Of a stretch of 64,000 nucleotides of DNA, positions 1 through 64,000 are shown piece by piece. A model generated the notes under the pieces. It worked only from the letters and a program-made list of their open reading frames with translations, made no database searches and was not told the DNA's origin. The DNA comes from a virus. The stretch covers positions 32,001 through 96,000 of IMG/VR virus record IMGVR_UViG_3300033146_001917, one strand, 5' to 3'. Position 1 is the stretch's first letter, and each line of letters starts with the position of its first letter. The translations under genes were made by a program, and so were the position numbers.

Positions 1-151
1 ATATGCAGAACATAGAGTAAAATATCTTTTAGACAATTCACAGATCACTGGAGACAGACTAATCCATGAAGTTGGTAAGGGACTCAAGCAAATCATGGAC
101 ATGTTAGATATCCTAGTAAAGGATAAAACTCCAACAGAAACTAATGAATAA
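1..151 (+). CDS. 3' end of a hypothetical protein (partial)
   Basis: Frame starting at base 2 is open (YAEHRVKYLLDN...KTPTETNE) to TAA 149-151, overlapping the RNR start. Confidence 0.6.
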   Translation, partial: YAEHRVKYLLDNSQITGDRLIHEVGKGLKQIMDMLDILVKDKTPTETNE

Positions 152-2102
152 ATTTACATTAGCTAAATCATTTATAGTCCAATTCGAAGGACGTCAACCA
201 GAATGGGGACCATTAGGATACATAACATTTAAACGTACATATGCTCGTCCAATTGGAGATCGTACAGAAGAATTCTGGGAAACATTATATCGAGTAGTGA
301 ATGGTACATACTCAATTCAGAAAGAATATTGCCAAAATCTAAATTTACCATGGGACAATAAGAAAGCTCAACAATCTGCACAAGAAATGTATCAGTTAAT
401 GTGGGATATGAAGTTTCTCCCACCTGGACGTGGATTGTGGAGTATGGGTACTTCAGTAATTGAAGCTAAAGGTGCAGCACCACTATATAATTGTTCCTTT
501 ATTAGCACTGATGATATTAAAATTTCTAAGGCGGAACCATTCTGTTTCTTAATGGACATGTCCATGCTAGGTGTAGGTGTAGGTTTTGATACTAGAGGTG
601 CTAATAAGATAAAAGTTCAAAATCCACAACGAGATGATCGTACATTTGTTGTACCTGATACACGAGAAGGTTGGATAAGTATTGTAGGAACTGTAATCAA
701 TGCGTATTTTGGTAAAGGTTATTTACCGGCAACGATAGATTATTCTAAAATCAGACCTTATGGATCACCTATTAAAACTTTTGGTGGCACTGCTAGTGGG
801 CCAGATCCACTTATGCAACTAGTAGATAATGATATACATGAAATACTAGTTCCATTACAAGGCAAAATGTTGGATTCCACAGCCATTGTGGATTTATTCA
901 ATGCTATTAGCCGTTGTATAGTGAGTGGCAATGTAAGACGTTCAGCATCTATTGCATTAGGTGATATGAATGATCATGAATTTATCGCACTTAAAGATCC
1001 CAATATAAATCAAAAGCGTTTAGAAAAGTGGCGATGGAATTCTAATAATGGAATCATTGCGCAAGTAGGAATGGATTATACGGAGTTAGCAGAACGAAAC
1101 GCAATAAATGGCGAACCAAGTGCATTCTGGTTAGAAAATGCTCAAAATTATGGTCGCATGATTGATGGTCCATTATCTGAGCCAGACAAAAGCATTATAG
1201 GATGTAATCCATGTTCTGAAATATCTATGGAATCATACGAATTTTGTAATGTTCCAGAGACATTTCCAGCTAGACATAACTCATATGCTGAGTATCAACG
1301 AACATTAAAATTTGCTTATTTATATGCTAAAACTGTTACATTAATACCAACACATAATGTACGTGTAAATGCTGTCCAATTACGTAATCGCAAAATTGGA
1401 TTATCAATGAGTGGAGTAGTGCAAGGATTGCATAAACACGGCACTCGCAAATTGCTAAACTGGGCAGACAATGGATATAAGTATTTACGCAAATTAGATA
1501 TTATTTATTCTAATTGGTTATGTGTTCCAACTTCTAAAAAGATAACTTCTGTTAAACCTAGTGGTACTATTTCCTTATTACCTGGAGCTACTCCTGGAGT
1601 TCATTTTCCATATGGAAAGTATTATTGGCGTACTATTAGAATGGATTCGGAATCTGAGTTAGTAAAGAAATTAAGACGAGCAGGGTACAGAATAGTAGAA
1701 GGAGAGGGACACAATACATCTATTGTGTACTTCCCTATTAAAGAAAAAGATTTTTTCAAATCTAGATATGATGTAACAATGTGGGAGCAATTAGAATTAG
1801 TTGCTCAAATGCAACAGTACTGGGCAGACAATCAAATTTCTGTTACTATAACATTTAGGCCAGAAGAAGCTAACCACATTAAGACAGCACTAGAATTATA
1901 TGAAACACGTTTAAAGTCTGTAAGTTTTCTTCCTCTTGAAGGGCATAATTACAAACATGCTCCTTATCAGCCAATAACTAAAGAGGAGTATGACGTAGCT
2001 GTTAGCCAATTGAAACCAATTGATTATAGTGAACTCACAGAAACATATGGATATGAACATACATATTGTGATTCTGATCACTGTGAGTTACCTACGTCCT
2101 AG
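144..2102 (+). CDS. nrdJ: Class II (adenosylcobalamin-dependent) ribonucleotide reductase, RTPR-like
   Basis: KRTYAR, FLPPGRGLW, NCSF, GNVRRSA, NPCSE active site, TSVKPSGT, C-terminal CDSDHC cysteine pair. Confidence 0.93.
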   Translation: MNKFTLAKSFIVQFEGRQPEWGPLGYITFKRTYARPIGDRTEEFWETLYRVVNGTYSIQKEYCQNLNLPWDNKKAQQSAQEMYQLMWDMKFLPPGRGLWSMGTSVIEAKGAAPLYNCSFISTDDIKISKAEPFCFLMDMSMLGVGVGFDTRGANKIKVQNPQRDDRTFVVPDTREGWISIVGTVINAYFGKGYLPATIDYSKIRPYGSPIKTFGGTASGPDPLMQLVDNDIHEILVPLQGKMLDSTAIVDLFNAISRCIVSGNVRRSASIALGDMNDHEFIALKDPNINQKRLEKWRWNSNNGIIAQVGMDYTELAERNAINGEPSAFWLENAQNYGRMIDGPLSEPDKSIIGCNPCSEISMESYEFCNVPETFPARHNSYAEYQRTLKFAYLYAKTVTLIPTHNVRVNAVQLRNRKIGLSMSGVVQGLHKHGTRKLLNWADNGYKYLRKLDIIYSNWLCVPTSKKITSVKPSGTISLLPGATPGVHFPYGKYYWRTIRMDSESELVKKLRRAGYRIVEGEGHNTSIVYFPIKEKDFFKSRYDVTMWEQLELVAQMQQYWADNQISVTITFRPEEANHIKTALELYETRLKSVSFLPLEGHNYKHAPYQPITKEEYDVAVSQLKPIDYSELTETYGYEHTYCDSDHCELPTS

Positions 2103-2104
2103 AC

Positions 2105-2452
2105 ATGGATAATTCACGCTACGAAAGGACACACTATTACGGTAGTGTGTCCTTTTTTCTTGCCGACTACACTCCCCGACTCGATGAATGTCGGTTCTTA
2201 ATATTAAAAATCATCGAGCAGTCTATAAGAGATTATATTGCACTTTATCAAATAGAATCACAGCCAGAATATGGTGATTGGATAACGGCTAAGGATTTCT
2301 TGTTCGATGATACATACAAAATAAACTGGGGTGACCAAGACATAAGTCTTTTAGAATTATGTGAAATTGTAAACATGGATTTACTGTATCTAAGAAAACG
2401 TGTACAGCAACGCTTTAAAAAAAGGCATTATCATTATGGCCCGAAAAAATGA
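2105..2452 (+). CDS. Hypothetical protein
   Basis: 115-aa ORF packed between nrdJ and recA. Confidence 0.7.
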
Positions 2453-3113
2453 ACCTGAAATATCTAGCACTAAACTTGAAATAGCAAAAAAACAATTAGA
2501 AAAACAATTTGGTAAAGGAATCCTTACTCGTGGTTCAGAACGAGTAATGGGAGTAGAGTTCTTTTCATCTCAGTCTATTGGAGTTGATAGGGCATTAGGC
2601 GGCGGATGGCCTCGTGGACGCATGATAGAAATAATGGGTCCTGAATCCAGTGGAAAGACAACACTTACACTGCATGCTATTGCTGAAGTCCAGAAACAAG
2701 GAGGTACAGCTGCATTCATAGACATGGAACATGCCTTAGACCCTATATATGCTACTGCTCTAGGTGTGAACATGGATGAACTGTTTATCTCTCAACCAGA
2801 CCATGCTCAGCAAGCTCTGAGTGTAGTAGATGCATTAGTTGCTACAGGAGATATTGCTTTAGTAGTGATTGACTCAGTTGCTGCTCTAGTACCTCAACAA
2901 GAAATGGATGGTGAAATGGGTGCTAGCAATATGGGGCTACATGCCAGATTAATGAGTCAAGCTATGCGCAAATTAGCAGGCATAACATATAAAACAGGCA
3001 CTACAATTATCTGGATTAATCAAATCAGAATGAAAATTGGAGTGGTATTTGGTAATCCAGAGACATGTGTCTCTCCCTCTACTAAGATAACATGGCGTAA
3101 GATGCATAAATAG
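2436..3113 (+). CDS. recA: RecA N-terminal part fused to a 15-aa split-intein N-fragment
   Basis: GPESSGKTT Walker [34 protein letters not shown], then [15 protein letters not shown] and TAG; start taken at ATG 2436. Confidence 0.95.
3066..3110 (+). mobile_element. Split intein N-fragment (15 aa)
   Basis: Block-A-like CVSPSTKI starts exactly after GNPET, where RecA normally continues TTGG. Confidence 0.85.
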
Positions 3114-3190
3114 ACATATTGACACTACATCAGATTTGATAAGAAAAATGCTCAAGAGACAATAATAAAAGAACTTGGAGAAAGCTTCCC

Positions 3191-3646
3191 ATGGATCAGA
3201 CAGGAACAATAGCCGAATTATTTGCCCAGTGCAATATTGATTGGGAGCAATTAGAACCGGACGATATTGTTGATATATCTCACCTTAATATAGAAACTAA
3301 GAGTTTTGATTTAGCTACCCAAAGATTTGTTTGGAAACAAATCTTAAACTTAAGGCGTAGACATGACGCAGTGGAATATATTGTCAAACAAGACGATAAG
3401 ATAGTTCTACGTTGCAATGGTGCTCATAAAATTCTTATTCATGATGGAGTACATGATATATGGAAAAGTGCAGACAATATATATAAACGATGTCTGTCTA
3501 CTGGTTTTGTATTAGGTGTTACTGGCAGTATGGAACATGATGTTCGTGAAATTCAATGTGAAAAAACGAACAATATTATTCCAGTATTGGATATGGAAGT
3601 CGCTGATACTAGCACCTATATAATAGGTGACCTAATAAATCACAAC
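3191..3646 (+). mobile_element. Split intein C-fragment (152 aa, no endonuclease)
   Basis: Block B His, block F VLDMEV, terminal HN with Thr at +1. Confidence 0.88.
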
Positions 3647-4009
3647 ACTACGGGTGGTAATGCACTCAAGTTTTATGCTTCACAACGAGTAGATATTAGA
3701 CGTATTGGTGTAGTGAAGACAGATGGAAATGCTACTGCGAATAAGACACGAGTTAAGATAATTAAGAACAAAGTAGCCCCTCCATTTAAGGAACATGAAT
3801 TTGAAATTATTTATGGAGTAGGAATTGATATCTACTCAGACTTGTTGGATGTTGCTACCGAATTAGGAATAATAGGTAAGGCCGGTGCATGGTATTCCTA
3901 TAACAACGAAAATATTGGACAAGGACGGATACAGACTGCCCAATATATAAAAGATCGGCCAGAGTTAGTAGCTGAGCTACGAGATAAAATCTTTAATGGT
4001 AAAGGATAA
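3191..4009 (+). CDS. recA: Split-intein C-fragment fused to RecA C-terminal part
   Basis: Own GGAG SD at 3177-3180; intein blocks LRCNGAHKILI and VLDMEVADTSTYIIGDLINHN followed by TTGGNALKFYASQRVDIRR, KNKVAPPFK, GAWYSY, GQGR. Confidence 0.95.
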   Translation: MDQTGTIAELFAQCNIDWEQLEPDDIVDISHLNIETKSFDLATQRFVWKQILNLRRRHDAVEYIVKQDDKIVLRCNGAHKILIHDGVHDIWKSADNIYKRCLSTGFVLGVTGSMEHDVREIQCEKTNNIIPVLDMEVADTSTYIIGDLINHNTTGGNALKFYASQRVDIRRIGVVKTDGNATANKTRVKIIKNKVAPPFKEHEFEIIYGVGIDIYSDLLDVATELGIIGKAGAWYSYNNENIGQGRIQTAQYIKDRPELVAELRDKIFNGKG

Positions 4010-5006
4010 CTTTGTACATTTACATGTTCATACTGAATACAGCATACTAGATGGCGTATCTAAAATTGAGTCATTAGTACAGCGTGTTAAAAATTTAGGA
4101 ATGCCTGCTTGTGCAATTACAGACCATGGAGTACTTCATGGTGTAATTGAGTTCTATAAGGCATGTAAGAAGCATGATATAAAACCTATAATAGGATGCG
4201 AAGCATATGTGACTAATGATCCTGACGATACAGAGAAAAGTAATTGTACACGTGACAATTACCATATGGTAATGCTCTGTCAGAACGAAGTGGGATTCAA
4301 AAATCTAGTATGGTTAATTAATCAAGCTAATATACATAACTTCTATTACAAACCTAGAATATCTTGGAATAATTTAGCGGCACACAGTGATGGACTAATT
4401 GTTACATCAGCATGTCTAGCAGGACCCCTCGCGAAAAAAAATAATAACGAAAAAAAGATTCGAGGTTTGTTCTATGATAAAGAAACCCAAACAGTCTCGG
4501 ATCCGCTAGGCAGCGGACGTGAACGCGCAAGGCAACTTGCGGATATATTTGGTGATAGATTTTATGTTGAAATACAACCGCACCAAATGTGGGAACAACA
4601 AGCATACAATAAATGGGCTATCCAACTTGCTCGTGACGAGGGATATGAGTTAGTTATAACCACAGATGCTCATTATTTACGTCAAGAAGATAAGGAAGTC
4701 CATGAATTACTCATGGCTCAACAGTTAAAGAAAACTTTAACTGAATATCTAGATGGAGAAATAATGAGATATGAAGGTGGCGAATTTTGGATACGCGAGA
4801 CAGATGAGATGTATAAAGAAGCACGTAAACTAGGTGCCTTCAATGCATGTATTAACACTGTTCGAATTGCGGAACGTTGTAACCTAGAAATAGAATTAGG
4901 TGAATACGAAATTCCAGATTATGATATAACACTTACTCCGGACTACAAGGACTTTAAACAGTGGCAAATTCAGAACTCAATGATTACTTCCGTTATAAAT
5001 GTTTAA
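3996..5006 (+). CDS. dnaE: DNA polymerase III alpha, stand-alone PHP domain
   Basis: FVHLHVHTEYSILDG, AITDHG, GCEAY, FYYKPR, SACLAG, TTDAHY, NTVRIAERC. Confidence 0.93.
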   Translation: MVKDNFVHLHVHTEYSILDGVSKIESLVQRVKNLGMPACAITDHGVLHGVIEFYKACKKHDIKPIIGCEAYVTNDPDDTEKSNCTRDNYHMVMLCQNEVGFKNLVWLINQANIHNFYYKPRISWNNLAAHSDGLIVTSACLAGPLAKKNNNEKKIRGLFYDKETQTVSDPLGSGRERARQLADIFGDRFYVEIQPHQMWEQQAYNKWAIQLARDEGYELVITTDAHYLRQEDKEVHELLMAQQLKKTLTEYLDGEIMRYEGGEFWIRETDEMYKEARKLGAFNACINTVRIAERCNLEIELGEYEIPDYDITLTPDYKDFKQWQIQNSMITSVINV

Positions 5007-8000
5007 AGGGGTTACGTGATAAACAACTAGATAATAAACCAGAGTATGTAAGTAGATTAGACTACGAAATTAAAGTAATTACTAAACTAGGATTCGCTGG
5101 CTACTTTTTACTATTTAGAGATATTATTAATTGGGCACGCGAAAATAATATTTTCGTAGGTCCTGGGCGCGGTAGTGCTGCGGGTGCGCTTACATCATAT
5201 TGTTTAGGTATTACAAACTTAGATCCTATCAAATTAGGTTTACTATTTGAACGTTTTTTAAATCCAGATCGTCTTGGGTCTCCATATATATCAACAACTC
5301 AATTATCATTCGATGAATTTACGAATACAATATTGCCACAATTTACTGAAGATGTATTAATTTCAGACAATGAATTAGAATCAATGTGTGAAAAACCAGG
5401 ATTCTATGAAGAAGCACAGATAGAATTCTCTGGTTTAACACAAGACAAGAAAAAATACATCTCATATTTAAAGCAACAAGGTATAAAATATGACAATCCA
5501 GATAATTCTCATTTACTATATGCTATTGGGTGTACTGATGATCCTCCAATTGGATATGTGACACGTATAGGTGGTGCTGGATTATGTGATATAGATGTTG
5601 ATTTTGAAGAACGTTATCGTTCTAAAGTTATACAACATGTACAGGAAGTGTTTGGTACTGATCGTGTTGTACACATTGGTACATTTGGAAAACAGAGAGC
5701 CAAGGCAGCTATTAAATCAGTAGCAAAAAGTCTAGGTTACCCCTATGTTATTGGAGATGATCTAACAAAATTACTATTAGAACCAGTTCATGGTAAACCA
5801 CAATCCATTTCTGATTCAATCACCAAAGTAAAAAAATTACAAACATATATGGCCAGTGAAGTACCACAACGTGAAATACTTCAGTGGGCTCAAAAAATAG
5901 AAAATCATATTAATAATGTAGGAGTGCATGCTTCTGGAATTATTATTGCTAATCAGTCACTTCTAGACACTGTGCCATTATTTGTAGACAAAGAAGGCGG
6001 ATTGGCTACCCAATGGGACATGGGTAATATAGAAGAAACAGGACTTATTAAGTTTGATTTTTTAGGTTTGGATGCACTTACTAAAATACACACTTGCATA
6101 GATCTCGTTAAAGAACTTCGTGATATAACAATAAACATAGATAAAATTCCATTAGATGATGATTCGGTATTTTTACGTCTACGTCAGGGTGACTCGGTTG
6201 GTATATTCCAATTAGAAGCATCAGGTGGAATGAGAGATTTATCTATGCAGATTCGACCTGCACAATTTGAGGATCTAATAGCTCTTATAGCTATTTATCG
6301 TCCTGGTCCTTTATCATCTTCATATAAACAAATATATTTAGATGCACGAGCCGGAAATAGAGAACCTGAGTATCTAGTACCTGAGCTAGAGCCTATTTTA
6401 GGAGAAACTGCAGGGTGGTGTATTTACCAAGACGAACTTGTTCATACACCAAATGGTAAAGTAAAAATACATACATTAAAAGATAAAGATATTATCTTGA
6501 ATGGTGAATACAAACCTACAACTATAAAACATATCTGGAATTCTGGTACTAAAAACGTAATAAGATATGACTTTGATAATAATTCCAACATAGCGTGTAC
6601 TGCTGATCATCCTGTAAAAACTATTACTGGATATCTACCCATAAGTAAAACACCTAGTGTAATTAGATATCGTAATAAACAATTAGAGATAATTGATATC
6701 AATATAGGTATCAATGAAGCATGGATATTAGGAATGGTATTAGGAGATGGATGCACTACAGATTCTTCTCCCACTATAGCTACAGACACATTAATCAATG
6801 CTGATATTATTAAAGATACATTACAGCAAGTCTTCCCCGAATTAATAACAAAAAAGTTTTTTGCTACTCGTGCATGGTATGTAGGTGCAAAAAGACAACA
6901 AGGAGTGTACAAAAATAAATTTAATACCTGGTTACGTAGGTATAATCTATTCAATATAAAAGCTAATAAGAAGCAAATTCCAGATATATTTTTTAAGGCC
7001 AATAGTAAATTAATAGATAGCTTATTGGCAGGACTTTGGGATAGCGATGGATGTATTCATCAGCATGGTATGTTTTATACATCTACTAGTACTGTGTTAC
7101 TAGATCAAATGTCTATATTATTAGATTTTAGATATATTACATATTATAGAACTAATAATAGGATTTATATTCGTGATACCGAGTTATTTGCATCTTGTTT
7201 AGCTCCATATCTTAAATTGAAAACAGTTAATAATATAAATTTATCAATAACTGGTGGCTTAATTGTTAGTAGGCAATATCTTAGAAACTTAATTGATAAG
7301 TATCGACAAGCTACAGGGTTGTCCATAAAGCAAGAATGTGTATCTAGAGGTATAAGTAATTCATCTTATTTTGAATCTACGAATGCAAAACTAAGTACTA
7401 TAATAAAAGCTTTTCCAGAAGAACATATAATAGAAAATTTTATTCGCGGGGAAGTGTCCTTACATAATATAACAGAAGAATCACTAGTAGGAAAATACGA
7501 CGTATACGATATTGAAGTAGATGGTGATGAACATAGCTTTATTGTGGGGTCTGGAGATGGGATTATAGTCCATAATTGTATCTACCAAGAACAAGTCATG
7601 GAAATCAGCAAACAACTGTGTGGGTATACAGGTGGTGAAGCTGATGAAATGAGAAAGGCTATTGGTAAAAAGAAACAAGCCTTAATGGACAAACATAAAC
7701 CTAAATTTATGAATGGTTGGGTAAAGCATGGGTTACCTGAACATAAAGCTGAAACTATGTGGGATACTATTGTAGGATTTTCAGCATATGGGTTTAATAA
7801 AACACTGGACAAAGATACACAAATTGCCACAATAAATGGTGTTAAAAGAATAGAGGACTGTTCTGAGCGAGACACTATTTATACATTAGATTCTGCAGGT
7901 AACACAGTTGAATCACATGTTGTAGCCTTACACGATCATGGAATTGTACCTCTATGGGAGATAGAATTCGATGACGGAACAACTGAACAATGTACACTTG

Positions 8001-9694
8001 ACCACAAATGGGCAACAGAGTGGGGACAACAGCCACTCTGGAGAATCCTTAACTTGGACTGCAAAGTGTGGGGCAAAATCCCATTCACGACAAGCAAGTC
8101 CGAAACTATCAAAAATGGAAGAGAGGAAACAAGTAGGCTTCATCAACAAACAACTCAAGATAGCAATAGAAATCGATGGACCATGGCACTTTTTTCCGGT
8201 TCATGGAGAAAATATACTACAGAGAACTCAGACAAGAGACAGATCGATGGAGAACTTCAGATCGTCAGGAGAGCTTATCAAGATATCATTGATATACCTC
8301 TACAAAATGTTCAAAGATCCACACCTCCCACCAATTGTATATGTAGGGGAATTGTACGAATCTCTTATGTTGGATTACGGCGAGGATATGATCTTGAGGT
8401 AGACCATCCCTCGCATAACTTTTTATTAGCGTCTGGTTTATGTTGCAGTAATAGCCATGCAGCTGCTTACGCATTGATTACTTACCAGACAGCATATTTA
8501 AAAGCACACTATACCGTAGAGTACATGTGTGCATGTATGATTAGTAATGCAGGTAATACAGATCAAATGATTAAGTTATTAGCTGAATGTAAGGCTATTG
8601 ATATACAAGTATTGCCTCCAGATATAAATAAGAGTAGGGAATCGTTTCATATTGATGATGGTGCAATACGATTTGGTCTCGGTCCTATAAAGAATTTAGG
8701 TTTGTCTCCTGTACAATCAATAATAAAAGAACGCCACCGCAGAAAATTTAAAAGCTTACGAGATTTTTGCGAGCGTATTGATCTGGCTATAATTAATAGG
8801 CGCAAACTAGAAGCATTGATTTCTTCAGGATCATTTGACAATATCGGTGCTAATCGTGCTACTATGCTAAATGCAGTAGATAAAATATGGGAGTATAACA
8901 AAGAGTTAAAAAAATATAATAAAAAGATTATTACATATCGAGCTAAAATAGATCAGGTAGCACAAAGGTTAGAAGACATAGAAAATGGTGTCTTATCATC
9001 TAAAGGGAAAAAACTTAGTCGTCTCAAAATGCCTGCTCCTGTCCTTGAACCAGAATGGCCAACAATTTTAGTTCAAGACGAAATGTCCGATACAGAAATA
9101 CAGAAAACAGAACACCAATTATTAGGTTTTTATGTTTCGTCACACCCAATGGAACAATTTTATTCTAAATTTGGTAAGCACAAACTTGGAATAGATTCTG
9201 TAATGAAAGCAGAACATAAATCTAAAATATCTTTTGCTGCAGTAGTTACTCGTATTCAAATAATAACTACTAAATCAAAAAAGAAAATGGCATTTATAAC
9301 ATTAGAAGATCTAACTAATAGTTTAGAGGGTGTGCTATTTACTGGACCATATACTAAATATGAATCTATTTTAGAAGAAGGTACAGTTTATACTATTGAC
9401 GGAACAGTAGAACAAGTTGAAGTTGATGATGCAAAAAGTACAAAAGTAATTATATGGAAAATGCATCCTATTGTTTTAGACCAAGATAGACAAGAGAATA
9501 TATACGTAGAAGTACCAGTTGAAAGTCTAGAAGTATATCTACAAATCCTAGATAAGTATGCTGGTGAATTGCATAGAATTAATACCACACTTGTAAGTTT
9601 AGATAACACTAGATTTCGGTTTGAATCACCACGCAAGATTGGAAATTTTCTAGGAGCATTTATGGTAGAGGTACCAAGTGTCAAAACAAGATAA
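4961..9694 (+). CDS. dnaE: DNA polymerase III alpha, polymerase/HhH/OB part with two inteins
   Basis: GTG start with AAGGA SD; GPGRGSAAG, FERFLNP, DIDVDF, HASG, KFDFLGL, YQEQ, GFNK-SHA, LPPDIN, LLGFYVSSHP. Confidence 0.95.
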   Translation: MANSELNDYFRYKCLKGLRDKQLDNKPEYVSRLDYEIKVITKLGFAGYFLLFRDIINWARENNIFVGPGRGSAAGALTSYCLGITNLDPIKLGLLFERFLNPDRLGSPYISTTQLSFDEFTNTILPQFTEDVLISDNELESMCEKPGFYEEAQIEFSGLTQDKKKYISYLKQQGIKYDNPDNSHLLYAIGCTDDPPIGYVTRIGGAGLCDIDVDFEERYRSKVIQHVQEVFGTDRVVHIGTFGKQRAKAAIKSVAKSLGYPYVIGDDLTKLLLEPVHGKPQSISDSITKVKKLQTYMASEVPQREILQWAQKIENHINNVGVHASGIIIANQSLLDTVPLFVDKEGGLATQWDMGNIEETGLIKFDFLGLDALTKIHTCIDLVKELRDITINIDKIPLDDDSVFLRLRQGDSVGIFQLEASGGMRDLSMQIRPAQFEDLIALIAIYRPGPLSSSYKQIYLDARAGNREPEYLVPELEPILGETAGWCIYQDELVHTPNGKVKIHTLKDKDIILNGEYKPTTIKHIWNSGTKNVIRYDFDNNSNIACTADHPVKTITGYLPISKTPSVIRYRNKQLEIIDINIGINEAWILGMVLGDGCTTDSSPTIATDTLINADIIKDTLQQVFPELITKKFFATRAWYVGAKRQQGVYKNKFNTWLRRYNLFNIKANKKQIPDIFFKANSKLIDSLLAGLWDSDGCIHQHGMFYTSTSTVLLDQMSILLDFRYITYYRTNNRIYIRDTELFASCLAPYLKLKTVNNINLSITGGLIVSRQYLRNLIDKYRQATGLSIKQECVSRGISNSSYFESTNAKLSTIIKAFPEEHIIENFIRGEVSLHNITEESLVGKYDVYDIEVDGDEHSFIVGSGDGIIVHNCIYQEQVMEISKQLCGYTGGEADEMRKAIGKKKQALMDKHKPKFMNGWVKHGLPEHKAETMWDTIVGFSAYGFNKTLDKDTQIATINGVKRIEDCSERDTIYTLDSAGNTVESHVVALHDHGIVPLWEIEFDDGTTEQCTLDHKWATEWGQQPLWRILNLDCKVWGKIPFTTSKSETIKNGREETSRLHQQTTQDSNRNRWTMALFSGSWRKYTTENSDKRQIDGELQIVRRAYQDIIDIPLQNVQRSTPPTNCICRGIVRISYVGLRRGYDLEVDHPSHNFLLASGLCCSNSHAAAYALITYQTAYLKAHYTVEYMCACMISNAGNTDQMIKLLAECKAIDIQVLPPDINKSRESFHIDDGAIRFGLGPIKNLGLSPVQSIIKERHRRKFKSLRDFCERIDLAIINRRKLEALISSGSFDNIGANRATMLNAVDKIWEYNKELKKYNKKIITYRAKIDQVAQRLEDIENGVLSSKGKKLSRLKMPAPVLEPEWPTILVQDEMSDTEIQKTEHQLLGFYVSSHPMEQFYSKFGKHKLGIDSVMKAEHKSKISFAAVVTRIQIITTKSKKKMAFITLEDLTNSLEGVLFTGPYTKYESILEEGTVYTIDGTVEQVEVDDAKSTKVIIWKMHPIVLDQDRQENIYVEVPVESLEVYLQILDKYAGELHRINTTLVSLDNTRFRFESPRKIGNFLGAFMVEVPSVKTR
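6419..7576 (+). mobile_element. DnaE intein 1 with LAGLIDADG homing endonuclease (386 aa)
   Basis: Starts CIYQDELVHTPNG, block B CTADH, motifs WILGMVLGDGC and LLAGLWDSDGC, ends VYDIEV...IVHN before CIYQEQ. Confidence 0.92.
7802..8452 (+). mobile_element. DnaE intein 2 (217 aa, Thr at position 1)
   Basis: Inserted in GFNK|SHA; starts TLDKDTQI, block B CTLDH, ends GYDLEVDHPSHNF...CCSN. Confidence 0.9.
8115..8402 (+). pseudogene. Decayed PD-(D/E)XK (Vsr/DUF559-like) endonuclease in the +1 frame inside intein 2
   Basis: Alternative frame reads KQVGFINKQLKIAIEIDGPWHFFPVHGENILQRTQTRD...LIKIS; compare LDVFIPALNIGFEYDGIQHF...D...LIRIP in the 17723-18871 nuclease. Confidence 0.7.
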
Positions 9695-9842
9695 CGCATT
9701 AGTGCATATTGGAATAGGAATAGCAATAGGTGGTAGCGCACTTTGGATGTTAACACAGTTCTGGCCTATATTACTTATAGGTGGGGGACTAGCGTTAGCT
9801 ATAAATAATACGGAGAAGGAAACTCATGTCCACGTGGAATAG
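9678..9842 (+). CDS. Small membrane protein (54 aa, not in ORF track)
   Basis: GTG start with GAGG SD; MSKQDNALVHIGIGIAIGGSALWMLTQFWPILLIGGGLALAINNTEKETHVHVE fills the gap exactly. Confidence 0.7.
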   Translation: MSKQDNALVHIGIGIAIGGSALWMLTQFWPILLIGGGLALAINNTEKETHVHVE

Positions 9843-10944
9843 AGAGGAATCAGATTTTATACAACGGAATATACATTTAAGACCCATACAAATAGCTAGG
9901 CTATTTAGCGAAGAGTTTCCTGGTTCATCCAGAAGTTACGATTCTATTCAAAAGAGAGTCCAACGTATACAACAGATAGTAGAGCTAGAGTTTGAAACTG
10001 ATGATCTCGTACAAGAACGAGTCTCAACTGAAACAAAACATAATTCAATAGAACGAACAAGGAATTGGTTAAATGATATTATTGAATATACTAAACAATC
10101 TCCTGTTGTACCTAGCTTTGGTCCCATTGAATCAGATAATTCATCGTTGGTAATTCAATTATCTGATCTGCATTTTGGAAAAAGTACACAATATTTTGAT
10201 CTTGATATAGCATCTGAACGATTGCTTAGTATGGTTAACGAGATATATGAGAGAATACAAAATATACAGATAGATGAAATAATTGTAGTTCTAATTGGAG
10301 ATTTAGTAGAAGGAGAAGATATTTTTGCTTCTCAAGCTACTAAATTAACATGTTCTGTTATTGAACAGACAGAAGCATGTACTAAAAGTTTATGGAAGAT
10401 GCTCACCGCCTTGGAAAAATTATTTGAAGTTCCTATAAGGGTAGAACACGTACCAGGTAATCATGGTCGGATGAGTAAAACAGCATCTGAAGTAACTAAC
10501 TGGGATAATGTTATTTGTAATAATCTTTATCTCTTAAGTTCATTAACAGATAACAAGATACACATTAAAAAGAACTACAAAAAATTCAATACATTCAAGG
10601 TCAAAGACAAGATCGGCGGCATGTGTCATGAAGGTGTGCGTCATACAGGTACTCCTGCAACACAAATTAAGATCGCTGGTTGGATTGTTGGAAAGTCTCT
10701 CGATTTCTTGCTACATGGTCACTATCACGAATGGAGTATCGGTGGTTGGTTAGGCAATTTAGTATTAGCGAATGGCTCTCTCTGCGGTCCAGATGACCTG
10801 GCAGAACGCATGGGAAATGAAGGAATTGCTCGTCAAGGGTATTTCTTGGTTACCCCAGGCAAACCTTTATGGGGGTTCGGTTTTATCGAATGGCCTCATA
10901 TTAATACTAATGAACTTTTTACTCGTAAAGAAAAGCGGAAATAA
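9826..10944 (+). CDS. Calcineurin-like metallophosphoesterase with N-terminal helical domain
   Basis: SDLHFG, GDLVEG, GNHG, GHYH, NGSL motifs. Confidence 0.88.
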   Translation: MSTWNREESDFIQRNIHLRPIQIARLFSEEFPGSSRSYDSIQKRVQRIQQIVELEFETDDLVQERVSTETKHNSIERTRNWLNDIIEYTKQSPVVPSFGPIESDNSSLVIQLSDLHFGKSTQYFDLDIASERLLSMVNEIYERIQNIQIDEIIVVLIGDLVEGEDIFASQATKLTCSVIEQTEACTKSLWKMLTALEKLFEVPIRVEHVPGNHGRMSKTASEVTNWDNVICNNLYLLSSLTDNKIHIKKNYKKFNTFKVKDKIGGMCHEGVRHTGTPATQIKIAGWIVGKSLDFLLHGHYHEWSIGGWLGNLVLANGSLCGPDDLAERMGNEGIARQGYFLVTPGKPLWGFGFIEWPHINTNELFTRKEKRK

Positions 10945-11656
10945 AAAAACAGGAAAGATTCCTACTACAATTAGTTCCCAGACTACATGTCCATCGACAT
11001 GTCCACTTAAAAACTCTGGCTGTTATGCAGAACTAGGTCATCTAGCGATGCATTGGAACAGAATAAGTAGTAAAAATGATTATACTTTTGTTAATATGTT
11101 AGATGACATAAAACAATTTAAAGATGGACAGCTTTGGCGTCATAATGTTGCTGGTGATTTAAAACCATATGCAAAATACAAAAACAGAATTGTTAAATCT
11201 AGTTTAGAAGCTCTTGTAAAAGCTAATACTGGTAAACGTGGGTTCACGTATACACATTATCCAGTATTAACTCACAAAGATGCACGATGGAATAGAGAAT
11301 TAATTGCTAAAGCAAACAAAGATGGATTTACAATAAACTTATCTGCTGATAATTCAACACATGCAGATAAGCTAGCTGAATTAGGGATAGCTCCAATAGT
11401 AACTATACTTCCTAGTCATTATATAGACAGGAAGACAACAAAGACACCCGCCGGAAGAAAAATATTAGTTTGCCCTGCTACTAATACAGAAGGAGTCACA
11501 TGTAAAACATGTGGGCTTTGTCAGGTAGCTAATCGAAAAACAATTATTGGTTTCCCTGCTCATGGTAGTAGGACACGTATGGTGAATCGTATGCTAGCAA
11601 GTATGGAGAATGCAAATGAAAAATCATCAGATAGTTCTGTGCAGCGAATGTGCTAG
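10910..11656 (+). CDS. Cys-rich putative Fe-S protein (phage gp88-like, radical-SAM-like)
   Basis: SGNKKTG, TCPSTCPLKNSGCYA, WRHNVAGD, YTH, CPA...CKTCGLC, GFPAHG; start moved to ATG 10910. Confidence 0.65.
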   Translation: MNFLLVKKSGNKKTGKIPTTISSQTTCPSTCPLKNSGCYAELGHLAMHWNRISSKNDYTFVNMLDDIKQFKDGQLWRHNVAGDLKPYAKYKNRIVKSSLEALVKANTGKRGFTYTHYPVLTHKDARWNRELIAKANKDGFTINLSADNSTHADKLAELGIAPIVTILPSHYIDRKTTKTPAGRKILVCPATNTEGVTCKTCGLCQVANRKTIIGFPAHGSRTRMVNRMLASMENANEKSSDSSVQRMC

Positions 11657-11849
11657 TCCAGATATTCAATTATCAGCTTGGATCGAAGCCAATACAGATA
11701 AAGTAATGTGTCTTGGATATGATGGTCCGGTTACTTTAGCATATTGTCCTAATTGTGATCAACATGTGAAATGGACCGAAATATCTATTGAAGCAAATAC
11801 CAATGAAGAAGCGTTAGAGATTTATAGACGGAGTATGGAATGCAAATAG
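11610..11849 (+). CDS. Small zinc-ribbon protein
   Basis: CSEC...CPNC. Confidence 0.65.
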   Translation: MQMKNHQIVLCSECASPDIQLSAWIEANTDKVMCLGYDGPVTLAYCPNCDQHVKWTEISIEANTNEEALEIYRRSMECK

Positions 11850-12511
11850 AGAATATAGAAGTATATGGTTTTCGTCGGGCACTACATGGTATGCGTAACC
11901 CTATGAATTCATGGTCTAAAAGTGATACCACATATACAGATATACACCATGTAAATAATGCATTAATGCTTGACGGTGTTCAGATTGGTCCAAAAGACAT
12001 GAGGCTAGCATGTAGTCTAATTAAAGCTGGACCTGAACACCGTAAGTTTTTGAGACAAATAATTATTTGGGCGGATATGTCTCTTCCTAGATATATTTGG
12101 ACAGAGTTAGATACATACAAAGTAGCTACTGTCAGAAACTCATGTTCTACAATGCATAAATTAGGACATAGAGATCTAACTCAAGATGATTTCCAATATC
12201 CTATACCAGATACAACATTAATATATCTAAATAAACTTGGAACAGAATTTCGCAATGCTGGTTTACTGCGAGATCATGAAAAGCAAAATATAATTAGAGC
12301 AGAATATAAAAATAACCTTCCAGAAGGTTTCCTACAAATGGCAACATATATGATGAGTTATGAAACTGCTTTTTCAATGTATTTCCAAAGGAAAAATCAT
12401 CGTCTTAGAGAATGGACAGATGAAGATACTGGGATAACTTCAATGATATCCAATTTACCCTACATGAAAGATTTCATAGAGGCTACTAATGGAACCACAT
12501 CGCAAAACTAG
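11840..12511 (+). CDS. Divergent ThyX-fold (flavin-dependent thymidylate synthase-like) protein
   Basis: HRKFLRQ, PRYIWTELDTYK, SCSTMHKL, LPEGF, QRKNHRLREW in ThyX-like order; canonical RHR motif absent; next to dCMP deaminase. Confidence 0.55.
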   Translation: MQIENIEVYGFRRALHGMRNPMNSWSKSDTTYTDIHHVNNALMLDGVQIGPKDMRLACSLIKAGPEHRKFLRQIIIWADMSLPRYIWTELDTYKVATVRNSCSTMHKLGHRDLTQDDFQYPIPDTTLIYLNKLGTEFRNAGLLRDHEKQNIIRAEYKNNLPEGFLQMATYMMSYETAFSMYFQRKNHRLREWTDEDTGITSMISNLPYMKDFIEATNGTTSQN

Positions 12512-12998
12512 ATTAGACTGGGATAGCCATGGAATGTTGATTGCTATAATAACATCACAGCGCAGTCCAGATCCAAATACACAAGTAGGGGCATACATTT
12601 GTGACAAGTATAGAAGAACGATAAGTACAGGATACAATGGTACACCACGTAATATTAATCCAAGAACTACACCATGGAATAGAACTGCAAATAATAAATA
12701 TGACACAAAATATCCATACGTAGTTCACGCCGAACTAAATGCGATTATAAATGCTACTCGAGATCTAAAAGATGCTACACTTTATTGCACACTTCATCCA
12801 TGTAGTGAATGCGCAAAAAGTATTATGCAAGCTGGGATACGAGAAGTTATCTATTTAAATAATTATCATGAAGATAGCTGGCAAGCAGACATAGAATTTA
12901 GTAATAAACTAATGAAAAGTGCAGATTTAATTGTACGTGATATGAAAATTCCGAATGAACATCTACAACTATTGCAACATACTCTAAAAATAATATAG
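12489..12998 (+). CDS. dCMP deaminase
   Basis: RSPDPNTQVGA, GYNG, HAELNAI, PCSECAK. Confidence 0.93.
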   Translation: MEPHRKTRLDWDSHGMLIAIITSQRSPDPNTQVGAYICDKYRRTISTGYNGTPRNINPRTTPWNRTANNKYDTKYPYVVHAELNAIINATRDLKDATLYCTLHPCSECAKSIMQAGIREVIYLNNYHEDSWQADIEFSNKLMKSADLIVRDMKIPNEHLQLLQHTLKII

Positions 12999-13391
12999 AT
13001 GTTATCTAAAATAGATATTTATAGTCAAATAATAGCTAGTGAAAAGACATGCACTATAGCTTATTATAATAGTACAGAAACACATCAATGTACAATTAAT
13101 AAATTTAAGCTTATAAATTATTTCAACGATGAAGCATTTATATTAGCTACTGGTGAAGTAGATCATAATTTTTGGAACTTTCATATAAACATTCGAATAC
13201 AGAATTCTAATCCATTATATACAATACTTTACAATAATTTAGATATCATCATTAATAATGTAACTATAAATATAAGTGCAATAGGTTTAGTTGATATCTT
13301 AATTGATCCAAATGAGTTATCTGAATCAATGATACTTAAACGACGTAATAAACTATATAGATTTACTAGAATTCTATTAGAAGATAATTAG
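12999..13391 (+). CDS. Hypothetical protein
   Basis: 130-aa ORF abutting the upstream stop; very AT-rich. Confidence 0.6.
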   Translation: MLSKIDIYSQIIASEKTCTIAYYNSTETHQCTINKFKLINYFNDEAFILATGEVDHNFWNFHINIRIQNSNPLYTILYNNLDIIINNVTINISAIGLVDILIDPNELSESMILKRRNKLYRFTRILLEDN

Positions 13392-13404
13392 AGATCAGGT
13401 ATAC

Positions 13405-13442
13405 TCTTGTTGAAGATAGGATGCTAAAATACTACCTATCTT
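13405..13442 (+). promoter_or_regulatory. Putative promoter (TCTTGT-N14-TAAAAT) overlapped by an 8-bp inverted repeat
   Basis: In one of the few intergenic gaps; extended -10 TGCTAAAAT lies between AAGATAGG (13413-20) and CCTATCTT (13435-42). Confidence 0.4.
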
Positions 13443-13455
13443 TCTTGGAGCAATT

Positions 13456-14325
13456 ATGGAAGCATATACTGGTATACAAGTTGTTAGTGTTAATACCGAC
13501 AAGATAAATCAATTATATAAAGAAAAATATTTAGATATATTACCAGACTTTAGTATATCTAAGAATTTCTGGCAGAATGAGTATGTTGTTATTAAAGATA
13601 ATTCTGGACTTAGCAAATCAGCTCTTACACGACATCAAGGAACTAGATTGCAGTTACTGGATTTACCAAAGGATTTAAAAATCAGTGGCGTCCGTCCAAA
13701 AAATAAAGAACAATGGATGGCATTTGATGCGCTACTGGATGACAGTGTACGAGTTGTAACTCTCACAGGGAAAGCAGGAACAGGAAAGACATTGCTCTCA
13801 CTTGCTGCTGCTCTTCACTTGTTTGAGACGTCAGAAAGTTACAATAAAATAATCCTTACACGCCCAATGTCTTGGGTAGGAAAACATGGTTTAGGTTCGC
13901 TACCAGGTGATGTTGAGGATAAATTCAACCCTTATTTACAGAACTATATGTGTAACATAGAGCATCTACTTGGTGGAAAAAAGTCAATTATGGATTTAAT
14001 TAAACAATACAATGTTGAATTTATCCCTATTCAATTAATTAGAGGAGCTTCATGGGCCAATGCAATAATCTTAGCTGATGAGGTACAAGTGCTTGGCTAT
14101 GACGAAATGGTGGCACTAGGTACTAGAGTTGGTCATGATAGTAAAATGATTATTATGGGAGATTTAGCACAAAGAGATGAAAAGATCGCCCGCGATAAAA
14201 CAGGAATTCATAAATTTGTAAATGATGATCGAGTAAAACGTAGTACATTTACTGCCTCAATCGATCTAATTAAATCTGAGCGTAGCGAAATAGCTGCACT
14301 CTTTGCTGAAGTATTTGAAAGGTAA
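13456..14325 (+). CDS. phoH: PhoH family ATPase
   Basis: GKAGTGKT, LGSLPGDVEDK, IRGASW, DEVQ, TRVG, GDLAQRD, RSEIA. Confidence 0.93.
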   Translation: MEAYTGIQVVSVNTDKINQLYKEKYLDILPDFSISKNFWQNEYVVIKDNSGLSKSALTRHQGTRLQLLDLPKDLKISGVRPKNKEQWMAFDALLDDSVRVVTLTGKAGTGKTLLSLAAALHLFETSESYNKIILTRPMSWVGKHGLGSLPGDVEDKFNPYLQNYMCNIEHLLGGKKSIMDLIKQYNVEFIPIQLIRGASWANAIILADEVQVLGYDEMVALGTRVGHDSKMIIMGDLAQRDEKIARDKTGIHKFVNDDRVKRSTFTASIDLIKSERSEIAALFAEVFER

Positions 14326-14328
14326 TAT

Positions 14329-14697
14329 ATGTTTAATACAGTACAAACTCCAGGTGATATATTAGATAGAATATCTATTCTAATTAGAAAAATAGATCTA
14401 AGCAATTCAAAAATGATACCACTTAGTGAACTTAGTGAGGTACTTACATCCTTTTTATTAGAAGTAAACAAAGGGTATCTACGAGATATTGAACCATTGT
14501 TCCATGATTTACATGAAGCTAATACTAAGCTATGGAATGCTGAAGCACTTATACGCAGTATGGACAGCGATAATGAACGTAGGCTCAATGTAATTGAGGA
14601 AATTCATATTTGGAACGCTAAACGTGCCAAGATTAAACAAGAATTAAACCGATTACTATTGTCCGACATATCAGAAGTGAAAGATTATAGTTTGTGA
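14329..14697 (+). CDS. Helical conserved protein (DUF6165-like)
   Basis: PGDILDRISIL...NTKLWNAE...NAKRAKIKQELN pattern. Confidence 0.6.
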   Translation: MFNTVQTPGDILDRISILIRKIDLSNSKMIPLSELSEVLTSFLLEVNKGYLRDIEPLFHDLHEANTKLWNAEALIRSMDSDNERRLNVIEEIHIWNAKRAKIKQELNRLLLSDISEVKDYSL

Positions 14698-15320
14698 TCT
14701 TCGAATCTCTTCTACATCTCAACAATCATTTAAAAAGTAACGGTTGCACAAAATGCAACTTGGGGAAACAGCGCCACCTGCATGGATGTTGTGTCTCCAG
14801 AGGGCCTCACAGTACATCTAAGATGATTATAGGAGAAGCCCCAGGTAAGGTAGAGGATAGAACTCAAACGCCTTTTACAGGCCCAGCAGGACGTCTTCTA
14901 GAGGATATATGGAAAGCAGGTAAGCTTGATATAGATACATGGTATTTAACTAATACAGTGTTATGTAGACCAATATCTAATTCGTCTGGACGAGAAAACT
15001 TGACACCAAAGGATGAACAAGTTAAACAATGTAAGGATTATTTGCTTCAACAAATAACTTATATAAATCCTAGAATAATAGTAACTCTGGGATTAACAGC
15101 AGCTAAAAGCTTATTAAATAATCCATCAATAAAAATGTACCAAATAAGAGGGAAAATACTTCGTCCAGATAAAAATTTTAACCTGGAGAATACTATTTTA
15201 TTTCCAATGCTACATCCTGCTGCAATATTGCACACCAAAGGCACAGATAGATATCATCAATACAGATTGGATACATGGAAAGATATTCAACACTTAAACC
15301 AACTAATAAGGAACATGTAA
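14694..15320 (+). CDS. Uracil-DNA glycosylase family 4
   Basis: CTKCNL Fe-S cysteines, IGEAPG, PFTGPAG, TNTVLCRP, HPAA. Confidence 0.93.
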   Translation: MIFESLLHLNNHLKSNGCTKCNLGKQRHLHGCCVSRGPHSTSKMIIGEAPGKVEDRTQTPFTGPAGRLLEDIWKAGKLDIDTWYLTNTVLCRPISNSSGRENLTPKDEQVKQCKDYLLQQITYINPRIIVTLGLTAAKSLLNNPSIKMYQIRGKILRPDKNFNLENTILFPMLHPAAILHTKGTDRYHQYRLDTWKDIQHLNQLIRNM

Positions 15321-15764
15321 ATGACTAATGTAATTAATTTGGACTCTAGGAAGAACAAGGCATCACAAGAAGATCATGAGACAGTATTGCAAGCTGTGGA
15401 AGATAACAGAGCAAATGGAGTAAAGATTCTATCTTCTAAATTAGATAATCTAGCAGACAGAAAAATTATTAATGATCCAGTTACAGAAAGTGCTATTCGA
15501 GATTTAACTGCTGGACTCGGAGGCGTTCTAACATCTCTAGAAGGTATTAATGCAGTAATAGACTATATTAAACATGACTTATTGGCTTGTATCCAAAATG
15601 TTGAGCAACAAGGTCATGGCAATTTCCAAGCATCTGCTCATTTACAAACATTACTAGCTATAATGAAAAGTAAGGGTATGATAACCGAAAAGGATATGGA
15701 AGATGAGTGGAAAAGATTAATGGATAATATGAATAAGCTAGACGTTACTTCGAAGAATACGTAA
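15321..15764 (+). CDS. Hypothetical coiled-coil protein
   Basis: 147-aa ORF, last gene of the plus-strand run. Confidence 0.7.
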   Translation: MTNVINLDSRKNKASQEDHETVLQAVEDNRANGVKILSSKLDNLADRKIINDPVTESAIRDLTAGLGGVLTSLEGINAVIDYIKHDLLACIQNVEQQGHGNFQASAHLQTLLAIMKSKGMITEKDMEDEWKRLMDNMNKLDVTSKNT

Positions 15765-15966
15765 GCTCAATATAGTCACCTAGTACCCAATTTAATTCTA
15801 GAATATGGGCTCTACTTCGAATCACCATTGCCAGAACCTCAGCAATATGCTGAGCTGGCTCTGTGTGAAGCGTTTTTATACCAGGAATTCTAAGCTTTTC
15901 TTTTTCTATGATTGGTACCATAGGCTCTTCTTTCTTTACTATATCAGACTGAGTTTTTTCAAACAT
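15745..15966 (-). CDS. Hypothetical protein
   Basis: 73-aa ORF with AGGAG SD. Confidence 0.6.
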   Translation of the reverse strand: MFEKTQSDIVKKEEPMVPIIEKEKLRIPGIKTLHTEPAQHIAEVLAMVIRSRAHILELNWVLGDYIELTYSSK

Positions 15967-16501
15967 ATATTCTCCTAAAATATTCTAATATACTTTGTAA
16001 CACTTCTGTAACATACCGTAAACTAGAATGTGTAATTTTAGAAATATTTTTTATACCTAGTCCTTTATTGAAACGTAAGAATATTATATATTTTTCTAAT
16101 TTAGACATGTTAGCTAAATGTCCAAAGAATACCCAGTGTATTGAGAAATCAGGATCTTGTAATTCTATTACTGGCTCTGATTCAATATCATGATCTAGTG
16201 ACGACATAAGCTTTTGATACCAATCTCGTAATTCAAAAATAGATAATCGTAATAGATAAGCACGTTCCCCTTGATCCTTATGTTGTCTATTAGTAAGTAG
16301 ACGTTGCCAAATATAAGCTAATTGCTGATAGATATCTTCCTTTTGTAAGGAAAATTTATTATGACGAGGTATGGCCTTTAATTTATCTACAAGAGTTTTT
16401 TCATATCCATTCAATATACGGATATATTTACCTCTATGTACCTTGTCTGTTATTTCTACAAAACGTAGAAATTCTTTGTTGTATTTATAGATGGGGTGCA
16501 T
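15959..16501 (-). CDS. Small sigma-70/ECF-like factor or HTH transcription regulator
   Basis: Region-2-like KEDIYQQLAYIW and region-4-like MSKLEKYIIFLRFNKGLGIKNISKITHSS HTH. Confidence 0.6.
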   Translation of the reverse strand: MHPIYKYNKEFLRFVEITDKVHRGKYIRILNGYEKTLVDKLKAIPRHNKFSLQKEDIYQQLAYIWQRLLTNRQHKDQGERAYLLRLSIFELRDWYQKLMSSLDHDIESEPVIELQDPDFSIHWVFFGHLANMSKLEKYIIFLRFNKGLGIKNISKITHSSLRYVTEVLQSILEYFRRIYV

Positions 16502-16502
16502 G

Positions 16503-17081
16503 TTATTCCCAGTTTGGAATTATCTTACTATATTTTTTATTAAGCTCATTTATATAGGCAATGACAGGAACACCCTCCGCCTGAAAAAATTTATCAGCTT
16601 TAGTACCAGGCCGTCCTACTATTGCACGAAGTTTCTTAAACTCGGTAGGGTAAAATTTCTTGAATCGCTTAATAGCTACTCGGCCTTTGGGGTCTAGTAA
16701 ACCTTTGACTTCTACCCACAAATTACCTACTTTAAAATCGGGACAGTAACTTACTGTTCCACGTTTGATTCCGAATTCAAAGAAAGCAAATACTTGTGGT
16801 TCGTAATCCCATTTTTTACCTTTAGAATTCCACCATCGAGCTACATTTGCTTCCCAGTTACTACGAAAGAATTGATCTAGATCGAGACGACGACCTATTA
16901 CAGATCGTTTGTTCATTTTCTTGGTAATTTTTTTACCATCAAATTCATCTAGTTTTCTTTTAATTGCAGCACGAGATTTAGCTAATGCTATAGTCAATTG
17001 ATTTATAGATATCGTACGATTCTTTCTTAGGTACTCTTCTTCTATAGGAGACCATACGATTGCTCCTCTATTCCAGCCCAT
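16503..17081 (-). CDS. PD-(D/E)XK endonuclease with N-terminal HTH
   Basis: FRSNWEA, WDYEP, YCPDF, VEVKG; N-terminal WSPIEEEYL motif. Confidence 0.8.
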   Translation of the reverse strand: MGWNRGAIVWSPIEEEYLRKNRTISINQLTIALAKSRAAIKRKLDEFDGKKITKKMNKRSVIGRRLDLDQFFRSNWEANVARWWNSKGKKWDYEPQVFAFFEFGIKRGTVSYCPDFKVGNLWVEVKGLLDPKGRVAIKRFKKFYPTEFKKLRAIVGRPGTKADKFFQAEGVPVIAYINELNKKYSKIIPNWE

Positions 17082-17790
17082 AATTAGTTCTCCAAGATTT
17101 CATAGCAGATCGTGACTGTTTTCCAAACAGTCCATCTATTTCACCTTTATACACATTGTCACGTTGCATAACAAGTTGCATATGGATAGCTATTTGTGTT
17201 CTCATATTAGATAGATTCATATGTATCCCTGGACAAGTTTTACGAAGTTTTCTACTGCCTTTAAACATAAACCATCCAGTATTTTTTAATTCTCTATGAC
17301 CTATAACAGCATCTGGAGAAAATCCAAAATTAAGACAGGCATTCCCAGCATGAGCATATGTTGACTGTAACATTTCTGTTGTAGGTGCGTACACATCAAC
17401 ACCCTTATCATTGCTAACTCGATACATCATAGCAATAGCAATAGAGCCAGGATTCCATACACCAACATGCCAGGATACTTTAGTATATGGTAAAGTATGA
17501 ATTATCTGATGATTAGGCATTATAATATCGTGATATGTTATTTCTGGACATCCAGTTTTTGAAATATGATTTGGGCTAATATCATATTCAGCTAATCGCT
17601 GTGGTGTAGTAACCCAATCAGTTGTATGTATCACAATTCTATTAATCTTAGATACTTTACGTGTTTTATAATATTTAGTTGGATGATGTGGCAAATCGAA
17701 AGATATATCTTGGTATTCCAAATCATGAATCTTGTTCAAGATCTGCTTTTCGTTTACGTTGTAAGTCACGTGATCTCCTATATTGTTCAC
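17068..17790 (-). CDS. N-acetylmuramoyl-L-alanine amidase with C-terminal peptidoglycan-binding motif (endolysin-like)
   Basis: IVIHTT, YHDII, WHVG, N..SIAI, GHRE, KTCPG, GEIDGLFG. Confidence 0.85.
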   Translation of the reverse strand: MNNIGDHVTYNVNEKQILNKIHDLEYQDISFDLPHHPTKYYKTRKVSKINRIVIHTTDWVTTPQRLAEYDISPNHISKTGCPEITYHDIIMPNHQIIHTLPYTKVSWHVGVWNPGSIAIAMMYRVSNDKGVDVYAPTTEMLQSTYAHAGNACLNFGFSPDAVIGHRELKNTGWFMFKGSRKLRKTCPGIHMNLSNMRTQIAIHMQLVMQRDNVYKGEIDGLFGKQSRSAMKSWRTNYGLE

Positions 17791-18871
17791 TACGATATTG
17801 CTTGGCTTTCTTTAATTGTTCTTTGTGATAATCAGATTGTAGATATTTATTTCTAGCTTGTTTAGTAAACTCTAATTTGCTTTTTACATAACCTAAGTGT
17901 TTTTCTTGGCTCTTAGTTATATTACCTTTAAAACTAACAGCACGTTTCAATTTGATACTACCAGGACCATTACCAACTGTATCAATTAATGCCAAAACGT
18001 AATCTTTTGTAAGCTCAACTGTATAAGGAATACGAATAAGATGGATGCCTAATGTAGAACAAAGATCATCTTTCCTCTCATCTAAATATTTAGCATGAGA
18101 GAAGTCATTTTTCTTTGGTTGGAACATTTTAATACGTTCAAAATGTTGTATACCATCATATTCAAAACCAATATTTAATGCAGGTATAAATACGTCTAGA
18201 TGAAGACTTTCTCCTAAATTAAATTGAGGCCAAATTTGTAATTCAGGAAACATAGAAGTAAGTAAATTAATAAGAACTTCTTCGCCTACAGAGCTAGTAC
18301 GTTTTATTTCTTTATTCCATTTTTTGTAATAACAAAGTGATCTTACCTGGGCTATAGATGCATGTGTAGAATTTGCAATATCTACATATGTAAATGTATA
18401 TCCATGTGACATTTCTTCAACGAGGGCAAGCTCTTTCTTGGTCCAAAACCTTACGTTTCTAGTCAAACCTAACTCAACCAGTTTAAGATGAATTGTTTTA
18501 TCTGTTTTCTGAAGTGCATCAGACATGTATGTAAGTGTCATACCTGCTGCTTTCATAGTTTTTAATTCTTCTAATTCTTTCTTGGTCCAGAAAGAAATCT
18601 TTCGAAGACCTAAAGAAATAGCTTTCAGAACAATGTCATCTTCAGACCGCAACAATAATACTCTTAATTCTTCATTAGAAATTGAGTCATATTTAGTTGT
18701 AAGAATTTTTAACTCATTATCAGACCAAAATCCTGGTGGAGTAACACCTTGATCATATAAAATTTTATAGACCTTAATGAGTGATAGATCTACTGTTCTA
18801 GCTATTTCAGTTACTGGAACTACACCATAAAGATTAAATATAGTGAGATTAAGTTGTCTATTTTTTTTCAT
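17723..18871 (-). CDS. Vsr/DUF559-like endonuclease with three Myb/HTH-like N-terminal repeats
   Basis: FWSDNEL/FWTKKEL/FWTKKEL repeats; SVGE, LDVFIP, EYDGIQHF, DERKD, LIRIPY. Confidence 0.78.
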   Translation of the reverse strand: MKKNRQLNLTIFNLYGVVPVTEIARTVDLSLIKVYKILYDQGVTPPGFWSDNELKILTTKYDSISNEELRVLLLRSEDDIVLKAISLGLRKISFWTKKELEELKTMKAAGMTLTYMSDALQKTDKTIHLKLVELGLTRNVRFWTKKELALVEEMSHGYTFTYVDIANSTHASIAQVRSLCYYKKWNKEIKRTSSVGEEVLINLLTSMFPELQIWPQFNLGESLHLDVFIPALNIGFEYDGIQHFERIKMFQPKKNDFSHAKYLDERKDDLCSTLGIHLIRIPYTVELTKDYVLALIDTVGNGPGSIKLKRAVSFKGNITKSQEKHLGYVKSKLEFTKQARNKYLQSDYHKEQLKKAKQYRSEQYRRSRDLQRKRKADLEQDS

Positions 18872-18873
18872 AA

Positions 18874-19065
18874 TTATACGTAGTCAAAATCAATCATACT
18901 ATTATAATTGTATTGGTAACTATAGTTATCTTGATCAATAGCTTTAATCTTGTCTACAATATGATCCATTTCTGCCTGAATCAAAGCATTTTCAGCTGCA
19001 TTTTTTTTTGCAGCTATTTCATCCGAACTTGATAATGCATGTACTATGCGTTTGATATAATCCAT
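18874..19065 (-). CDS. Hypothetical protein
   Basis: 63-aa ORF in tightly packed run. Confidence 0.55.
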   Translation of the reverse strand: MDYIKRIVHALSSSDEIAAKKNAAENALIQAEMDHIVDKIKAIDQDNYSYQYNYNSMIDFDYV

Positions 19066-19376
19066 GATTGTCTCTTAGTTGAAACAAGTAGTTCGTGAAT
19101 TTTTTTCATATCAGTAACCCCTTGTTCCTCTGCGTACCGAGCTAAATCTTCTGCTAAATTATCGTCAGTAATAAACTTTAGATTAGCAAATACGTCAGAT
19201 GTCCAATCTACAGTATTAAGTACAGCTTCTTCAATATAGCAATTACCTTGTTTCGGTCCTTTAGTTATTAATATAACTATAAATTCTCGAAAACCATACT
19301 CTATAGTTGCAAGATGTAATGCATGAGCATTCCCAGGCATCTTAAAAATATTAGAGTTTTTCAGACGGAACTTCAT
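19044..19376 (-). CDS. Hypothetical protein
   Basis: 110-aa ORF with AAGGA SD. Confidence 0.65.
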   Translation of the reverse strand: MKFRLKNSNIFKMPGNAHALHLATIEYGFREFIVILITKGPKQGNCYIEEAVLNTVDWTSDVFANLKFITDDNLAEDLARYAEEQGVTDMKKIHELLVSTKRQSWIISNA

Positions 19377-19716
19377 CCTTAATTTTATCCTTATTACGCG
19401 TATCGTTAAGTCCTTCTACTGTATCTAAAAAGTTATCATATCCATCACTACCTAGATCACGAGCTTGACGAATAGTATGAGGCTCTACAAGGTGCTGACA
19501 ATGTACGCATCTAAGCATTTGAAAAGGAACGTCACCTGCATTATACGGCACACGTTGTCCTAACACTAAGCGATGTTCTTTTTTAAATCTAGCAAATTCA
19601 ACTTGTTCGAACCACCTGGATCCACATGTTGGGCATTCGATTAGGTCAAGAGACTTTTCTTCTTTGCTACGACGCGCAGCACGCTGAGTGGCTTCAAAAT
19701 CTTCATAGTGGCTCAT
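19351..19716 (-). CDS. Zinc-ribbon protein
   Basis: CPTC...CVHC; GGAG SD. Confidence 0.7.
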   Translation of the reverse strand: MSHYEDFEATQRAARRSKEEKSLDLIECPTCGSRWFEQVEFARFKKEHRLVLGQRVPYNAGDVPFQMLRCVHCQHLVEPHTIRQARDLGSDGYDNFLDTVEGLNDTRNKDKIKDEVPSEKL

Positions 19717-19820
19717 TGTTTATCTCCGTATTCTTTGGACTTCTTTAAGTCCTGTGGTTCTGTGTCCTGGTCTTTTAGAATGGCAATAATTTTACCATTC
19801 TTATCTTGTATTTTAAGCAT
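19713..19820 (-). CDS. Very small protein (35 aa, not in ORF track)
   Basis: MLKIQDKNGKIIAILKDQDTEPQDLKKSKEYGDKQ fills the gap, AGGA SD, ATGA overlap with next gene. Confidence 0.55.
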   Translation of the reverse strand: MLKIQDKNGKIIAILKDQDTEPQDLKKSKEYGDKQ

Positions 19821-20520
19821 TACATATTTCCTGGAATGTACATGTGTTACACATAGCTGTTCGTGATGTATAATTTATACCTTCACGAATGGAAGCAGCT
19901 AATTGAGCTATGTGAGATTTGATAATTTTATCAGAGGCATGTCTAAACATAAGATTACTGGTAGTAAATACACCGTGATTACTAATGGCAAAGTTTTGAA
20001 CTTGCATTTTATCTGAGTACAAACTGTTTGTAATCATTATTCTTTTTCCTCTTACAATAAGACTATTATACATTTCTTGTCTAGTAAGGCTAGTATCTGA
20101 AAATGTTACAAAACGTACTGGGTTAGCAATATGTATGAGATCTATTGTATCTGTTATAATTACATGACTAAGTTCCATTATAACTGGTACATTTACATAG
20201 ACTTCATGAATATCATTTTGATATTGAGTGTACCATCGTTGTAATCCATGCAATACATATTCTGCTAATTTTCTAGTAGCTTGGAACGCTTCTTTATCTG
20301 TTATATCTACGTTCTTGAATACTTTTGTATCTACTAATTCTACTATTGTTCTCCAAGGAACTTTTTTATTTGTTTTTAATGTGTATGTATATGATCCTTT
20401 AATAATTGCCATGATAGTCTTCCTAACAATATGTATAGGAGGAGAAAGCGACCGCCGTTTAAAATTAAAATAAGCTGGACACTTAGCAAAATTATTAATA
20501 TCCGTAAGGCTAACCTGCAC
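19813..20520 (-). CDS. Cas4/RecB-like PD-(D/E)XK-fold protein, probably catalytically degenerate
   Basis: N-terminal SLTDINNFAKCP and C-terminal CNTCTFQEIC cysteines; IDLI present but no DxK motif. Confidence 0.55.
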   Translation of the reverse strand: MQVSLTDINNFAKCPAYFNFKRRSLSPPIHIVRKTIMAIIKGSYTYTLKTNKKVPWRTIVELVDTKVFKNVDITDKEAFQATRKLAEYVLHGLQRWYTQYQNDIHEVYVNVPVIMELSHVIITDTIDLIHIANPVRFVTFSDTSLTRQEMYNSLIVRGKRIMITNSLYSDKMQVQNFAISNHGVFTTSNLMFRHASDKIIKSHIAQLAASIREGINYTSRTAMCNTCTFQEICNA

Positions 20521-20986
20521 TTATATCAACCTTAAGTTTGACAAAATGTATCTGTTTATCAGTAATTAATTTTTGAAGGGCGCGTTGATCTTTTGATAAC
20601 CGTTTAGCATTACCAGTTTTAACATCTATAAAGTCAACACATCCAGGCTCAGTGTCACTAGGGAATTTTATTCCTATAAAATCTACTATATTACCAAGAG
20701 GTATTATTCTATTATACTCCGCGTGTAATTTAGTATATCCTACTAATTCTCCAAGTACTCCTTTATGAGTATTAACTGATCCTTGTATAGACTGAAGTAC
20801 CTTAGTAGGCATTTTGTCAATAGCTTGTTCTAAAGGATGTAAATCTACTGTAACATGTGGAGTAGGAATTATAGGCGCAGGAGGAAGGGTTAACTTCACC
20901 TTCCGTATTTCAATCACTGTAAGTATGGCTCCTCCAAGTACAATTAATACCCCAAGTCCTATTAATATTGTATTTATTGTATCCAT
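20510..20986 (-). CDS. Membrane-anchored Holliday-junction-resolvase-like endonuclease
   Basis: N-terminal TM helix; KGVLGE, LGNIVDFIG, FIDVKTG, LSKDQR. Confidence 0.75.
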   Translation of the reverse strand: MDTINTILIGLGVLIVLGGAILTVIEIRKVKLTLPPAPIIPTPHVTVDLHPLEQAIDKMPTKVLQSIQGSVNTHKGVLGELVGYTKLHAEYNRIIPLGNIVDFIGIKFPSDTEPGCVDFIDVKTGNAKRLSKDQRALQKLITDKQIHFVKLKVDISAG

Positions 20987-20989
20987 TAG

Positions 20990-21181
20990 TTATCCTTCGT
21001 GGTTTAGGTTATTCCATTTACTCCATGACAAATTAGGAGTTCCTGACCATGATGGTAATTTAATTAAATTAGCAGAAGTTGCATTACAGTGTTTGCATCT
21101 ATCAGTTATTTTATCTGATGTAATTAAATACTCTTCTATCTTTCCACATTTTTTACATTCGTAATCAAAGATACGATACAT
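20990..21181 (-). CDS. FmdB-like zinc-ribbon protein
   Basis: MYRIFDYECKKCG...CKHC; start at TAATG overlap. Confidence 0.75.
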   Translation of the reverse strand: MYRIFDYECKKCGKIEEYLITSDKITDRCKHCNATSANLIKLPSWSGTPNLSWSKWNNLNHEG

Positions 21182-21699
21182 TATTTTTGTTCTCCTAGTC
21201 CTTCTTCTATAACCCATGTAGGTACTGCACGTCTTGTATATGTTAGTATATCCGTTTTTGCACCTAAATAATACATCCTATATGATTCTACAGCATTAGG
21301 AGAGATGTATAAAGAAGGAATTGTTAATGGTGGTGGTGTTAATTTTGTATCAGGAAAGGACCAATTCGCTGCATTACAAAACATAGTATCACGTCTAATA
21401 GCAAATCTCATATAACGTAATTTATACATATGCTGCTTATGCCATCGATACGTATATTCATTTAATAACGCTTTGAAATGATTCTTTAACCACTGATAAT
21501 TTAAAGGGGATAATATGCCCCACTGTGCCCAAGGCTGTTTTACCCAACGACGATGAACTAATGATTGGCTATTGGAATCAAGTAAGCTTTCTATTGTAGT
21601 TAATAATCTGTAAACCACTAGGATTTGAAAGATAATATGCTTATCTCCATGATACATAGCAGCTAGTTTTGGATCTTTAGCTAAATAAAAAGCATTCAT
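21181..21699 (-). CDS. Pyrimidine-dimer DNA glycosylase (DenV)-like protein, divergent
   Basis: MNAFYLAKDP..AA.YHGDKH, NYQWL, EYTYRW.K.H, AVESYRMYY...K, R..P.W. Confidence 0.65.
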   Translation of the reverse strand: MNAFYLAKDPKLAAMYHGDKHIIFQILVVYRLLTTIESLLDSNSQSLVHRRWVKQPWAQWGILSPLNYQWLKNHFKALLNEYTYRWHKQHMYKLRYMRFAIRRDTMFCNAANWSFPDTKLTPPPLTIPSLYISPNAVESYRMYYLGAKTDILTYTRRAVPTWVIEEGLGEQK

Positions 21700-21702
21700 G
21701 TA

Positions 21703-24138
21703 TTAGTCCATAAAGCGTGTCTTCTCGTTAATTTTACTAGATGCTTCTTGCTCTTGACGACTAGCAATAAGATTCATATCTGCCTGAGCAAAATCAGAAC
21801 TAGATGGGTAAAAATCAAAATAGATCTTATTTTTAAATGATGTAATCTTATTTTTACCAATATTTAACTCAACAGTAGGCATTCTAATTAGTTCCTGTTG
21901 TAACATTGAGTCATGGAAATATTCTGCTTTGTCAGCGTTTTCATGTACATCATTGTACAAGTGCCCAATAAAATTAGTGTCATATTCAATCTGTCCAGTT
22001 TCAATAATATCTTCATTACCTGCATGATCACCACGTTTAATCTTGCGATACTCAATAGTAGCTAATACAGTTATGTGATGTTTGGTAGCTAAGTCTTTCA
22101 TTACTGTCGAGACTGTTTTAAATCTTACACGTTCGTCACCAGCAGCGGCTTGAAAATCACGTAGCTTATGGAAATTGTCTAAGATATATACAATATTTCT
22201 CTCTGGAAATCGTTCTCGATAATATTTGATAAGCCTATCAGCGAAAGCAATTGATTTGCCATCGTTAGCATCTTTAATTACAAGACGTCCATTTTGTATC
22301 AGGTCTCGAATAACACCGTAACCAGTATCACGTTTCTGAACTGTATTGGAATTGTATTTTGCGTGATAGTTAGGATCCATAACTTCATTTAATGTAAGTT
22401 GTTTTGTTCCCTCAGCTACACATATAAATTTAGGAATTAATTGCTGTGCCGTATCGTCAATTGAATGATAGATAACAAGAGCATTGTTTTCAACTCTATG
22501 TGCAATTTCGTAGGACAACTTACTCATAAATGCAGTCTTGCCAGCATTTGCTTTTCCACCAATGACCATGAATACATCTTTTTTCCAGTCACCTGCTAGT
22601 GCATCTTCTAGCGCTTTAAGATCTGGACCTAATACATACCCGGAGAATGTTCCATCTTTAGATTCTTCATAAGTACGTTGAGTATCTAAGACAGACAGAG
22701 TAGATTCTAGAGAAAAGCTATCTTCATCAAATTTACGAGCTAAGTTAAACAAAGCTGCTTCGGCATCTTGCATTGCAGTTTCCACTGCGTCTGGATGCCT
22801 TTCAATAGTCGTAATCATTTTATCAATAATATTACGTTTCTCACGAGATTTTTCTGCTTCACGTAAATTTTGAAGCCTGTTAACTTCATGCTGAATAGTT
22901 GATAAAGTTACGCTTGTTGATTGTGCTAGAGCTTTACACTGTCTTTCCTGCTCGATATACGATGTTTCATTTACAATAAGTGGAATCATTGCTGAGCATA
23001 CATCGTTATCATCTGTTTCAGGATCGAAACGAGACAACCGCCATTCAAAAGCAGACTGCTTTTTTAGCCTGTTAAACTTAGCCATCCCATTTTCACGAAT
23101 AAATTCATCTGGATCCTGTTCATCAGGAATAATCATTACCTTAACGTTCAAGTCCTTATGACCACTTAGTATTTTATCTAAAATATTAGCAGTACGAGAC
23201 TGTCCAGGTTCATCACCATCAAAACATAAAATTAAATTATAAATGTTATGTTGTTTTAGCAATTGTACCTGTTCAACAGTGAGTGCTGTACCTCCAATAG
23301 CTACAGTATTTTTGATACCATGCTGAGCTGCTGTAACTACGTCTGAATATCCTTCGAAAATAAATACAGGTGTATTGCGACGCTTACGATATTTAAGTAA
23401 TTGATCTAAACCAAACAGTCGAGTACTCTTATGGTAGATATTACACTTAACTCCTGTATGTTTCTGATTAACGTATTTATGACCACGACCTTGAATGTAA
23501 TTTAGATCACGAGCAGCAAAACCTACAGGACGACTAAATTCATCTCGTATTGTAAATATCATTCTGGCTTCGCCAAATATATCTTTCCTAGATAAATCTA
23601 CGTCATCTAGAAATTTAGCTTGAAAGCCTATCGTTTTCATTGCTTGTCGGAATTCTTTGTAATCTGCTACACATCCTATTCCGTATTGATCACAAGTCTC
23701 TAAGTTCCATCCACGCTTTTTAGCCGTATCCAGAAATAGATTATCTTTTTTACTAGTGGTAACATAATTAGCTACAGCTGCATACGCTCTATAGGTATCC
23801 ATCTGATAGATTTCTTCTTCAGTTAATGGAGTAGTCTCTACTTCTATTTCATATTTATTAGCTAGATAGAGTAGGTTATCAGTTATGAATTCTATTCCTG
23901 TTAATGGTTTATTTTCAATGAGATGCGCCGCATGAAAAATATTTCCTGACACACCGCAGCCGAAACAATTAAATACCTTATTACCTTTCACTAACCCACA
24001 AGATGGATCGTGGTCATCATGCTGAGGAGAGATGCATTGAAATAAATTTTTACTTAAATCTATACCATGTTCTTCAAGATATTTAGGCAAAAATGCACTG
24101 ATCCGATCACGGACCTCATCGTAGTTCTTGACTTTCAT
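21703..24138 (-). CDS. DnaG primase fused to DnaB-like helicase
   Basis: CHC2 zinc finger, GFAAR, KYVN, TOPRIM EGYSD and FDGD, DPDE; helicase Walker A GGKANAGKT, GQIEYD, KNK. Confidence 0.9.
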   Translation of the reverse strand: MKVKNYDEVRDRISAFLPKYLEEHGIDLSKNLFQCISPQHDDHDPSCGLVKGNKVFNCFGCGVSGNIFHAAHLIENKPLTGIEFITDNLLYLANKYEIEVETTPLTEEEIYQMDTYRAYAAVANYVTTSKKDNLFLDTAKKRGWNLETCDQYGIGCVADYKEFRQAMKTIGFQAKFLDDVDLSRKDIFGEARMIFTIRDEFSRPVGFAARDLNYIQGRGHKYVNQKHTGVKCNIYHKSTRLFGLDQLLKYRKRRNTPVFIFEGYSDVVTAAQHGIKNTVAIGGTALTVEQVQLLKQHNIYNLILCFDGDEPGQSRTANILDKILSGHKDLNVKVMIIPDEQDPDEFIRENGMAKFNRLKKQSAFEWRLSRFDPETDDNDVCSAMIPLIVNETSYIEQERQCKALAQSTSVTLSTIQHEVNRLQNLREAEKSREKRNIIDKMITTIERHPDAVETAMQDAEAALFNLARKFDEDSFSLESTLSVLDTQRTYEESKDGTFSGYVLGPDLKALEDALAGDWKKDVFMVIGGKANAGKTAFMSKLSYEIAHRVENNALVIYHSIDDTAQQLIPKFICVAEGTKQLTLNEVMDPNYHAKYNSNTVQKRDTGYGVIRDLIQNGRLVIKDANDGKSIAFADRLIKYYRERFPERNIVYILDNFHKLRDFQAAAGDERVRFKTVSTVMKDLATKHHITVLATIEYRKIKRGDHAGNEDIIETGQIEYDTNFIGHLYNDVHENADKAEYFHDSMLQQELIRMPTVELNIGKNKITSFKNKIYFDFYPSSSDFAQADMNLIASRQEQEASSKINEKTRFMD

Positions 24139-24147
24139 GTGGTTCCT

Positions 24148-25086
24148 TTAGGCTAAAAGATTAAGCCTGTTGAGTTCTTGACCCTGGTTACAAAATGGAA
24201 ATGCAGCGCAGTAACTGCAGCGGCGAACCTTGGGTGGGCGTCGTTCGATACGACCATCAATCTTTTTATCTTGTTTATATTTAATTGCTTCTTCGTAACT
24301 TTTGCAAAGCTTGGCAGCTCGTGAACTAGTATTTCGATAAATAGCAAACACTTCTTCACCCGCCCAAAGTTCTTTCTTCGTACATAGATCTAATTCGTTA
24401 TCATCCTTTTGTAAATTATTTTCTAGTTTGCTTAGTCGTTCTTGAATATAAGCTTCAACTTCGTCAGAAGACATTAGTTCAATCTCGTAGCCAGCTAATA
24501 TTTTTTTCTGCGGGTATTTGTTATCTTGCCTTGCTTTCATTGATTGCCAATCAGTAAAAAAGAAATCAATATAACCAACAGTATTAACCTTGTAATCTGA
24601 TCCTAGTAATAGCCACCTGTATATAGATAACTGTAATTTATAATCAAGATCCTTACTCCCAAATACATAAGACCATACAGATGTTGTTTTAATATCACGT
24701 AGAGTTGCTACCTGATTATTATCTGTAACAAGGATGTCAAATTTACCAGATACTGTATATTCAATATTTTCTATCTGAATTTTCCTATGTAATCTTAATT
24801 CCTTGGTAACATTTTCAGATTCAATTCGTTCAATCGAATCATGAATAGCAGTGCCTATACGAGAAGCAATAAGATCTGATGCATCTTGTTGCAACGTATC
24901 TGCATGTCGCATAGTTAAAATATGCGACCTAGTAGGCTTCATAATTGTCGTGGCACTAATTGTGTAAGGATTTGAATTATGATCATAGTCATCATGAACT
25001 AACCAATCAACTATATATTGTGGGAAATTCAATTTATTTGTATATTGCATATGTTCCTTTGTGAGTTTAAATGCTTTTGCATCCAA
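24148..25086 (-). CDS. Cas4/RecB-like PD-(D/E)XK exonuclease
   Basis: GTAIH, SGKFD, DIKTT, QLSIY, C-terminal RCSYCAAFPFCNQ. Confidence 0.82.
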   Translation of the reverse strand: MDAKAFKLTKEHMQYTNKLNFPQYIVDWLVHDDYDHNSNPYTISATTIMKPTRSHILTMRHADTLQQDASDLIASRIGTAIHDSIERIESENVTKELRLHRKIQIENIEYTVSGKFDILVTDNNQVATLRDIKTTSVWSYVFGSKDLDYKLQLSIYRWLLLGSDYKVNTVGYIDFFFTDWQSMKARQDNKYPQKKILAGYEIELMSSDEVEAYIQERLSKLENNLQKDDNELDLCTKKELWAGEEVFAIYRNTSSRAAKLCKSYEEAIKYKQDKKIDGRIERRPPKVRRCSYCAAFPFCNQGQELNRLNLLA

Positions 25087-25123
25087 TATTATAACTTAAT
25101 TCCTCTATTCCTTCTACAGGAGA

Positions 25124-25567
25124 ATGATAATGGCCATAATAACACGTTGTCCCGATCTGATACCAATAATCCAATTCGACGATGAGAAACGCGAATATGC
25201 TGTAGCTAGCTGGAATCAAGACGAAGCTGGCGAAGCTGAAACTTACCTAGCGGTTTACGAATCTAAAATAATTGGAGTTATGCATGCAATGATGCATGAA
25301 GGTTGTTTATGGTCAGGAGGAACTGTAGTTAATAGATCGTACCAACATCAAGGTATCGCTAAGGAATTATGGAGTACAGCTATAAACAACATCCGCCCTC
25401 AAAAAATTAATATAACTGTTACAAGCGACCGAGGATATACTTTAGCACTATCACTAAAACATACATATCCTAGAATATCTTGGGACATTATCCAAAATGG
25501 GAATCGCTTACTACGTAATATGAAAAAAATAAAACTAAATAATACCAATGGTACGTATGAAACATGA
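25124..25567 (+). CDS. GNAT family acetyltransferase
   Basis: Acetyl-CoA motif A: VNRSYQHQGIAKEL; AGGAG SD. Confidence 0.75.
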   Translation: MIMAIITRCPDLIPIIQFDDEKREYAVASWNQDEAGEAETYLAVYESKIIGVMHAMMHEGCLWSGGTVVNRSYQHQGIAKELWSTAINNIRPQKINITVTSDRGYTLALSLKHTYPRISWDIIQNGNRLLRNMKKIKLNNTNGTYET

Positions 25568-25979
25568 CTATTGTGATGGGTGTACGGTCCGATGTTTCGA
25601 CAAACAAGAATGGTGTCTAAACGATAAATTTCATCCCAAAAATGGTCATGTTATTGAATGTGTTAATGGTGATAAATTCTGGTATTTGGATGATAAACTT
25701 CACCGTAAAAATGGACCTGCAATAGAGTTAAGAAATGGACATAAATACTGGTATAAAAATGGATTCTTAAATAGACTAGATGGTCCTGCAATAAAATATC
25801 TAAATGACACGCAAGAATGGTATCTGAACGGCAGACGTCACCGTGAAGACGGACCGGCTGTTGAACGGGCTGATGGCAGCGAAGAATGGTGGATCGAAGG
25901 TCGTAAACTTACTAAATCAGAATTCTTTAACATTATAGGTAGGTACAAAGTACGTATAAATAGAATAATAGAATTATAA
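25548..25979 (+). CDS. Beta-hairpin repeat protein (YwqK/MORN-like, LHRxDGPA repeats)
   Basis: About four 22-aa repeats W(Y)xNGxLHRxDGPAIE. Confidence 0.8.
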   Translation: MVRMKHDYCDGCTVRCFDKQEWCLNDKFHPKNGHVIECVNGDKFWYLDDKLHRKNGPAIELRNGHKYWYKNGFLNRLDGPAIKYLNDTQEWYLNGRRHREDGPAVERADGSEEWWIEGRKLTKSEFFNIIGRYKVRINRIIEL

Positions 25980-25991
25980 TACAAAAGTGAC

Positions 25992-26240
25992 TTGTTTGCA
26001 ACTACTTGGATAACACATGGACGTTGCAGTACGATGATTGATCATCTAACTAGAGATGGCAATACAGAAATAAGTATGCGTCGTACACAAGAATTTATTT
26101 CAATATGTATCAAAGATGTACTAGCGAATTGCGATTCTGAGTTTCTAAATTTATCTAAAAAGATACGTAAACAATATCAAGGTAGTATGACCAAATTGAT
26201 ATCAAAATGGTGGACAAATTATGTACGTAACAATAGTTAA
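25992..26240 (+). CDS. Hypothetical protein
   Basis: 82-aa ORF, start uncertain. Confidence 0.45.
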   Translation: MFATTWITHGRCSTMIDHLTRDGNTEISMRRTQEFISICIKDVLANCDSEFLNLSKKIRKQYQGSMTKLISKWWTNYVRNNS

Positions 26241-26254
26241 AATAGAGAAATATT

Positions 26255-26758
26255 GTGGGTGATGAGCGAAGAGGACAACTCTTTGCTCAATGGATAACAC
26301 ATAATTTCCCAAAGAGTAAAAACATACTAGACGTTGCAGGAGGAAGGGGTCAAGTAGCTCGTAAATTAGCTAATAAAAAATGTCACATACACATTGTAGA
26401 CGCTAAGCCTCGCTTTGCGGGCAAATTACATCCTAGAATTAGTTACGAAGGAACTTGGTTCGATGGAGATGTATATAAATCTCAATCTTACAACTTAGTT
26501 ATAGGCATGCATCCAGATGAGGCTACTGGTGAAATAATAAGATATGCAATTAAAACTAATATTCCATTTGCTATAGTACCATGCTGTATCAAGGGACGTG
26601 ATGCTAAACATATTTCTAAATTTAATGATTGGATTAAGCATCTTACAGATATGGCTAAACAAAAAGGATTTAAAATCGAAATACATAAATTGAAAATGCA
26701 AGGGAAAAATACGATTATAACAGGAAAACCAACACAACAAACCAGAAAGAAAGATTAG
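26255..26758 (+). CDS. Class I SAM-dependent methyltransferase-like protein
   Basis: LDVAGGRG, GMHPDEAT, FAIVPCC. Confidence 0.75.
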   Translation: MGDERRGQLFAQWITHNFPKSKNILDVAGGRGQVARKLANKKCHIHIVDAKPRFAGKLHPRISYEGTWFDGDVYKSQSYNLVIGMHPDEATGEIIRYAIKTNIPFAIVPCCIKGRDAKHISKFNDWIKHLTDMAKQKGFKIEIHKLKMQGKNTIITGKPTQQTRKKD

Positions 26759-26761
26759 AAA

Positions 26762-27484
26762 ATGTATATACTGTTACTAGGATTATTGACAAGCACTCCA
26801 GCCGAAACAAAAATAGACATTCTTGCAGATGAAATTGCTTCTCAATGTAGAGCAATAAGCCATAAAGAATGCCTTGCAATTGTAAATAAAACAATCGACA
26901 CACAATACGTATGTTCTGGACAATATAATGATACAACGCCAGCATGTATTCGATTTAGATATAATTTTAATTCCAGCTTGTGTTCGTTCGGAAGTTATGT
27001 AGGGTGCATGAACATGACTCCGTTGATATCTGACCCTGAATATCAAATAAGTTTCTTTGCTGCAGCATGCAGGCTGGAATCAGATGATATCTGCTCTGTT
27101 GCTGCCTATAGATTATTGCAGATAAATCTCAAGAAACATTACACAACTATCCAGGAGTTAGGTAAATTAGGATGTAATGCTAACGTAGGAACAAGCTGTG
27201 CTGTGCTAAGCGTAGCAATTATGAAGCTTCATCCTGATAGCGAGAAAGACATACACCAAGCCCTAATATATGCTAGAAAAGGATGCGATACTAATCCAGG
27301 AACATGCTTTCTAGCAGGTTACGTCGCATTGGCAGAGGCTAGTCTTCTTTACAAAATGCAGTGTGATTTGGGACAAGAACTTGCATGTATGATGCAAAGA
27401 AAAGCCAAGAGATTGGCTCAGTCTACAGAAAGTACTACTATTAAAGCTATAACAGCTAATAATCCAGCAGGAATAACAAGATGA
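26762..27484 (+). CDS. Exported Cys-rich Sel1-like repeat protein
   Basis: Hydrophobic N-terminus; repeated GC-x6-7-C helical pairs (KGCDTNPGTC, QCDLGQELAC). Confidence 0.65.
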   Translation: MYILLLGLLTSTPAETKIDILADEIASQCRAISHKECLAIVNKTIDTQYVCSGQYNDTTPACIRFRYNFNSSLCSFGSYVGCMNMTPLISDPEYQISFFAAACRLESDDICSVAAYRLLQINLKKHYTTIQELGKLGCNANVGTSCAVLSVAIMKLHPDSEKDIHQALIYARKGCDTNPGTCFLAGYVALAEASLLYKMQCDLGQELACMMQRKAKRLAQSTESTTIKAITANNPAGITR

Positions 27485-27807
27485 AAACTCTACTTACTTT
27501 CTTATTTTTAGTTAATCCCGCGCTTAATACTTACGATGTTAATAGCTGGGTATTAACTTGTGTATTGCAAGAAGTTGCTACTACATGCACAATGGTTGGT
27601 GATGCATACTATGATTCAGTGCTTGCAGAACAAAATAACTACCTCGCAATAAAATTTTATACAGAGGGATGTGAACTTGGAGATCCAATAGCTTGTGATA
27701 AATTAGCTATTTTTTATACAGAGGGAATTATAGTTGTAGCAAATCCTGTACTAGCTGCTCAATATTCAAATAGAGCTATATGTCTTAGGCAACATACTTG
27801 TATCTAA
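27481..27807 (+). CDS. Exported Sel1-like repeat protein
   Basis: Signal-like MKTLLTFLFLV; AIKFYTEGCELGDPIACDKLAIFYTEG. Confidence 0.72.
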   Translation: MKTLLTFLFLVNPALNTYDVNSWVLTCVLQEVATTCTMVGDAYYDSVLAEQNNYLAIKFYTEGCELGDPIACDKLAIFYTEGIIVVANPVLAAQYSNRAICLRQHTCI

Positions 27808-30800
27808 CTATTCTACTGCAGCAGTAATATCTAAATAATGTACCGTTAGTGATATAACTCCAGCTGTAGCTGGACCACCATTTGCTGTTACTACAATTTC
27901 TTGATTAGATAATGATGGATTTGGTAATACAGCAGTAGCATTTGTGTTATCAAATGTTGTTCCTGCAGTCAGTGCAATTCCCGCCGCAAAAATATCTGTA
28001 TCTCCTGATATACCAATATCAAGATCAGTGCATCCAGTAAATTCTGTATTAACCCTACCTGTTACTCCAACCACAAATGCTCCATGAGGTATAATATTAC
28101 TTGCTGTAGTCTTAGTTGAATCTCCAGAAAAAGTTAAGGTTTCGGATTTCATCTTAATAGCTACAGTTGCCTGTTTATCTGATTGTACAGTTACGTTATC
28201 TGTTGCAATAAATGATAAAGCTTCTTGATTACCTAATTGAAGAATCTTAGCATCACCAACGTATGGATCATAAACAATACGAGATCCTTCACTACCTACA
28301 ATCGCAGAATAATTTTCTACTTCAGTCCAGTTAATAACAGTATTGTCATAAAATTCAACATCACCACTAGCACCTTTAAATGTAAGATGACTTAAGGAAC
28401 GTGGAATCTTGATAGTGCTATGATCTTCTACGTGAATAGCATATGGTGCCAACTGGTCTGATATTACTCTTTCAGTATAATATTTACCAAAATTCATAGT
28501 GCCTCTAGCAACTCGTAAATATGACGACCCATAATCCTGAAAAACTTCAGTACCAGCAAGATTTATATAAGTACCTCCTCTAGTAACAGTAGTTCCTATT
28601 ATACCTATACTATGTGTGCTAGTTATTCCAGCTCCAATGAATAATCTAATACTACGACCCCAACACTGAATACTACCTGCCTTTATATGCGTATATGGCC
28701 AATCTTTGGCATATAAAATAGATTCTTTTATAAATATTTTTTGCATATCTATTATGGCTAAATTAACTACACGAGAAGCATTAGTTAATTCCATATAACC
28801 ATTAAGAAAAGAATTTATGGCACCTTTAGAATTTTTGCTTTCAATATTAATTGCATCGCATTTGAAACAATTGCCGCCTATCTGTTGATCATCATTCCAA
28901 ACATTGTCATGTACAAGTAAGGTGGTGGCACGTTTAACAATACGCACTACTGATGTATTGTCTAGTGTGGTAGTTGCTAATGTGGCCAATGTTATTGTAG
29001 AACCATCATTGTACCTAATTGGAAACCTAGATCCAGATCCAGTACCTGACATAACCAACAAATAGTATCCAGTATACGCATTAGTAATTAATCCAGGATT
29101 TGCAGTAAGTGTTATTACTGAATCAGGATATGCAACCCAACTAGACACATTCATATCAGCTGTTCCAGTTATCTGTTCCCAAGAATCATCACCAGCTAAT
29201 ACGATAAAGTTAGGATATCCTCCATAGTATGGACTTAAATTCTGGTCAAATACATGGTATCCTTCACTTAATAAATCATTAGATGATAATTGCCATTCTC
29301 CTACTGGAAACTGAAGAGTAATATCGTGATGTACAAACTCAGGAATAGCTCGTATTGCTGCGGCAACAGTTTTTATTGGACCCCATGCATTAGCTTGAGT
29401 CTGATTTGCAATAGTAATTGATTCAGATGGATCAGTTCCATTGACTGAATCCATCTGAATAGTGAAACTCTCTTGTGTCGCAGATACTGCAAAACTATCT
29501 ACATAATGTTTGGTAACTGCATGCGTATTCAACGTAGGTTCACTAGGAATGAGTAAATTTCGCCCTACTGCGCAATCTCCAGATTCCGTGACTTGGAATG
29601 CTAGAGTTTCAGAACCTGGATTACCTATATCTACTCGAAACACTCCACCACCAGCACCACCAGCTTGATGAGATAATTGTGTATGATTAACTTGTTCAGC
29701 TGAACCATCCCAATAATGTCCCTTCAATAATAGAGGAGGAGAACCTTTAAGTGGAGCACTTGCAGTAGCTTCTTCCCCATTCATCCATGTTTGTCCATCA
29801 GCGTATACTGCCCATATTGGACGTTGATTTATGGTATGATCCATAAGCTTAAACATAGGATAATTCTGAGCAAACTCAGACGCTCGTACAACAAACGCAT
29901 TGGATAATGCATTGTTGGCATAAAATAGACCATAGTTAGTAGCCCATGCATTTGGACTAGTAGGGTCAACTCCATCGTCATGAACTAATGCCTGATAACA
30001 AACAGAATTAGATTGGTTTTTAACAGATTCTTGGAATCCTCCACTGCCTTGAAATGTAGCAATAAATCCATTTTCTTGCTTTGGAATACTGTTTGTTGGA
30101 GGGTCTTGCCAACCACCAAACATAGCTGATTCGTATCCATAGCTAGATGTATTATTACCTAGATGAGCCACGTAATGAGCATCTCCAGCTCCACGATGCA
30201 TAATTTTAGTAAATGATCCACCGACAATAGACTGTTCTGTTATTTCACCATAGAGCCAATATCTAAAGTCTGTTTCTCCCGGGCGATGATCTATTCGTGC
30301 ATAAATAGATGCATTTTCGGTAGCAGTATCATAAGGTGGAACATAGTGTCTCTGATAATAACTTACTGATGTAGGGTTAGGAGTTTCAGTATTGTTGGTT
30401 AAACCTGACACTATGTCTACTTGATTAGTTCCCACTACTAATCCATCTTGAGTATGTAATTGGTTACAATATATATCCGTATAGTCACTGTCGTCTGCTA
30501 GTCTAATATTAAGAGAATTACCATTTTGATATATAGCAGGATAGACAGAGGAATCCCCGCCAAAAAAAATAGGGCCTAACATGGCCCGAGTTCCGTCTTG
30601 ACGAAAATATATGGTATGATCATCATCATTTAAACCTGATAATCCACCATGGTCAAATAGTGTTATATCAACCATATCAGGGTCTAGTTTACCATTCGAG
30701 TTTAGTAAAACTGGATGCCCGGCACCTTCAGATCCAGATACAGAATCCAAAAAAGAACTACGAATAAAATACCTATCATTTAATTCTACATGTGCAGAAG

Positions 30801-31011
30801 TGCTAACTTCATGTAATGATAAAGCAGCTTGTTCATCAATGGCTTCTACTTGCTGAATACGAGTGGTAAGATCTATAAGCTCTTTCTGTAGAGAAACCAA
30901 TAAGCTCTTGTACTCTTGACGAGTAGAGGCATGATTAAGTCCTCGTTGCACATTGTTGAGAACATATTCTATAGATCGTATTCGTTGTTCTTCAATTGGA
31001 TTCCAAGACAT
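27808..31011 (-). CDS. Large tail fibre/spike-like structural protein
   Basis: DHGGLSGLNDDDH and PTLNTHAVTKHYVD fibre motifs, beta-rich body. Confidence 0.7.
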   Translation of the reverse strand: MSWNPIEEQRIRSIEYVLNNVQRGLNHASTRQEYKSLLVSLQKELIDLTTRIQQVEAIDEQAALSLHEVSTSAHVELNDRYFIRSSFLDSVSGSEGAGHPVLLNSNGKLDPDMVDITLFDHGGLSGLNDDDHTIYFRQDGTRAMLGPIFFGGDSSVYPAIYQNGNSLNIRLADDSDYTDIYCNQLHTQDGLVVGTNQVDIVSGLTNNTETPNPTSVSYYQRHYVPPYDTATENASIYARIDHRPGETDFRYWLYGEITEQSIVGGSFTKIMHRGAGDAHYVAHLGNNTSSYGYESAMFGGWQDPPTNSIPKQENGFIATFQGSGGFQESVKNQSNSVCYQALVHDDGVDPTSPNAWATNYGLFYANNALSNAFVVRASEFAQNYPMFKLMDHTINQRPIWAVYADGQTWMNGEEATASAPLKGSPPLLLKGHYWDGSAEQVNHTQLSHQAGGAGGGVFRVDIGNPGSETLAFQVTESGDCAVGRNLLIPSEPTLNTHAVTKHYVDSFAVSATQESFTIQMDSVNGTDPSESITIANQTQANAWGPIKTVAAAIRAIPEFVHHDITLQFPVGEWQLSSNDLLSEGYHVFDQNLSPYYGGYPNFIVLAGDDSWEQITGTADMNVSSWVAYPDSVITLTANPGLITNAYTGYYLLVMSGTGSGSRFPIRYNDGSTITLATLATTTLDNTSVVRIVKRATTLLVHDNVWNDDQQIGGNCFKCDAINIESKNSKGAINSFLNGYMELTNASRVVNLAIIDMQKIFIKESILYAKDWPYTHIKAGSIQCWGRSIRLFIGAGITSTHSIGIIGTTVTRGGTYINLAGTEVFQDYGSSYLRVARGTMNFGKYYTERVISDQLAPYAIHVEDHSTIKIPRSLSHLTFKGASGDVEFYDNTVINWTEVENYSAIVGSEGSRIVYDPYVGDAKILQLGNQEALSFIATDNVTVQSDKQATVAIKMKSETLTFSGDSTKTTASNIIPHGAFVVGVTGRVNTEFTGCTDLDIGISGDTDIFAAGIALTAGTTFDNTNATAVLPNPSLSNQEIVVTANGGPATAGVISLTVHYLDITAAVE

Positions 31012-31257
31012 TTAGTCCTCCATTACAGGTGGTTGAGCTGACTTTCGAGTAGTAACAAATTTACTACTTACATTCATTCCACAATAAGTACCATATACAC
31101 CCATAATCCCAGCGACAAAAGCAGCTAATACAGACGCAGACGCTTCTCCGCCAAATGATTTACTAACTATCATTGCTATAGTAACAGCAGTGGTAAGTAA
31201 AAGTGCGAGAAGTCCCATAAAAAATTTACGACTAGTTTTCTTAGATTTATTAGACAT
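31012..31257 (-). CDS. Two-TM small membrane protein (holin-like)
   Basis: SRKFFMGLLALLL TM1, second TM, basic termini. Confidence 0.55.
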   Translation of the reverse strand: MSNKSKKTSRKFFMGLLALLLTTAVTIAMIVSKSFGGEASASVLAAFVAGIMGVYGTYCGMNVSSKFVTTRKSAQPPVMED

Positions 31258-31664
31258 TATTTATTCCTCCAATTTGGTAATAATCTTTTTACATCATATC
31301 TAACTTCTTCAAGTGTTTTATTGATGTTATCAAGTGTTGTTTCAATTGTGCGTTGCTTCAATTGGATCTGACGAATTTCTTCATCAAGTCTTTCGTGCCT
31401 TGTTGTAGCTACGGTATTGTATTTTTCAAGACGTTGTTCGATAACATCATTAGCTGCTTCCAGCGATGAAATCTTAGTAGTGACTATACCGTAAGAGATA
31501 CCTACAGATAGAATTACTGCTACTAATGCCACAAGTGCTTGAACCCAAGAAAATATTTTATAATTTTTTTCAATAGGATTAGTGTTCTGTCTTTCAGTAA
31601 GTTCAGCAATCATTTCGTCTTGTTTTCTTAGTGTAGACAATACTAGTTCTAATTCTTCTGACAT
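31257..31664 (-). CDS. Single-TM coiled-coil membrane protein
   Basis: Central hydrophobic helix followed by heptad-rich region. Confidence 0.7.
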   Translation of the reverse strand: MSEELELVLSTLRKQDEMIAELTERQNTNPIEKNYKIFSWVQALVALVAVILSVGISYGIVTTKISSLEAANDVIEQRLEKYNTVATTRHERLDEEIRQIQLKQRTIETTLDNINKTLEEVRYDVKRLLPNWRNK

Positions 31665-31722
31665 AGATAATCTCCAATTGGTGGATTATCTAATTTTATC
31701 ATACCGAAGATGATGGACAAGA
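31664..31722 (-). promoter_or_regulatory. Putative promoter plus palindrome covering the downstream RBS
   Basis: Minus strand TTGTCC-N16-TAAAAT with extended TG; then TAGATAATC...GATTATCTA (31664-31692) enclosing GGAG and reaching the A of ATG. Confidence 0.5.
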
Positions 31723-31723
31723 A

Positions 31724-33721
31724 CTAGAGATCGTTTTGTACCATGGAAGACACTAAGTCATGAAATGAATACTGGGGGTACCAATTCAGTAAATTATGTG
31801 CTTTAGAAGCGTCACCAATTAGCACATTGACTTCTGCAGGACGGAAGAATCTAGGATCAACTGTAACATACTTCTGGTAATCACCTAGTCCAGCAATACC
31901 AAAAGCTATTTCACAAAATTCACGTATAGAACGAGTTTCTCCAGTAGCTAGGATAAAATCTTGTGGTTCATGATGGTTTAACATTCTCCACATACCCTCT
32001 ACATAATCTCCAGCAAAACCCCAGTCACGTTTAGCTTCAAGATTACCTAATGCGATAACGTCTTGTTCACCACGTTTAATCGCACCTATTCCAAGAGTTA
32101 TCTTACGAGTAACAAAGCTAGATCCTCGACGTGGAGAATTGCCTATAACTAAAGTACCAATTCCAGCCATTACATCTCCAGTCTCTGTCTCTACGTCAAA
32201 CACATGTTGATTCTGAGAATGTATGCTAATAATTTTAGTTATTTGATTATTGATTTTCTTAAGATGTTGCCCCTTGTTGGGAAAATCAGGAGAATGCAAG
32301 TTTACTTGATAATATATAGTATTATTTTGAAGAAAACTATTAATATTCCATAATTGATGTGTGACTGATTGAATTAAATACAAAATCCCTTGAGCTAAAA
32401 TTGGAGAATTAGTTTTAAAAGATTTAAATTCATGTATGTATTTATCTTTTTTTGACTCATCAGCTGCATAATAACCTCTAAGAAAAGATAACTTTATATC
32501 AGAAGCACTATTCAAAATCTGCTTTGGCACCTTCTTATGTTTAGTTTTTCGTTCGTAAAGTTGTTTCCTTAACCAACTACAATGATCTTTCCCTAACCCG
32601 GTTACTACAGATTGAGTAGTTGTTCCACCAAAGCCAGAAATAAATTCTTTTTCTGGAATACTAATGTCGCAGAACAAATCAGAAATTAAGTTACTGAATT
32701 CATTTCTTAATTCTTGATCATTGTTAGTAAATTGAATATGATTTTCTCCAATATAACCACCACCTGTAAGTAACCCCATTAGATATGCCATATCGGTTAG
32801 AATAGTTTTGGTTTCGTTAGACTTTGGCATAGTTCCAAACATAACCATAGAATCTTTTTTAAAATCTCTAGCTGGTTTTTTCTGTTGTTCTGAATTAATT
32901 AACTTATGGTTGGGTGTTGTAGTTACAACACCACAACGTGCATTTGTAACTTGTTTGTACTGATTTTCGGTAGATAATTTATTTATCTTCTTGCGACTAA
33001 CAGTTATTAATTTTACAAATTTAAAACCATTCCAGATCTCTGTATTATCATTTCTATAATCTTTTTCTAGATATGAGCTATCATGACTAATATCACTTCT
33101 GTACGAAATTAATTCTGATACGTATTGAATATCAATATCGTTATTCTTTTTAGTGAAAATAGGTGTTTCTGCAAATAAACATTCATGATTAAAGAGGATA
33201 CCATTACAAGCAAACATTTTATATGCTTCACGATAGTTAACAGTAGCCCAATATCCATATAGTTTAGATACTCCATACGGACTACGAGGATGAAATGCTG
33301 TAATCTCTGTGGCTAATTCGCCATTAGTTAGATTACCAAATAATTCACTAGTAGCTGCTTGATAAAATCTGGTATGATATCCAGAAATACGTATCGCTTC
33401 AAGGCAATTAAGTACACCTAGTCCAGTAACATTACTTGTATAGATAGGTTGCTTAAATGAACTGCCAACATGACTCTGTGCAGCTAAGTTATAAAATTCA
33501 TTTGGTTTAGCAGTTTGACATAGATGTACCAAGCTAGTTAGATCTTCTAGGTCACCTTCAATAATTTCAATATCGTTTTCAAGGTGTTTTACATTGCCTA
33601 AATCATTTGAAGATGTTCTACGTTTTAGTCCATATACTTTGTAGTCTTTTTTCAAAAGTAGTTCGGCTAGGTATGATCCATCTTGTCCAGTAATTCCCGT
33701 GATGACTGCCGTTTTATTCAT
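31724..33721 (-). CDS. gmd: GDP-mannose 4,6-dehydratase with intein
   Basis: ITGITGQDGSYLAE, NLAAQSHV, RSPYGVSK, GILFNHE|SPRRG, FVTRKIT, RDWGFAGDYV, RPAEV. Confidence 0.95.
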   Translation of the reverse strand: MNKTAVITGITGQDGSYLAELLLKKDYKVYGLKRRTSSNDLGNVKHLENDIEIIEGDLEDLTSLVHLCQTAKPNEFYNLAAQSHVGSSFKQPIYTSNVTGLGVLNCLEAIRISGYHTRFYQAATSELFGNLTNGELATEITAFHPRSPYGVSKLYGYWATVNYREAYKMFACNGILFNHECLFAETPIFTKKNNDIDIQYVSELISYRSDISHDSSYLEKDYRNDNTEIWNGFKFVKLITVSRKKINKLSTENQYKQVTNARCGVVTTTPNHKLINSEQQKKPARDFKKDSMVMFGTMPKSNETKTILTDMAYLMGLLTGGGYIGENHIQFTNNDQELRNEFSNLISDLFCDISIPEKEFISGFGGTTTQSVVTGLGKDHCSWLRKQLYERKTKHKKVPKQILNSASDIKLSFLRGYYAADESKKDKYIHEFKSFKTNSPILAQGILYLIQSVTHQLWNINSFLQNNTIYYQVNLHSPDFPNKGQHLKKINNQITKIISIHSQNQHVFDVETETGDVMAGIGTLVIGNSPRRGSSFVTRKITLGIGAIKRGEQDVIALGNLEAKRDWGFAGDYVEGMWRMLNHHEPQDFILATGETRSIREFCEIAFGIAGLGDYQKYVTVDPRFFRPAEVNVLIGDASKAHNLLNWYPQYSFHDLVSSMVQNDL
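32138..33181 (-). mobile_element. Gmd intein with degenerate LAGLIDADG endonuclease (348 aa)
   Basis: Starts CLFAETPI, block B TPNH, motifs LMGLLTGGGY and FLRGYYAADES, ends VFDVET...VIGN before Ser. Confidence 0.9.
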
Positions 33722-33726
33722 AAATA

Positions 33727-34785
33727 TTACCTTAGATTTTCTAAGAAATGTGTTATTTGTATAAATTCAGCATCAAAATCAATATGTTGCTTAAACTTAT
33801 TATATGTATAATTAGAATACATATTGTAATTGTCTGCCATTTTGCGCAATTCTTCAGCAATTTGATATGTATTTAGTTTATTAACATCAATAACAGTTTT
33901 GTAATTCTCGTACAAATCTGCCGACGTCATTCCGTTTTGGTATGAGCATCCAACTAATGCAGGAGTACCTGTAGCAAAAGCTTGATGTATATTGTACCCA
34001 TAACCTTCATCTTCTTTTTTTACATGCCACAAAAAACCATGAGTTGCAAAAGCCTTATGTAAATCTATGGCTGAATATGGATTATCTCTATTACCAGCAC
34101 CATATATATGAACATCCCAATCATTAAGTTCTTTCTCTAATGCTATTAATTGATTCACACTAGATGTAAAATGTTGTAAATTCATAATTGATTTAGGGTT
34201 GTTACAATAACGTGGTTTAAAAATATTTAGATCAAATTCTTGATGATAAAAACATCTATTATGATCTTTGAGGCTAGAAGTAGTAAGTTTAGCTGAAGTT
34301 AGTAAATTACTAATAGGTAAATTAGGCCAATTATTACCTGCTTGAAAAATAAATTTAGCATGAGGTTGATATTGCTTAATAAGCTTTTTGAATGGTTCGA
34401 TATGACTAGGCATAGATGCAATAACAATATCAAATTTTATATTTTTAAAAGCTTCTAAAGTTATAGCGTTATGGTCTAACTTGTCGATGTGAGTAGTGTC
34501 TATGATTTTATAGATTCCAGTATCTACCTTATTAATGTCTTTATTTACATATGAATCTACACCATGTAAAACTTCAATTGGATTACCAAAAATATCTAGA
34601 CAAGTTTCTACTGTAATATCAAGGAATTGTCTTGCAGTATTAATATGTGGATACACATGCCAAAAACCTTCTTGGAACCATTCTAATCCAATCGGTCTAT
34701 ATAATGTCCACCCAAGACGTCTCTCAAACAAAATCTGTAATGAGTGATACAAATCTTGATGATGAAGATCAGCAAATACTTTCAT
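33727..34785 (-). CDS. GT-B glycosyltransferase-like protein
   Basis: C-terminal EGYGYNIHQAFATGTP motif. Confidence 0.7.
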   Translation of the reverse strand: MKVFADLHHQDLYHSLQILFERRLGWTLYRPIGLEWFQEGFWHVYPHINTARQFLDITVETCLDIFGNPIEVLHGVDSYVNKDINKVDTGIYKIIDTTHIDKLDHNAITLEAFKNIKFDIVIASMPSHIEPFKKLIKQYQPHAKFIFQAGNNWPNLPISNLLTSAKLTTSSLKDHNRCFYHQEFDLNIFKPRYCNNPKSIMNLQHFTSSVNQLIALEKELNDWDVHIYGAGNRDNPYSAIDLHKAFATHGFLWHVKKEDEGYGYNIHQAFATGTPALVGCSYQNGMTSADLYENYKTVIDVNKLNTYQIAEELRKMADNYNMYSNYTYNKFKQHIDFDAEFIQITHFLENLR

Positions 34786-34789
34786 GCAG

Positions 34790-35818
34790 TTATCCTATGT
34801 AATTATTCCATTGTTTTACTATAGCATCCTCTCCAAAATATTTTATCGCACTATCTCTTCCAGCTTGACTGATTTGTTTAGCAAACGATTCATTCGATAT
34901 CAACTCTGTAATATATTGCTGTAACTCAGTTTTATTATCAGATATGAAACCATTAGTTTCATTTTCTATCAAGTTAGGTATCTCGTATAAATTATGACCT
35001 GGAAAGTAACGTGCATTACCATGTTGTGGACCTATAGCTACAATTGGAATACCAGTCATCCATGCTTCCATAAAATTTAATGTATAGCTAGCAGGATGAG
35101 TACCTGTATAAAAATATATTCTATTACGTCTTAATTCTTGTAATAATTTATCGTACGGAATTTTACCAGTTGTCCAGTCACCAATATTCTGGTTACCTGG
35201 TCCAAATAGATGTCTATTGAATGGACGAGTCACTTCCTCAAAAAAATAATAGTTGCATGCCCTGTGTCGGTTTTTCATATCTTGTACAAATGATATGACA
35301 CGTTCTTGTTCTCCTGACCAATTTTTATATTGGTCAGGATCTTTATAGAAACGTATGATTGTGTCATGACCTATATACCCAGGAATATTTTGTTCCATAG
35401 GTGAATATCGTATTATTTCAAGACCTTCATTTCTGCAATATTGTAATGTTTGTTCTACCGAATTTACAGACTGTCCAATAGTACGCCAAATAACTCGTTT
35501 ATGTTTAATTTTGTCCCAGTTCTGCACAATCCATTGTGGGGAATGCATAACTATAAAGACATCAAACCTATCAATAAAATCTGAAGTTAGAAAATTCTTT
35601 CCATCTTGACCAGGATGTTGCTTACCTATTTTACTAAATAAATCAACATCATCTTTGTCATAAATAAGATTTTTAATTCCTGGGCGCATATTATCAACAC
35701 TAGAATTAGGATTAAAATATGCACCTGGTGAGAAAACATCATATCCTAATTTTGACAATAGGGACACTTCGTCAAATTCTAAAATTGAGTGACAGGAATG
35801 GTAAAATATTTTAGTCAT
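34790..35818 (-). CDS. Glycosyltransferase (GT4-like)
   Basis: YTLNFMEAWMTGIPIV, LIENETNGF, ISQAGR. Confidence 0.82.
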   Translation of the reverse strand: MTKIFYHSCHSILEFDEVSLLSKLGYDVFSPGAYFNPNSSVDNMRPGIKNLIYDKDDVDLFSKIGKQHPGQDGKNFLTSDFIDRFDVFIVMHSPQWIVQNWDKIKHKRVIWRTIGQSVNSVEQTLQYCRNEGLEIIRYSPMEQNIPGYIGHDTIIRFYKDPDQYKNWSGEQERVISFVQDMKNRHRACNYYFFEEVTRPFNRHLFGPGNQNIGDWTTGKIPYDKLLQELRRNRIYFYTGTHPASYTLNFMEAWMTGIPIVAIGPQHGNARYFPGHNLYEIPNLIENETNGFISDNKTELQQYITELISNESFAKQISQAGRDSAIKYFGEDAIVKQWNNYIG

Positions 35819-36525
35819 TATATAGTTTTAACCCAAAGTGTTTGCTGATAATCTAACAAACAAGTCCAACCATGTTGATACAAATATTGTTTAGCAAGTC
35901 TAGGTTTGCCTCCTCCTGGAAGGCGATTATCATCTATGAGAACTATACTTGTATCTGACAAGTTTGACTCTATTGCTTTAAATTCGTTTAAGCAATGTTC
36001 TTGACATGGAATAACTATATCTTTAAATTCAGATATTATTTCTGTATGCGATTTAGATTGCAGTATTTTTTCTGCTGCGTGAATGTCCTGTTGTCCATTA
36101 TATTTACGTAGCATATCTCCATATGGATAGTCATAGCTATCAAGGTACAGTAAATCTACTGTACCAGAATAGTTGCGTAAGAATGTTACAGAATCTAAAC
36201 AATGAAAAGAAGCATTGATATCTGACATCCATTCTGAAATACATTCAGTTGCTGTATTTAAATGTTGTTGGTCATTATCAACTACAATCAATTCCCCGTC
36301 ATTTTCGTATATATATTCAGCAAAAATGCTAGTAGACATTCCTGCACCTAAATCATCTTTTTGACGTTGACATCCAGTTTCAATAATTGTCGGATTATGA
36401 TGCTTTTGAACTAAAAGATTAAGAGCAATATTAAATGTCCAATACCTACTGTTTCCTTTATTGTATTTATTGTAAAACCAATGGTTGTCGCAATCATTAC
36501 CTGTATTGTATACTATTTTATTCAT
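35818..36525 (-). CDS. Class I SAM-dependent methyltransferase (possible sugar O-methyltransferase)
   Basis: IIETG, VVDND, DSVTFL, VDLLYLDS, VLIDD, GK motifs; inside GT cluster. Confidence 0.75.
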   Translation of the reverse strand: MNKIVYNTGNDCDNHWFYNKYNKGNSRYWTFNIALNLLVQKHHNPTIIETGCQRQKDDLGAGMSTSIFAEYIYENDGELIVVDNDQQHLNTATECISEWMSDINASFHCLDSVTFLRNYSGTVDLLYLDSYDYPYGDMLRKYNGQQDIHAAEKILQSKSHTEIISEFKDIVIPCQEHCLNEFKAIESNLSDTSIVLIDDNRLPGGGKPRLAKQYLYQHGWTCLLDYQQTLWVKTI

Positions 36526-37639
36526 TTAAATTACTCTGAATTTTTTCGAGACGTTTCTTCATTTTATTTCCAATAATATCAAAGCTCAAATTATTTTTTA
36601 TCCATTTGCTAGAAGCTACACCACATTCTTTTGCTTCTTGTTGGTTAGTAAATACATATCGCATTAACTTACGAGCATGCATTATATCTGGATCAGCCCA
36701 TGTCATATCACCTGTATAGGTAGGCCATGGCATACCAGATACAGGAGTTAACATATAATCAACAGTAAAAGCTCCCGCCGCAGAAAGAAAATCAGAAGCT
36801 CCACCATAATTTGTAGCAATAACAGGATTCTCAAATTGCATTGCTTCGATAAGGGGAATCCCAAAACCCTCGCAACGATTCAATGAGACCAAGCAGTCAC
36901 CTTGATTATGCAATGCATCTATTTCTGATGCAGTTAACAGAGATGAGATTAAGAGAATTTTAGGAGGATCAGATAAAAATAACGAATTACGAATTGATTC
37001 TATTTGTTTTTTTATAAAATTAGCATCTTGTGAGCTACCTGGAGTAACACGAAATGTTTTTAATAAAAGTACTACATTATCTTTAGACGTAAATTCAGTT
37101 AGATATGCTTTTATTAATCCTACTGGATTTTTTCGTTCTAGCCATTGAAATATAGAATAGAAAATAAAATTATTAGATGTAATATTATCAATAATTTTTG
37201 CATCTAATTGCGTAGTATGTTCTTCTTTAAATGGATGTGGAAAACAAAAAATACCAGTTGAGACTCCAGACGCTTTAAAAGTTTTTTTATTATATGTAGA
37301 TGGAACCCATATTTCGTCTAGTTGATTTAAGTTATTGACCCAATCTGACGGTAATTTATCTGTTTCCCATGTTGTGTAACCTATATTATATTTATTGGAA
37401 TTAATTAATTTAGGCATATTAGCTGGAGTTGTATGAATTATTTGTATCTTTGTATCATCAGTTCCAACTAGTTTTTTGCATAGTCGTCCTGTTTCTCCTA
37501 GATCTGTTTTGCTTCTTTCAAAACTAATTGGTTTGACAACTACATCAACTCCAATAGTATCAAGCGCTGCAATATGATTACGTGCTGCCATAGCGTATCC
37601 AGAAGAATCAAAGCAAGAACTAACATAGGATACTTTCAT
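36518..37639 (-). CDS. Glycosyltransferase family 4
   Basis: SGYA, TTWET, WVPS, ERKN, EGFGIPLIEAM, VIATNYGG. Confidence 0.9.
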   Translation of the reverse strand: MKVSYVSSCFDSSGYAMAARNHIAALDTIGVDVVVKPISFERSKTDLGETGRLCKKLVGTDDTKIQIIHTTPANMPKLINSNKYNIGYTTWETDKLPSDWVNNLNQLDEIWVPSTYNKKTFKASGVSTGIFCFPHPFKEEHTTQLDAKIIDNITSNNFIFYSIFQWLERKNPVGLIKAYLTEFTSKDNVVLLLKTFRVTPGSSQDANFIKKQIESIRNSLFLSDPPKILLISSLLTASEIDALHNQGDCLVSLNRCEGFGIPLIEAMQFENPVIATNYGGASDFLSAAGAFTVDYMLTPVSGMPWPTYTGDMTWADPDIMHARKLMRYVFTNQQEAKECGVASSKWIKNNLSFDIIGNKMKKRLEKIQSNLNE

Positions 37640-38883
37640 TACACTTCCTCAACTATATCAGTTTGTTGATCTGCTAATTCACGAGCTTCTTCAAATAGGT
37701 CAACCCATTTATTAGCAACATCGTGCCATTGAATTGTTTCTGTCCATTTACGTGCAGCAGTAATCTTTTCAGAGTTCCATTTACTACCATCACTATAGAC
37801 TTCCATCATTTTATCTACGATATCAGGAATTAGTCCTTTGGGACGAAAACCGGAGGCATCTATCCACAGGTTATCATTACATGGATACATATACCCTCTG
37901 TCTTTTCGTGAGCCAATATGTTCTGGCATACATGTATTATTAGGTACAATAACTGGTGTACCTGCTGCCATAGCCTCTACAATAGTTAGGCCAAATCCCT
38001 CTCCAAGATGAGTAGTAAGGTACATATCTGCCATATTGTAGAGCTGGTTCATTACTAATTCTGGTACAGGACGAGCTGAAGAATATTTCATAGGGAAAAT
38101 AATATCCTTATGCGGGTCCATGCCAAGATCAGTAATAGCTTTTATTAAGTTTCCACCCTGATCTTGAACTGCTGTGTGTAAATACATAATTGAGTTAGGA
38201 ACTTGTTTTTTGAATTCTCGGAAGGCTAGCATAGAATATGGAATTTGTTTACGAGTATTATTGCGATTAATGTTTATAACTACGGTTGTGTCTGGAGCTA
38301 CTCGTAATACACTCTTTTTTATTAATCCCTGAGTCTGTGGATCTAATGGATGATACACTTCAGTATCTATTCCATGAGATACCTGTCTAAGTTTATGTTC
38401 TATAGAGGGAAGAGTCTTGAGAGTTTCTGCTCTACCATGATCAGTATAGCAAACAGCCATATCCGCCGATTTAAGAAAATCACATGAATCAGCTTGGACA
38501 TGACAATCTACTGGATAGTAATACAATAAGACTGGAATTTTTTTCCCATGTTCTTTCATCTGGGATTTAAGATTTTCATATTCAGCAGCTACTTGCTGTG
38601 TAACAAACAGATCATTACAAACCCAAATGAAATCATAGTCACCTTCAGCAATAGTCTTTAAAAACATTTTCATACCATGGGGATCTCGTGGATCTAACAA
38701 TCTTGCAGGTTGCTGTTGCCATGGGACTTTAGTCTTGTCGGCAAAATTACCATGAAAATTAATAGCAAGATGATGGATATCATGTTGTCCAGAATTGTGC
38801 AGAGCCGTAAGGACATGCTTGCTAACTATACCAAAACCAGTACCTGCTACAGCACTATCAGACCAACAAAGTGTCTTATACAT
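37639..38883 (-). CDS. Glycosyltransferase family 4
   Basis: TGFG, YYPVD, HGID, NRNNTRK, GEGFGLTIVEAMAAGTP. Confidence 0.9.
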   Translation of the reverse strand: MYKTLCWSDSAVAGTGFGIVSKHVLTALHNSGQHDIHHLAINFHGNFADKTKVPWQQQPARLLDPRDPHGMKMFLKTIAEGDYDFIWVCNDLFVTQQVAAEYENLKSQMKEHGKKIPVLLYYYPVDCHVQADSCDFLKSADMAVCYTDHGRAETLKTLPSIEHKLRQVSHGIDTEVYHPLDPQTQGLIKKSVLRVAPDTTVVININRNNTRKQIPYSMLAFREFKKQVPNSIMYLHTAVQDQGGNLIKAITDLGMDPHKDIIFPMKYSSARPVPELVMNQLYNMADMYLTTHLGEGFGLTIVEAMAAGTPVIVPNNTCMPEHIGSRKDRGYMYPCNDNLWIDASGFRPKGLIPDIVDKMMEVYSDGSKWNSEKITAARKWTETIQWHDVANKWVDLFEEARELADQQTDIVEEV

Positions 38884-38892
38884 AAAGACTCC

Positions 38893-39951
38893 TTAAATAA
38901 TTTCTGTTTGTATACGTAAATGATCAGGAATATGTATAGGAAGAGAGGAAATATCATGTTCATAAGAAATATGTGACATACATGCTTCATATATCATATC
39001 TGATGTAATAGAGTTCCAACACGTGTAGTCTATTGGGCAATCATGTTTAGACCAACATGGACAAGGACCATTTCTATCTCCAGCCCATATTGCTATAGCT
39101 TGAGGATAATGATTTATTCTTGCTGCTGGGTCAGTTGGACCAAATATAGCTACAGTAGGAACAGAAAGAGCCGCCGCCAAATGAAGAAGTGAAGAATCCG
39201 GACATAGTACTAAATTACATAGAGGCATTAAAGCTCCTATTTCTCTAATGTCAGGATCAGCAATTATAATGCTTCCAGGAACTTCACTCCAATCAACTCC
39301 AGGTTTCCAGATTAAACCATGAGTAATAATTAGACTTCCTATATGATGTTCTTTCCATAATTTAGTTAATGCCTGTTTTAAAACATTTCCATCTAATGAT
39401 CGTTTAGGATTACTAGCAAAAGGCTGAACCATTATAATTGGATAAGTTATTGTAGAAAGAAAACTATTAGCTAAATTTAGCTCATCCTGTGCAACAAAAT
39501 ATTGAGGTCTAAAATCTACCAAATCTAATCGTATATGCTCGGCGAACAAATCAATTCTACTTTTTGAAGGTGGATCTTTGTTTTCATGAGCAGCACAATT
39601 ACAATCTAAATTAACTACTGCATTATAATTACTGGCATTAAATTTACTATAATCTATTATTCTATCTATATCTAAATTGTACTTTAGAACTTTAGGTAAT
39701 GCTCCATCTAAATATTTCAGATTAGTAACATATGTTATGTCACATTTAAAAGTATTTTTTATTCCATGCAATATTGGAGTGGTTGTTAGTACATCTCCAA
39801 TACCTGGGCCACGTTGAATAGCAATCTTGGGATTAGCTAATTTCTTAGCTGCATGTATAGATAGATTAGACGATTTACGAAGTTGTTTTTGGAATACACG
39901 ATCATGTATACTGACTACAACTCCATCATTAGTAAGTTTTACTCGTGGCAT
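38893..39951 (-). CDS. Glycosyltransferase family 9 (heptosyltransferase-like)
   Basis: GIGDVL, DSSLLHLAAAL, VAIFGPT, C-terminal Cys cluster; start at TAATG overlap with the actin gene. Confidence 0.85.
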   Translation of the reverse strand: MPRVKLTNDGVVVSIHDRVFQKQLRKSSNLSIHAAKKLANPKIAIQRGPGIGDVLTTTPILHGIKNTFKCDITYVTNLKYLDGALPKVLKYNLDIDRIIDYSKFNASNYNAVVNLDCNCAAHENKDPPSKSRIDLFAEHIRLDLVDFRPQYFVAQDELNLANSFLSTITYPIIMVQPFASNPKRSLDGNVLKQALTKLWKEHHIGSLIITHGLIWKPGVDWSEVPGSIIIADPDIREIGALMPLCNLVLCPDSSLLHLAAALSVPTVAIFGPTDPAARINHYPQAIAIWAGDRNGPCPCWSKHDCPIDYTCWNSITSDMIYEACMSHISYEHDISSLPIHIPDHLRIQTEII

Positions 39952-40949
39952 TAGAGACTTGCTGCCAACATACATCCCCGAGCTACGGCTCTGAGTGGAT
40001 CTGCAGCATGTCTTATCTCACTAATAGCTATAGGAAAGTCACCACGACCAAGACGTTGCGAGAAAGCCTCTATAAAACCTTGAGCACGTGATGTACCTCC
40101 AGCAATAATAATTGGAATTGAATCATTAAATTTAGGTAAATCACTTGCATCTTTTAAACGAGCTGACAAATGGCTAACTGTATAATCAATTAATCTGAGA
40201 TAATAGGATGACACTGCATCTAAAATTGGATTACCAGATTCTTTACCGATAATAAATACGCCATTTTCTTTCTCTACTTGTACAACTGTATCTTTTTGTG
40301 CAGTAGATTGAGCTGCCATACGATCTATCCAGTCTCCTGATTTAGTTAAACTTACACGAAGTACAGGTTCACCAGATGACATAACACAAACGTTTACCAT
40401 ACCAGCTCCGAGACTAATAGCAATTCCGGTATAATCATCATTTTCTAGCTCAGAGTAACATATAGCCTCAGCTTCATTAAGAGGTTGTGGATTCCATCCT
40501 AGCTCACTAAGATCACGACGTAACACATCTTCATGGAATCCTGTATTAAACTCTTCTGAATCCTGGTCAACAGGTTCGGCAGGAACAGAATAAATAAGAG
40601 TTTCACCTGGGGTTTCCGGTTTACCTACTAATTGAGAGAAAATAAATTTTAGGACGCGACGAGCTTCAGGTTCATTTGGGTTAATAACTCCACGACTAAG
40701 AGGACGAAGGGCAGTAGCGTTTCGTTCAATAGCTTTTTCAATAGCATCTTGTCCAACTACAACATATGATCCATCGTTATCACGAAAATAAGATAAACCC
40801 TTGAGTCCTTTCTCCATCATTTTACCCGCTATAGGGGTGGCGGGTTTCATACGATAAAATGCGTCTCGAAATTCAGTGTATTTGACTCCGTCTTCATGCT
40901 CTTTAGCTGTAATTAGGAACGAAGTCCCTACATCTAATCCAATACCCAT
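39951..40949 (-). CDS. Actin-fold ATPase (volactin/MreB-like)
   Basis: Phosphate-1 GLDVGT, RPLSRGVI, SVPA, connect-1 LNEAEA, phosphate-2 SLGAG, GDWID, adenosine AGGTS, connect-2 AVARG. Confidence 0.88.
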   Translation of the reverse strand: MGIGLDVGTSFLITAKEHEDGVKYTEFRDAFYRMKPATPIAGKMMEKGLKGLSYFRDNDGSYVVVGQDAIEKAIERNATALRPLSRGVINPNEPEARRVLKFIFSQLVGKPETPGETLIYSVPAEPVDQDSEEFNTGFHEDVLRRDLSELGWNPQPLNEAEAICYSELENDDYTGIAISLGAGMVNVCVMSSGEPVLRVSLTKSGDWIDRMAAQSTAQKDTVVQVEKENGVFIIGKESGNPILDAVSSYYLRLIDYTVSHLSARLKDASDLPKFNDSIPIIIAGGTSRAQGFIEAFSQRLGRGDFPIAISEIRHAADPLRAVARGCMLAASL

Positions 40950-40958
40950 TGAGTACTC

Positions 40959-41300
40959 CTACTTTTTTTTAAGAATGCCTGCTAATTTAGCACGTGATGA
41001 TTTAATATTTTTATCTTCTTTAATTTCTTCTTTACCTATATCCTCTATATTCACATCTTCTATATCAAGAGATAATTTAGTAGGGATAATAGATTCATCC
41101 ATTTGTATGTTAGAAGAAGATTGTATATTAGATTGTGAAGAAAGAGAAGATACCCGCCCAGAACAATTATTTATTTTATCTAGAAATTCGCTCGCTATTT
41201 TGCTAGCTACTGCTTCAGCAATAGTTTTAGCCATCTTTTCAATATCAAATCCTTGACTACTTAGAATGGTAACATCTGATTTTTTAGTTCTTGTTACCAT
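40959..41300 (-). CDS. Small protein upstream of the actin-like gene
   Basis: ATG 41300 with GGAG SD; Ser-rich linker, acidic patch and basic tail SRAKLAGILKKK. Confidence 0.7.
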   Translation of the reverse strand: MVTRTKKSDVTILSSQGFDIEKMAKTIAEAVASKIASEFLDKINNCSGRVSSLSSQSNIQSSSNIQMDESIIPTKLSLDIEDVNIEDIGKEEIKEDKNIKSSRAKLAGILKKK

Positions 41301-41326
41301 GTAAATAGTTACTCCAAATATATTAA

Positions 41327-41352
41327 ATGATAGCACAATATATATTACAAGA
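41327..41352 (-). promoter_or_regulatory. Putative promoter TCTTGT-N14-TATCAT
   Basis: Same TCTTGT-N11-TGCTA..AT layout as upstream of phoH. Confidence 0.4.
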
Positions 41353-41363
41353 TATGGAACAAA

Positions 41364-41753
41364 TTACAATGTTAAAAATATTTCATAATTTCCTGACGAG
41401 GAAACAATTTCAATACTCTCTACAGGAAATTCACCATTATTATCAAATGTTTCTCCAGCTGAAAGGGCAATTTCAGTAGTCTGCGTATTGTGATATCGTG
41501 TTCCGGTAGTTAGATTTGGTTCTCCAGCTGAATACATTAGATCATTTCCAATTCGCGGCTTAAACAGTGTACGATACACATTGAACTTAACAGTTAGACT
41601 AGTAGTGGCAGAAATAGATATATTACTAGCAGGTCCACCTAGTGATTCTGTGACTAAGATAACATCACCTGAACTAGCATCTGATTGATCAAAAGTCACT
41701 TGACGCATAGAAGGTGCGACACCTCGATCTATTTGTTTGATAATATCAGTCAT
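41364..41753 (-). CDS. Small beta-rich protein, probably structural
   Basis: 129 aa, Ser/Thr-rich, coupled to the fibre gene. Confidence 0.6.
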   Translation of the reverse strand: MTDIIKQIDRGVAPSMRQVTFDQSDASSGDVILVTESLGGPASNISISATTSLTVKFNVYRTLFKPRIGNDLMYSAGEPNLTTGTRYHNTQTTEIALSAGETFDNNGEFPVESIEIVSSSGNYEIFLTL

Positions 41754-43510
41754 TATTTATCCTCCAGCTTGGTTTCAAGCACTTTAATTCTATCATTTAA
41801 TTTTTGAATTTCATTTACAAGTACAGGAATAAAATGAGAATAGTTTATTCCTCGCATTTCGTATGTAGGATTAATTTTTGTATACTTAGTAGTACCATCA
41901 CTTTGTAACTTTTCTGTCACATACTCTTCACTTGTTGGGACATAATCTTTATCCACTTCTTTTCGAAGCACCTTGTAAGCTATAAATTCTGGTCGTATTG
42001 GAAACAGTTCTTCAGCAATAATACCCCAAGACTTTTTCTTAATTGGCGAATCCTTGTATTCAAAATTTACAGGACGCACAGTGTATAACCAACTAGTATC
42101 TTCCATATCAACTATATTTTGTTTTGTAATACGAATAGAAGATGGAATACCAATATCACCAGTTGATGGATCTATATTTAAATCGCCTGAATAAGCAGCA
42201 CCAGATGGTGCCTCGCCATAACATATAGTTCCACCAACTGTTAGATCTCCATCACAGTCGATACTATCGCCAAATGTAGCTGATTCAGAACAGTAGATAC
42301 CACCGTCAAATGTTGCTAATCCATCACAGTCGATACTATCCCAAAATATTGTTGATTCTGCCACTTCAAAACTAGCTTGTACAGCAACAACATTTTGGGA
42401 TGGCGCTATAGCTAATATATCATCACCATAATAAAACGTATCTGTATCATATTTTGCTATTGTATGTTCACCAGTACTATCATCCAAATCTATCCAGACA
42501 CCTCCTGACCCAGATGCGTTCCTACTCCCTAATGTGATTATATTATCTATTTGTAATCCGTTACTACTGATAGACATGCGTTCTGTTAATGTTCCACCCC
42601 AAGGAGTCTGAAAAACAATTTTCCCAGCTTCATTGTTGTTAGTAGTATCTGTAGCTATAGCACTAATACGTCCAAATTCACATTTAGTATTATCACTGTT
42701 ATTTAAATACAACCCTACGTCTATTGTATCATCATTACCATTACTCCCTGTTCTATATAAATCCAAGATAGTATATGCTCCAGCATCCGTATTAGTAGAT
42801 GATATAGATGCTTTATCTTCATTGACTGTAAATATAGAATTTGTATTATGTTTGATAGCTAGTGACGCTGAATCTATTGCGACAGTATATTCATCGATAT
42901 GTAGAGATGTTGGACCAAGATATAAATCTTTCCATCGTTTGCTTGGTGATCCTAGGTCATAAGTATCATCTGTATGTGGGATAATGTTAGAGTCAACATC
43001 TTCAAAATCTACCGTTTCAGAATTTGCTGCAACAACATTTACTTTAGTCATAACTTCAGCTAAAGCAGTTTCTACATTAGTTGAAGTATACAGTGTGGCA
43101 TTATCGTCAATAGGTACTTGATCTGCATCTATTGAGATATTGTTGAGATGATAATCTAAATTACTCTCTAGTGTAGCAATGTCAGAATAGACATCTCCAA
43201 ATTGTTCAAAAATTGTATGTGGTCTACTTTTGATATTATCATAATAGTCAGCATGACTAGATGATGTGGCATCATGCTTTGTGTAGATACTATTACCGTC
43301 TATCCCATCAGTGAATGCATCTATTCCAGTATCAGTAGGCAATGTGTTGGTAGCAGGAACTAAATTAATATTCCATTGCGAAATAAGAGCCTGAAGATCA
43401 TGTGATACTTCTAACGTCATATCATTAATATCGTTAGATGATGTAGGACCATTGTTCCGTTGGTTGCGTGCAACTAACTGCATTTGTATCGTACTTGGCT
43501 TATTACCCAT
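41753..43510 (-). CDS. Tail fibre with C-terminal intramolecular chaperone (peptidase S74-like)
   Basis: YDLGSPSKRWKDLYL; SSIRITKQNI...RPVNFEY...GIIAEE...INY...LVNEIQKL coiled coil. Confidence 0.85.
   Translation of the reverse strand: MGNKPSTIQMQLVARNQRNNGPTSSNDINDMTLEVSHDLQALISQWNINLVPATNTLPTDTGIDAFTDGIDGNSIYTKHDATSSSHADYYDNIKSRPHTIFEQFGDVYSDIATLESNLDYHLNNISIDADQVPIDDNATLYTSTNVETALAEVMTKVNVVAANSETVDFEDVDSNIIPHTDDTYDLGSPSKRWKDLYLGPTSLHIDEYTVAIDSASLAIKHNTNSIFTVNEDKASISSTNTDAGAYTILDLYRTGSNGNDDTIDVGLYLNNSDNTKCEFGRISAIATDTTNNNEAGKIVFQTPWGGTLTERMSISSNGLQIDNIITLGSRNASGSGGVWIDLDDSTGEHTIAKYDTDTFYYGDDILAIAPSQNVVAVQASFEVAESTIFWDSIDCDGLATFDGGIYCSESATFGDSIDCDGDLTVGGTICYGEAPSGAAYSGDLNIDPSTGDIGIPSSIRITKQNIVDMEDTSWLYTVRPVNFEYKDSPIKKKSWGIIAEELFPIRPEFIAYKVLRKEVDKDYVPTSEEYVTEKLQSDGTTKYTKINPTYEMRGINYSHFIPVLVNEIQKLNDRIKVLETKLEDK
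42248..42340. repeat. 21-bp direct repeat inside the fibre gene
   Basis: tccatcacagtcgatactatc at 42248 and 42320 (DSIDCDG twice, 24 aa apart). Confidence 0.85.
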
Positions 43511-43511
43511 A

Positions 43512-45722
43512 TTAGTCTCCTAACTTAACTCGATATGATTGAAGAACTGGTGTAACTGTTTGGTCTTTTGTTGTTAAATCAGCTCTAAAGCGAAAATATT
43601 TCTTAGCTTGATTTCTTAAATGGAACTTTATCATGAAACGTTCATTCTGAGAATCAGGATTAGCAAGATCGTCCTTAACTAAAAATACTGTAGTGGGTAC
43701 ATTGCCTCCTGTATGTGTACCAGGAGCATCTATGTCAAAAGCAAAATAAGAATATTGATTTCCTGCTACATTGTGGAAGAAATCAAATTTAGATATTTTT
43801 TGTAAAAATAATTCAGAAAAAAGATCTACCCCGGAATAAATTTTTTCTTCTATATCTGAATAAGCATCTCCATAATCATACCCTTCTATAAGTAATTTGT
43901 GGTTAAATGGATACTTTGAATCTGCTTTTTTTAATTCATCTAATGATGATAATTGTGGTTCAACAGGAAACCAATTATCTTTATGTATCTTTACTTTGTG
44001 TACACCAAATGGGAAAAGTACATTATTCTTTTTCTTTTCGTCATCAACAAATAATACATTACTTCCAAAGTCAATAGTTACTCCATTAGGATTTTGGATA
44101 TCAACAATAGTCGAATACCATGGATCTAAAAAATTCCATCCTCTCTGGATCCCTCGAACTTGATGGTCAGGGTTAGTCGCATCTAATCCTTTAACACCAA
44201 TGTTGCGAAATACCTTTAATGTTTCAAAATTAATATCTACATCAGTAGCTAATTGATAATTCAATATTTTATCTTCTGGGTTAGCAAATGTGTAGCGTTG
44301 GCTACTGGCATTGGTAACAGTATCTTGAATTCCATTAATAGGATCAGTATGTAACAAATGAAATGTTTCTGCTGGGTTAACAAGTATAGTAGCAGTAGCA
44401 TCATATGACAATCCAACTATTTCAGAATCAGAAATTTGATCTTCGGTGTCTCCAAAAATAAATTCAGTAGTTTCTCCTACAGTAATCATAAAGGGATACA
44501 ATTTTTCTATACGTTCCTGTGGATCAAGAGGGATCCATACAGTGCTAGAGGTAACAGGAACATTTGGATCATTGCTCGTTGTTAAGTAATAACGAATAGA
44601 TGTGTCTGTTTCTATAATCTCACACGCATTTAATAGTAATTTTTGAAATGAAGTTACTTTATTGTCTTCATCAGTTACGAATAAAGGTATTGAATAAAAT
44701 GATTGTGCTGTGTCTATAGGATAGCTATCACGCCAGAAAGAAATACTTTCAAATCCAAATTGATAATTATAACGAGTCTCATTAAATCCTGGATCAGGCC
44801 CATCTTTAGTTAATATAAATTTGATCCACTGAGTCTCAATTTCTTTAAAAGTAAACAAAGCTTTTGAGCGAACCTGCTGTGATGGAGATTCAGTAGGGAG
44901 TTTTTTCCAATTTGTATTATCTGTAGAGTATAAAGGAGTTATATTCATATTGCCAGACTGCATAGAATCATGCAGTATCATAATGATTTTAGAAATACTT
45001 ATTGGATGATTTGGATCTAAACGTACTGTCAGTTCTGTTGTAACAGGTTTCATGGTGTTCATTTCAATAGTTGTCCACCATGTTGATGTGTCTTGACTAA
45101 ATATCGTATCTAGATTGTTATTTGTAGTATCTATACGTGTTACGAAGTCTACTGTAGTACGTACCTTAAATGATAGATCATAAGTAATATCAAGATTTTC
45201 TAACATGACACGTTGCAATGACGAATCAGTTGAATGTAATGTGATAGTACCTGTAGTTAGGTCAAAACCAATATCTGACAATGTTGAATCCACTAAAGAC
45301 ATATCGGTAAAATTATCTAAGACAAAATTGTAATACCCTGTAGAATCTTGAGTAATAAATAATAAATTTTCTACTCTATCTTCAATATCTATCAATCGTT
45401 TTTCTAATACTGACGTTTCAATGTTCCATCTTTCATATGAATTGATAGCTACTTGTGTTAATCTTTTCATTTCAGTATACAAGACTTGCAATTCTAATCG
45501 TACCAAATTGAATGTATTATTAAATTTACTAGATGATGAACTGTCTCGATGTGCTACGTGATGATCTTCAGCAACAAAACGAGGCTTACTAAGATCGTAA
45601 GTGTTATTGAGCGTTTGAATTTCAGTTTCTAGAGTAGATACAGATATTGCTACACCTTCCTGAAGCTTAGTTTGTATATATTTATCCAATAACAAATGTT
45701 TGTATGTGTTCTCTATACTCAT
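43512..45722 (-). CDS. Virion structural protein (baseplate/tail-associated)
   Basis: 736 aa; N-terminal coiled coil, jelly-roll-like beta region, C-terminal TPVLQSYRVK. Confidence 0.65.
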   Translation of the reverse strand: MSIENTYKHLLLDKYIQTKLQEGVAISVSTLETEIQTLNNTYDLSKPRFVAEDHHVAHRDSSSSSKFNNTFNLVRLELQVLYTEMKRLTQVAINSYERWNIETSVLEKRLIDIEDRVENLLFITQDSTGYYNFVLDNFTDMSLVDSTLSDIGFDLTTGTITLHSTDSSLQRVMLENLDITYDLSFKVRTTVDFVTRIDTTNNNLDTIFSQDTSTWWTTIEMNTMKPVTTELTVRLDPNHPISISKIIMILHDSMQSGNMNITPLYSTDNTNWKKLPTESPSQQVRSKALFTFKEIETQWIKFILTKDGPDPGFNETRYNYQFGFESISFWRDSYPIDTAQSFYSIPLFVTDEDNKVTSFQKLLLNACEIIETDTSIRYYLTTSNDPNVPVTSSTVWIPLDPQERIEKLYPFMITVGETTEFIFGDTEDQISDSEIVGLSYDATATILVNPAETFHLLHTDPINGIQDTVTNASSQRYTFANPEDKILNYQLATDVDINFETLKVFRNIGVKGLDATNPDHQVRGIQRGWNFLDPWYSTIVDIQNPNGVTIDFGSNVLFVDDEKKKNNVLFPFGVHKVKIHKDNWFPVEPQLSSLDELKKADSKYPFNHKLLIEGYDYGDAYSDIEEKIYSGVDLFSELFLQKISKFDFFHNVAGNQYSYFAFDIDAPGTHTGGNVPTTVFLVKDDLANPDSQNERFMIKFHLRNQAKKYFRFRADLTTKDQTVTPVLQSYRVKLGD

Positions 45723-48700
45723 TAGAATAATGATCCTCGTGGTAAAATTTTCAACGCATAATCTTTGACTACTGGAGTAAAATAATTTCGTAATCCTGTT
45801 ATATTTTCGCGTGATTTTTTAACATATTTATAGTTAACAAGATAGTAAGGCGACATTCCAACTAAACCAAGTCGTGGTAATTGTGAACTTCTTAATATTT
45901 CATTGTCGTTAATACGTACAATTCGGTTCACAATATCTACCTGATATGAATTTGGATCTAATAATCTAGCAATGTTATATTCAATTCTATAATCGGAATA
46001 CTGATACTGAGCAGTAATGTTCCAAGACGAATTTATTTTTCGTTGTGTATAGACCTTACCTAATGAATAGTTAATTGAGAATAAACCATAATCAGATTCG
46101 TTTACATTGTTATAATAATATGTGATAGTTCCTACATTTATATTTAGATTATCTAAATATAACTCTATAGTATTATTGGCCCTATTAATTCGATATTCTT
46201 TATCTGAACTAGGCTCATAGCTAACTTCGCTAACAAATAGATTATCGTTAGAAAATACAACAGGATATGTATTGTCTAGTAGAATACGTTCTTTCAATGT
46301 GAATGTCTGGAGCCCACCTAAATGATCTGTCAATGATTCTTTTGTATCAGCAGCATGCATACCAAATTCTGATTTTCCATCAATATAAAGTATTTCTTTT
46401 AAGAATGGATTTTCATCAGTAGCTATAGCAGTTCCTGCATTAGTAACAGTAAAAATAACACTATCTCTAACTATATGTAGTGTAGGCAAATCAAATGCAT
46501 TGCTATTGTTATCAACAACAATATTTGTAGCTGTAGCATCTATAGTTTTCCAAACAGAATCATTAATAGAGATACTATCATGTAGCGTATCACTGGTAGT
46601 CCAATCCCAGTCATTATCACTCAACTTAAAAATAGGTTGATAAGTATAAGATACGGCTGTATCAATATCTGATGGTGTAGTATCACTAGAATATATGACT
46701 CCATTAGTCTTATCAATAGAGTATTGGCCAGATGCTAACTCTTCAGAACCGTTTATAAATTCGACTTTTGTTTTAGATGCAAAAAATGTAGATGATTCAA
46801 TCCCTGAAATATCAATTAAATTATCGTATGTAAGACGAATAATGGTTGCATGTTTAGAAATTAATTCAGTATGTTGGGTAATAATTCCATATTGTTTTAT
46901 AGCAATATCATGCTTATTGTTGCTAGTAGCATGATTTAGCTTAGCTACATATCCATCATCAGTACGAACGGGATTAAGTTTTTCTATATCTAACCACATA
47001 GTGATAGTTTGTTTTGAAGTAGGTATTTTGCCATTTGTACCATCTCCAAATTTTAATACACTATCTACATTATTGAATGTATACACTTCATCTGTGGTGG
47101 AATAATTAGATAATTCTTGTGTTGCATGAACCCATTCTTTGCCTCCTACAGCTATATGTAGCCATTCGGATGACGGAGCAGGAATAGTTATCCATTTATT
47201 GGAACGTAAAACTTTCTTATATGGGCGAGGATAATTTTTTATAGGGAGACGATATGTATTACTCTCGGAATTTTTTGCATCATAACTAATAAAATATGGT
47301 GTATCCGGTTTGCCACAACTACCATATAATGGATCTATAATAGATATGCTATTATCTACTGGTGCTTTCTCAAGAGAGAATTCATTAGGTGACGTGCCTG
47401 GAATAGAGTGAACTTCAATTCTATCTTCAATTATTTCTTTAAACGAAGAAGCTCCATCTAAAAAAGCATCATCCTTTCTATCTAATTGAATCTTAACACT
47501 AATGTCTTTAACAGTGCCTACAGTATTAATAGAATTTGGATCACTATTATTAAAATTTAATACTTCTGGTAATCCTACTGTACCAGTAACTCCATCTAGT
47601 TGTTGAGGTTGTATTTCGTACCAATTAGTTTTATCAGTAGAAATAAAATATCTAATAGATACTAATTCGGATAGCTCAATTGGATTCTGATTGCTATACA
47701 AGGATACTTTACTAATTGCATTTGGTACGCTAAAAGCAGTAGATATTAATTCGCCATGTGCTTCATACTGTAATCCCTGAACTATTATATCTCGTATTCC
47801 TATAGCATATCTAAGCTTTTCTCCTGAAGGCGTATCTATTGCATATGGTTCATCTTGTCTAAATAACAAATGTATATATTTAACCTGTCTAGGTGTGAAT
47901 GTATAGATTCCTTGACCGGCATATTTAGATGTAGCAGGAGCTAAAGTAAATGTATTATCTTCATCTATAGTTAAGAAACCATTGATAGGAATGTCATCTT
48001 TAATTGAAGTATATAGATCTCCATCTATAGATGTGTCTATAGCATCTATATGTACTACTGTACGAGTTCCGAAATTGTTTGGATTAATAGTGATATTATT
48101 TATTATTGTAGGTTTATCTAATACCAATGTCATACCTAGCTGTAATGCTGTATCAGAATCTGTAATTTTATCTACAACATTTTCATACTCTACCCATGTA
48201 TCTGGATTGTTATCCAAGATGGTTGTTGTGTCTCCGTTAAAAACAGATCCTAATTGTTGATTATTTCCTAATACTCCATTTGATATTGAATCTATAATTG
48301 GAATTTTAGTTATCTTAATAATTGCATCTGTATCTTTATTCACTGGCAGAGTTACTATACCCTCTGCTTGATTTATCGCACATTGATTAGTGTTGAGTGG
48401 TACAACATTGTCTATTCTGCTTAGATTATTGAAACTTTCTTGAAACAAAATTACATCTTTTACTGGATGTTGGGCGTACAACATGTAATCGCCCAGCTTA
48501 GAGGCTATTGACTTTAATCTAGCAGTTAGCCTATTAGACTCTGTTATAACATAGTTAAAATTCTCTACTGTAAGACTTTCTGTATTTTCTATTTCAGAAA
48601 AAATAATTGTTAGATCGTCTAACAGGTTATTCCAAAGTGTATTATATATTGTAATGTCTGGTAATTGATCAGCAGATACATTAGAGATAGATGTTATTGG

Positions 48701-48874
48701 AGTATCTAATGTAGCATAGAATGTTTCAAGGATACGCACCGCCTCTAAAAAAAAACCTTCTTCAGTTTGAAATTCACTAGATTTAAGACTGCTTTGAAGC
48801 GTAACAGAAAGCTTATCTAATTTTTTTTTCAACAATATGCTTTTATCTTTAATAAAATTTTTGTTAGCAGGCAT
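45722..48874 (-). CDS. Virion structural protein (baseplate wedge-like)
   Basis: 1050 aa; LKFGDGTNGKIP wedge-type motif; YSIDKTNGVI repeats. Confidence 0.7.
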   Translation of the reverse strand: MPANKNFIKDKSILLKKKLDKLSVTLQSSLKSSEFQTEEGFFLEAVRILETFYATLDTPITSISNVSADQLPDITIYNTLWNNLLDDLTIIFSEIENTESLTVENFNYVITESNRLTARLKSIASKLGDYMLYAQHPVKDVILFQESFNNLSRIDNVVPLNTNQCAINQAEGIVTLPVNKDTDAIIKITKIPIIDSISNGVLGNNQQLGSVFNGDTTTILDNNPDTWVEYENVVDKITDSDTALQLGMTLVLDKPTIINNITINPNNFGTRTVVHIDAIDTSIDGDLYTSIKDDIPINGFLTIDEDNTFTLAPATSKYAGQGIYTFTPRQVKYIHLLFRQDEPYAIDTPSGEKLRYAIGIRDIIVQGLQYEAHGELISTAFSVPNAISKVSLYSNQNPIELSELVSIRYFISTDKTNWYEIQPQQLDGVTGTVGLPEVLNFNNSDPNSINTVGTVKDISVKIQLDRKDDAFLDGASSFKEIIEDRIEVHSIPGTSPNEFSLEKAPVDNSISIIDPLYGSCGKPDTPYFISYDAKNSESNTYRLPIKNYPRPYKKVLRSNKWITIPAPSSEWLHIAVGGKEWVHATQELSNYSTTDEVYTFNNVDSVLKFGDGTNGKIPTSKQTITMWLDIEKLNPVRTDDGYVAKLNHATSNNKHDIAIKQYGIITQHTELISKHATIIRLTYDNLIDISGIESSTFFASKTKVEFINGSEELASGQYSIDKTNGVIYSSDTTPSDIDTAVSYTYQPIFKLSDNDWDWTTSDTLHDSISINDSVWKTIDATATNIVVDNNSNAFDLPTLHIVRDSVIFTVTNAGTAIATDENPFLKEILYIDGKSEFGMHAADTKESLTDHLGGLQTFTLKERILLDNTYPVVFSNDNLFVSEVSYEPSSDKEYRINRANNTIELYLDNLNINVGTITYYYNNVNESDYGLFSINYSLGKVYTQRKINSSWNITAQYQYSDYRIEYNIARLLDPNSYQVDIVNRIVRINDNEILRSSQLPRLGLVGMSPYYLVNYKYVKKSRENITGLRNYFTPVVKDYALKILPRGSLF

Positions 48875-48875
48875 A

Positions 48876-50864
48876 CTAATCCTCGAATCTGGTTAAACTT
48901 TTTTCACTACCTAGCAAGGTGTAATTTTCAAGAACAGAGGTGTATAATGTAGCAGATGAGTTCTGTCTTTGTATCACTATTAAAAAATATTGTGACGAAT
49001 CGTCTTGACTATCAATAGTAATTAACTGTCCTCGATTACATCTGATTGATAAATCACCTATCATATCAACTACTTGTAGTCCAGTTTCAGATAAAAATTC
49101 CCCATATGGAGGATTGGGAACTGACATTGTGGTAGATGTTACGGGCGTGTAAGAAGCAGTATAGATATCATTAGGTAACTGACCAACAATTTGAATATTC
49201 ATGCTCATTGGAGATGAATTATTAGGTGTCCTGTTAGCAGCAGTATTTACATTAGTCTGTTTCCAACCTACAGTAGCTAGTGCATCGTTATCGATATTTG
49301 GCAATATAACGCCATTGCAATAAATGCATATATTGCTATCTGTCATTGTTGAATAGAAAATCAGTTTACCAATATCATTACTTGTTTTGTGTATATCACT
49401 TTTTTGGGTTAAAAGTAAACGTTCATGATGTATTCTACTTACCCCAAGAGGAAGTATTGGGAATACATCTAGAGGTGTGTGTTTGTTCTTAGTACTTTTT
49501 TTGTAAACCCAATATTCTAAACTAGATAAATACACATTAGTATCTACAGAATCATAAGTTGTACTACTATACGAAAATTGATTAGTATTAAAATCAACAA
49601 TAGGACGTTTTTCCGTTGTTCGTAAACCAAGTTGGCCATTGCCTTCTAATTGCAAAGGTTTAGATACGTAAATACCACGTGATCCATATTGAACTGTACC
49701 AATTCGTATATTATCAAATCCAATATTAAATTTATATCCACTGATGAGACCAGGATTAAAAGGTGTTATTCCTGCAACAGTTTTTACATTTGCTGAAGAT
49801 ATAACTGGATCTAATATACTATTAGATCGTGCCTGGGTAGATACTTCAGTAAGATTGTTGGTAGAGCTGCTATACATAGTGTCATAATTAATATTTCGAA
49901 ATGTAAGTAGTATTTTGCGAGTTTGTGTTTGAGGTATCTGAACACTAACAAAAGACTTTATTGATTGTTCAACAATAGGTATTGCCACGTAGACATTAGA
50001 TGTATTTAAATAATGAATTGCTTCTAGTATAATATCATGTTCTGAAATACTTTCTATTTCAATAGAATTAATATCTTTAGGAATACCAAGGTCAAATTCT
50101 AACTTAGATTTAATATAAGGAACAGCCGTAGATAAAATTATAGACTGTTGCCAATAAGTTCCATCTTGATTATCTATAATTGACGCTATTGCATTATCGT
50201 TTGTTTCAATAATGTTATTACTTTGAGGACATGATTCATCAAATATTTGTTCTACATTAACTATAGAATAATTAGTTTTTTGTTTTACAGGTAGTGTTAA
50301 GCGTTCACCAACTAGATCTATATTGCTATTCTCAACAGGCAAGATCACTTCTTGTAATCGTGGATCTATAAAAAGACCAGTGGTGCTATTTTCTCTAACT
50401 GTGCTTTCTCCAGTTGCTTCTCGAAAAGTAGAAAATATAGCTTGTGAAAATCCATGTGTATTTTTGTTAAGTATTTCATATAATGATATTCTAGATTCTA
50501 ATTCGCTAAGACTAGTGTAAATATTTTTTAAAATAATATCTCGAACTAATGCATGATGTGCTTGCTGGACATCGTTTATATTATTGGCTTCTTCAAAAGA
50601 AGCTATTAAATCATCTTGAACTCGATCTAACATAAAATTAAATTGAGCCGAATCAATAATGTCTCCCTGTTTAGGGATATATAATTTAAGTAATGGTTGC
50701 AATAAAGTGCCAGTCAACTCACGAATTAGATTATTTAATTCTTGCGAAAAAGTATCAATGCTACGTATTTCTCCTATATTTTTCTTCTTTTCAAGAAGCT
50801 TGATTATCTGAGTAGCTTGACGACCTTTAATAGAACCATTGAATTTTGTTAGATATTTAGTCAC
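48876..50864 (-). CDS. Virion structural protein
   Basis: 662 aa; N-terminal module shared with neighbours. Confidence 0.65.
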   Translation of the reverse strand: MTKYLTKFNGSIKGRQATQIIKLLEKKKNIGEIRSIDTFSQELNNLIRELTGTLLQPLLKLYIPKQGDIIDSAQFNFMLDRVQDDLIASFEEANNINDVQQAHHALVRDIILKNIYTSLSELESRISLYEILNKNTHGFSQAIFSTFREATGESTVRENSTTGLFIDPRLQEVILPVENSNIDLVGERLTLPVKQKTNYSIVNVEQIFDESCPQSNNIIETNDNAIASIIDNQDGTYWQQSIILSTAVPYIKSKLEFDLGIPKDINSIEIESISEHDIILEAIHYLNTSNVYVAIPIVEQSIKSFVSVQIPQTQTRKILLTFRNINYDTMYSSSTNNLTEVSTQARSNSILDPVISSANVKTVAGITPFNPGLISGYKFNIGFDNIRIGTVQYGSRGIYVSKPLQLEGNGQLGLRTTEKRPIVDFNTNQFSYSSTTYDSVDTNVYLSSLEYWVYKKSTKNKHTPLDVFPILPLGVSRIHHERLLLTQKSDIHKTSNDIGKLIFYSTMTDSNICIYCNGVILPNIDNDALATVGWKQTNVNTAANRTPNNSSPMSMNIQIVGQLPNDIYTASYTPVTSTTMSVPNPPYGEFLSETGLQVVDMIGDLSIRCNRGQLITIDSQDDSSQYFLIVIQRQNSSATLYTSVLENYTLLGSEKSLTRFED

Positions 50865-51349
50865 TAGATTTTCCTTTTTGAAAAGTACCAGTGAACTTTG
50901 TCTTGTTTGATATTATATTCTAAAACCAACCATTGTCCTATTTCAGATTTGGAGATGTGAATTTTAAATGATTCTTTAAATGCATTCGTGTCCTGAGACA
51001 AAATTTTCAACATGGTACAAATATTAGATTGATATACTATTATTATTTTATCTTTGGCCGTAATACGTCTTTCTATACGTCTAACAATACGTTCAGCATT
51101 AGATTCAGGTATGGTCACTTCAAAATCATCTGATTGCCAATATTTTCCAAAACCTATAATTTGGATATTTTGTGCATTATGTGCAATTGATACACTTTGA
51201 ATATTTTTGAGACAACCATGTGACCAACTAGCATGTTTTAATGTAACACAGTCATCACAACCACATTCAGATGTTCCATCTCTGAATTGTTTAGTCCATC
51301 CGTTAGCTTGTCCATGTAAAACGTAATTTTTGTTCAAATTGTCTAACAC
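50864..51349 (-). CDS. Hypothetical protein
   Basis: 161-aa ORF, start uncertain. Confidence 0.55.
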   Translation of the reverse strand: MLDNLNKNYVLHGQANGWTKQFRDGTSECGCDDCVTLKHASWSHGCLKNIQSVSIAHNAQNIQIIGFGKYWQSDDFEVTIPESNAERIVRRIERRITAKDKIIIVYQSNICTMLKILSQDTNAFKESFKIHISKSEIGQWLVLEYNIKQDKVHWYFSKRKI

Positions 51350-51833
51350 CTGTTGTCCCCGCAGTAACTGGCACTTGTATACGACATCTAAAGGTTGGCC
51401 ACACAGTGCAGCTTGGTGGAATCACACCATTAGATATCATCTTTGGTGTAGAGTTCATAGTTTTATTTAATTGTATCGGATGATCTTCATCGCCACGTAT
51501 AGATCTAAATGTGTTTAATTTATTATTAACAGAAGGCCAATCCGCCGATGGAAAATTATCTAATGCGTTCATATTGATTTGTAAACCACCGAAATCATCA
51601 CTAGACGTAGCATCACCCCATGACAATACTTCAGCTAAATCAGTTTGCGCAGTTGCGTCTCCAGAATAAGTTTCACGTTCACTTATGTAAAAAGCACAAT
51701 TAGTTAAAGCATTGCTGCTATCGTGCTGAATTGATATAGTGCGAACATTGGATAATGTTCCATATGCCACATCACCGTGATTCAAATACGAAATTCCAAC
51801 TGAGCTTTCTATCCAAGTGATTTGAATACTCAT
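51303..51833 (-). CDS. Putative structural protein
   Basis: 176 aa, beta-rich, TAATG-coupled. Confidence 0.6.
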   Translation of the reverse strand: MSIQITWIESSVGISYLNHGDVAYGTLSNVRTISIQHDSSNALTNCAFYISERETYSGDATAQTDLAEVLSWGDATSSDDFGGLQINMNALDNFPSADWPSVNNKLNTFRSIRGDEDHPIQLNKTMNSTPKMISNGVIPPSCTVWPTFRCRIQVPVTAGTTGVRQFEQKLRFTWTS

Positions 51834-53791
51834 TATGGTACCTCAGTTACATTAATACTATGAGCTAGAGAACTTGTATTTTGGATCCGTATCCCAGTTG
51901 TACTTATTTGAATTACTCGTACTAGATTTCCAAATGGACCTAATATTAAATCTTTTGAATTTCCTATTACTTGTTCTGGATGTGGATAGAAGATGCCTGC
52001 TTGTTCTTCTCCAGCTATCACAGTCACATAATATAATGTTCCACTATTTAGTCCAGTAAGACTATACTTATTACCTAATTCGGAGTGATTTAAAGGTGTT
52101 GTATTAGAAAGAGTCCAATACTTATTTGGATTTGTAGAGTAATATATATTGTATTTAATATTAGTAGCATATTCAATTTGATCTGCAGTTGTAAACTGCC
52201 ATATATCACCTGGCACACTAGCACCTGGAGCTTTAACTGTTATTTTCCAATAATAAGTTGTGTTATTGTCTAATTTGGTTGGCCACGGAGAAGGATCGTA
52301 TGTGTATTCAGTCTGTTCACCTTGGTACGTTCCTCCTGTTCCGTTAGAAACTTCTATTGCGTTTGTGCCAAAATATACATCATATGATTCGCCGTTAGGA
52401 TCTGGGTCCCACGATAACTTAGTATTTGTATCAATATCGATAGCATTGTTAATTGGACTAGGATTAGTTACCTTTTCCATATTAACTTTACATTTTAATC
52501 CAACTAGAATAGAAGCCCATGTCTCATTCCAGGTTTGTTGCATTTCGGTATGATATACATCAGCTTGTATAGCAGCATATTCCAATACATTTATTTGTTT
52601 ATAAGGAGAGCAACCTCCTACACCGTATGTTATACAAGCAAAATCATTTGTAGGATTAAAGCTATAAAATGGATTATTACTATTACCATCTACATTACAC
52701 ACAAAGGCAACTAAAACTTCATTAGCCTGTATAGTTGGAGAGGTGTTTCCAGTAGAGATATTGACATTCGTACCTGTATTAGTTTTGGTTACATCTACAA
52801 CTGCTAGTCCATTAGCAGTTAAATTATCATAAACTATAGCGGCACATGATATGTTAGTATTATTGCTTGTAGCTACAGAAATAGTGTTTCCCGCATTACG
52901 ACCTACTGTACCTATCCAAGCTTCTGCTCTAATACCGCTTTCACCAGATCCAATTTCGGTATGTGTTATCTTTTCCCATGTTACACCAGTTTGGGAAACT
53001 CCTGTTATAGTTCTATTTTGGTCACAGTTTGTACCAAGAATAATAGTTTGTTCATATTCAGGTGTTACATCTAAATTAAATGAAAAAGGTGATCCGCCGC
53101 AATGCCCAAAACTACTGTTGACACAAATACGTTTTACAGGATTCGCACGGGCATTATTTGCTTTAAAGGTTACAAGTCCAACTGGTGATGGTCTATCTAG
53201 ATAAACCTTACTGCGAGGCCAAAAAATTGGTGTTTTCCAATTATCAAGATAAAGATTAGATCTACTAGTTCCGATTATTTGATCTACTAATTGTAAATTT
53301 TCATAAGTTTTGTTGTCGTGAATTGATGAATTATATGGATGACCAATACCACATATTACTAGATCACCTGCTGCAGATGTTAGCTCAAAATTAGGATCAA
53401 CTTTACCGTCTACCTGGTATGCGTTTGTACCATCATGAAATCCAGATAAATCTAACGGATCAGATGAATACTGAATACCAGAGTATTCTGATATTATTAC
53501 ACTTGCTTCTTCTGCTGTACTGCTACGATAAACTTCAATTGAAGTCCCTGCATTGTCTGGTATGTTATAAGCATAAAAGATAGCTATAGCTATATTGTTA
53601 TAATATCTATCACCAGCTCGTATCCATGTAACATTTGTTTGCCCATGTGGAGCGTCTAAATTGACACCACCTTGATAATACTGAACTACAGCAACAAGTA
53701 AGTTGTGTTCAGCTAATGGGCCTGTCCAATTGATGGTAACAGTATCACCTGAAAACGAAGCATGCTGGGTATGTTCACGTATTATTGTCAT
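51833..53791 (-). CDS. Structural protein with two repeated beta domains and FN3-like domains
   Basis: Two ~220-aa related modules (QTNVTW / QTGVTW), then LSWDP..SYDVYFG, TTYYWKI, LNSGTLYYV; start at TAATG overlap. Confidence 0.72.
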   Translation of the reverse strand: MTIIREHTQHASFSGDTVTINWTGPLAEHNLLVAVVQYYQGGVNLDAPHGQTNVTWIRAGDRYYNNIAIAIFYAYNIPDNAGTSIEVYRSSTAEEASVIISEYSGIQYSSDPLDLSGFHDGTNAYQVDGKVDPNFELTSAAGDLVICGIGHPYNSSIHDNKTYENLQLVDQIIGTSRSNLYLDNWKTPIFWPRSKVYLDRPSPVGLVTFKANNARANPVKRICVNSSFGHCGGSPFSFNLDVTPEYEQTIILGTNCDQNRTITGVSQTGVTWEKITHTEIGSGESGIRAEAWIGTVGRNAGNTISVATSNNTNISCAAIVYDNLTANGLAVVDVTKTNTGTNVNISTGNTSPTIQANEVLVAFVCNVDGNSNNPFYSFNPTNDFACITYGVGGCSPYKQINVLEYAAIQADVYHTEMQQTWNETWASILVGLKCKVNMEKVTNPSPINNAIDIDTNTKLSWDPDPNGESYDVYFGTNAIEVSNGTGGTYQGEQTEYTYDPSPWPTKLDNNTTYYWKITVKAPGASVPGDIWQFTTADQIEYATNIKYNIYYSTNPNKYWTLSNTTPLNHSELGNKYSLTGLNSGTLYYVTVIAGEEQAGIFYPHPEQVIGNSKDLILGPFGNLVRVIQISTTGIRIQNTSSLAHSINVTEVP

Positions 53792-55653
53792 TACACTATG
53801 CCGGTCCAATTAATAGTAATTGTACTTGAAGATTGTTCGATATTGTCAATAGTAATATCAGTACTATATAATCGAATTAAAGCATATGTACCTAATGCGG
53901 TATGATTATTAACAATAGCCCTAATTTGCTCTGATGTAAATGTCGTATCTTGTATAATATCTGCAGGAATTTCAACTAGATACGAAGCATTTCCTGGGTA
54001 TGGGATACCATCCCATGTACTTATATCCCAGTACCAACCTACATCTGGTTGCATCGCACGTGCAGACTTTATTTGGTTACTAATTATTCCACCACCACGA
54101 ATACGAGAATCTATAGTGGTAAGATTAGGAATAGATCCACTAGATGTTACTGTTACATCACCAAGTACTAAATAGTTACCAGTACCAGAAGTAGATAAGC
54201 TATCTGTAAATATTATAGCCGGAGTGCTAGTATCCCAGGATGGTTGACTATCGTAATATAAAAAATTATCAGTATTATATTTCTGAGTAGAATTATTAAA
54301 GTTAGGTAGGTCAGATACTTCTACACGTCCAGCATCATTTACTAGTAAATAAAATATTGTTTTATTTTTGTGTAGCATTTGGGTATCAGGATCAATAAAG
54401 ATAACTAATCTATATTTAAGTATGTCAGGATTAATAATTGGATTTAATTCAATAGCTGTAAATTCGTAATTCACTTCCTCGAAATAATACTTGCTATTAA
54501 TTTTCCATGTATCTAATAGTTCTAATCCATCAATACTTACAAAGCCTGTTTTATTATCTATACTTCGTATTCCAATACGATCTCTATTGTTCCATATTAT
54601 AAATGGTTTACCATTGGTAGCTATTACGCCATCTTGTGTAGGATCTGTAGTAAAGGCTATAATACCGTTATCGTCTGAGTCATTTATTTCTATAGAGAGA
54701 AAGAGATCCGCGTAGAAATTTTTTCTATCTAACTTGATAAGATTCGAAGATATCATTAGTGATACTTCTTCAGAGTATTTATATGGATACACAGGAGAAA
54801 ATGATTGAGAAAGAAACTCCGCCAAATAATATTTATATAGAGTACTGTTTACATGTGTCAAAAATGACCCATTAGATATATTAACATGCCAACTATCTTC
54901 TACTTCGTTTGTAGCTGATGGTAGAATTGCGATACGTCTGTCGGCTGTAGCCTTGTAACTATATGTATTACTAATTGGTAATTCAATTAGATATACATTA
55001 CTAGATTCAGAGATAAGGTATACTTTTCTTCCATCTGTTTTTATATGAAGTGTAGAGTCAAGATCTGAGAACTGGGCAACTTGGTATGTATTGATATTGT
55101 TTAATAAATCTATATAAGTGTTTACTTCATTTGATACATCTCGTACAACATATTTAATATAATAGACAGCCCAATCATCTTGGGAATATGAAGATATGAG
55201 ATTGTTGTAAACAATCCCCTTTTCATAATCTATTTTTATATCTGTAGGATTAATTTTAGTTTGATTTTTATCCAACACTTCGACTTGTACTAATCTAATT
55301 CCGGTAGATATATTTCCAGATGAATCTCTATCTAAATTTAATATATGTTTAGAGAATAAAGGTAACGGTGGAATTGTTGCAGTTGAGTTACAATATATAT
55401 CTGTTATAGCTAGATTAGATGTTTTACTAGTAAATGTTTTTGTATTAGATATAACAGTGTATTCATGTTGCACTACTCTATTAGCAGCTAAAGAAGAAGC
55501 GCGATCCGCCACAGAAATATTTTTTTCTGCGGAGAGTCCTTCGTTCCCTACATATAAAATATTAACATCTCCATTAGATATACTATTTTTATATCTAATG
55601 TTTTCTCTACGTTTAATTATGTTAATAAATGTATCTATATTGTAGGTAACCAT
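53791..55653 (-). CDS. Virion structural protein
   Basis: 620 aa; DSRIRGGG, WDISTWDGIPYPG motif; starts MVTYNIDT. Confidence 0.68.
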   Translation of the reverse strand: MVTYNIDTFINIIKRRENIRYKNSISNGDVNILYVGNEGLSAEKNISVADRASSLAANRVVQHEYTVISNTKTFTSKTSNLAITDIYCNSTATIPPLPLFSKHILNLDRDSSGNISTGIRLVQVEVLDKNQTKINPTDIKIDYEKGIVYNNLISSYSQDDWAVYYIKYVVRDVSNEVNTYIDLLNNINTYQVAQFSDLDSTLHIKTDGRKVYLISESSNVYLIELPISNTYSYKATADRRIAILPSATNEVEDSWHVNISNGSFLTHVNSTLYKYYLAEFLSQSFSPVYPYKYSEEVSLMISSNLIKLDRKNFYADLFLSIEINDSDDNGIIAFTTDPTQDGVIATNGKPFIIWNNRDRIGIRSIDNKTGFVSIDGLELLDTWKINSKYYFEEVNYEFTAIELNPIINPDILKYRLVIFIDPDTQMLHKNKTIFYLLVNDAGRVEVSDLPNFNNSTQKYNTDNFLYYDSQPSWDTSTPAIIFTDSLSTSGTGNYLVLGDVTVTSSGSIPNLTTIDSRIRGGGIISNQIKSARAMQPDVGWYWDISTWDGIPYPGNASYLVEIPADIIQDTTFTSEQIRAIVNNHTALGTYALIRLYSTDITIDNIEQSSSTITINWTGIV

Positions 55654-58600
55654 TAGGAAATATCCACAACAAAGTTATATAGCTTGTAATCTATGCCACT
55701 ATTTTGACTTTGTACAGTTACGTATAATTCTTGGTCAGAAGCTGTATTCACTCCAGCTGTAGCTGCTCCTTCGTTATGAACACCAACTAAATTATAAGTA
55801 GTACCATCTCTGGTAGTAGCTGTTCCTATTACATAAAAGGAAGGGCTCGCTCCAATAGCCCTGGTTGTAATAAAGAAATCTACAATTAAATCTCCTATAT
55901 TAGCTGATGCACTAGAGTATGTATCTTGTGATAACAATATTGATGTTCCACTTGTATTTCCGTAATGTATCCCAATAATAAAATTAGAAACAGAAGCAGT
56001 TGATTTGTGTACACCAGCACGTATTCGTATGACGCTACCTACTTGCAGTGTGTTACCTTTAACAGTATATTTTTTATTAAAAGCGTCTGCTGCACTAGCC
56101 CCATCCCATCCATGTTCAGTGTCTGATGTTGCAATTTGTGTGTACACATTTTCAACTACTTTGTTCCAGTTAGTTCCATCAGCTACTGATAATCTTCCAG
56201 TGTCATCATTGACATATAGGGCACCTTTGTCTTCATTTGTAGGATCTGCGTTTTGTGGATCTAATAAAAGTGCTGCATATGCTGGACTACTTGGGTCTCC
56301 TTGTGCTTCTACTCCGTATTTTTGTGTAGAATATCCATATACACCATTACCACCATTAGTATTTGCTCCATATACTCCTGCATAACTACTACTAGTGCTA
56401 GTGCCTTTTACACCATGTCTAGCACCTGTACCAACCACTCCATAATCATTTGTAGATATACCCTCTACTCCAGGACTATCTGCTGATGTTCCATAAATTC
56501 CTGCATGTGCATTACTAGATGTAGTTCCACATATACCATAATTAGAAGTAGCGTTACCGTAAACAGCGCAATTATCTCCTGAAGTGGCATATATACCGTA
56601 ACCATCTTGTCCTGCTCCAGTACCGTCACCACCTATAGCATAAATACCGTTACCACCGTCTACGTCAGAACTGCCACCTGATATACGAGTTCCACCTATA
56701 GCATAGATACCATTTCCTGCCGTATCGTCATCAGTATCTCCACCTGTAGAATACAATCCGATTCCACCTTCGTGTCCGTTAGAATCCCCACCTTCTGCTT
56801 TGATACCTGTACCTGCATTTGTACTAGTATCATCATGGCCTTTACCATAGATTCCATAGCTAGAAGTATGATTGGTTGTGCCATATATTCCAGAATTATG
56901 TGTAGCATATCCATACAAACCGTAACCATATCCAGACTGACCGTATACCCCATTATTTAGTACAGATACACCATGTACTCCAATGCCATCTATTGCGCTT
57001 CCACCGCCTGGAGTTTGTCCACCTACAGCATATAATCCAGTACCACCATTGTAATCTCCAGCTGTACATTCTCCTCCAGATGCGCGAATACCTATTCCAC
57101 CTATGTTGTTGCTAGAGTCTCCACCTGCAGATATTAAACCAATTCCACCTACTTGATTTGTTCCAGCCCCACCTTCTGCTTTGATACCTGTGCCTGCAGT
57201 AGATGCACTTGATCCCATTCCTTTTCCATATACGCCATAATAAGATACAGAATGTGTAGCACCATAAACTCCAGAATTAGAAATAGCGAATCCATAAACT
57301 CCATTATTAGAATCCGAATATCCACGTACGCCATATCCAAGATTACTGTATCCGTAGATACCTGCACCATCACCATCTGCCTGTGCATATAAACCATGCC
57401 AATCTGTTCCAGATTTAGCTATTGCTCGTATGCCTGTACTGCTATCACAATATATTTGTGACCCATCTAGGTTACCAAAGTAAATAGACATACTATTATC
57501 AGGACAATTACCATCTAAAAAATTATGATTAAGAGAAGTATCTTCATTAGCTAGAAGCAAATGTCCTAACATTGCATTATTATATGGATCTCTAGTTGTA
57601 CCTGATGATTGTGCTCCTGCTCTACTTAGTAAAGAAGTGTGTATATCATTATCCCAATTGGATGTACGCCACGGTGGAAGATAGGACGGATCAGATAATT
57701 CAGGATTTGTATCAGTTAATTCATTGTGGCTAATAGTTGTCTCAAATAATGTATTCTTATGAGAGTGTTGATAAAAAGCATTAGAAAGAGACCATATACT
57801 ACGTGTTAGTGATGTTCCTACTACTATTAAAGCTAGATCAGTGTTATAACTTGATTCAGATTCATCAGCAGTTGGAACAAATGTGTATGAGCTAGACTCT
57901 ACTTTAAGGATCCATGAATCTGATGTCTTAGTAAATATTACATTTTCTATAATTGTTTTATTAGCCTTATCCCATAGATATATTGTTCCTTTTGGTATTT
58001 CAGTTCCAGCAGAAATATTCTCTAATTCAATAGGTAATCTGTATCTGTAATGAGAGTGTTCAATTGCGTTTACAGTGTCATCTTGAAAGAATTTATACGG
58101 AGCACTTGATACGCTTGTCTTATTGGCATCGTATTCATCTCCAGTTGTTGGAGGATAATGAGAAGGCTGATCCCCCGCCGAAAAAGAAAGTTTAGCTCTG
58201 GGTGGAAGGTGAACAAAATAATCAGATCCTGTCTGACTAATACGAACACCTGAGAATTTAGATTGACGTGAATCTGGAATTACGCCTGGCCTAATCTCGT
58301 CTTGAATAGGCCAGCTATCTGGATCGACCTCATAAGTCAGAGTATCAGCAGACGTAAGTGGTATAATTGTACGGAATCTTCCTGTAGTAAGATCAACCCA
58401 GTAATCACCTGCTCCTGATATGCTGTATTCATCAACATATCGAGTTACAAATGCAGGTCCAGTATGCCCACTAGGAGGATCTACTAATTTAGAAAACAAT
58501 AAATGACCATTAGTTTTACCAGCAAATTTAGTACCTAGATATTCTTTGTATTCAAATTCATTTGTTGGTTTCCAAAGAGCTGGATTAAGATACTTAGATT

Positions 58601-58814
58601 CACCAACCATACGAGCTATATTGGGAATTTGGAGAGGATAATTAAGTAGACTTGTATCTCCACCTTGAGACCATACATCACCTACCGCTCTTTCTATGAT
58701 ATCAGAACCGTTTCGTGCCTGTTCTGAAATAGCATTTAATTTTTGGGCGGTGGGTTGCTCACCATCTGCATATGTAATACGTAATGGATATGTTTTTCTA
58801 AGTTTATCAGTCAT
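55653..58814 (-). CDS. Fibre-like protein with long glycine-rich GVYG repeats
   Basis: DGEQPTAQKLN N-terminus; about 400 aa of G[IV]YGxS and GIGxxAxGG repeats. Confidence 0.78.
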   Translation of the reverse strand: MTDKLRKTYPLRITYADGEQPTAQKLNAISEQARNGSDIIERAVGDVWSQGGDTSLLNYPLQIPNIARMVGESKYLNPALWKPTNEFEYKEYLGTKFAGKTNGHLLFSKLVDPPSGHTGPAFVTRYVDEYSISGAGDYWVDLTTGRFRTIIPLTSADTLTYEVDPDSWPIQDEIRPGVIPDSRQSKFSGVRISQTGSDYFVHLPPRAKLSFSAGDQPSHYPPTTGDEYDANKTSVSSAPYKFFQDDTVNAIEHSHYRYRLPIELENISAGTEIPKGTIYLWDKANKTIIENVIFTKTSDSWILKVESSSYTFVPTADESESSYNTDLALIVVGTSLTRSIWSLSNAFYQHSHKNTLFETTISHNELTDTNPELSDPSYLPPWRTSNWDNDIHTSLLSRAGAQSSGTTRDPYNNAMLGHLLLANEDTSLNHNFLDGNCPDNSMSIYFGNLDGSQIYCDSSTGIRAIAKSGTDWHGLYAQADGDGAGIYGYSNLGYGVRGYSDSNNGVYGFAISNSGVYGATHSVSYYGVYGKGMGSSASTAGTGIKAEGGAGTNQVGGIGLISAGGDSSNNIGGIGIRASGGECTAGDYNGGTGLYAVGGQTPGGGSAIDGIGVHGVSVLNNGVYGQSGYGYGLYGYATHNSGIYGTTNHTSSYGIYGKGHDDTSTNAGTGIKAEGGDSNGHEGGIGLYSTGGDTDDDTAGNGIYAIGGTRISGGSSDVDGGNGIYAIGGDGTGAGQDGYGIYATSGDNCAVYGNATSNYGICGTTSSNAHAGIYGTSADSPGVEGISTNDYGVVGTGARHGVKGTSTSSSYAGVYGANTNGGNGVYGYSTQKYGVEAQGDPSSPAYAALLLDPQNADPTNEDKGALYVNDDTGRLSVADGTNWNKVVENVYTQIATSDTEHGWDGASAADAFNKKYTVKGNTLQVGSVIRIRAGVHKSTASVSNFIIGIHYGNTSGTSILLSQDTYSSASANIGDLIVDFFITTRAIGASPSFYVIGTATTRDGTTYNLVGVHNEGAATAGVNTASDQELYVTVQSQNSGIDYKLYNFVVDIS
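56786..57191. repeat. 25-bp direct repeat marking an internal duplication
   Basis: ccccaccttctgctttgatacctgt at 56786 and 57167 (TGIKAEGG twice, 127 aa apart). Confidence 0.85.
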
Positions 58815-58816
58815 TG

Positions 58817-61120
58817 TTATCCTCCAAAATAACCAGATGGGAGATTATCGTTCAAGTCAACAAAAGTTATTTGATCTAATATTGACGCTAGAGTAATGGT
58901 ACTACTTTTCAATCTAAATCCTAGAGGTATTTCTCCAGGAACTGCAGTTGGATCTACAGATACTGAGGTAGGCCCTAGTCCATCTTGTAGAAGACCAATT
59001 GTGTCTCCACGTCTAGTACGTTTATACCAGTCTTTATATAGTTCATCCCTATAGTGCTCATCTAGGTATAGTGAATAGTTGTCAGCGATCCCAGATGTGG
59101 CATTTATAGTAATATCACTAAGTGTAGATATATTTTGTGGAGCAAATAAGAGTCCAGACGGAATAGATGCTAACTCCTCCGCAAAAAAAGTTCCATTCAT
59201 TGTATTTGGAACTAAAATACTTAATTGAATGGTATTAGAATACAGTTTCTTTCCTGTACGTGAATTAGTAACATATGCCCTGATGCGAGTTTGTGAATCT
59301 CCAACAACTAGATATGATTTGGTAGTACCTGCACCTGGTGATTCTAGTACAGTAGAATAAGTTAACTTTAATTTAGGGCTAGATACTGTTCCTATATCTA
59401 GCATACTGTTTGGATAAATAGGACCTAAATTATATGGTGAACTTGCTTCCTGTGTTCCACTATGTGGATCTATTACTTCTGAACGAGTATTGGTGAAGAC
59501 AATTGTTTTCTTACCTGTAGATATGTCACCAGAAGAATATGTAGAAGGCACTCCTAGATCATTAATCAATCTATGGTTAGGTTCCCATGGTGGATTACCT
59601 GTATAACCAGAAATAGTTTGGTCAGTAATCCAATCTGAATAATATGTAGTTAGTTCGGAATTAGGTATACCTAAAGTTATATCATTATTATGTACCTTAT
59701 ATAGATAGAGCCCACTAACAGATACAGGAAGCAATAGATTATTTACAATCACTTCCGTATCCGTTCCTGATACAGTTATGTCTGTAGAATATGATTGTAT
59801 CTCATCAACTGTTACTGGAGGAAGGTATATTGTAGTAGCTCTACCATTCGTATATGTAGTGCTAGTAGCTATACTACTTCTATTTAAATATCCTATTATA
59901 GGAGACAATAGTTCAAATGTAACTTGTTCACCTTCTAATGCTACACCTTCTTTATTTTTTACTTCGGCTGTTAGCTTTCCTGTATTATTCCCCATATATA
60001 TTAAATAGGAGGAACTAGAGAGAGGAAGATCCGCCGATAAAGAAATACTAGCTGGTTCTTGAGGCGATGTAGATAATGTAACAAACCCTCTATTAATGAT
60101 TGATTTAATTGGATTTAAATTAGCTGTTCTTGCCAAGACATAATCTCGTGTATTTTGTGGTTCATAAAATACACCAATTCCTTTACGATAATAAATTGCT
60201 ACATTATGACCAGGACCAGGAACAGCGTGTGTACTTGTTCGTTCTCCAAATTGAAGTAATCCCATATCCCTATCTACTTGAACTTCATATCCAGACACAC
60301 TAAATGACGTATCTGGAGACAAGACATTCCAAGATTGTAAACTGGTAGAATTAGAATAAGTGTATATTTCTACTTCAGACAAATCTAAAGGAGTATCAAT
60401 AGGTGAAAACTGTGTATGAAAAAATTGCCAATCTGTGCCATCTCCATACCCTACATGTTCTAAGCCAGATACTTCTGCTGAAGATGGGTTAGAAATTCCT
60501 ATTGTTTCACTGTAATCTCCATCTAATTCAATATGACGTGATGTAAGAATGAATTCTGCACTATCTGGTGTAGTTGAAAACTCCACTCGTTTGCGTGCAT
60601 CAAATGACACTTTGTGTCTACCTATGCTTCGGTCATATTCATATTGTCTAACTAAAACAGGAATACCCATCTTGGGTGTATAAGTTAGATCCAAGACTTG
60701 ATGACCAGATACTAATCCAGAATGCGTTAAATACTCAGTTTGGTAATCATCACTAAATAAATAACGCTCCTCCTCGTGTATGTAAAAAAAGCCATGATTA
60801 ATATTAGGAGCCCATATTGTAGGATCATCTAGATACATAGCATCAATACTATTTGTAAACAGATCTAAGTTATCTCCATATCCTGATCGAAAGTATGACG
60901 AGTCTAAACCTGATACGGATGCGTCCCAAAGAGTTGGAGCATTACTAGAACCTTTAAATTCGTTGTCTCGCGTCCAGTGGCGTATATCCCATTGCCAACC
61001 TGCTATTTTTTTTCCTGTGGCGGGATGCTCTTCTGTTGCATATTTAGATCTAGAACCTATTATTCTATAATCAGAACTATTAGTAATTAATAGAACAGTA
61101 TCTATATTATAGGTGACCAT
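58817..61120 (-). CDS. Structural protein with wedge-like and Ig-like domains
   Basis: GDGTDWQFF, LLQFGE...VPG, LTAEVKNKEGVALEGEQVTF...TNGRAT; starts MVTYNIDT. Confidence 0.7.
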   Translation of the reverse strand: MVTYNIDTVLLITNSSDYRIIGSRSKYATEEHPATGKKIAGWQWDIRHWTRDNEFKGSSNAPTLWDASVSGLDSSYFRSGYGDNLDLFTNSIDAMYLDDPTIWAPNINHGFFYIHEEERYLFSDDYQTEYLTHSGLVSGHQVLDLTYTPKMGIPVLVRQYEYDRSIGRHKVSFDARKRVEFSTTPDSAEFILTSRHIELDGDYSETIGISNPSSAEVSGLEHVGYGDGTDWQFFHTQFSPIDTPLDLSEVEIYTYSNSTSLQSWNVLSPDTSFSVSGYEVQVDRDMGLLQFGERTSTHAVPGPGHNVAIYYRKGIGVFYEPQNTRDYVLARTANLNPIKSIINRGFVTLSTSPQEPASISLSADLPLSSSSYLIYMGNNTGKLTAEVKNKEGVALEGEQVTFELLSPIIGYLNRSSIATSTTYTNGRATTIYLPPVTVDEIQSYSTDITVSGTDTEVIVNNLLLPVSVSGLYLYKVHNNDITLGIPNSELTTYYSDWITDQTISGYTGNPPWEPNHRLINDLGVPSTYSSGDISTGKKTIVFTNTRSEVIDPHSGTQEASSPYNLGPIYPNSMLDIGTVSSPKLKLTYSTVLESPGAGTTKSYLVVGDSQTRIRAYVTNSRTGKKLYSNTIQLSILVPNTMNGTFFAEELASIPSGLLFAPQNISTLSDITINATSGIADNYSLYLDEHYRDELYKDWYKRTRRGDTIGLLQDGLGPTSVSVDPTAVPGEIPLGFRLKSSTITLASILDQITFVDLNDNLPSGYFGG

Positions 61121-61978
61121 TTATATACCCCAATTACTAGGGAATACTGAAAGCAACTCATTGATTATAGATGCCCCTAAATCAGTAGGCCTGCCTAGTG
61201 TTTCAGAATCTATGACTTCAAACATTTTAGTGCGAAAGTCAGCAGACTGAAGATTATGAATAATAATAGGACTATTCCAAACATCAAAAGATGTACCTAG
61301 ATAAGAGTAAGATATGTATGAATTTATACTTGGAATAGTTAATGTTGAGATAGTCCCAGTTGTGATGTCGATATAGTATTGATTTGAAGCAATAAGATTT
61401 GCAAGAGAAAATACTCGTTCAGTTAGATTATCAGATATAAGAGAAATAGTATCATCTATTAAGTTTTCGTTTTCTAGTTTAATTGTTGATCCTCGACCTT
61501 CAATATTTTCTGCGGGGACTCCTTCTACTGATGACTGATTGTAAATAGTCATTGATCTTTTACTCGTATCTATTCCACTTGCTACTACTGCTAAAAAATT
61601 ACCATCAGCATTTATGGTAGAAATAAGTTCAGCAATGGTAAATGATCCACCATCCCTGTCGTATCTATCAATAGTAAGGATTTTAGTATTAGGAAAATCA
61701 GAATATAAAATACATTTGGTTTCTGAGAAAATAATTACTGGAGCCGTCATTACAGATACTGGAGAAATAGTAATTACCTTAGATAAGGTTAATCCTAGTT
61801 CACGAGTAATTCCATTAATCAATCCCCTGTAAGTAGAGTTAGCCCGATCAATATACGTATTTAATAATCGTTTTTTGTAATCCTTGTTTCGTTCATTAGG
61901 TAATCGAGGAAGACCAATTAGTAATCCTTGCTTATCAAATTCATTATATACTTGATGAGGCTCTAAATCGTAAGTCAT
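61121..61978 (-). CDS. Baseplate protein (gpI-like N-terminus)
   Basis: FDKQGLLIGLPRLPNERNKDYKKRL. Confidence 0.65.
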   Translation of the reverse strand: MTYDLEPHQVYNEFDKQGLLIGLPRLPNERNKDYKKRLLNTYIDRANSTYRGLINGITRELGLTLSKVITISPVSVMTAPVIIFSETKCILYSDFPNTKILTIDRYDRDGGSFTIAELISTINADGNFLAVVASGIDTSKRSMTIYNQSSVEGVPAENIEGRGSTIKLENENLIDDTISLISDNLTERVFSLANLIASNQYYIDITTGTISTLTIPSINSYISYSYLGTSFDVWNSPIIIHNLQSADFRTKMFEVIDSETLGRPTDLGASIINELLSVFPSNWGI

Positions 61979-63573
61979 TATGGAATTACCTCAACTTGGT
62001 CATATGGTTCTTTGAAATAGATAATCTTTTGTTGGTAATCAATAAGCATAACGTCCGAATGAAAATTTATATGATAATACTCAGTATCAGTTTTAACCCA
62101 TAACTGCTGATCTGAATCAAAGTCAATTCCAGTTATTAATCCAGAAACTGAATCACTGATATCTAAAGATACTTCTGGTGTCTTATAGTTAACAGATACA
62201 ATCACACGATCAGTATGGATAACATGATCTGTAAATTCTACTTCAAGTACCAGGAGGTATTCACCACGTTCATTGGCTGGAAGTATAACTAAATTAGCTA
62301 TTGTTCTTTCCAATTTCTTACTTGTTACCCAAAGATCATCTGTGAATGAAACAGATGTGCCATTCAGAAGCCCATACTTAGCTCCTGACGGCTTTTGGTA
62401 CCATAACCTATATCGAAGTATCTCTTGGGTAGGTTTAGCGTACCAGGGGATGAATTCTATGTCTTCACCAAGAAGAACATATCTAGGTTCTATATCAATG
62501 AGAACATGTGAACCATCTGTACGTTCACGTAAATATTCTACACCTTTTATCATTGATTGATCTGTAGAGTAGCAGTGTAATAAACCAGATGTAGTCGCCA
62601 TCCAGGCTCTATTGGTAAATGGCTGAAGTGCCATATCAACTGCAGTGATTGGATTTTCTGAATTATCTAACAGTTCCCAGGACTCAACTATTTCTTTTTC
62701 TATATGGCCATGAAGTAATTGTTTCCAATCATCTGTTACGTAATTGATACGTTCTAGAATTGATCCAGATACTGTATTACTTAGTGACCAATACTCGTCT
62801 ATTTTAGTTCTTGCAGGAGAATATCTAAAATTTTGTAAGGAAAGATAGTCCGCCGAATTAAAATTTGCTGATGTCATTACAATATTAACAGACTCTTCAA
62901 TGTCACTGTAGACAATTTTGTCAACAAATTCCCATTCTTTAATTGTACGTTGTTTCATGTCCCAGGGGAAAACAAGAGTTTCAGATTCATATAGACCTTG
63001 TCGAGTTTTACCGTGTAATACAATGCGACCTCTATCCAAACTATCATCATTAATATGGTAATACTGGATACCACTTTGAGCTTCTATCCAAAGATGTCCA
63101 CCACCTAGATGATGTGACCAAGTTCCAGTGAGTGATAAACCAGAGGTTGTTGAAAATGTTAATAGATTATGATCCACCCCAGATACTATAGTTTCCAATG
63201 ATGTACGATTAGGGCATGTGTCATACCACATGTATTCTAAATTATTATCTTCTGCTATAGCAATTGGGTACCATGTACTATCTACTAATCCAGATACTGT
63301 TGGAGTTATATAAGTAGTTCTAGATATATCACCAGTACTTACAGAAAAATTAAAATCTAGAGAAAGCTTTGCTTTATGTAGTAAATCAATTTCATCTAAA
63401 TTTGTTGTAGATAAATATTGATTTTTTATCATTTTATCTAAAAAAGTATCTAGATGATCAAATTTATTAGCAAAAACATTTAATAGCATATATCCATTAG
63501 ATTGTTCGTGACGTACTCGCGACCAAGTAGGATAAATATTAATTAGTTCTTGAGTTGATATATTGCGTTTCAT
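61978..63573 (-). CDS. Putative baseplate/structural protein
   Basis: 531 aa, directly after the baseplate J-like gene. Confidence 0.6.
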   Translation of the reverse strand: MKRNISTQELINIYPTWSRVRHEQSNGYMLLNVFANKFDHLDTFLDKMIKNQYLSTTNLDEIDLLHKAKLSLDFNFSVSTGDISRTTYITPTVSGLVDSTWYPIAIAEDNNLEYMWYDTCPNRTSLETIVSGVDHNLLTFSTTSGLSLTGTWSHHLGGGHLWIEAQSGIQYYHINDDSLDRGRIVLHGKTRQGLYESETLVFPWDMKQRTIKEWEFVDKIVYSDIEESVNIVMTSANFNSADYLSLQNFRYSPARTKIDEYWSLSNTVSGSILERINYVTDDWKQLLHGHIEKEIVESWELLDNSENPITAVDMALQPFTNRAWMATTSGLLHCYSTDQSMIKGVEYLRERTDGSHVLIDIEPRYVLLGEDIEFIPWYAKPTQEILRYRLWYQKPSGAKYGLLNGTSVSFTDDLWVTSKKLERTIANLVILPANERGEYLLVLEVEFTDHVIHTDRVIVSVNYKTPEVSLDISDSVSGLITGIDFDSDQQLWVKTDTEYYHINFHSDVMLIDYQQKIIYFKEPYDQVEVIP

Positions 63574-63575
63574 AA

Positions 63576-64000
63576 TTATGTAAAACTAATAGGATTGTTG
63601 ACAGTAGTTTCTACTAAAACTTTTTCATCTATTTCGGCTGTGTAATCTCCAACTAAATTACTAGATATTCTATTTGTTTGTGTAGACGAAGGTTTGTATA
63701 TCATTAGTGTGTCGAGAGGTTTATTAGCCGTACCAATATTTTTAATTTTTGAAGATGCAGACATTACCTGTTCTACAACTTCATTGACTATAAAATCAGA
63801 ATTAATATCAAGATTATTTATATAATCTGTCACTTGCCGAATAGCCACGATTATAATTCTGTTTTTTTCGTCATCAGAAATTGCTTCATGAAAAGTTAAC
63901 TTACCAGCTAGTACAATTCCAACTTCAATAGGACCTCGCACATACGGTACTATACCCAATGCTGTAACTTTATCGACTTCTTGATATACAGATCCTAGTA
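63576..64000 (-). CDS. Baseplate J-like protein, C-terminal part (runs off window)
   Basis: Frame open to window edge; QEVDKVTALGI..VRGP, DYINNLDINSDFIVNEVV pattern. Confidence 0.6.
   Translation of the reverse strand, partial: LGSVYQEVDKVTALGIVPYVRGPIEVGIVLAGKLTFHEAISDDEKNRIIIVAIRQVTDYINNLDINSDFIVNEVVEQVMSASSKIKNIGTANKPLDTLMIYKPSSTQTNRISSNLVGDYTAEIDEKVLVETTVNNPISFT

Follow-up and report, generated by a model that had tools for sequence, protein, structure and literature searches.

Inteins without a visible in-frame endonuclease domain are usually annotated as mini or degenerate. An intein in the dnaE gene of a viral DNA raised the question whether the stretch between its splicing blocks holds an endonuclease gene in another reading frame. 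The DNA analysed (referred to as the window) comprises 64,000 nucleotides, and all positions are given within it. [quoted passage not shown] This proposal was supported by profile matches, by selection in homologous linkers and by intact relatives, and we regard a nested out-of-frame homing endonuclease gene, decayed in the window, as a very probable overall explanation.

The dnaE intein and its second reading frame

The host gene dnaE (DNA polymerase III alpha, polymerase core part) is a plus-strand ORF of 1577 codons (4961..9694) and contains two inteins. Precomputed Pfam annotation assigned PF07733, PF17657, PF14579 and PF01336 to its product. Intein 2 (217 aa; 7802..8452, plus strand) is in frame with dnaE, occupies the site YGFNK|SHAAAY, and starts with TLDKDT and ends with GLCCSN. 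Residues typical of class 1 inteins are present (Thr1, TLDH and CCSN|S). Block B (TLDHKW, containing the TxxH motif; 7994..8011, plus strand) was located by alignment of N-domains, in which C64, T65, D67, H68, K69 and W70 were invariant (9/9 sequences). Across the intein family, the first residue is Thr, Ser or Cys. Blocks F and G (GYDLEVDHPSHNF ... GLCCSN; 8384..8452, plus strand) were read from the sequence and are followed by Ser+1 of the C-extein.

Pfam profiles gave no match to intein 2, even at E<=10. An AlphaFold model of the intein adopted a HINT fold with pLDDT >90 in the splicing domain. Residues 97-147 (8090..8242, plus strand) had pLDDT <50 and no predicted structure, and this intein-frame linker reads as a spacer. 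In Foldseek searches with the model, the Ssp and Npu DnaE inteins came out on top (E about 1e-8, prob 1.00); 53 PDB matches had E<=0.001 (e.g. 1zd7, 9.6e-9; 4kl5, 1.3e-8), and the top matches listed were inteins and related HINT (bacterial intein-like) domains. Intein 2 is probably capable of protein splicing, as its motifs are intact and DnaE has to function.

Across 8060-8402, the dnaE frame reads ...TTSKSETIKNGREETSRLHQQTTQDSNRNRW... and the +1 frame ...KQVGFINKQLKIAIEIDGPWHFFPVHGENILQRTQTRDR...IVYVGELYESL..., both as previously stated. The out-of-frame ORF formerly placed at 8115-8402 exists, but that span was too narrow. The +1 frame is open from 7965 to a stop at 8400-8402 and has an ATG at 7971, giving a nested plus-strand ORF of 143 codons plus stop (7971..8402) that is assigned by homology and family HMM as the remnant of a Vsr-like homing endonuclease gene. 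Including the codons upstream of the ATG, this open stretch of 145 codons is the longest in the +1 frame of the entire dnaE gene; the next longest has 42 codons, and the longest in the +2 frame has 40.

A short motif such as ExDGxxH and an open frame might coincide by chance, and Pfam searches with the nested ORF gave no match, even at E<=10. For comparison, both proteins were recoded synonymously. With the gene's own codon usage, the intein-frame protein was expected to produce 7.2 stops in the +1 frame, and 0/20000 recodings were stop-free. When the +1 protein was recoded, the intein frame was expected to acquire 15.7 stops, and none of the recodings (0/20000) was free of them (window G+C 34%). 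A family HMM of 31 relatives, built without the window's own row, was run against 744 six-frame segments of the window; its sole match was 7965-8399, at E 2.8e-30. Searches of a phage collection gave no match with the region in blastn and nothing better than E>=0.6 with the remnant in tblastn. A word-index protein search with the 143-aa ORF returned nothing at E<=1; homologues were later found by exhaustive search, in which phmmer with the +1 translation against 1.84 billion representatives yielded 17 matches at E<=1e-3 (best 6.6e-16). Coincidence is refuted by the HMM match, the recodings and these homologues, and its remaining probability is negligible. By these sequence comparisons, the nuclease resemblance of the +1 ORF is true homology.

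For fold assignment, the ORF of the closest full-length relative (locus L030) was modelled with AlphaFold (mean pLDDT 86.5). The top two PDB matches in Foldseek were both E. coli Vsr, 1cw0_A (E 4.4e-3, prob 1.00, target TM 0.61) and 1vsr, at modest E-values and 13-14% identity. Vsr itself is a mismatch-repair nickase and not mobile. PHROG families annotated as "homing endonuclease" and "HNH endonuclease" matched at E about 1e-6. A profile search of PDB sequences recovered no nuclease, only a zinc-finger protein at E 0.079. Pfam DUF559 (PF04480) scored 13.6-16.4 bits against a cut-off of 20.6 in 3/6 full-length relatives, and the DUF559 and MTES_1575 matches in relatives all stayed below curated cut-offs (E 0.007-0.06). 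The original designation as a Vsr/DUF559-type nuclease thus holds with respect to the family HMM and the Vsr-like fold of the relative, both of which answer the profile or structure search suggested for it; the DUF559 label is sub-threshold in relatives and absent in the window. The invariant Glu of the nested family lies where Vsr has Phe62, according to the account of Dassa et al. 2009 (PMC2677866).

The intact nested gene in relatives

The intein region was matched by 65 DnaE proteins. Both flanking motifs were found in 51/65 of these, with inserts of 137-446 aa between YGFNK and SH(A/S) (217 aa in the window). Among the homologues no intein-free allele was retrieved; FNKSH is presumably contiguous in intein-less DnaE. 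Long inteins (349-430 aa) were encoded at 22 loci, and 21 of these contained a +1 ORF of 273-364 codons whose end lies about 53 nt upstream of that of the intein. At the 22nd locus (L013) the nested ORF was interrupted. A further 14 inteins were short and had no nested ORF, the longest +1 stretch being 28-122 codons.

A separate search with the endonuclease profile only gave 78 loci, or 65 after 13 exact duplicates were dropped. Fifty-one of these 65 loci are enclosed by an ORF in the -1 frame relative to the endonuclease, with intein motifs on both sides; all 51 nested copies share the same +1 frame and have their own stop. GFN(K/R/A) directly precedes the intein at 36 of the profile-found loci, about six more are probably also in DnaE, and the remainder are in other or unassigned hosts. 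This split is approximate, as the flank parser misplaced a few intein starts and L074 was counted as DnaE by "SH". Pfam searches with the exteins of three non-DnaE hosts (L038, L041 and L042) gave nothing at E<=0.01. By eye, the exteins of L041 and L042 resemble sigma-factor region 2 (unconfirmed). Carriers are sulfur-oxidising and methanotrophic Gammaproteobacteria (e.g. Thiothrix and Beggiatoa), Competibacteraceae and many phages.

Codon-position analysis was performed on nine gapless inteins of 371 aa. Variation was greatest at the third intein-frame position over nt 1-252 and 1009-1113; over nt 253-1008 it peaked at intein-frame position 1, equivalent to the third position of +1 codons. 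Amino acid identity in the linkers of relatives was 0.44 in the +1 frame, 0.27 in the intein frame and 0.26 in the non-coding +2 frame. For the closest pair, dN/dS was 0.075/0.568 = 0.13 in the +1 frame and 0.165/0.118 = 1.4 in the intein frame. Conservation and dN/dS in homologous linkers, which had been proposed as a check, therefore follow the +1 frame: in relatives, the linker is under purifying selection in this frame, with none on the intein-frame residues.

The intein frame is nevertheless kept free of stops. It contained none in 21/21 loci, against 2.4-27 expected from synonymous recoding. For 18 loci, 0/2000 recodings were free of stops; for the three others, which are G+C-rich, the corresponding probabilities were 0.0005, 0.06 and 0.09. 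The third frame contained 8-33 stops in the 21 loci. At the codon level, +1 codons ending in T never preceded codons starting with AA, AG or GA (0/1595), versus 27.3% of 4063 other cases, so that avoidance of T-ending codons ahead of Lys, Asn, Asp, Glu and AGN codons is complete. The region between the splicing blocks thus combines an ORF in another frame with an intein frame that is stop-free beyond chance. At this intein of a widespread family at YGFNK|SH, the dual-coding region would be read through in the intein frame as a stop-free spacer lacking structure, allowing the polymerase to be made and spliced. The +1 frame would be a separate Vsr-like homing endonuclease gene, in whose product C2HC-type zinc fingers and a helical region accompany a Vsr-fold nuclease; this product most likely cuts intein-less dnaE alleles and thereby spreads the intein.

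Translation of the nested gene most likely begins at its own internal start within PLWE(I/V)EFDD. In the window, a Shine-Dalgarno-like GGGAGA (7956..7961, plus strand), formed by the Trp-Glu codons of PLWEIEFDD, lies 9 nt upstream of the nested ATG, and both this motif and the ATG offset (intein nt 169) are shared with the family. The same motif and ATG were present at 10/15 full-length loci parsed by regular expression and in 1/7 mini-inteins. An ATG at intein nt 169 or 172 was found at 14/21 full-length loci, 12 of them with GGAG-type motifs; at the other seven the start must be elsewhere. Other ATGs in phage clades follow AGGAGG (L035/36) or AAGGAG (L040). Intact nested ORFs with an ATG and a Shine-Dalgarno-like motif, of the kind that the sequence-only reading had advised looking for, were found among these loci. 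Since motif and ATG consist of conserved intein codons, they do not count as separate evidence for initiation.

With neither frame interrupted in the overlap, ribosomes might instead shift into the +1 frame and back, yielding a canonical intein-endonuclease fusion. Nothing specific points to such a product, which would require two programmed shifts. The +1 ORF also terminates within block F, at a conserved stop, and opens with an ATG and Shine-Dalgarno-like motifs that differ in phage clades. We consider frameshifting highly improbable and favour separate translation from the internal start.

Probable decay of the endonuclease copy in the window

For comparison with an intact gene, the window's copy was aligned pairwise with L030 using MAFFT (72% identity over 651 aligned nt). 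Three internal, frame-preserving deletions between 8073 and 8243 (plus strand) remove 462 nt, or 154 codons. The first junction follows position 8073/8094 or so and accounts for 348 nt, the second follows 8126 (66 nt) and the third 8243 (48 nt); their exact positions are uncertain by a few bases. These losses comprise the zinc fingers and the helical region (116 codons), part of the N-terminal nuclease lobe (22 codons) and the conserved W-R-L-I-R-L core strand within a segment of 16 codons. The family start codon and the first 34 residues are retained, so the N-terminus, contrary to the earlier suspicion, is not truncated.

The reported replacement of the first Asp by Gly was borne out by a 32-row alignment. 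The Asp (D193) is conserved in at least 90% of the rows, and in the window the near-invariant Asp of the KQVDF motif is encoded as GGC (Gly; 8136..8138, plus strand). The nuclease core motif EIDGPWHF, whose E, D, H and F do not vary across the family, is retained (8169..8192, plus strand). Relatives have all catalytic motifs (QVDF Asp, E-x-D-G-x-x-H and R-D). Because the QVDF Asp is Gly and the strand after R-D is missing, the ORF was filed as a remnant and not as a working member. With 154 codons lost and a near-invariant Asp replaced, the window's copy is probably dead, and the endonuclease remnant is most likely inactive. The gene in the window phage would accordingly have decayed by the three deletions and the Asp to Gly change, and its intein may be on the way to a mini-intein.

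The +1 frame of the remnant is still fully open, which fits recent decay but would also suit a residual function: a product might still be expressed, such as a shortened nuclease or a peptide that binds DNA or acts in regulation. All 143 codons are open, and the family ATG, Shine-Dalgarno-like motif and normal stop are kept, as are the E-x-D-G-x-x-H-F core and the C-terminal GxLYE motif. Three partly deleted relatives (L032, L019 and L037) likewise keep their +1 remnants open. Against such a role stand the missing zinc fingers and helical region, the losses from the nuclease lobe and the W-R-L-I-R-L segment, and the Gly at the Asp position; this variant is represented by a single sequence. We regard a residual role as unlikely and simple decay as the better reading of the remnant.

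Fractured relatives, origin and known systems

Seven relatives (L044, L058, L068, L069, L111, L121 and L125) have a fractured dnaE with a split intein and the same endonuclease as a free-standing gene. They sit at FN(K/R)|SH, the same site as the nested intein. In a quick, unrooted tree, two changes between the nested and the fractured state were needed. The dnaE frame of the window is unbroken from 4961 to 9694, in place of two ORFs around an endonuclease gene.

The nested state had also been suggested as a precursor of split inteins such as the one in recA of the window. For dnaE, the fractured relatives at the same site support this idea by comparison; the recA split intein has no endonuclease gene and is split after about 15 residues, and lends it no support. 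As a tentative extension, which we think somewhat more likely to be wrong than right, the contiguous dual-coded state would be the main, long-lived habitat of the Vsr-like clade. PLWE(I/V)EFDD would then double as ribosome binding site and start of the nested gene, and split inteins of fractured phage genes would arise repeatedly when the read-through frame gains stops. If this is true, the dnaE family would be a living series of mini-intein, nested, decayed and fractured states.

A different origin was initially considered, in which the endonuclease was an ordinary in-frame intein domain and compensating indels put it out of frame, the +1 arrangement being a fossil. Multiple-of-three indels are common in the region, and the arrangement arose too far back for its origin to be observed. 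The idea was dropped on account of the nuclease motif being in the intein frame in 0/65 DnaE homologues and of the uniform +1 frame, with own stop, of all 51 nested copies. The +1 frame is moreover now under purifying selection, the fractured relatives carry the same protein as a separate ORF, and the nested ORF overlaps the N- and C-terminal splicing domains instead of merely replacing the linker. An in-frame past is therefore very unlikely, and a separate gene nested out of frame remains the preferred account.

The arrangement itself, put forward as an alternative to in-frame intein endonucleases, is supported by these data, but the idea is already in print: out-of-frame intein endonucleases have been published (2025-26 preprints, and a 1998 paper cited there). 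The fractured genes described by Dassa et al. 2009 (PMC2677866) share the Vsr-fold nuclease with its Asp, E-x-D-G-x-(W/F)-H and R-D motifs, and are likewise intein-associated in phage-like replication genes, including three DnaE loci. In that description, the endonuclease 3' end overlaps the C-terminal intein part by 6-69 bp; here, the ORF ends inside block F. The same layout was seen exactly in our seven fractured relatives. In contrast to it, as far as can be compared by description, the intein is unsplit in the window and at 51/65 profile-found loci, and the dnaE/intein frame runs through stop-free.

A preprint on a dnaX intein describes several shared features: a contiguous intein with a linker disordered in the intein frame, an overlapping ORF with Shine-Dalgarno-like motifs and low dN/dS opposed to a high dN/dS in the intein frame, coexisting mini-intein derivatives, and a proposed invasion of a mini-intein by a free-standing gene. 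That ORF encodes a LAGLIDADG endonuclease in the +2 frame of dnaX, whereas the present one is Vsr-like with zinc fingers in the +1 frame of dnaE. Unlike the dnaX case as described, the dnaE family also has fractured (split-intein) members and copies in other host genes.

Actinobacteriophage inteins (bioRxiv 10.1101/2025.01.02.630785) are described with endonucleases off the splicing-domain frame and an in-frame region without recognisable structure. A Vsr-like type is among them, and an origin by invasion of a free-standing gene is proposed. According to that account, the Vsr-like and LAGLIDADG genes are antisense, the sense-strand out-of-frame case is endonuclease VII-like, and polymerase, capsid, terminase and ThyX genes of actinophages serve as hosts. 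ShiLan-type hidden HNH insertions in phage methylase genes (PMC11855218) resemble the nested gene in having an out-of-frame endonuclease ORF with zinc fingers in a stop-free host ORF; as reported there, they have no splicing domain, and the insert is thought to remain as a loop of the host protein. In Thiomargarita, the dnaE intein is reported as the only one of four without an in-frame endonuclease domain (PMC4853749).

The window's own copy is merely a decayed example. A large dnaE intein family conceals an endonuclease gene that is intact, under selection and shifted by one base from the intein frame, and full, decaying, mini and split ("fractured") states at one site make it a well-populated natural system. 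How split inteins arose and what overlapping coding costs can be studied in it through sequence data and simple tests of expression, and it also provides inteins in which an arbitrary linker of 100-270 residues is tolerated.

Two dnaE inteins in the window and the open frame in the second

The 116-kb viral contig that includes the window carries a dnaE polymerase core ORF (4961-9694, 1577 codons) with two inserts. Intein 1 (6419-7576, 386 aa; CIYQDE...IIVHN|C) contains LGMVLGDGC and LLAGLWDSDGC, a pair of in-frame LAGLIDADG-like motifs identified by eye, so that one dnaE gene combines a canonical in-frame endonuclease intein with an out-of-frame one. Intein 2 (7802-8452, 217 aa), flanked by YGFNK and SHAAAY, starts with Thr, has TLDH as block B and ends in ...GLCCSN, followed by Ser. 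Its splicing domain was modelled confidently with AlphaFold using 21 relatives as input; residues 97-147 (8090-8242) had a pLDDT below 50. Best PDB matches of the model were the Ssp and Npu DnaE inteins (E about 1e-8), and no Pfam match was obtained for intein 2.

The +1 frame of intein 2 was open from 7965 to 8402, with an ATG at 7971 and GGGAGA upstream of it (7956-7961). It reads KQVGF...IEIDGPWHF...TRDR...GELYESL and, at 145 codons, is the one long open stretch outside the dnaE frame (runner-up 42). After synonymous recoding of either frame, the other was open in 0/20000 cases, with 7.2 and 15.7 stops expected. The intein-frame reading between blocks B and F that had been made from sequence alone was confirmed by translation.

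The PHP-domain part of DnaE forms its own ORF (3996-5006), overlapping the start of the core ORF by 46 nt in a different frame; the PHP Pfam domain is likewise missing from the core protein in several phage relatives (P0003, P0005). This favours natural splitting, or a site of frameshifting, over an error. recA (2400-4009) occupies two ORFs: the first (2400-3113) continues after ...GNPET with only 15 intein-like residues before its stop, and the second (3191-4009), with its own GGAG-type motif and ATG, has about 152 intein-like residues to ...LINHN, then TGGNALKFYAS... No endonuclease gene was found in the 77-nt gap, and the recA intein looks atypically split, with a very short N fragment.

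Nested and fractured relatives

The intein region of the window, used as query, matched 65 DnaE proteins, of which the 51 with both flank motifs found had inserts of 137-446 aa at the same site. Read in the intein frame, the long linkers resembled junk; 28/65 contained a shared 'shadow' motif, R-x-R/G-W-x-x-A-F/L, at the position of NRNRWTMALF in the window, and 0/65 contained the nuclease motif itself. DNA was retrieved for 20 viral loci and 28 genome loci (Thiotrichaceae, Chromatiaceae, Methylococcaceae, Competibacteraceae and one Desulfatirhabdium MAG). Relatives were examined for an intact nested ORF, a check proposed with the sequence-only reading. Where the intein measured 349-430 aa (22 loci), 21 had a +1 ORF of 273-364 codons whose end lies about 53 nt upstream of the intein end; at the 22nd (L013) it was interrupted by a +1 stop. 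Short inteins (n=14) had at most 122 open +1 codons. In one dnaE intein of 285 aa (L027:902-1756), a duplicated G+C-rich stretch, PLPTGGGRGEGVEHG twice in the intein frame, fills the linker in place of the endonuclease gene.

Three viral loci (L038, L041, L042) had the same intein and +1 ORF in host genes other than dnaE, and Pfam scans of these three gave no match at E<=0.01. Non-dnaE phage hosts of the arrangement (L038, L041/L045, L042/L043, L074, L115) represent at least two genes, with flanks ...EAY|C...SN|SETMVHFYP and ...ELMY|S...SN|STLVDSMK.

The endonuclease profile alone was searched against viral and metagenome contigs (27 + 51 loci; 65 without 13 exact duplicates). The frame one base upstream was stop-free over the whole match in 51/65, within ORFs of 305-1643 aa, and intein motifs flanked the match on both sides in 48 of these 51. 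GFN(K/R/A) directly preceded the intein, and SH followed it, in 36/51 (approximate, from an imperfect parser); about 6 more were probably DnaE and the remainder, also approximately counted, lay in other or unclassified hosts. Among the 14 non-nested loci, six were fractured dnaE genes (L058, L068, L069, L111, L121, L125), in which an N-terminal ORF ending soon past the N-splicing domain is followed by a free-standing endonuclease gene, homologous to the nested one, and then by an ORF beginning with the C-splicing part. This layout was also seen in L044, which came from the initial search. The other eight were weak partial matches in different contexts.

A quick maximum-likelihood tree of 67 endonucleases (unrooted, no bootstraps) required two changes between nested and fractured states. 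The fractured pair L058 and L111 fell inside a 29-row clade (SH-aLRT 98) whose remaining 27 rows were all nested. Separately, L048 and L049 have split inteins at ...LDE|C of an AAA+/clamp-loader-like phage gene, the halves being separated by a different free-standing gene with an (I/L)E(I/L)DGxxH-like motif.

Constraint on the two frames and the putative start of the nested gene

For frame comparison, nine gapless 371-aa inteins were used. Intein-frame position 3 was the most variable in nt 1-252 and 1009-1113; variability in nt 253-1008 peaked at intein-frame position 1, which corresponds to position 3 of +1 codons. In this test, proposed with the sequence-only reading, linker conservation followed the +1 frame: amino-acid identity was 0.44 in +1, against 0.27 in the intein frame and 0.26 in +2, and linker dN/dS of the closest pair (L010/L021) was 0.075/0.568, 0.165/0.118 and 0.157/0.129, respectively. 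Variability was low at every position in nt 190-252 and 1009-1071; both frames are jointly constrained at the two ends of the nested gene. An intein-frame helix directly before block F (GELQ..(R/W)..Y..; window residues 148-163, 8243-8290) is conserved even in mini-inteins. Because it shares its DNA with the C-terminal third of the endonuclease gene, this stretch, too, appears constrained in both frames.

The intein frame had zero stops in 21/21 full-length loci, where synonymous recoding of the +1 protein predicted 2.4-27 and the third frame had 8-33 per locus. For 18 loci, zero stops came up in 0/2000 recodings; at the other three, which are G+C-rich, the probability was 0.0005, 0.06 and 0.09. 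Codon choice is the visible mechanism of this avoidance: before codons starting with AA, AG or GA, 0/1595 +1 codons ended in T, versus 27.3% of 4063 other codons.

An ATG at intein nt 169 or 172, made by the Asp codons of ...EFDDG, was found in 14/21 full-length loci, 12 of them with a GGAG-type motif 4-10 nt 5' of it, made by the Trp-Glu codons of PLWE. Phage clades with a later +1 opening had ATGs elsewhere, with AGGAGG or AAGGAG in front of them. Among regex-parsed loci, motif and ATG occurred together in 10/15 full-length inteins versus 1/7 mini-inteins, where the PLWE Glu codon is mostly GAA, not GAG. That these signals may be the nested gene's own start is suggestive only, because the intein by itself would conserve these residues and the sample is small and phylogenetically non-independent.

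The encoded endonuclease, its probable decay in the window and its place among known inteins

In a protein alignment of 31 relatives plus the window's row, the N-terminal part contained one to three C-x-C...H...C zinc-finger-like modules, followed by a conserved helical stretch (...TAKKTSxRxDIQ..R...L..WR..NPE.F) and a C-terminal domain. The invariant residues of the latter are S..E, Q, E-x-D, H-F, F, G and Y, and its KQVDF Asp is near-invariant. The nested protein of L030, a full-length relative, was modelled with a mean pLDDT of 86.5 (AlphaFold), and its two best PDB matches were both E. coli Vsr (1cw0_A and 1vsr; for 1cw0_A, E 4.4e-3, probability 1.00, TM 0.61 normalised on Vsr), in line with the nuclease type read from the motif. 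Pfam gave only sub-threshold matches (DUF559, MTES_1575), PHROG homing and HNH endonuclease families matched at about 1e-6, and a profile search of PDB sequences found no nuclease. The product agrees with the Vsr-like family of free-standing homing endonucleases reported by Dassa et al. for fractured genes; that paper (PMC2677866) describes an invariant Glu at the Vsr Phe62 position and a 3' overlap of the endonuclease gene with the C-terminal intein part, both in agreement with the nested genes.

Nearest relatives of the window's nested gene in the tree were phage/metagenome copies (L030=L051, L079, L083). Intein DNA of the window and L030 was 72% identical over 651 aligned bases, and the window lacked 348, 66 and 48 bases (154 codons) with both frames preserved. 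The deletions remove the zinc fingers and helical region, an AWLEPHL...RC segment and a ...MLxxEIxRRxWRLIRL... segment; the Asp of KQVDF is Gly (GGC, 8136-8138). The E-I-D-G-P-W-H-F core, R-D and C-terminal G-x-L-Y-E are retained. The decay suspected from sequence alone is supported, and we infer that the window's ORF is probably an inactive remnant. A profile including the window's row found no second copy of the family in the 116-kb record; a separate profile built from the relatives alone matched only segment 7965-8399 among 744 six-frame segments of the window (E 2.8e-30). Independent partial deletions occurred in other lineages (L032, L019, L037, P0012) and, with the +1 stop of L013, are consistent with full inteins decaying into mini-inteins, as is usual.

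Inteins with an endonuclease gene out of frame were already known. A cyanobacterial dnaX intein has a LAGLIDADG enzyme in a +2 ORF (preprint, September 2026, citing Gorbalenya 1998), and phage methylase genes contain hidden HNH genes (PMC11855218). No description of the nested gene of the FNK|SH family was found in the article texts searched. Flood et al. 2016 (PMC4853749) report a Thiomargarita dnaE intein without endonuclease domain, unlike three others, and the 415-aa Desulfonema DnaE intein of Watanabe et al. 2019 is a different one. Both the observation and the main interpretation of the sequence-only reading were correct, the window's copy being a decayed member. The dnaE intein family to which it belongs is large and well supported: a new case of an arrangement described before, and one linked directly to fractured genes.
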